Source of the DNA: Octopus bimaculoides
Lineage: Eukaryota
NCBI RefSeq assembly: GCF_001194135.2
Contig: NC_068995.1
Coordinates: forward strand, 6,962,847-7,007,615
Reading direction: 5' to 3'
DNA: 44,769 bases
Positions 1 to 44,769 of the stretch are shown one piece after another (the first letter of the stretch is position 1; each line of letters begins with the position of its first letter). Position numbers and translations under genes: made by a program. The notes below the pieces were generated by a model, which did no database searches, was not told the DNA's origin, and saw only the letters and a list, made by a program, of their open reading frames with translations.

Positions 1-153
1 TATATATATTGGAGTGAGAGTGTGTGTGTGTACATGTGTGTCTATACATATATATATGTGCATACATGCACATAAAATTAACATCTAAATACTCAGAAAG
101 CTATATAAACATGCACAATCCCACACATGCTCTTGTATCATAAATAATGTATG

Positions 154-196
<43 letters not shown>

Positions 197-216
197 CTCT
201 CTCTCTCTCTCTCTCT

Positions 217-279
<63 letters not shown>

Positions 280-457
280 TGTATATACTAATAAAACCTA
301 TATAACGTTTATATGTATCTGTTTTGTAAATGTACAGGCACGTGCAGATGTGTTGGGTATATATGTATGATTTGCATAAACGCATATATCAACATGTGTA
401 CGTTCATATATATTCCTAAGCAAACATACACACAAATGTATATGTGTATATACCGAG

Positions 458-512
<55 letters not shown>

Positions 513-1364
513 GGTACATGCACACACACACACACACACACACACAGATATGTAAACATCTATAATTCATGTGTTCTATCTCTCTCTCTCTTTCTCTCTC
601 CTCCCCTTATAGGATTGGCACTGTGGCCAGGTTTTCTGGTTTTGTTTTTGTTTGGTCTTTTTGTTTTGTTTTTTTTGTTTGTTTTTTATTTGTCTGTTTT
701 CTTACTCTTACTTCATAACANNNNNNNNNNNNNNNNNNNNNNNNNNNNNNNNNNNNNNNNNNNNNNNNNNNNNNNNNNNNNNNNNNNNNNNNNNNNNNNN
801 NNNNNNNNNNNNNNNNNNNNNNNNNNNNNNNNNNNNNNNNNNNNNNNNNNNNNNNNNNNNNNNNNNNNNNNNNNNNNNNNNNNNNNNNNNNNNNNNNNNN
901 NNNNNNNNNNNNNNNNNNNNNNNNNNNNNNNNNNNNNNNNNNNNNNNNNNNNNNNNNNNNNNNNNNNNNNNNNNNNNNNNNNNNNNNNNNNNNNNNNNNN
1001 NNNNNNNNNNNNNNNNNNNNNNNNNNNNNNNNNNNNNNNNNNNNNNNNNNNNNNNNNNNNNNNNNNNNNNNNNNNNNNNNNNNNNNNNNNNNNNNNNNNN
1101 NNNNNNNNNNNNNNNNNNNNNNNNNNNNNNNNNNNNNNNNNNNNNNNNNNNNNNNNNNNNNNNNNNNNNNNNNNNNNNNNNNNNNNNNNNNCTGCCCTCT
1201 TCACACCCACCACTATATCTCTTTACTTACCTGTTAAATATCTATTTACTTACCTGTTCAATTCATCCGCCCCCCCCCATCCACCCACTTTCTATGCCTG
1301 TTGTTCCTGGGAGGGTCATGGGTGGGGTGGGGGGAGCAGATTCTATAGGCACCACTGCCATAAG

Positions 1365-1710
1365 GTTCTCCCAGAAGCAAATGTCATTACACTTCCTAGC
1401 TGGATTCTCTGAGACTGGATATTATCCATTGTCTCAGTTCTTCCTAGGGCTACCCTTAGGTCTCCTTGTTGTTGGCGCCATTTGAAGAACCGATCTTGTG
1501 ATTCTTTCTTCCAACATTCTAATCCCATGTTTGTAGTGCCAAAAACTGTGACCTCTCAATGTGGGGAAGTAGCAACTCAACTAATCTTTGAGCCTATGTA
1601 ATCTGTTGAATAATGTTATTCCAGAGATCCTTCGGAGGAATTCCATTTTGGCCACTTGTATTTGCGATTTTTTCTCTCTTTTGGTTATTGCCCCATATCC
1701 AATGACCATT
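1365..1710 (-). mobile_element. RTE-clade non-LTR retrotransposon relic (C-terminal RT region, frameshifted)
   Basis: Minus-strand translation gives SQIQVAKMEFLRRISGITLFNR..VELLLPHIERSQ..IRMLEERITRSVLQMAPTTRRPKGSPRKN*D. This fits the RTE C-terminal pattern RIQAAEMRFLRRI..IERSQLRWFGHV.RM..R.P.GRPR.RW.D, with stops and frameshifts. Confidence 0.8.
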
Positions 1711-1712
1711 GG

Positions 1713-1990
1713 ACCACTGCTAAGTGACGGGGACGTAAACACACTAGCATTGGTTGTCAAGTGATGTTGGGGGACAAACACAAACACTCAAACATATATG
1801 CACACACACACACATATACATATATATGACGGGCTTCTTTCAGTCTCTGTCTACCAAATCCACTCACAAGGCTTTGGTCAGCCCGAAGCTATAGTAGAAG
1901 ACATTTGCCCAAGGTGCCACGCAGTGTGACTGAACCTGGAACCATGTGGTTGGTAAGCAAGCTACTTACCACACAGCCACTCCTGCGCCT
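1713..1990 (-). mobile_element. tRNA-head SINE, family A
   Basis: Reverse complement of AGGCGCAGGAGTGGCTGTGTGGTAAGTAGC..GGTTCAGTC (A/B-box head) plus body; same family as 30316, 37561 and 42808. Confidence 0.9.
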
Positions 1991-2274
1991 ATATNNNNNN
2001 NNNNNNNNNNNNNNNNNNNNNNNNNNNNNNNNNNNNNNNNNNNNNNNNNNNNNNNNNNNNNNNNNNNNNNNNNNNNNNNNNNNNNNNNNNNNNNNNNNNN
2101 NNNNNNNNNNNNNNNNNNNNNNNNNNNNNNNNNNNNNNNNNNNNNNNNNNNNNNNNNNNNNNNNNNNNNNNNNNNNNNNNNNNNNNNNNNNNNNNNNNNN
2201 NNNNNNNNNNNNNNNNNNNNNNNNNNNNNNNNNNNNNNNNNNNNNNTTATGCTTGTGTGTACCTTTGTCTTGAC

Positions 2275-2492
2275 GTGTGGTGGTCGTAGACGAGGGTCAC
2301 CGTCATACAAGCAGTGTGGTTCATTTTCCAGTCTTTAATTGAAACGATGTCTGGCCATGGGGAAATATTACCTTGTCAGGAAACAGGTAAGGGATTGGCA
2401 ACAGGAAGAGCATCTGACTGTAGAAAAACCCGCCTCAAAGGATTCTGTCTGTCTCTTGATAAAAGTGGGTCTTAAATGATGATGATGATGAT
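2275..2492 (+). mobile_element. SINE-like repeat with (ATG)n tail (a reverse copy lies at about 21645-21730)
   Basis: GGGAAATATTACCTTG..GGCAACAGGAAGAGCATC..AAATGATGATGATG; the 3' end resembles family C. Confidence 0.6.
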
Positions 2493-3039
2493 TCCATTTC
2501 ACTAATGAGCTTTGCTTTCAGCTGAAGTTGCATAGTAGAGATTCTTGCCTAAGGTGTAATCAAAACTACTTAATTATGAAATGAACTTCTTAATGACACA
2601 GCCATATTTACGGTTAATTATCACAAGTGGTGTGAATTAATTAATGCAACTGGTATAAATTTCTTCATTACCTTAATTAGTTAGTAATATTTTCTGCCTC
2701 ATTGTGTCATTGTTCAGCCCTAGGTTAGCTCAGTTAGAATTACTCCACCTGTGACCATTCTGTCTTTTTTTCTAATTGATGTATTCAGATCTTTGTCATC
2801 CAGTCTGTCCTTCATTTCTGTTATTTGAAGGAGATTTAGCTGCTATTTATGGCACATTGAGCTACCAGTTAATATTTCTGCACACCACACATACATTAGG
2901 AAACTGAAGTTCAATTTAAAGTGGTTAAGCTACAAGTTTTAAGTATTTCGCTGTGGAACTTTAAACAAATGTAAATACATTTTGGTATTCCCTTTGTACA
3001 TGGGGGTGTGAGTGTGGAAATAGAGGAAATGCTTCTTTA

Positions 3040-3375
3040 TTGTGGTGTTGGTGATGGTGGTCGTATGACAGTAGCGTGGTGGTGTTGGTGGTAGTGCTAC
3101 TACCACTGTTGTTGTAGCGATAACATGGTGGTAGTAGTGGAACCGCTGTTGTGGTTATAGTACTACTATGGTGGCGGTGATGGTGGTGGTTGTAGCACCA
3201 CTGTTATGATTATAGCAATATTGCATGAGTGGTTGTAGTACTACCACTGTTGTGTCTATAGTAACATTGTGGTAAGGGTGGTAGTCGTAGTAGTAGTAGT
3301 AGTACTATTACTACTACTACTTCCAGCACTACCACCACTACTACTACTAGTACCACCACTGTTGTGGTTGTGGTG
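3040..3375. repeat. Degenerate GTG/GTA/CTA trinucleotide low-complexity tract
   Basis: Runs of GGT, GTA, CTA and CCA triplets. Confidence 0.85.
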
Positions 3376-3726
3376 GCCAAATATGAGTTGTGAAGATGGT
3401 AGATTGGTAATTATTTATCAAGGGAGAATAACGAGATATTTTGGATTCGCTTCAGCTTCTCTATATTTTTTTTGTATTTCCTTTTTAATTACAAACAAGG
3501 GATACCAACCAACCAACCGAGCAACCAGCCAGCCAGCTAGGTAGATGTTAAGTGAAGTGGTAGGGTTATTAAGTGTTTATTGCAGAATAAAGATGGTGGT
3601 GGTGGTGGAGAAGGGGAGGACATTTCAGCTGGGGTGGAGTGTGGTGGGTGTGCCTACACGTCAGTTCTAAGGCAAATCACACTTGAAATGTGATGGAAAT
3701 GGGAGTAGGATTACAGTTGTTGAATG

Positions 3727-4152
3727 GAGGTGAGACTGTGAGTGCACTCATCTGAGGTGAGACTGGCTGCACTCACACAGGAGGAGACGGGCTGCACTCA
3801 AACAGGGCAGGACGGGCTGCACTCACACAGGACAAGATGGGCTACACTCACACAGGACAGGACGGGCTGCGCTTACACAAGACAGGACGGGCTGCACTCA
3901 CAGAGGATGAGATGGGCTGCGCTCTCATAGGACGAAACGGGCTGCGCTCTCATAGGACGAAACGGGCTGCGCTCACATAGGACGGGACGGGCTGCACTCA
4001 CATAGGACGGGATGGGCTGCACTCACACAGGACGGGATGGGCTGCACTCACATAGGAATGGACAGGCTGTGCTCACATAGGACGAGACAGGCTGCGCTCA
4101 CAGAACGGGACGGGCTGCACTCGCACAGGACGGGTTACACTCACCACAGGAC
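3727..4152. repeat. GC-rich 25-bp minisatellite, about 17 units (GGACGGGACGGGCTGCACTCACAYA)
   Basis: The core recurs with an exact 25-bp period from 3743 to 4093, then after a 2-nt deletion at 4116. Confidence 0.95.
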
Positions 4153-4547
4153 AAGCTATGTAAGCATGCATTTTCTCACCCAATAACCACTCACACATAC
4201 ATAACTTACTCTTAAATATATACACATAAGTAACCACTAACACATGCACACGCATACACATACATACATGCGTACATAAATATCCACATGCATAAATAGC
4301 TACAAACACACACATGTAATTGTAAACATAGTCGCATCCAGAGAAGAGATAAAAATTACGATCGTGTAATCTATGCTTATTGTTAATTATCTGTTTATTA
4401 ATCTTGCTTCATTGAAGTTTTTTTCTTTACTTCTCTGTCACTGATCAAAGAACTAGAGACGCTAATCAGGTTTTAATGAAGATTAAAGTGGTTGATTGAC
4501 TCTGGGACTGTTGATGGAATATAAACGGCTGATCCGGTACATATATT

Positions 4548-4591
<44 letters not shown>

Positions 4592-5737
4592 GGAGGTGAC
4601 ATTCAGTGATGAGGACGATGATAGTGGCGGTGTTAATGATGATGATGATGGTGGTGGTTATATATTACGATGTGTAAACATGGTAACAGATGATAATGTG
4701 GCAGGTGATGATGTGTTTTGCAAAGATCAATGAATATGATGCTAATGTGTTGTGTGGTGGTGATGGTGGTGGTGGTGTGTGTGTCTTCTGGTGTAGNNNN
4801 NNNNNNNNNNNNNNNNNNNNNNNNNNNNNNNNNNNNNNNNNNNNNNNNNNNNNNNNNNNNNNNNNNNNNNNNNNNNNNNNNNNNNNNNNNNNNNNNNNNN
4901 NNNNNNNNNNNNNNNNNNNNNNNNNNNNNNNNNNNNNNNNNNNNNNNNNNNNNNNNNNNNNNNNNNNNNNNNNNNNNNNNNNNNNNNNNNNNNNNNNNNN
5001 NNNNNNNNNNNNNNNNNNNNNNNNNNNNNNNNNNNNNNNNNNNNNNNNNNNNNNNNNNNNNNNNNNNNNNNNNNNNNNNNNNNNNNNNNNNNNNNNNNNN
5101 NNNNNNNNNNNNNNNNNNNNNNNNNNNNNNNNNNNNNNNNNNNNNNNNNNNNNNNNNNNNNNNNNNNNNTAAGCCTAGCACTTATTCAGTCTTCAGTTGA
5201 TAAAATAGATACCAGTTATGTACTGGGATCGATCTGATGAGCTAGTCTCCCCCCCCTCCCAAATGTGTGGCCTTCTGCCACATTGGGACATTTAGCTGCT
5301 ACCTCTAACAAGTTTTGTGTGTGTGTGATGATTTCATTGGTTTGATCACTGAGCTTGTTGTTTAGCCCAAGGTGGTCTTAATTGAGTAGACTTATGATCA
5401 AAGACGTTCCAGATGTGACCATCTTGGATTAAATTATCCAATGTAGCCGTCCTTTACTAATATAAATAATATGTGATTTGTGGGAGACTTGACAGTGGTT
5501 GAATGACTACATATAGATTATATTGTTGGTTTGCAGCCTTTGAGATTGGTAAAATACCAGTAATATGCTGGTGATGGGTTTAATCATTCGATCTATTCCT
5601 TATCAAGGATGGAATTTCTTCCTGATACTATAAAGAAATTAACATGAAAATAAAAAAACAAAGGTATAAGACATTCTTTTTATGAAGAAAGCTTAGAAAA
5701 TGTAGAAAGATTTAAGCACTTATAGATAGGAATTAAG

Positions 5738-5786
<49 letters not shown>

Positions 5787-5995
5787 CACACACACCACAT
5801 ACACATACACACAAAATGTCGAAAGCAGTTGTAATAGAATGGAAAAAATAAAATGGTAATATGCAAAAATATCTATTTAGATATCGAAGAATATATTGGT
5901 AAAAATTTTTAAGAGTAGAAAATAGAGAGAAAAACAAACCAATGTAATGTATAGAATATTCTAAGATTTGTTAATACTGACAGCAAAAATATGTT

Positions 5996-6434
5996 CTTTT
6001 CTACTCTAGGCACAAGGCCTGAAATTTTGGGGGAGGGGTCCAGTTGATTAGATCGACCTCAGTATGCAACTGGTACTTAATTTATCGACTCTGAGGGAGA
6101 TGAAAGACAAAGTCGACCTTGGCAGAATTTGAACTCAGAACGCAAAGACAGACAAAATACCGCTAAGCACTTCACCCAGTGTGCTAATGTTTCTGCCAGC
6201 TTGCTACCTTAATAATATTCTTTTCTACTTTAGGCACAAGGCCTGAAATTTTTTTGGAGGGGGGCCAGTTGATTAGATCAACCTCAGTATGCAACGAGTA
6301 CTTAATTTATGAACCCTGAGAGGATGAAAGGCAAAGTCGACCTTGGCGGAATTTGAACTCAGAACGTAAAGACAGACAAAGTACCTCTAATCATTTCGCT
6401 CAACATGCTAATGTTTCTGCCAGCTCACCACCTT
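5996..6434 (-). mobile_element. Tandem dimer of SINE family B
   Basis: Two consecutive reverse copies (about 5996-6212 and 6213-6434) of AAGG..AGCTGGCAGAAAC..GAGTTCAAATTC..GGCCTTGTGCCTA..AGTAGAAAAG. Confidence 0.9.
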
Positions 6435-6609
6435 AGCAAAAAATATGTTAAGAATTTGGGGTTTTGTTTTGAAGTTGAGGGAAGATGCATGGGCCTTGGG
6501 ATTAGGGTATTGCATTCATGATTGCAAGATTGTGGTTTCAATTCCCAGATCTGGCTGTTTAACACCTGGCTTCTGTGTTGACCTAGGTTGAATGGTTCAA
6601 CAAGGTCTG

Positions 6610-6810
6610 ACTACAGTTCTATATTTAAGAGATGTGGAATTATGTACATTATTTACATTATGTACATTTGACGGATATTTGTCCTCATCTTGTTTGTTGT
6701 TAACACAACGTTTTGGCTGATATACCCTCCAGCCTTCATCAGGTGTCTTGGGGAAATTTCAAACCTGGGTTCTCATTCCTAAGGTATTTTTCAATGTTGC
6801 CTTCTATTAT
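6610..6810 (-). mobile_element. Penelope-associated or SINE-like fragment carrying a hammerhead motif
   Basis: Contains the antisense ACGTTT(C/T)GGCTG..CAGCCTTCATCAGG signature typical of Penelope-like element repeats. Confidence 0.6.
6702..6747 (-). ncRNA. Minimal type I hammerhead ribozyme, G12 mutated to A (probably inactive copy)
   Basis: Minus strand reads GACAC CTGATGA A GGCTG gagggtatat CAGCC AAAA CG TT GTGTT: stem I GACAC/GTGTT, core CUGAUGA, 5-bp stem II, palindromic ACGU helix III. Confidence 0.7.
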
Positions 6811-7689
6811 AACTCCTGGCTGACTAAAGACTTGTTAGAAAGTGAAAGAAACCTGTGTGTGTGTTTGCATTGTGTTTGTCCCCAACCATTGCCTGACAAT
6901 CAGTGGTGGTTTGTTTACATTCTTGTAACTTAGTGGTTTGGCAATAGGGATTGATATAAGTATTAAGCTTAAAAAATAAGTACCAAGATTGATTTATTTG
7001 ACTAATCACCTCTAGGTGGTGCTCCAGCATGGCTACACTTCAGTGACTAAAACAAAATATAGAGGATAATAACTTTGTTTTTATGAAACCGTTGTTTGAA
7101 GCATTACTATGGACAAAATTCAATCCAGTTATGGCCATCCCAACTATTTTCAAACTTCTGTAGACAGTATCCGATTTCTATCTGATTTCTCCTTTTAAAG
7201 TCAGCAAGGTCTGGTTTGAGGGAGATTTGATTGCTATTTCAAGCAGATTTAGTGACCACATAGAGGCGTCTTCTTTGGTTCCTTCAGTGTCAACTGGTTT
7301 GCAAGACACACAATTAAAAAAAGCAAGGCAGGAGAGAAAGAGAGTTGATTGAATTAACCTCAGATCATTCATTTTTATTGACCTTGAAGAGATAAGTTAA
7401 GGTTGACCTCAGCATGATTTGAACTCGGAATCTAGAAAGGATGTAACCGAATACCACAAAGCAGTCAAGTCTGCCTTCCCTTGAGATTTTGCTACTGTCT
7501 CCCCACTCTTATGCTGGTACACACACACACACACGCGCGTTCACACACTCACACACTTACACATACACACAATCACACAGACATTCACTTACACACACAC
7601 ACACACACTCTCACTCACACTGCCCCCCCCCCCACTGATAATCATCTTCAACATTATTACTGATTAGAGAGATATTGATTAAACATGAC

Positions 7690-8103
7690 AGTGCTGCCTG
7701 ATTGGCACTTGTGCCAGTGGAACGTTAGAAGTGCTATCCAAGTGTGATCGTTGCCAGCGTCGCCTTACTGGCACATGTACCGGTGGCACATGAAAAAACA
7801 ACATTCGAGCGTGGTTGTTGCCAGTGCCGCTGGACTGGCTCCCGTGCAGGTAACCCATAAAAAACACCTTTTGAGCGTGGTCGTTGCCAGAACCACCTAA
7901 CTGGCCCTCGTGCTAGTGACACATAAAAGGCACCCATTACACTCATGGAGTGCTTGGCATTAAGGAAGGGCATCCAGTTGTAGAAACTTTGCCAGATCAG
8001 ATTGGAACCTGGTGCAGCCTTCTGATTCACCAGTCCTCAGTCAAACCGTCCAACCCATGCCAGCATGGAAAGCGGACGTTAAACGATGATGATGATGATG
8101 ATG
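7690..8103 (+). mobile_element. SINE-like family C with internal ~57-bp subrepeats and (GAT)n tail
   Basis: ..TTGGCATTAAGGAAGGGCATCCAGTTGTAGAAAC..CCAACCCATGCCAGCATGGAAAGCGGACGTTAAACGATGATG; other copies at 13191(-), 38262(+) and 44439(-). Confidence 0.9.
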
Positions 8104-9772
8104 GTAGAGAGAGAAAGAGATGTAGTAGCCTTTATTCTTTTCCTAAAGGCTATAAGATCAGTGAATGCAGTGATTTACAGTTTGTAGTTTTTGGTTTTGA
8201 ATTTAAATTCTGTATTGTGTGTGTGTATGTATGTGATTGGTTGGCATGTGTAGTTTGTATGTGATGTGATGTGTGTGTGTGTGTGTGTGTGTACGTAGGT
8301 TGTGTGGTTGTCTTTTTAGCATATGTGTGTGGTGTGTGTATGTAGATTGTCTGTGATTGTGTGGTTGTTTCGTGTGTGTGTGTATACTTGTAGTGTGTGT
8401 GTGTGTGTGTGTGATTATATATTCCACTTTTTACTAGTACGGAACCCATTGTAGAAGTGTTTCAGTGTCAAAAACTACGACCCACAATTTTTTCGTATGT
8501 AGGAAGGTCGGCAGTTGTGGCATGCATGCCTCTCTCGGTGATAAGACAGACGAGGCACGAACACTCAAAGTTAGATAGCAGCGGAATTGGTTCTTCTTTC
8601 ACCAAGAACTTACCACTACCGAATTGCCTCTATACACACACACACACACACACAATATGTAGGTGTGTGTGTGTAAGAGAGAGAGAGCGCACTTCTCCTG
8701 AGGTGAGAGTTATAATAACTTTATTGTTTGATCTTGTGCAACATCAAACAGACTTGGAGTTGTTTGATAAAATGTTTTAGGCTGGGTCAGTATCAAAAAC
8801 AGAACATCTGTAGTATGTGTGTGTGTGTGTGTGTGTGGACAAGAAGGCCACAGTTAATTATAACTGATAATTTTCCTGTCTATTTTAAGGGCAACAACAA
8901 CATTCAACTTTGCCAAATTATATTTGGATGTTATAATGCTACAGTCTCGGTCCCTACATTATTGCACTCTACCCTGGCTCCAACAGCCACCCTCACCCCT
9001 CCCGCCACGAGCATTATCTTTTTCTTTCTTTTTTCTTTTTGTTTATATTTTCGTAATTTTTTTTTAGTTTTTTTCTGAATTTATTTTTAGATCCACTTTA
9101 AGCATGAATTTCACTGAAAATTTCACTATTTGTCTTTGTTCTCAAACACCCTCAACACCACCACACAATCTTCTTCCCACTTCCCACCCCACCCCCATTT
9201 TGTTTTCTTNNNNNNNNNNTTCTCAAACACCCTCAACACCACCACACAATCTTCTTCCCACTTCCCACCCCACCCCCATTTTGTTTTCTTACCCAGCACC
9301 TCCTCCTCCTGGCACTCTTTCGATCAAAGAAAAAAAAAACGAATCTGATTTCAAAAATATCTGAATCATCTTTGTTTGTCATAATCACCATCATCATCAT
9401 CATCATCCTATTTCTGTTGTTGTTTAGTTCCAGGTCAAACCAGCTCATGCAAGCCTATGATCAAAGACATTCCAACCATGACCTTCATTTTTATTTATCA
9501 AGTATCTAAGGTCCCATTATTCCCTCCAATATTATATACCATTTATCTAACAGTTCTGTTACCATGTTTCTGTTAAAATTACTTTGCCGTTTTTTTTCAA
9601 TTATTTTTGAAAATAATAAAGACTTCACTGAAGTAACTTTGTCATTACTAAGCTTTTGGGACATGAATTAGCATCAAATTTTGCTGGAAGGTTTTTAATT
9701 TAATTCATTTTAAATCGGTAAGTTTTGTATCATAGAACCTGATTTGTTTTGGGCAGGCTGGAATCAAAATGG

Positions 9773-9955
9773 TTAACACTTTAGTATTTAAACTGACCAC
9801 TTCCAGCCCAAATATTTTACTTGTTTTTTGTGCAAGCTGGCCATATCTGGCCTCTCACAACTACCCTACAATGTCAATTTAAAAATGAACAATCACAAGA
9901 TCAAAATCTCAAAGCTAAGAGATATTACCTGATTAATTCAAAACAATGTGAATAG
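9773..9955 (+). mobile_element. piggyBac-like MITE fragment (family G)
   Basis: Starts TTAA-CACTTTAGTATTT; homologous to 32257-32447 and 36440-36611, whose ends read TTAACCCTTTAGCATT and ATGCTAAAAGGTTAA. Confidence 0.7.
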
Positions 9956-10326
9956 CCCGTGCGGTGGCACGTAAAAGTGCCATACTGTGCCACGTGAAAG
10001 CCTTCAGCACAATCTGGAAAGTGGTTGGTGTTAGAAAGGACATGTCATATATGAGTGCATTCTCACACACTCACACATACATGAAGGTGTTCACACACAT
10101 ACATAATCTTGCATTTGAATATAAGACCACACAGTCTCTCTCTCTCTCTCTCTCACATTCATTTCATATGACTTGTATGAGTGCACACACACACACAGAT
10201 GTGTACATATGCATGCATTAACATGCATACATGGATACACATGCACATGTTCACATGCATATGCATTTATACGACCAAATCTCATATTTTTATTTCTCAT
10301 ACAATTGCAAAACCCCAGGGCTGCAA

Positions 10327-10376
<50 letters not shown>

Positions 10377-11102
10377 AAGGAGTGAAATTAAGTAATATCA
10401 GCCCCTTTCTTAATGAGATGTGCTGTCAGTGATGTTAAATTAAGGAATGGTAACAGTATCATCTCAGAACATCTTACCTTTCCCACATTCTATAGAAATA
10501 ACTCTTACCTCTACCTGGATTGCGTGAATCACCCAACTGTCAAATGAAAGCAGGTGTGCATATGTGCGTGCATGCATGCGTGTGTGTGTGTGTGNNNNNN
10601 NNNNNNNNNNNNNNNNNNNNNNNNNNNNNNNNNNNNNNNNNNNNNNNNNNNNNNNNNNNNNNNNNNNNNNNNNNNNNNNNNNNNNNNNNNNNNNNNNNNN
10701 NNNNNNNNNNNNNNNNNNNNNNNNNNNNNNNNNNNNNNNNNNNNNNNNNNNNNNNNNNNNNNNNNNNNNNNNNNNNNNNNNNNNNNNNNNNNNNNNNNNN
10801 NNNNNNNNNNNNNNNNNNNNNNNNNNNNNNNNNNNNNNNNNNNNNNNNNNNNNNNNNNNNNNNNNNNNNNNNNNNNNNNNNNNNNNNNNNNNNNNNNNNN
10901 NNNNNNNNNNNNNNNNNNNNNNNNNNNNNNNNNNNNNNNNNNNNNNNNNNNNNNNNNNNNNNNNNNNNNNNNNNNNNNNNNNNNNNNNNNNNNNNNNNNN
11001 NNNNNNNNNNNNNNNNNNNNNNNNNNNNNNNNNGTGGAATTATTGTGCTGTAAACCAGACCAAATTCTTCCCCACTAAAAATATTTCAGTTGTGTATTTT
11101 AC

Positions 11103-11141
11103 TGAGTCACTGAGTCATTGAGTCACTGAGTCATTGAGTCA
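11103..11141. repeat. 8-bp tandem repeat of five TGAGTCA (AP-1) heptamers
   Basis: TGAGTCA at 11103, 11111, 11119, 11127 and 11135, with alternating C/T spacers. Confidence 0.95.
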
Positions 11142-11484
11142 TTGCTACAAGTGGGCGAATGGGCGGGTGGGAGGTGTCTTGAAAGTTCCAGAGACTAATG
11201 CTATGTATAACAGATATGGTGTTTGTGTATGTGTGTGGCTTGGTTTATGTATTTGTGGGAGTGTATTTATATATGTGTATCAATGTGTAGTTTGTGCGTG
11301 TGTGTGTGTGTATATGGTTGTGCACTTACCGGTGCTTGAATGAGTGTCTGTGTGTGCATATATATATATTTCAACATGCAGTTTTATGTGTGTGCATGTG
11401 TATGTATTTATGTCTTCAGACATAAAGAGACATGCTTTGAATCTGTCTTTGTGTGTGTGTATATCATATCTTCTGGCATCGTAG

Positions 11485-11655
11485 TCGAATTTTTCTGACC
11501 AAAATTTACAGCCAAAAATGGAAGGTCAAATGGACTTTGGAGGACCAAAAATTCCATGTGAAGTGCAGTAGAATTCGGAAAGACAGTGACAATATTTAAA
11601 TGTTTACACTAAATACTATGTTGAATTCTATGCTGGAAAATATGGTACCTGTACC
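11485..11655 (+). repeat. Old dispersed repeat, diverged partner at about 22270-22455
   Basis: Collinear shared blocks GAATTT.TC.G..CAAAATT.ACA, GAC..AAAATTCCA.GTGAA, ATATTT.AATGTTTACACTA and GAAAATA..GTA. Confidence 0.6.
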
Positions 11656-36607: not shown

Positions 36608-37240
36608 TTAATGATTGAGGCTAAGAAGCATGTAATCAGAAAATTTTATGCAGCCATGGCCATATTTATAATAAAATATTGTCATGTTTTTCAGTTAAAT
36701 TTTAAAAGTAATCAACATTCGATCCTCAGAAGAGAAGAGGTTGTTACAAAAGACAAACTGAAAAAAGACCGACGTGTATATATATATATATATGTACATC
36801 TATGTGTGTCTTAATGCCCGTGTTTCCCCCCCCCCCATCACTACTTGACAACTGGTGTTGGTGTGTTTACGTCCCTGTTTATTTAGTAGTTCAGCAAAAG
36901 AGACCAATAGAATAACTACTAGGCTCTAAAAAAAAATCAAGTCCTGGGGTCGATTTGCTTGACGAAAGCCCTTCAAGGTTGTGCTCCAGCATGGCTACAA
37001 ATCAAATGACTGAAGCAAGTAAAAGAATAAAAGACTACTTCAACATAAATATGATAATGAGAGGGTTAAGGGAGATTTGACTGCTATTTCCATCAGGTTC
37101 ACTGACTCCATAGAGGCTCCGTTGTCATGTATTTAAGATAAAACCCTAAATGTCAGATATTTGTGGTGTTAAGCACCGTTGCTCTTTACTTTCTCTGTCT
37201 TTTGTCTCTCTCTGTTTATTGTACAACTTCATTTGTGAAG

Positions 37241-37261
37241 TTCGTTGCAGAAGATTCCGGT
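37241..37261 (+). other. Candidate microexon, 21 nt (or 11 nt from 37251)
   Basis: 65-nt AG-free pyrimidine-rich upstream zone, acceptors at 37240 and 37250, donor GGT|GTGAGT. Confidence 0.4.
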
Positions 37262-37516
37262 GTGAGTATTTCCTTTTGTGTATTTCCCTCCAATTTTGAA
37301 GGAAAACAAACCCCCTATTGTTCTCTTTACTTGGTCTCATTGTAACACTTCCACGAATATAATTATCCTGACTCAAACCTTTTCCACTGTCTCCTCTTTC
37401 AGACTTAAGCTTTCGTAATAAGACCCTATGTAGCCCCTTGGCCTGTTGGATGTAGCAGATCAGTAGAGACTGACCCAGGGCTAAACAACAGCTATTGTAA
37501 CTCTAAACAACTATAG

Positions 37517-37559
<43 letters not shown>

Positions 37560-37560
37560 C

Positions 37561-37966
37561 AGGTGCAGGTGTGGCTGTGTGGTTAGAAGCTTGCTTCCCA
37601 ACCACATGGTTCTGGGTTCAGTCCTACTGTGTAGCACATTGGTCAAGTGCCTTCTACTGTAGCCTCGGGTCGACCAAAGCCTTGTGAGTGGATTTGGTAG
37701 ATGGAAACTGAAAGAAGCTTGTTGTGTATATATATGTATGTGTATATATATTTAGCTGTGTGCCTGTGTTTGTTTCCCCACCGTCGCTTGAAAAAACCCG
37801 ATGTTGGTGTGTTTACGTCCCCGTAACTTAGCGGTTCGGCAAAAGATACTGATCGAATAAGTACTAGGCTTACAAAGAATGAGTCCTGGGGTTGATTTGT
37901 TCGACTGAAGGTGGTGCTCCAGCATGGCCGCAGTTAAATGACTGAAACGAGTAAATGAATAAAAGA
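37561..37966 (+). mobile_element. Full-length family A SINE
   Basis: Head, TA/GT tract and tail all present. Confidence 0.92.
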
Positions 37967-37999
<33 letters not shown>

Positions 38000-38014
38000 A
38001 CACAAGCTATATAT

Positions 38015-38545
38015 AAGGCAGTTTGCTGGCTCATTGGTTAGCATGCTGAACAAAACACTTTGCAACATTTTGTCCGTCTTTGTGAGCTGAGTTCAAACTT
38101 TGCCAAGGTCGACTTTGCTTTTTATCCCTTCGGGATCGATAAAATAAGTACCAGTTACATACTGAGGTTGATTTATTTGTCTTACCCACTTCCCCAATAT
38201 TTCAGGCCTTGTGCCTATAGTAGAAAGGGTTATTATTATTATTATTATTATTATTTGGGCACCAATGCTGGTCACTTGTGAAAGATATCCGTGCCGGCGA
38301 CACACATATGGCACTCGTGCTGGTGACACATTAAAGGGTACCTGTGCCGGTGACACGTAAAAGACTTCCAGTACACTCTGTAAAGTGGTTGGCATTAGGA
38401 AGGGCATCTAGCTGTAGAAACCAACCCAAAACAGATGATCGGAGCCTGGTGCAGCTCTCTGGCTTACTGATCGGGGCCCCAGTCAAACCATCTGACCTAT
38501 GTCAACATGGAAACTGGACGTTAAATGATGATGATAATGATGATG
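38015..38545 (+). mobile_element. Family B SINE (38015-38255, (ATT)n tail) followed by family C (38262-38545)
   Basis: Recognisable B head and tail, then C subrepeats and (GAT)n tail. Confidence 0.88.
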
Positions 38546-40014
38546 GTTATTATTATTCTGTATGACACGGCGTCCATTCATTGCAATGAGGCCAGTACCC
38601 ATGTCATACACTGCATCGTTCTCGTTATATAATCTATTAACCTTATCTGCCAAACAGTTGCTTTACCCAGGTCTATTGGCCCTGGCTAACAGTTGAGAAA
38701 AAAGAAAAAAATCTGAATCTTTGGCAAGCTCACCACCACCACCACCATCTCAAGTGTTGGATAGGGCAGAACCAAGTGAGATAGGGGCAAGGTAGTGGGA
38801 GGAACCAATTGCTCACCCTCCTCCTCCTCACATTATCTACACCCCACACACTCTTTTCCTCTCTCACCCTCTCCCTCTCCTCCACCTACATTTGTCTCTT
38901 AATAAACAACTGCTATCATTGACACTAGAAGCCTATTATTCTTTATGAAAGACGTTTTTCACTAAACTTGTCTCTATTTACTGAGTAGGCATTGCTTTCC
39001 GCAGCTTAGATCAGCAGTGCACACGTATGTACAGAGTATGTATGTACACTGAGCGTGTGCGTGCAAATATACAAGTATTCTTTCACCTCTTATTGATCTT
39101 CAAGCTGTCTATAGTTATATATATATATATATACATATANNNNNNNNNNNNNNNNNNNNNNNNNNNNNNNNNNNNNNNNNNNNNNNNNNNNNNNNNNNNN
39201 NNNNNNNNNNNNNNNNNNNNNNNNNNNNNNNNNNNNNNNNNNNNNNNNNNNNNNNNNNNNNNNNNNNNNNNNNNNNNNNNNNNNNNNNNNNNNNNNNNNN
39301 NNNNNNNNNNNNNNNNNNNNNNNNNNNNNNNNNNNNNNNNNNNNNNNNNNNNNNNNNNNNNNNNNNNNNNNNNNNNNNNNNNNNNNNNNNNNNNNNNNNN
39401 NNNNNNNNNNNNNNNNNNNNNNNNNNNNNNNNNNNNNNNNNNNNNNNNNNNNNNNNNNNNNNNNNNNNNNNNNNNNNNNNNNNNNNNNNNNNNNNNNNNN
39501 NNNNNNNNNNNNNNNNTATATATATATATATATATATTGAAAATAAGTTAATATTCTGAAGCAGTGTGTAGATCAGGTTGACTGGATATCTATATTTAAA
39601 TGTACATATATGTATATGCGTGTGTGTATATGTGTGTGTATATATATGTGTGTATATACACGCACACAAATATATGTATATATTTATATATCTGTGTGTA
39701 TGTATGTGTGTGTGTGTGTATATTTTTGTGTATTATCTCCATTGGTTCAGTCAAAGTGCACCCCTCTCAGTTGTAGTACTCAATACAGGATTCAAGTGTA
39801 AAGTTACATATCACTTTTAGTTCAGAAATCCGTGCAGTGACCATTTCAACTTCAGGCCAATATAACGAGCTGAAGCTGAAATGACCATTGTCCTGATTTG
39901 ATTAAAAGAAAGAAAAAAAAGAGATGTGTGTGTTTATATTATATAATATGTGTATGTATGCACACACACACAAATGCATGTGTATGTGTGTATATAAATA
40001 CCTTTCTATTTCTG

Positions 40015-40645
40015 TCTATATCCATCTATTTATCCATCTACCCATCTATTTATCCATCTACCCATCTATTTATCCATCTACCCATCTATTTATCCATCTA
40101 CCCAGATGAATATCCATCTACCCATCTATTTATCCATCTACCCATCCATTTATCCATCTACCCATCCATTTATCCAGCTACCCATCTATTTATCCAGTTA
40201 CCCATCTATTTATCCATCTACCCATCTATTTATCCATCTACTCATCTATTTATCCACTTACCCATCTATTTTTCCATCTACCCATCTATTTTTCCATCTA
40301 CTCATCCATCTACCCATCTATTTATCTATCTACCCATCTATTTATCCATCTACCCAGATGAATATCCATCTACCCAGATGAATATCCATCTACCCATCTA
40401 TTTATCCATCTACCCATCCATTTATCCACCTACCCATCTATTTATCCAGCTACCCATCTATTTATCCAGTTACCCATCTATTTATCCAGTTACCCATCTA
40501 TTTATCCATCTACCCATCTATTTATCCATCTACCCATCTATTTATCCATCTACCCATCTATTTATCCACTTACCCATCTATTTATCCATCTACTCATCCA
40601 TCTACCCATCTATTTATCTATCTACCCATCTATTTATCCATCTGC
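40015..40645. repeat. 20-bp minisatellite, about 31 units (CCATCTATTTATCCATCTAC)
   Basis: Regular 20-bp period; it produces the spurious 253-aa [17 protein letters not shown]. Confidence 0.97.
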
Positions 40646-40791
40646 ATTCAAGTTATTAATATATGTGTTTATTTATCCAAAGAGAAAAAAAAATGTGTAT
40701 TGTGAACCTACATGATTACATAATGTTGCATTCATCATAATCGATATATATCCATACATCACCTTATTTATCTTTTCTTTTCTTCCTTTAG

Positions 40792-40841
40792 GTAAGTGGT
40801 ACATTTTCATACCTTAACACTTCGCTGTGTATCCAGTTCAG
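40792..40841 (+). other. 50-nt exon whose first six bases are a consensus 5' splice site (candidate recursive-splicing exon)
   Basis: 19-nt pure pyrimidine tract, AG|GTAAGT, downstream donor CAG|GTATGT. Confidence 0.55.
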
Positions 40842-41170
40842 GTATGTACCTATGTATGTAGATATGCAGTTATATATCCGTTATCTGTCAATGAAAGGTT
40901 GTTTGTTTACTGTTGAGATTTATTTTCAGTTTTTCTTTGCAGAATTCCTGCTGTCTGCTAACAAAGTGACAAGGCTTCTCTGTTTGCGTCACAACAGTTC
41001 CAACGATGTGTGAACATGTGAGAACTAATGCGTGTATGTTCGAAAGCGCATGTATATGTAATGGGTGTACATTTTATTACACAAATGTGTGTTTGATTAC
41101 TCTTTGTGTAAGTATGTCTGTGTGTGTGTGTGCATAACACGCATACCTGTGTGACTGTTTATGTGTTTAG

Positions 41171-41261
41171 ATGTTCATTCCAGAAAACATAAATGAAGAA
41201 CCTTTGGAAGGTTTTTCAAATCTTCGCACAGTCCCAAATCTGTTGGATTTGGAACATGCCA
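41171..41261 (+). CDS. Candidate coding exon beginning with ATG (MFIPENINEEPLEGFSNLRTVPNLLDLEHA)
   Basis: TGTGTTTAG acceptor, only one open frame, CCA|GTCAGT donor; no homology recognised. Confidence 0.3.
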
Positions 41262-42036
41262 GTCAGTATTATTCTTCCTGGAAGACTCCAGCATTTCTAG
41301 GTTTTTGAATAAATCTCTTGTTTACATAGTGCAGTCCTCTAAAAATAGTGTTTATGAATGAAAATCTATTGACTTGATCAAAGGGCTATAATATCCATAA
41401 TAATTTGTATTTTTCTTTTTCCACAACTTCAGACAAAACTGTCACATCCATGGATAAGGCTATAATTGTGTTGTAAGAAGCTTGCTTTCCGATCTCGAGA
41501 CTCTCTGTCCATCCCACTGTGTGACACTTTGGGCACATGTCTTCTATCGTCTTGGGCTTGTGAATGGATTTAGTAGAAGACTGGCGAACCAGATGGCTGC
41601 ACCAGGCTCCAGTCTGATCTGGCAGAGTNNNNNNNNNNNNNNNNNNNNNNNNNNNNNNNNNNNNNNNNNNNNNNNNNNNNNNNNNNNNNNNNNNNNNNNN
41701 NNNNNNNNNNNNNNNNNNNNNNNNNNNNATATATATATATATATATGTGTGTATATATATATGAGTCTGGTGCAGCCTTCCAGCTTACCGGCCCTGGTCA
41801 AACCGTGCAACCCATGCCAGCATGGACCATGGACATTAGATGAGGATACACACACACACACTTTATATAAATATATATAAATAAAAGTTCATGCTTACAT
41901 TATACTTCGTGTATGCATGCATATATATATATATGTGTGTGTGTGTGTAGGAACATAGATGATACTACAATACTGAGAAACATTGGTAAGACATCGGATG
42001 AAATTGCCCCTGCCTCACCTCTTGGCAGTCAAAGAT

Positions 42037-42074
<38 letters not shown>

Positions 42075-42407
42075 GGCTCATGTGTGGGCATTAGCTTTGG
42101 TGTGAATACGTGTCTGCATTGAATGTCTTTGACTGTGCATGTGTGTGAGTGTCTGTCTGTTCATTTCTTGACTGCTGTGATAAATGCCAGCATCATTGTA
42201 TCCAAAGATGCTGACTCAGCAAATATAATTGATTCAAACAATTTGGGATAGAGAGAGTTATAGACTACAACAAAATGACACGATATCCACACACACAAAC
42301 ACACACACAAACACACACACAAACACACACACACAAAGACCAAACTGAGCAGTTTCAGTTGTGGTTTTCAATTTTAATCATTTTTGAGGATATAACACCT
42401 CAGTTTT

Positions 42408-42605
42408 GTGGTAACCACACTCATCTCGTAGCAGCTACACTTATTTTGTGAGAGCCACACTCTGTTTTGTGGGGTTGTACTCTATCTTGTGGTAGCTGCA
42501 CTCTATTTTGTAGCAGCCACACTGTTTTGTGGTAAGCCAGACCATCTTTTGTTGAAGTCACACCATATTTTAGGGTAGTCACACTATATTTTGTTGTAGC
42601 CAAGT
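42408..42605. repeat. Degenerate ~22-bp tandem repeat (GTGGTAGCCACACTCTATTTT)
   Basis: About 9-10 diverged units. Confidence 0.8.
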
Positions 42606-42807
42606 ACAATAAATATTTGAGAAGAGAAAGTCCTATTATATCTATTATACTTCTCCCATCCTTTTCTCTTTTGTGAATTAGGGTGAGCCTCAGTATACTT
42701 TCAGCTATATTTCTTCCACTATCCATCACTATGTTGGCCATGTGCTTAATCCAGAAAGTAAACTAGTCATAGAAAATAATATTTACTCTACTTCTTTGTT
42801 ACAGAAT

Positions 42808-43001
42808 AGGCGTAGGAGTGGCTGTGTGGTAAGTAGCTTGCTTACTAACCACATGCTTCCGGGTTCAGTCCCACTGCGTGGCACCTTGGGTAAGTGTCTT
42901 CTACTATAGCCTCGGGCCGACCAAAGCCTTGTGAGTGGATTTGGGACTGAACCTGGAACCATATAGTTGGGAAGCAAGTTTCTTACCACACAGCCACGCC
43001 T
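42808..43001. mobile_element. Fold-back chimera of two family A SINE 5' parts
   Basis: Forward head and body 42808-42944 fused to an inverted head 42942-43001. Confidence 0.88.
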
Positions 43002-43065
43002 AACAAATTTTAACTTTTGGTTTTTCTACATTCTGAGTGGAAACCTTTATTGTTCTTCTCTCTTA

Positions 43066-43378
43066 GAGATCAGGGAGTCTCTCCAGGTTGTGCTGCAACT
43101 TCTCTGCATTGAGAAGTCACAACTCTGCTTCATTGTGGACATGTGATTAGAATGTCATGGCGAAGAATCCCAAGACGGATGCTTCAAGCTGAGCCAACCG
43201 GCAGGAGACCAAGGCATAGACCAAGGCATAGACCAAGAATGAGATGGTTGGACAATATTCTTAGTCTCTGTTGGTCATGCTTGGGAATGTGACTTTAAAG
43301 TCTGATGAGGGTTACTTCTGAGAGGACCGTATGGAGGAGGTACCTGAGGACTCTGCTCCCATGACTCTATCAGGAATA
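43066..43378 (+). mobile_element. RTE-clade LINE 3' relic, same family as 1365-1710
   Basis: EIRESLQVVLQLLCIEKSQL..GHVIRMSWRRIPRRMLQAEPTGRRPRHRPRHRPRMRWLDNI..VWRRYLRTLLP*, with an in-frame 12-bp duplication. Confidence 0.85.
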
Positions 43379-43690
43379 AAGACCCTCTTTGGTCATGAAT
43401 GACCATGGAATTGCACCTAGAAACTTACTCTCTGGGCAAGGTTGTTTATGGTGAATCAGCAGTCGCCCATGCATAGCAGCCTCCCCTCTCCATGTCACTG
43501 ATGTTATCCATGGGAAAAAAGGTTGATACAATTTGGCACTAGTGATGTTGGTACTCATTTCTACAGATGAGTGAACTGGAGCAATGTGAAATAAAGTGTT
43601 TTGCTCCAGAACACAACATACAGCCCGGTCTAGGAATCGAACTCGCTACCTCATCATTGTGAGCCTGACACTGAGCTATGCAACTTCACT
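43376..43690 (-). mobile_element. tRNA-head CORE-type SINE, family E
   Basis: Reverse homologue of 36029-36345, including CORE-like GAGTGAACTGGAGCAATGTGAAATAAAGTG. Confidence 0.85.
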
Positions 43691-44146
43691 GCTTCCATGA
43701 CCCTACCAAGAATAGTGGGCAGAGAAGATGGAGGGATAATGGATGGAAGATAAAGTTTATTACTCACCACAATTAAAATTGGATTAATAATCATTATTCG
43801 CCTTAAATCATTGAGCCACTTAATGATTCTTTATTAGAAATGACCACATTCTTGAAATCTTTCCACTTTTTTTTCCATTATTGGTTCCAGTTTATTCTTG
43901 ACAAATCTAATTTTAATCTCTTTCCTTACATCTCAGCAAAAATAATTTCTCCAACAACTATTTTTGTCTACATTTTTCACATTTCTCAACTTCTGCAAGC
44001 TTTTCTGGGTCCCCCCCCCCCACCACCACCAAAGAGGAATGTCTGTCTGTTTGTCGTTCAGTTCTAGTTTCCTTTTTTTTTTTTTTTATACCAAAGTTTA
44101 CTTTCTTATCAGTGGTCACTCATTATTTCTCCCTATCTGTAATTAG

Positions 44147-44209
44147 AAGACCAGATTCCAATTATCTTATCAACTATACCGGTCCTCCCACTAGTCACAC
44201 ACTCGAACG
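44147..44209 (+). CDS. Candidate 63-nt symmetric exon (DQIPIILSTIPVLPLVTHSN in phase 1, or RPDSNYLINYTGPPTSHTLER in phase 2)
   Basis: TATTTCTCCCTATCTGTAATTAG acceptor, ACG|GTATGG donor, unique sequence with two open frames. Confidence 0.35.
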
Positions 44210-44438
44210 GTATGGGAGTAATAGTGGTGGCACTAGTAATGCTTGTGAATGTGACAATAGTGATGTTTATAGTAATGATGATGATGTGATAATGGAGTTA
44301 ATTGATGGCAGGGAACATTGGTGTTTGTGATGTTGATGGGGGACTATAGTGGCAGTGATGATATTGGAAGTAATGGTGATATTTATGACACTAGTGATGC
44401 CTAGTTATATAAATATATATACAACCTGTTTCCACATT

Positions 44439-44712
44439 CATCATCATCATCTTCATCACCGTTTAACGTCTGCTTTCGATGCTAGCATGGGTTGGACGAT
44501 TTGACTGAGGACTGGTGAAACCAGATGGCTACACCAGGCTCCAATCTGATTTGGCAGTTTCTGCTGCTGGATGCCCTTCCTAATGCCAACCACTCTGAGA
44601 GTGTAGTGGGTGCTTTTACGTGTCACTGGCACGAAGGCTGGTCAGGCAGTACTGGCAACAGCCACGCTCAAAATGATGTATTTTACATGCCACCTGTACA
44701 GGAGCCAGTCCA
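44439..44712 (-). mobile_element. Family C SINE-like element
   Basis: (CAT)n-GTTTAACGTCTGCTTTCGATGCTAGCATGGGTTGG..GGATGCCCTTCCTAATGCCAACC.. Confidence 0.92.
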
Positions 44713-44720
44713 TTATACAT

Positions 44721-44769
<49 letters not shown>

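What the first reader, a model, noticed from the sequence alone, without database searches (positions are those of the whole stretch)
40762..40847. Candidate recursive-splicing (ratchet) site with a cryptic 50-nt RS-exon
A 19-nt pure pyrimidine tract and AG are followed immediately by a perfect GTAAGT, with a second donor CAG|GTATGT 50 nt on. This is the established architecture of recursive sites in long Drosophila and vertebrate introns. The exon has stops in two of three frames. If the 17.7 kb promoter fires rightward, the site would lie about 23 kb into a long 5' region. I know of no description of recursive splicing in cephalopods. Caveat: the next acceptor (40942) is only about 100 nt further on, so this may be an ordinary or alternative UTR exon.
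Basis: partly seen in the sequence, partly recalled or inferred. Interest (0 to 1): 0.7.

Follow-up and report, generated by a model that had tools for sequence, protein, structure and literature searches.

The report
Possible re-splicing site, unproven
A stretch of non-coding animal DNA carries a textbook "splice-in, then splice-out-again" signal followed by a 50-base mini-exon; the sequence is real and rarer than chance gives in this window, but nothing available here shows that it is ever transcribed or spliced.

Summary
A 19-nt pure pyrimidine tract (40771-40789) and AG are followed at once by GTAAGT (40792-40797). CAG|GTATGT lies exactly 50 nt on, and a strong acceptor ends at 40942. With generic splice-site matrices the acceptor ranks 1st of 4499 AGs in the window. 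The AG|GT joint score is the best of 247. It was reached in 2 of 600 global and 0 of 600 local shuffles.

The architecture matches every sequence-level feature published for recursive sites. These are the acceptor|donor juxtaposition, a cryptic exon of about 50 nt, a weaker donor less than 100 nt downstream, and an out-of-frame exon.

None of the decisive features could be tested: plus-strand transcription, a long host intron, junction or lariat reads, and conservation. No coding exon was found on either strand. The 17.7-kb promoter-like block abuts an N gap, so its direction is unknown. A second exon-like unit (40943-41017) only 101 nt downstream suggests a small non-coding exon pair rather than a mid-intron ratchet point. 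Per-window chance rates still imply many chance copies in a multi-gigabase genome.

Verdict: a good candidate, partly supported, of modest interest. If real, it is a new member of a known kind.

The parts
40762..40770 (+). Candidate branch-point region: CTTAT (A at 40766, 25 nt from the 3' splice site) and TTTAT (A at 40770, 21 nt)
   Evidence: YTNAY scan. It lies in a 105-nt AG-free zone upstream of the AG, which is in the top 0.7% of AG-free gaps in the window.
40771..40789 (+). 19-nt pure polypyrimidine tract
   Evidence: It is the only Y19-AG in the window on either strand; Y12-AG occurs 3 times.
40790..40797 (+). AG|GTAAGT: the candidate ratchet point, a 3' splice site juxtaposed with a consensus 5' splice site
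   Evidence: Acceptor PWM rank 1 of 4499, donor rank 14 of 5340, joint score best of 247. Equalled in 2 of 600 and 0 of 600 shuffles.
40792..40841 (+). 50-nt candidate RS-exon (exon-like unit A). Length is not a multiple of 3; stops in 2 of 3 frames
   Evidence: It is the best acceptor-donor exon-like pair in the whole window on either strand.
40839..40847 (+). CAG|GTATGT: downstream donor of the 50-nt unit. It has a U1 mismatch at +4, so it is intrinsically weaker than GTAAGT
   Evidence: PWM score 9.86, rank 26 of 5340.
40842..40942 (+). 101-nt candidate short intron. It ends in TTTTTCTTTGCAG, with an alternative AG at 40928-40929 and a TTTAC branch-point candidate around 40909
   Evidence: The acceptor with first exon base 40943 scores 12.83, rank 9 of 4499.
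40943..41017 (+). 75-nt exon-like unit B. It is closed in all frames when joined to unit A, except for an ATG at 41006 four codons before the donor CAT|GTGAGA (GT at 41018)
   Evidence: The two-exon chain statistic is met only here in the window, and in 0.7% (global) and 2% (local) of shuffles.
40022..40643 (+). Context: a 20-nt satellite (CCATCTATTTATCCATCTAC, about 32 copies) that makes the upstream 0.6 kb strongly pyrimidine-rich on the + strand
   Evidence: GC skew -0.61 for 40001-41000; 68-78% pyrimidine in most 50-nt windows.
17690..17790 (.). It has two GCGCATGCGT (NRF1-like) motifs, GCCGCCATTG (YY1-like) and CCGGAAG (ETS-like), and is locally CpG-rich. Its orientation is unknown, and it abuts a 903-N gap (17804-18706)
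   Evidence: The motif names are from my own knowledge and were not tested.

Best explanation
I think 40771-41023 is most likely a genuine plus-strand splicing unit of a transcript that is non-coding at this point, either a long 5' UTR or a lncRNA. It would consist of two small exon-like units: A (40792-40841, 50 nt) and B (40943-41017, 75 nt), separated by a 101-nt intron.

Unit A starts with GTAAGT. Proposed mechanism:
1. Exon definition across unit A uses the strong acceptor (branch point near 40766-40770, then the Y19 tract and AG) and the CAG|GTATGT donor.
2. Unit A is ligated to an upstream exon. This recreates a consensus 5' splice site, xAG|GTAAGT, at the new junction.
3. That regenerated donor competes with the weaker GTATGT donor 50 nt downstream.
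4. If the regenerated donor wins, a second reaction removes 40792-40942 (151 nt) and unit A contributes zero nucleotides. This is recursive splicing.
5. If the downstream donor wins, the 50-nt unit is included.

On this reading it works like an RS-exon. It is closer to the skippable Ubx-type microexon next to another exon than to a mid-intron ratchet point that cuts a long intron into large pieces.

Shown here: presence, exact spacing, rank and rarity of all the signals. Inferred: transcription, use of any of these sites, the order of the reactions and the outcome of the donor competition.
For: - The acceptor ranks 1 of 4499 and the juxtaposed donor 14 of 5340. The joint score of 26.2 is the best of 247, with the next at 20.8.
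- That joint score was reached in 2 of 600 global and 0 of 600 local shuffles. The full architecture with the second donor arose in 0-0.17% of shuffled windows.
- Independently of the juxtaposition, the chain acceptor-donor-acceptor-donor occurs only here in the real window. It occurs in 0.7-2% of shuffles.
- Unit A is the best exon-like acceptor-donor pair on either strand.
- There is a 105-nt AG-free zone, and branch-point candidates lie 21-25 nt upstream.
- The region 40644-41480 is single-copy within a very repeat-rich window.
- Published definitions fit. RS-exons are short, about 50 nt, poorly conserved and out of frame, and donor competition decides skipping (PMC8605326). Most fly RS sites have a second 5'ss less than 100 nt downstream (PMC6224609).
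- Units A and B are closed in all frames, which fits UTR or lncRNA exons.
Against: - There is no evidence of transcription on either strand.
- No coding exon or protein homologue was found in the window, so no host gene is known.
- The promoter-like block at 17.7 kb is of unknown direction, and its downstream side is an assembly gap.
- A cruder summed-signal cluster statistic is not significant. It was reached in 22% of local shuffles, and the best real cluster is elsewhere, at 25478-25777.
- The thresholds were chosen after seeing the site.
- The matrices are generic human-like values written from memory. They are not MaxEntScan and were not trained on this organism.
- The two donors differ by only 0.55 bits in my scoring, because the exonic part of the regenerated donor is unknown.
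- The upstream satellite makes the + strand locally pyrimidine-rich, which favours acceptor-like sequence.
- Shuffles under-estimate how often real genomes produce good-looking pseudo-exons.
Confidence: 0.4

Rival explanations
1. Chance pseudo-exon. This is a fortuitous juxtaposition of a pyrimidine run, AG and GTAAGT in untranscribed or antisense DNA, next to a pyrimidine-rich satellite and a TATG-rich low-complexity patch. It is never used by the spliceosome.
For: - Per-window chance of acceptor >=12 with donor >=10 at one junction is 1.7-3.3%. With the second donor it is up to 0.17%.
- Scaled to a genome of a few gigabases, roughly 6x10^4 such windows by my arithmetic, that is tens to about a thousand chance sites.
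- GTATGT is very common in this window, at 51 + 52 copies.
- The second donor lies in GTATGTACCTATGTATGTAGATATG.
- The upstream 0.6 kb is a pyrimidine-rich satellite.
- The summed-signal cluster statistic is unremarkable.
- There is no gene, homologue, RNA family or conservation evidence.
Against: - The exact joint score was reached in only 2 of 600 and 0 of 600 shuffles.
- The independent two-exon chain occurs in 0.7-2% of shuffles and only here in the real window.
- The product of the two is about 1e-5 per window before allowing for post-hoc thresholds.
- The pyrimidine tract itself is not a recognisable satellite copy. Only a TATTTATCCA remnant at 40669-40678 aligns.
Confidence: 0.38
2. Ordinary small exon or exons without re-splicing. 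Units A and B are constitutive or alternative 5'-UTR or lncRNA exons. The GTAAGT at the start of A is incidental and is kept silent, for example by exon-junction-complex repression as for annotated RS-exons in vertebrates.
For: - The same splice-signal evidence applies as for the best explanation.
- Hundreds of annotated, mainly constitutive human exons regenerate a 5'ss and are kept included by the EJC (PMC6224609).
Against: - GTAAGT is the optimal donor, and the downstream donor carries a +4 mismatch.
- In flies and in minigenes a stronger regenerated donor leads to skipping (PMC8605326; PMC6224609).
- Whether EJC repression of this kind operates in this lineage is unknown.
Confidence: 0.12
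3. Classical mid-intron ratchet point. The site subdivides a very long intron running from an exon near the 17.7-kb promoter to a coding exon beyond the window. The 50-nt unit is a cryptic RS-exon that is always removed, and the 40943 acceptor is irrelevant.
For: - All sequence-level RS features are met.
- The site would lie about 23 kb from the promoter-like block.
- Long 5' introns are typical of long neuronal genes, including in Octopus bimaculoides (PMC7222433).
- No coding exon was detected in the 23 kb between.
Against: - The direction of the promoter is unknown, and its first exon is unseen because of the N gap.
- A strong acceptor 151 nt downstream plus a donor 75 nt later would be an odd coincidence under this reading.
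- Fly recursive sites concentrate in introns over 40 kb and near their midpoints (PMC6110457). Neither can be established here.
Confidence: 0.1

Closest known systems
Drosophila intronic ratchet points with cryptic RS-exons (e.g. Bx, kuz, Ubx-RP; Duff 2015, Joseph 2018, Joseph & Lai 2021, PMC8605326)
   Same: Tandem acceptor|donor around AG|GT with a long pyrimidine tract and a consensus GTAAGT. The cryptic exon is about 50 nt, out of frame and stop-containing. A second donor less than 100 nt downstream is intrinsically weaker than the regenerated one.
   Different: Fly sites are defined by RNA evidence and by ultraconservation of the core; here there is neither. They sit in very long introns, typically near the midpoint. 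Here a strong acceptor follows after only 151 nt, and the host intron is unknown. The acceptor is TAG rather than the CAG I recall as preferred in flies (from memory, not checked).
Ubx microexons mI/mII and other expressed RS-exons
   Same: A microexon of about 50 nt (Ubx mI and mII are 51 nt) begins with a 5'ss-like sequence. It can therefore be included or removed by re-splicing after ligation to the upstream exon.
   Different: The Ubx microexons are coding, frame-preserving (51 nt) and deeply conserved. This unit is 50 nt, closed in two frames and apparently non-coding, and its conservation is unknown.
Vertebrate RS-exons (cryptic, as in the long genes of Sibley 2015; annotated and EJC-repressed, as in Blazquez 2018, PMC6224609)
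   Same: Exon definition comes first. Competition then follows between the reconstituted RS-5'ss and the exon's own 5'ss, and the stronger RS-5'ss gives skipping.
   Different: From memory, the cryptic vertebrate cases lie in introns of more than 100 kb. EJC dependence is unknown in this lineage, and there are no expression data here.
Intronic pseudo-exons (splice-site look-alikes that are never used)
   Same: Good-scoring acceptor and donor at exon-like spacing in non-coding, repeat-rich DNA with no transcript evidence.
   Different: The scores here are the best in the window. The exact AG|GTAAGT juxtaposition plus a neighbouring second exon-like unit is rarer than typical pseudo-exons in shuffles.

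Membership tests
Recursive splice site (ratchet point) with cryptic RS-exon | [quoted passage not shown] | tested here: met
   Y19-AG|GTAAGT at 40771-40797. The joint PWM score is the best of 247 AG|GT sites, and was reached in 2 of 600 and 0 of 600 shuffles.
Recursive splice site (ratchet point) with cryptic RS-exon | Functional-looking acceptor context: branch point, pyrimidine tract and AG-exclusion zone | tested here: met
   CTTAT and TTTAT lie 25 and 21 nt upstream. The pyrimidine tract is 19 nt, and there is no AG for 105 nt upstream. This is sequence level only.
Recursive splice site (ratchet point) with cryptic RS-exon | A short (about 50 nt) downstream unit bounded by a second 5' splice site less than 100 nt away, allowing exon definition | tested here: met
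   CAG|GTATGT with its GT at 40842 gives a 50-nt unit; the donor ranks 26 of 5340. Criterion taken from PMC8605326 and PMC6224609.
Recursive splice site (ratchet point) with cryptic RS-exon | The regenerated donor is stronger than the RS-exon donor, so the exon is skipped | tested here: inconclusive
   GTAAGT scores 10.41 and CAG|GTATGT scores 9.86 with a generic PWM. The intronic part favours the ratchet donor, since it has no +4 mismatch. Its exonic -3 to -1 bases would come from an unknown upstream exon.
Recursive splice site (ratchet point) with cryptic RS-exon | RS-exon content is out of frame or stop-containing | tested here: met
   The unit is 50 nt with stops in 2 of 3 frames. Joined to the next unit it is closed in all frames. 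This is weakly informative, because most non-coding DNA behaves the same way.
Recursive splice site (ratchet point) with cryptic RS-exon | Lies on the sense strand inside a very long intron of a transcribed gene, typically far from the flanking exons | tested here: inconclusive
   No coding exon or homologue was found on either strand. The promoter-like block 23 kb upstream is of unknown direction and sits next to an N gap. A strong acceptor 151 nt downstream argues against a mid-intron position (PMC6110457).
Recursive splice site (ratchet point) with cryptic RS-exon | RNA evidence: ratchet junction reads, saw-tooth nascent-RNA profile, and lariats starting at the site | not testable with these tools
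   No transcriptome of the source organism is reachable. A metagenome scan for the spliced A-B junction found nothing.
Recursive splice site (ratchet point) with cryptic RS-exon | Evolutionary conservation of the acceptor|donor core above the flanks | not testable with these tools
   No related eukaryote genome is available. An exact-match scan of metagenome contigs for the core found 0 hits.
Expressed RS-exon (Ubx-mI-like, or annotated RS-exon) | An exon that regenerates a 5' splice site at its upstream junction and is included in at least some mature transcripts | not testable with these tools
   The first half is met at sequence level. Inclusion cannot be assessed.
Chance pseudo-exon | Occurs at the frequency expected from composition, with no further exon-like context | tested here: not met
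   Rarer than shuffles at window level. Still, tens to hundreds of such sites are expected genome-wide, and one cluster statistic is not significant. Chance is not excluded.

The most novel reading that the evidence does not exclude
The site is a working recursive splice site in a cephalopod. It would be the first documented outside insects and vertebrates, and would show that re-splicing at regenerated donors is also used in a lophotrochozoan lineage that evolved very long neuronal genes. In the held library no paper mentions recursive splicing together with octopus (0 papers). Only one paper each co-mentions it with squid or cephalopod, and none of these is about the topic.
Probability: 0.3. 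Interest if true: 0.55.

Novelty: new member of a known kind. Interest (0 to 1): 0.3.

Why it matters
Recursive splicing has been demonstrated in Drosophila (hundreds of sites) and in vertebrates (a handful of cryptic sites plus many annotated RS-exons). Cephalopods independently evolved large genomes and long, intron-rich neuronal genes (PMC7222433). A validated site would extend the mechanism to a third major animal lineage. It would also allow a test of whether long-intron processing converged on the same solution.

On its own, though, a single motif match adds little. The mechanism is generic to the spliceosome, so specialists would expect such sites to exist. The value lies in a genome-wide, RNA-supported census, for which this site could serve as a positive-control candidate.

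Tried and rejected
1. Looking for a host gene.
   - All unique stop-to-stop ORFs of at least 35 aa were concatenated by strand (4149 aa for +, 4709 aa for -). Both searches of 5.8 billion proteins returned no hit at E<=1e-3.
2. Identifying the organism.
   - Translations of the window's SINE-like repeats hit only two UniParc or MetaClust proteins, UPI0006956AA4 and UPI000695481C, through SINE-derived segments at 76-84% identity.
   - Neither is on record in the contig index.
   - A cephalopod origin is therefore plausible but unverified.
3. Rfam (gathering threshold) and tRNA scans of the window found nothing.
4. Exact-match scans of metagenome contigs for the core and for the hypothetical spliced A-B junction gave 0 hits.
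5. Is the site part of a repeat? The region 40644-41480 has no other copy in the window apart from microsatellite matches. The pyrimidine tract is not an alignable copy of the adjacent 20-nt satellite.
6. Minus-strand reading.
   - The purine run could mimic a retroelement polypurine tract. I found no reverse-transcriptase-like ORF and no repeat around it.
   - Minus-strand splice signals nearby are weak.
   - I rejected this reading.
7. RNA structure. The fold of 40730-40960 pairs AGGUAAGU with AUUUAUCU upstream, but z = -1.66 and 12 of 200 shuffles fold as well. This is not significant.
8. A summed-signal cluster statistic was not significant: 22% of local shuffles reached it, and the best real cluster is at 25478-25777. 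I therefore dropped the claim that the local density of signals is exceptional by that measure. I kept only the more specific juxtaposition and chain statistics.
9. Short repeats and palindromes around the site are trivial only.

Full report
**What is in the sequence**

The window is a draft eukaryotic scaffold with 14 runs of N totalling 5335 bases. It is dense in microsatellites, minisatellites and SINE-like repeats. It is CpG-depleted, with 502 CG against 1275 GC.

At the finding the sequence reads ...CACCTTATTTA TCTTTTCTTTTCTTCCTTT AG|GTAAGTGG.... The elements are:
- a 19-nt pure pyrimidine tract at 40771-40789;
- AG at 40790-40791 and GTAAGT at 40792-40797;
- CAG|GTATGT with its GT at 40842, exactly 50 nt after 40792;
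- the next strong acceptor, TTTTTCTTTGCAG, ending at 40942.

Regex scans confirm each coordinate. The 50-nt unit has stops in two of three frames.

**Is it more than chance?**

Y12-AGGTAAGT occurs once in the window on both strands, with none in 100 dinucleotide shuffles. A looser pattern, Y8-AGGTRAGT with one mismatch, also occurs once with 0.32 expected.

I scored all AG and GT dinucleotides on both strands with generic metazoan splice-site matrices. The matrix values are written from memory. They are not MaxEntScan and were not trained on this organism.

| Signal | Rank |
|---|---|
| Acceptor at 40791\|40792 | 1 of 4499 |
| Juxtaposed donor (GT 40792) | 14 of 5340 |
| Second donor (GT 40842) | 26 of 5340 |
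| Acceptor giving first exon base 40943 | 9 of 4499 |
| Donor CAT\|GTGAGA (GT 41018) | 122 of 5340 |

The joint AG|GT score of 26.2 is the best of 247 juxtapositions; the next is 20.8.

Shuffle results:
- A joint score of at least 26.2 was reached in 2 of 600 global and 0 of 600 local (300-nt block) dinucleotide shuffles.
- Acceptor >=12 with donor >=10 at one junction arose in 1.7-3.3% of shuffled windows.
- Adding a second donor within 25-100 nt lowered this to 0-0.17%.
- Independently of the juxtaposition, an acceptor-donor-acceptor-donor chain at exon-like spacing occurs only here in the real window. It occurs in 0.7% (global) and 2% (local) of shuffles.

Other supporting details:
- The AG is preceded by a 105-nt AG-free zone, in the top 0.7% of such gaps in the window.
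- Branch-point-like CTTAT and TTTAT lie 25 and 21 nt upstream.

Cautions:
- A cruder statistic, the sum of all strong signals in 300 nt, is not significant. It was reached in 22% of local shuffles, and the best real cluster lies at 25478-25777.
- The thresholds were set after seeing the site.
- The 0.6 kb upstream is a pyrimidine-rich 20-nt satellite.
- GTATGT is very common in this window.
- By my arithmetic, per-window rates of 10^-3 to 10^-2 translate into tens to about a thousand chance sites in a genome of a few gigabases.

**Context**

The region 40644-41480 is single-copy within the window.

No protein-coding exon could be recognised anywhere:
- I concatenated the unique ORFs of at least 35 aa for each strand.
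- Neither concatenation gave a hit in 5.8 billion proteins.
- Rfam and tRNA scans were empty.

Units A (40792-40841) and B (40943-41017) joined are closed in all three frames. The one exception is an ATG at 41006, four codons before the donor. If these are exons, they are non-coding or 5'-UTR exons.

It lies at 17690-17790 and holds two GCGCATGCGT motifs, GCCGCCATTG and CCGGAAG. Its local CpG observed/expected ratio is 1.13. It abuts a 903-N gap, and nothing tells which way it fires. The motif names come from my own knowledge.

The cephalopod origin could not be verified. The only external matches are SINE-derived segments in two UniParc proteins that are not in the contig index. Scans of metagenome contigs for the core, and for a spliced A-B junction, found nothing.

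**Comparison with what is known**

Published definitions of recursive sites:
- PMC8605326 describes fly ratchet points as tandem acceptor|donor pairs in long introns. Each encompasses a cryptic RS-exon that is short, about 50 nt, and flanked by a downstream donor.
- In the same paper the core is ultraconserved, the exon content is poorly conserved and out of frame, and donor competition decides skipping.
- PMC6224609 reports that most of the 197 fly sites have a second 5'ss less than 100 nt downstream. Humans have about 10 efficient intronic sites, but hundreds of annotated RS-exons kept included by the exon junction complex.
- PMC6110457 reports that recursive sites occur in most fly introns over 40 kb, tend to lie near intron midpoints, and are about twice as conserved as control AGGT sites.

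The present site meets all of the sequence-level criteria. The criteria that actually define recursion could not be tested here: RNA intermediates, conservation and a long host intron. The position criterion leans against a classical ratchet point. If unit B is a real exon, the site lies 151 nt from the end of the intron, not near its middle.

**Most likely mechanism**

I put about 0.6 on the region being a genuine plus-strand splicing unit. Within that, I favour a re-splicing-capable microexon (0.4):
1. Exon definition across the 50-nt unit.
2. Ligation to an upstream exon.
3. Regeneration of xAG|GTAAGT at the junction.
4. Competition with the weaker GTATGT donor.
5. Either removal of 40792-40942 in a second step, or inclusion of the 50 nt.

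The rivals are:
- a chance pseudo-exon (0.38);
- ordinary small exons whose regenerated donor is kept silent (0.12);

Only the presence, spacing, rank and rarity of the signals are shown. Transcription, site usage and reaction order are inferred.

**Novelty and score**

No paper in the held library links recursive splicing with octopus. Only one unrelated paper each co-mentions it with squid or cephalopod.

If real, this would be a new member of a known kind, not a new mechanism. As it stands it is an attractive but unverified motif match.

The decisive tests are strand-specific nascent or total RNA-seq with lariat reads at 40792, cross-species conservation of the core, and a sense-versus-antisense census of the motif in long introns.

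Noticed in passing
window 25820-25982: A palindromic element. Terminal inverted arms CACCCGCACGATCTTCACTAGGG ... CCCTAGTGAAGATCGTGCGGGTG enclose head-to-head telomere-like repeats: TTAGGG-like units, then CCCTAA-like units, meeting at GGAATTCC. It could be a foldback or MITE-like element, or a relic of a telomere fusion.
   Followed up: partly
window 17690-17790: A promoter-like block with two GCGCATGCGT motifs (NRF1-like), GCCGCCATTG (YY1-like) and CCGGAAG (ETS-like). Its local CpG observed/expected ratio is 1.13 in an otherwise CpG-depleted window. It sits directly against a 903-N assembly gap (17804-18706), so the transcription start, first exon and direction are all unseen.
   Followed up: partly
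window 25636-25776: The second-best AG|GT juxtaposition in the window. A T-run plus AG|GT has acceptor score 15.7 and donor score 5.1. A donor 141 nt downstream gives an open exon-like unit on the + strand, with no protein homologue.
   Followed up: partly
window 40022-40643: A 20-nt satellite, CCATCTATTTATCCATCTAC, of about 32 copies at 86% match. It is strongly strand-asymmetric (pyrimidine-rich on +) and ends about 150 nt upstream of the candidate site.
   Followed up: partly
window 9139-9290: Two identical copies of about 71 nt flank a 10-N gap. This is most likely a scaffolding or gap-closing artefact rather than a real tandem duplication.
   Followed up: no
window 3761-4134: A GC-rich 25-nt minisatellite, GACGGGCTGCACTCACACAGGACGG, of about 15 copies at 83% match. 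It is the most CpG-dense stretch of the window.
   Followed up: no
window, many places (e.g. 7737-8261, 19582-20199, 30153-30640, 36030-36323, 37506-38562, 42682-43025, 43373-43685, 44459-44767): Several SINE-like repeat families, with 22 and 18 ORF-level copies for the two largest. Translated pieces match internal segments of two database proteins at 76-84% identity. One is a tyrosine-phosphatase-domain protein (UPI0006956AA4) and the other a DEAD-box helicase (UPI000695481C). This suggests exonised or mis-annotated SINE fragments in those gene models.
   Followed up: partly
window 41308-41313: AATAAA lies about 290 nt downstream of exon-like unit B, after weak acceptors at 41184 and 41232. 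It would allow a short three-exon polyadenylated transcript end. However, by my estimate from base composition the hexamer is expected about once per kb by chance in this AT-rich sequence.
   Followed up: no
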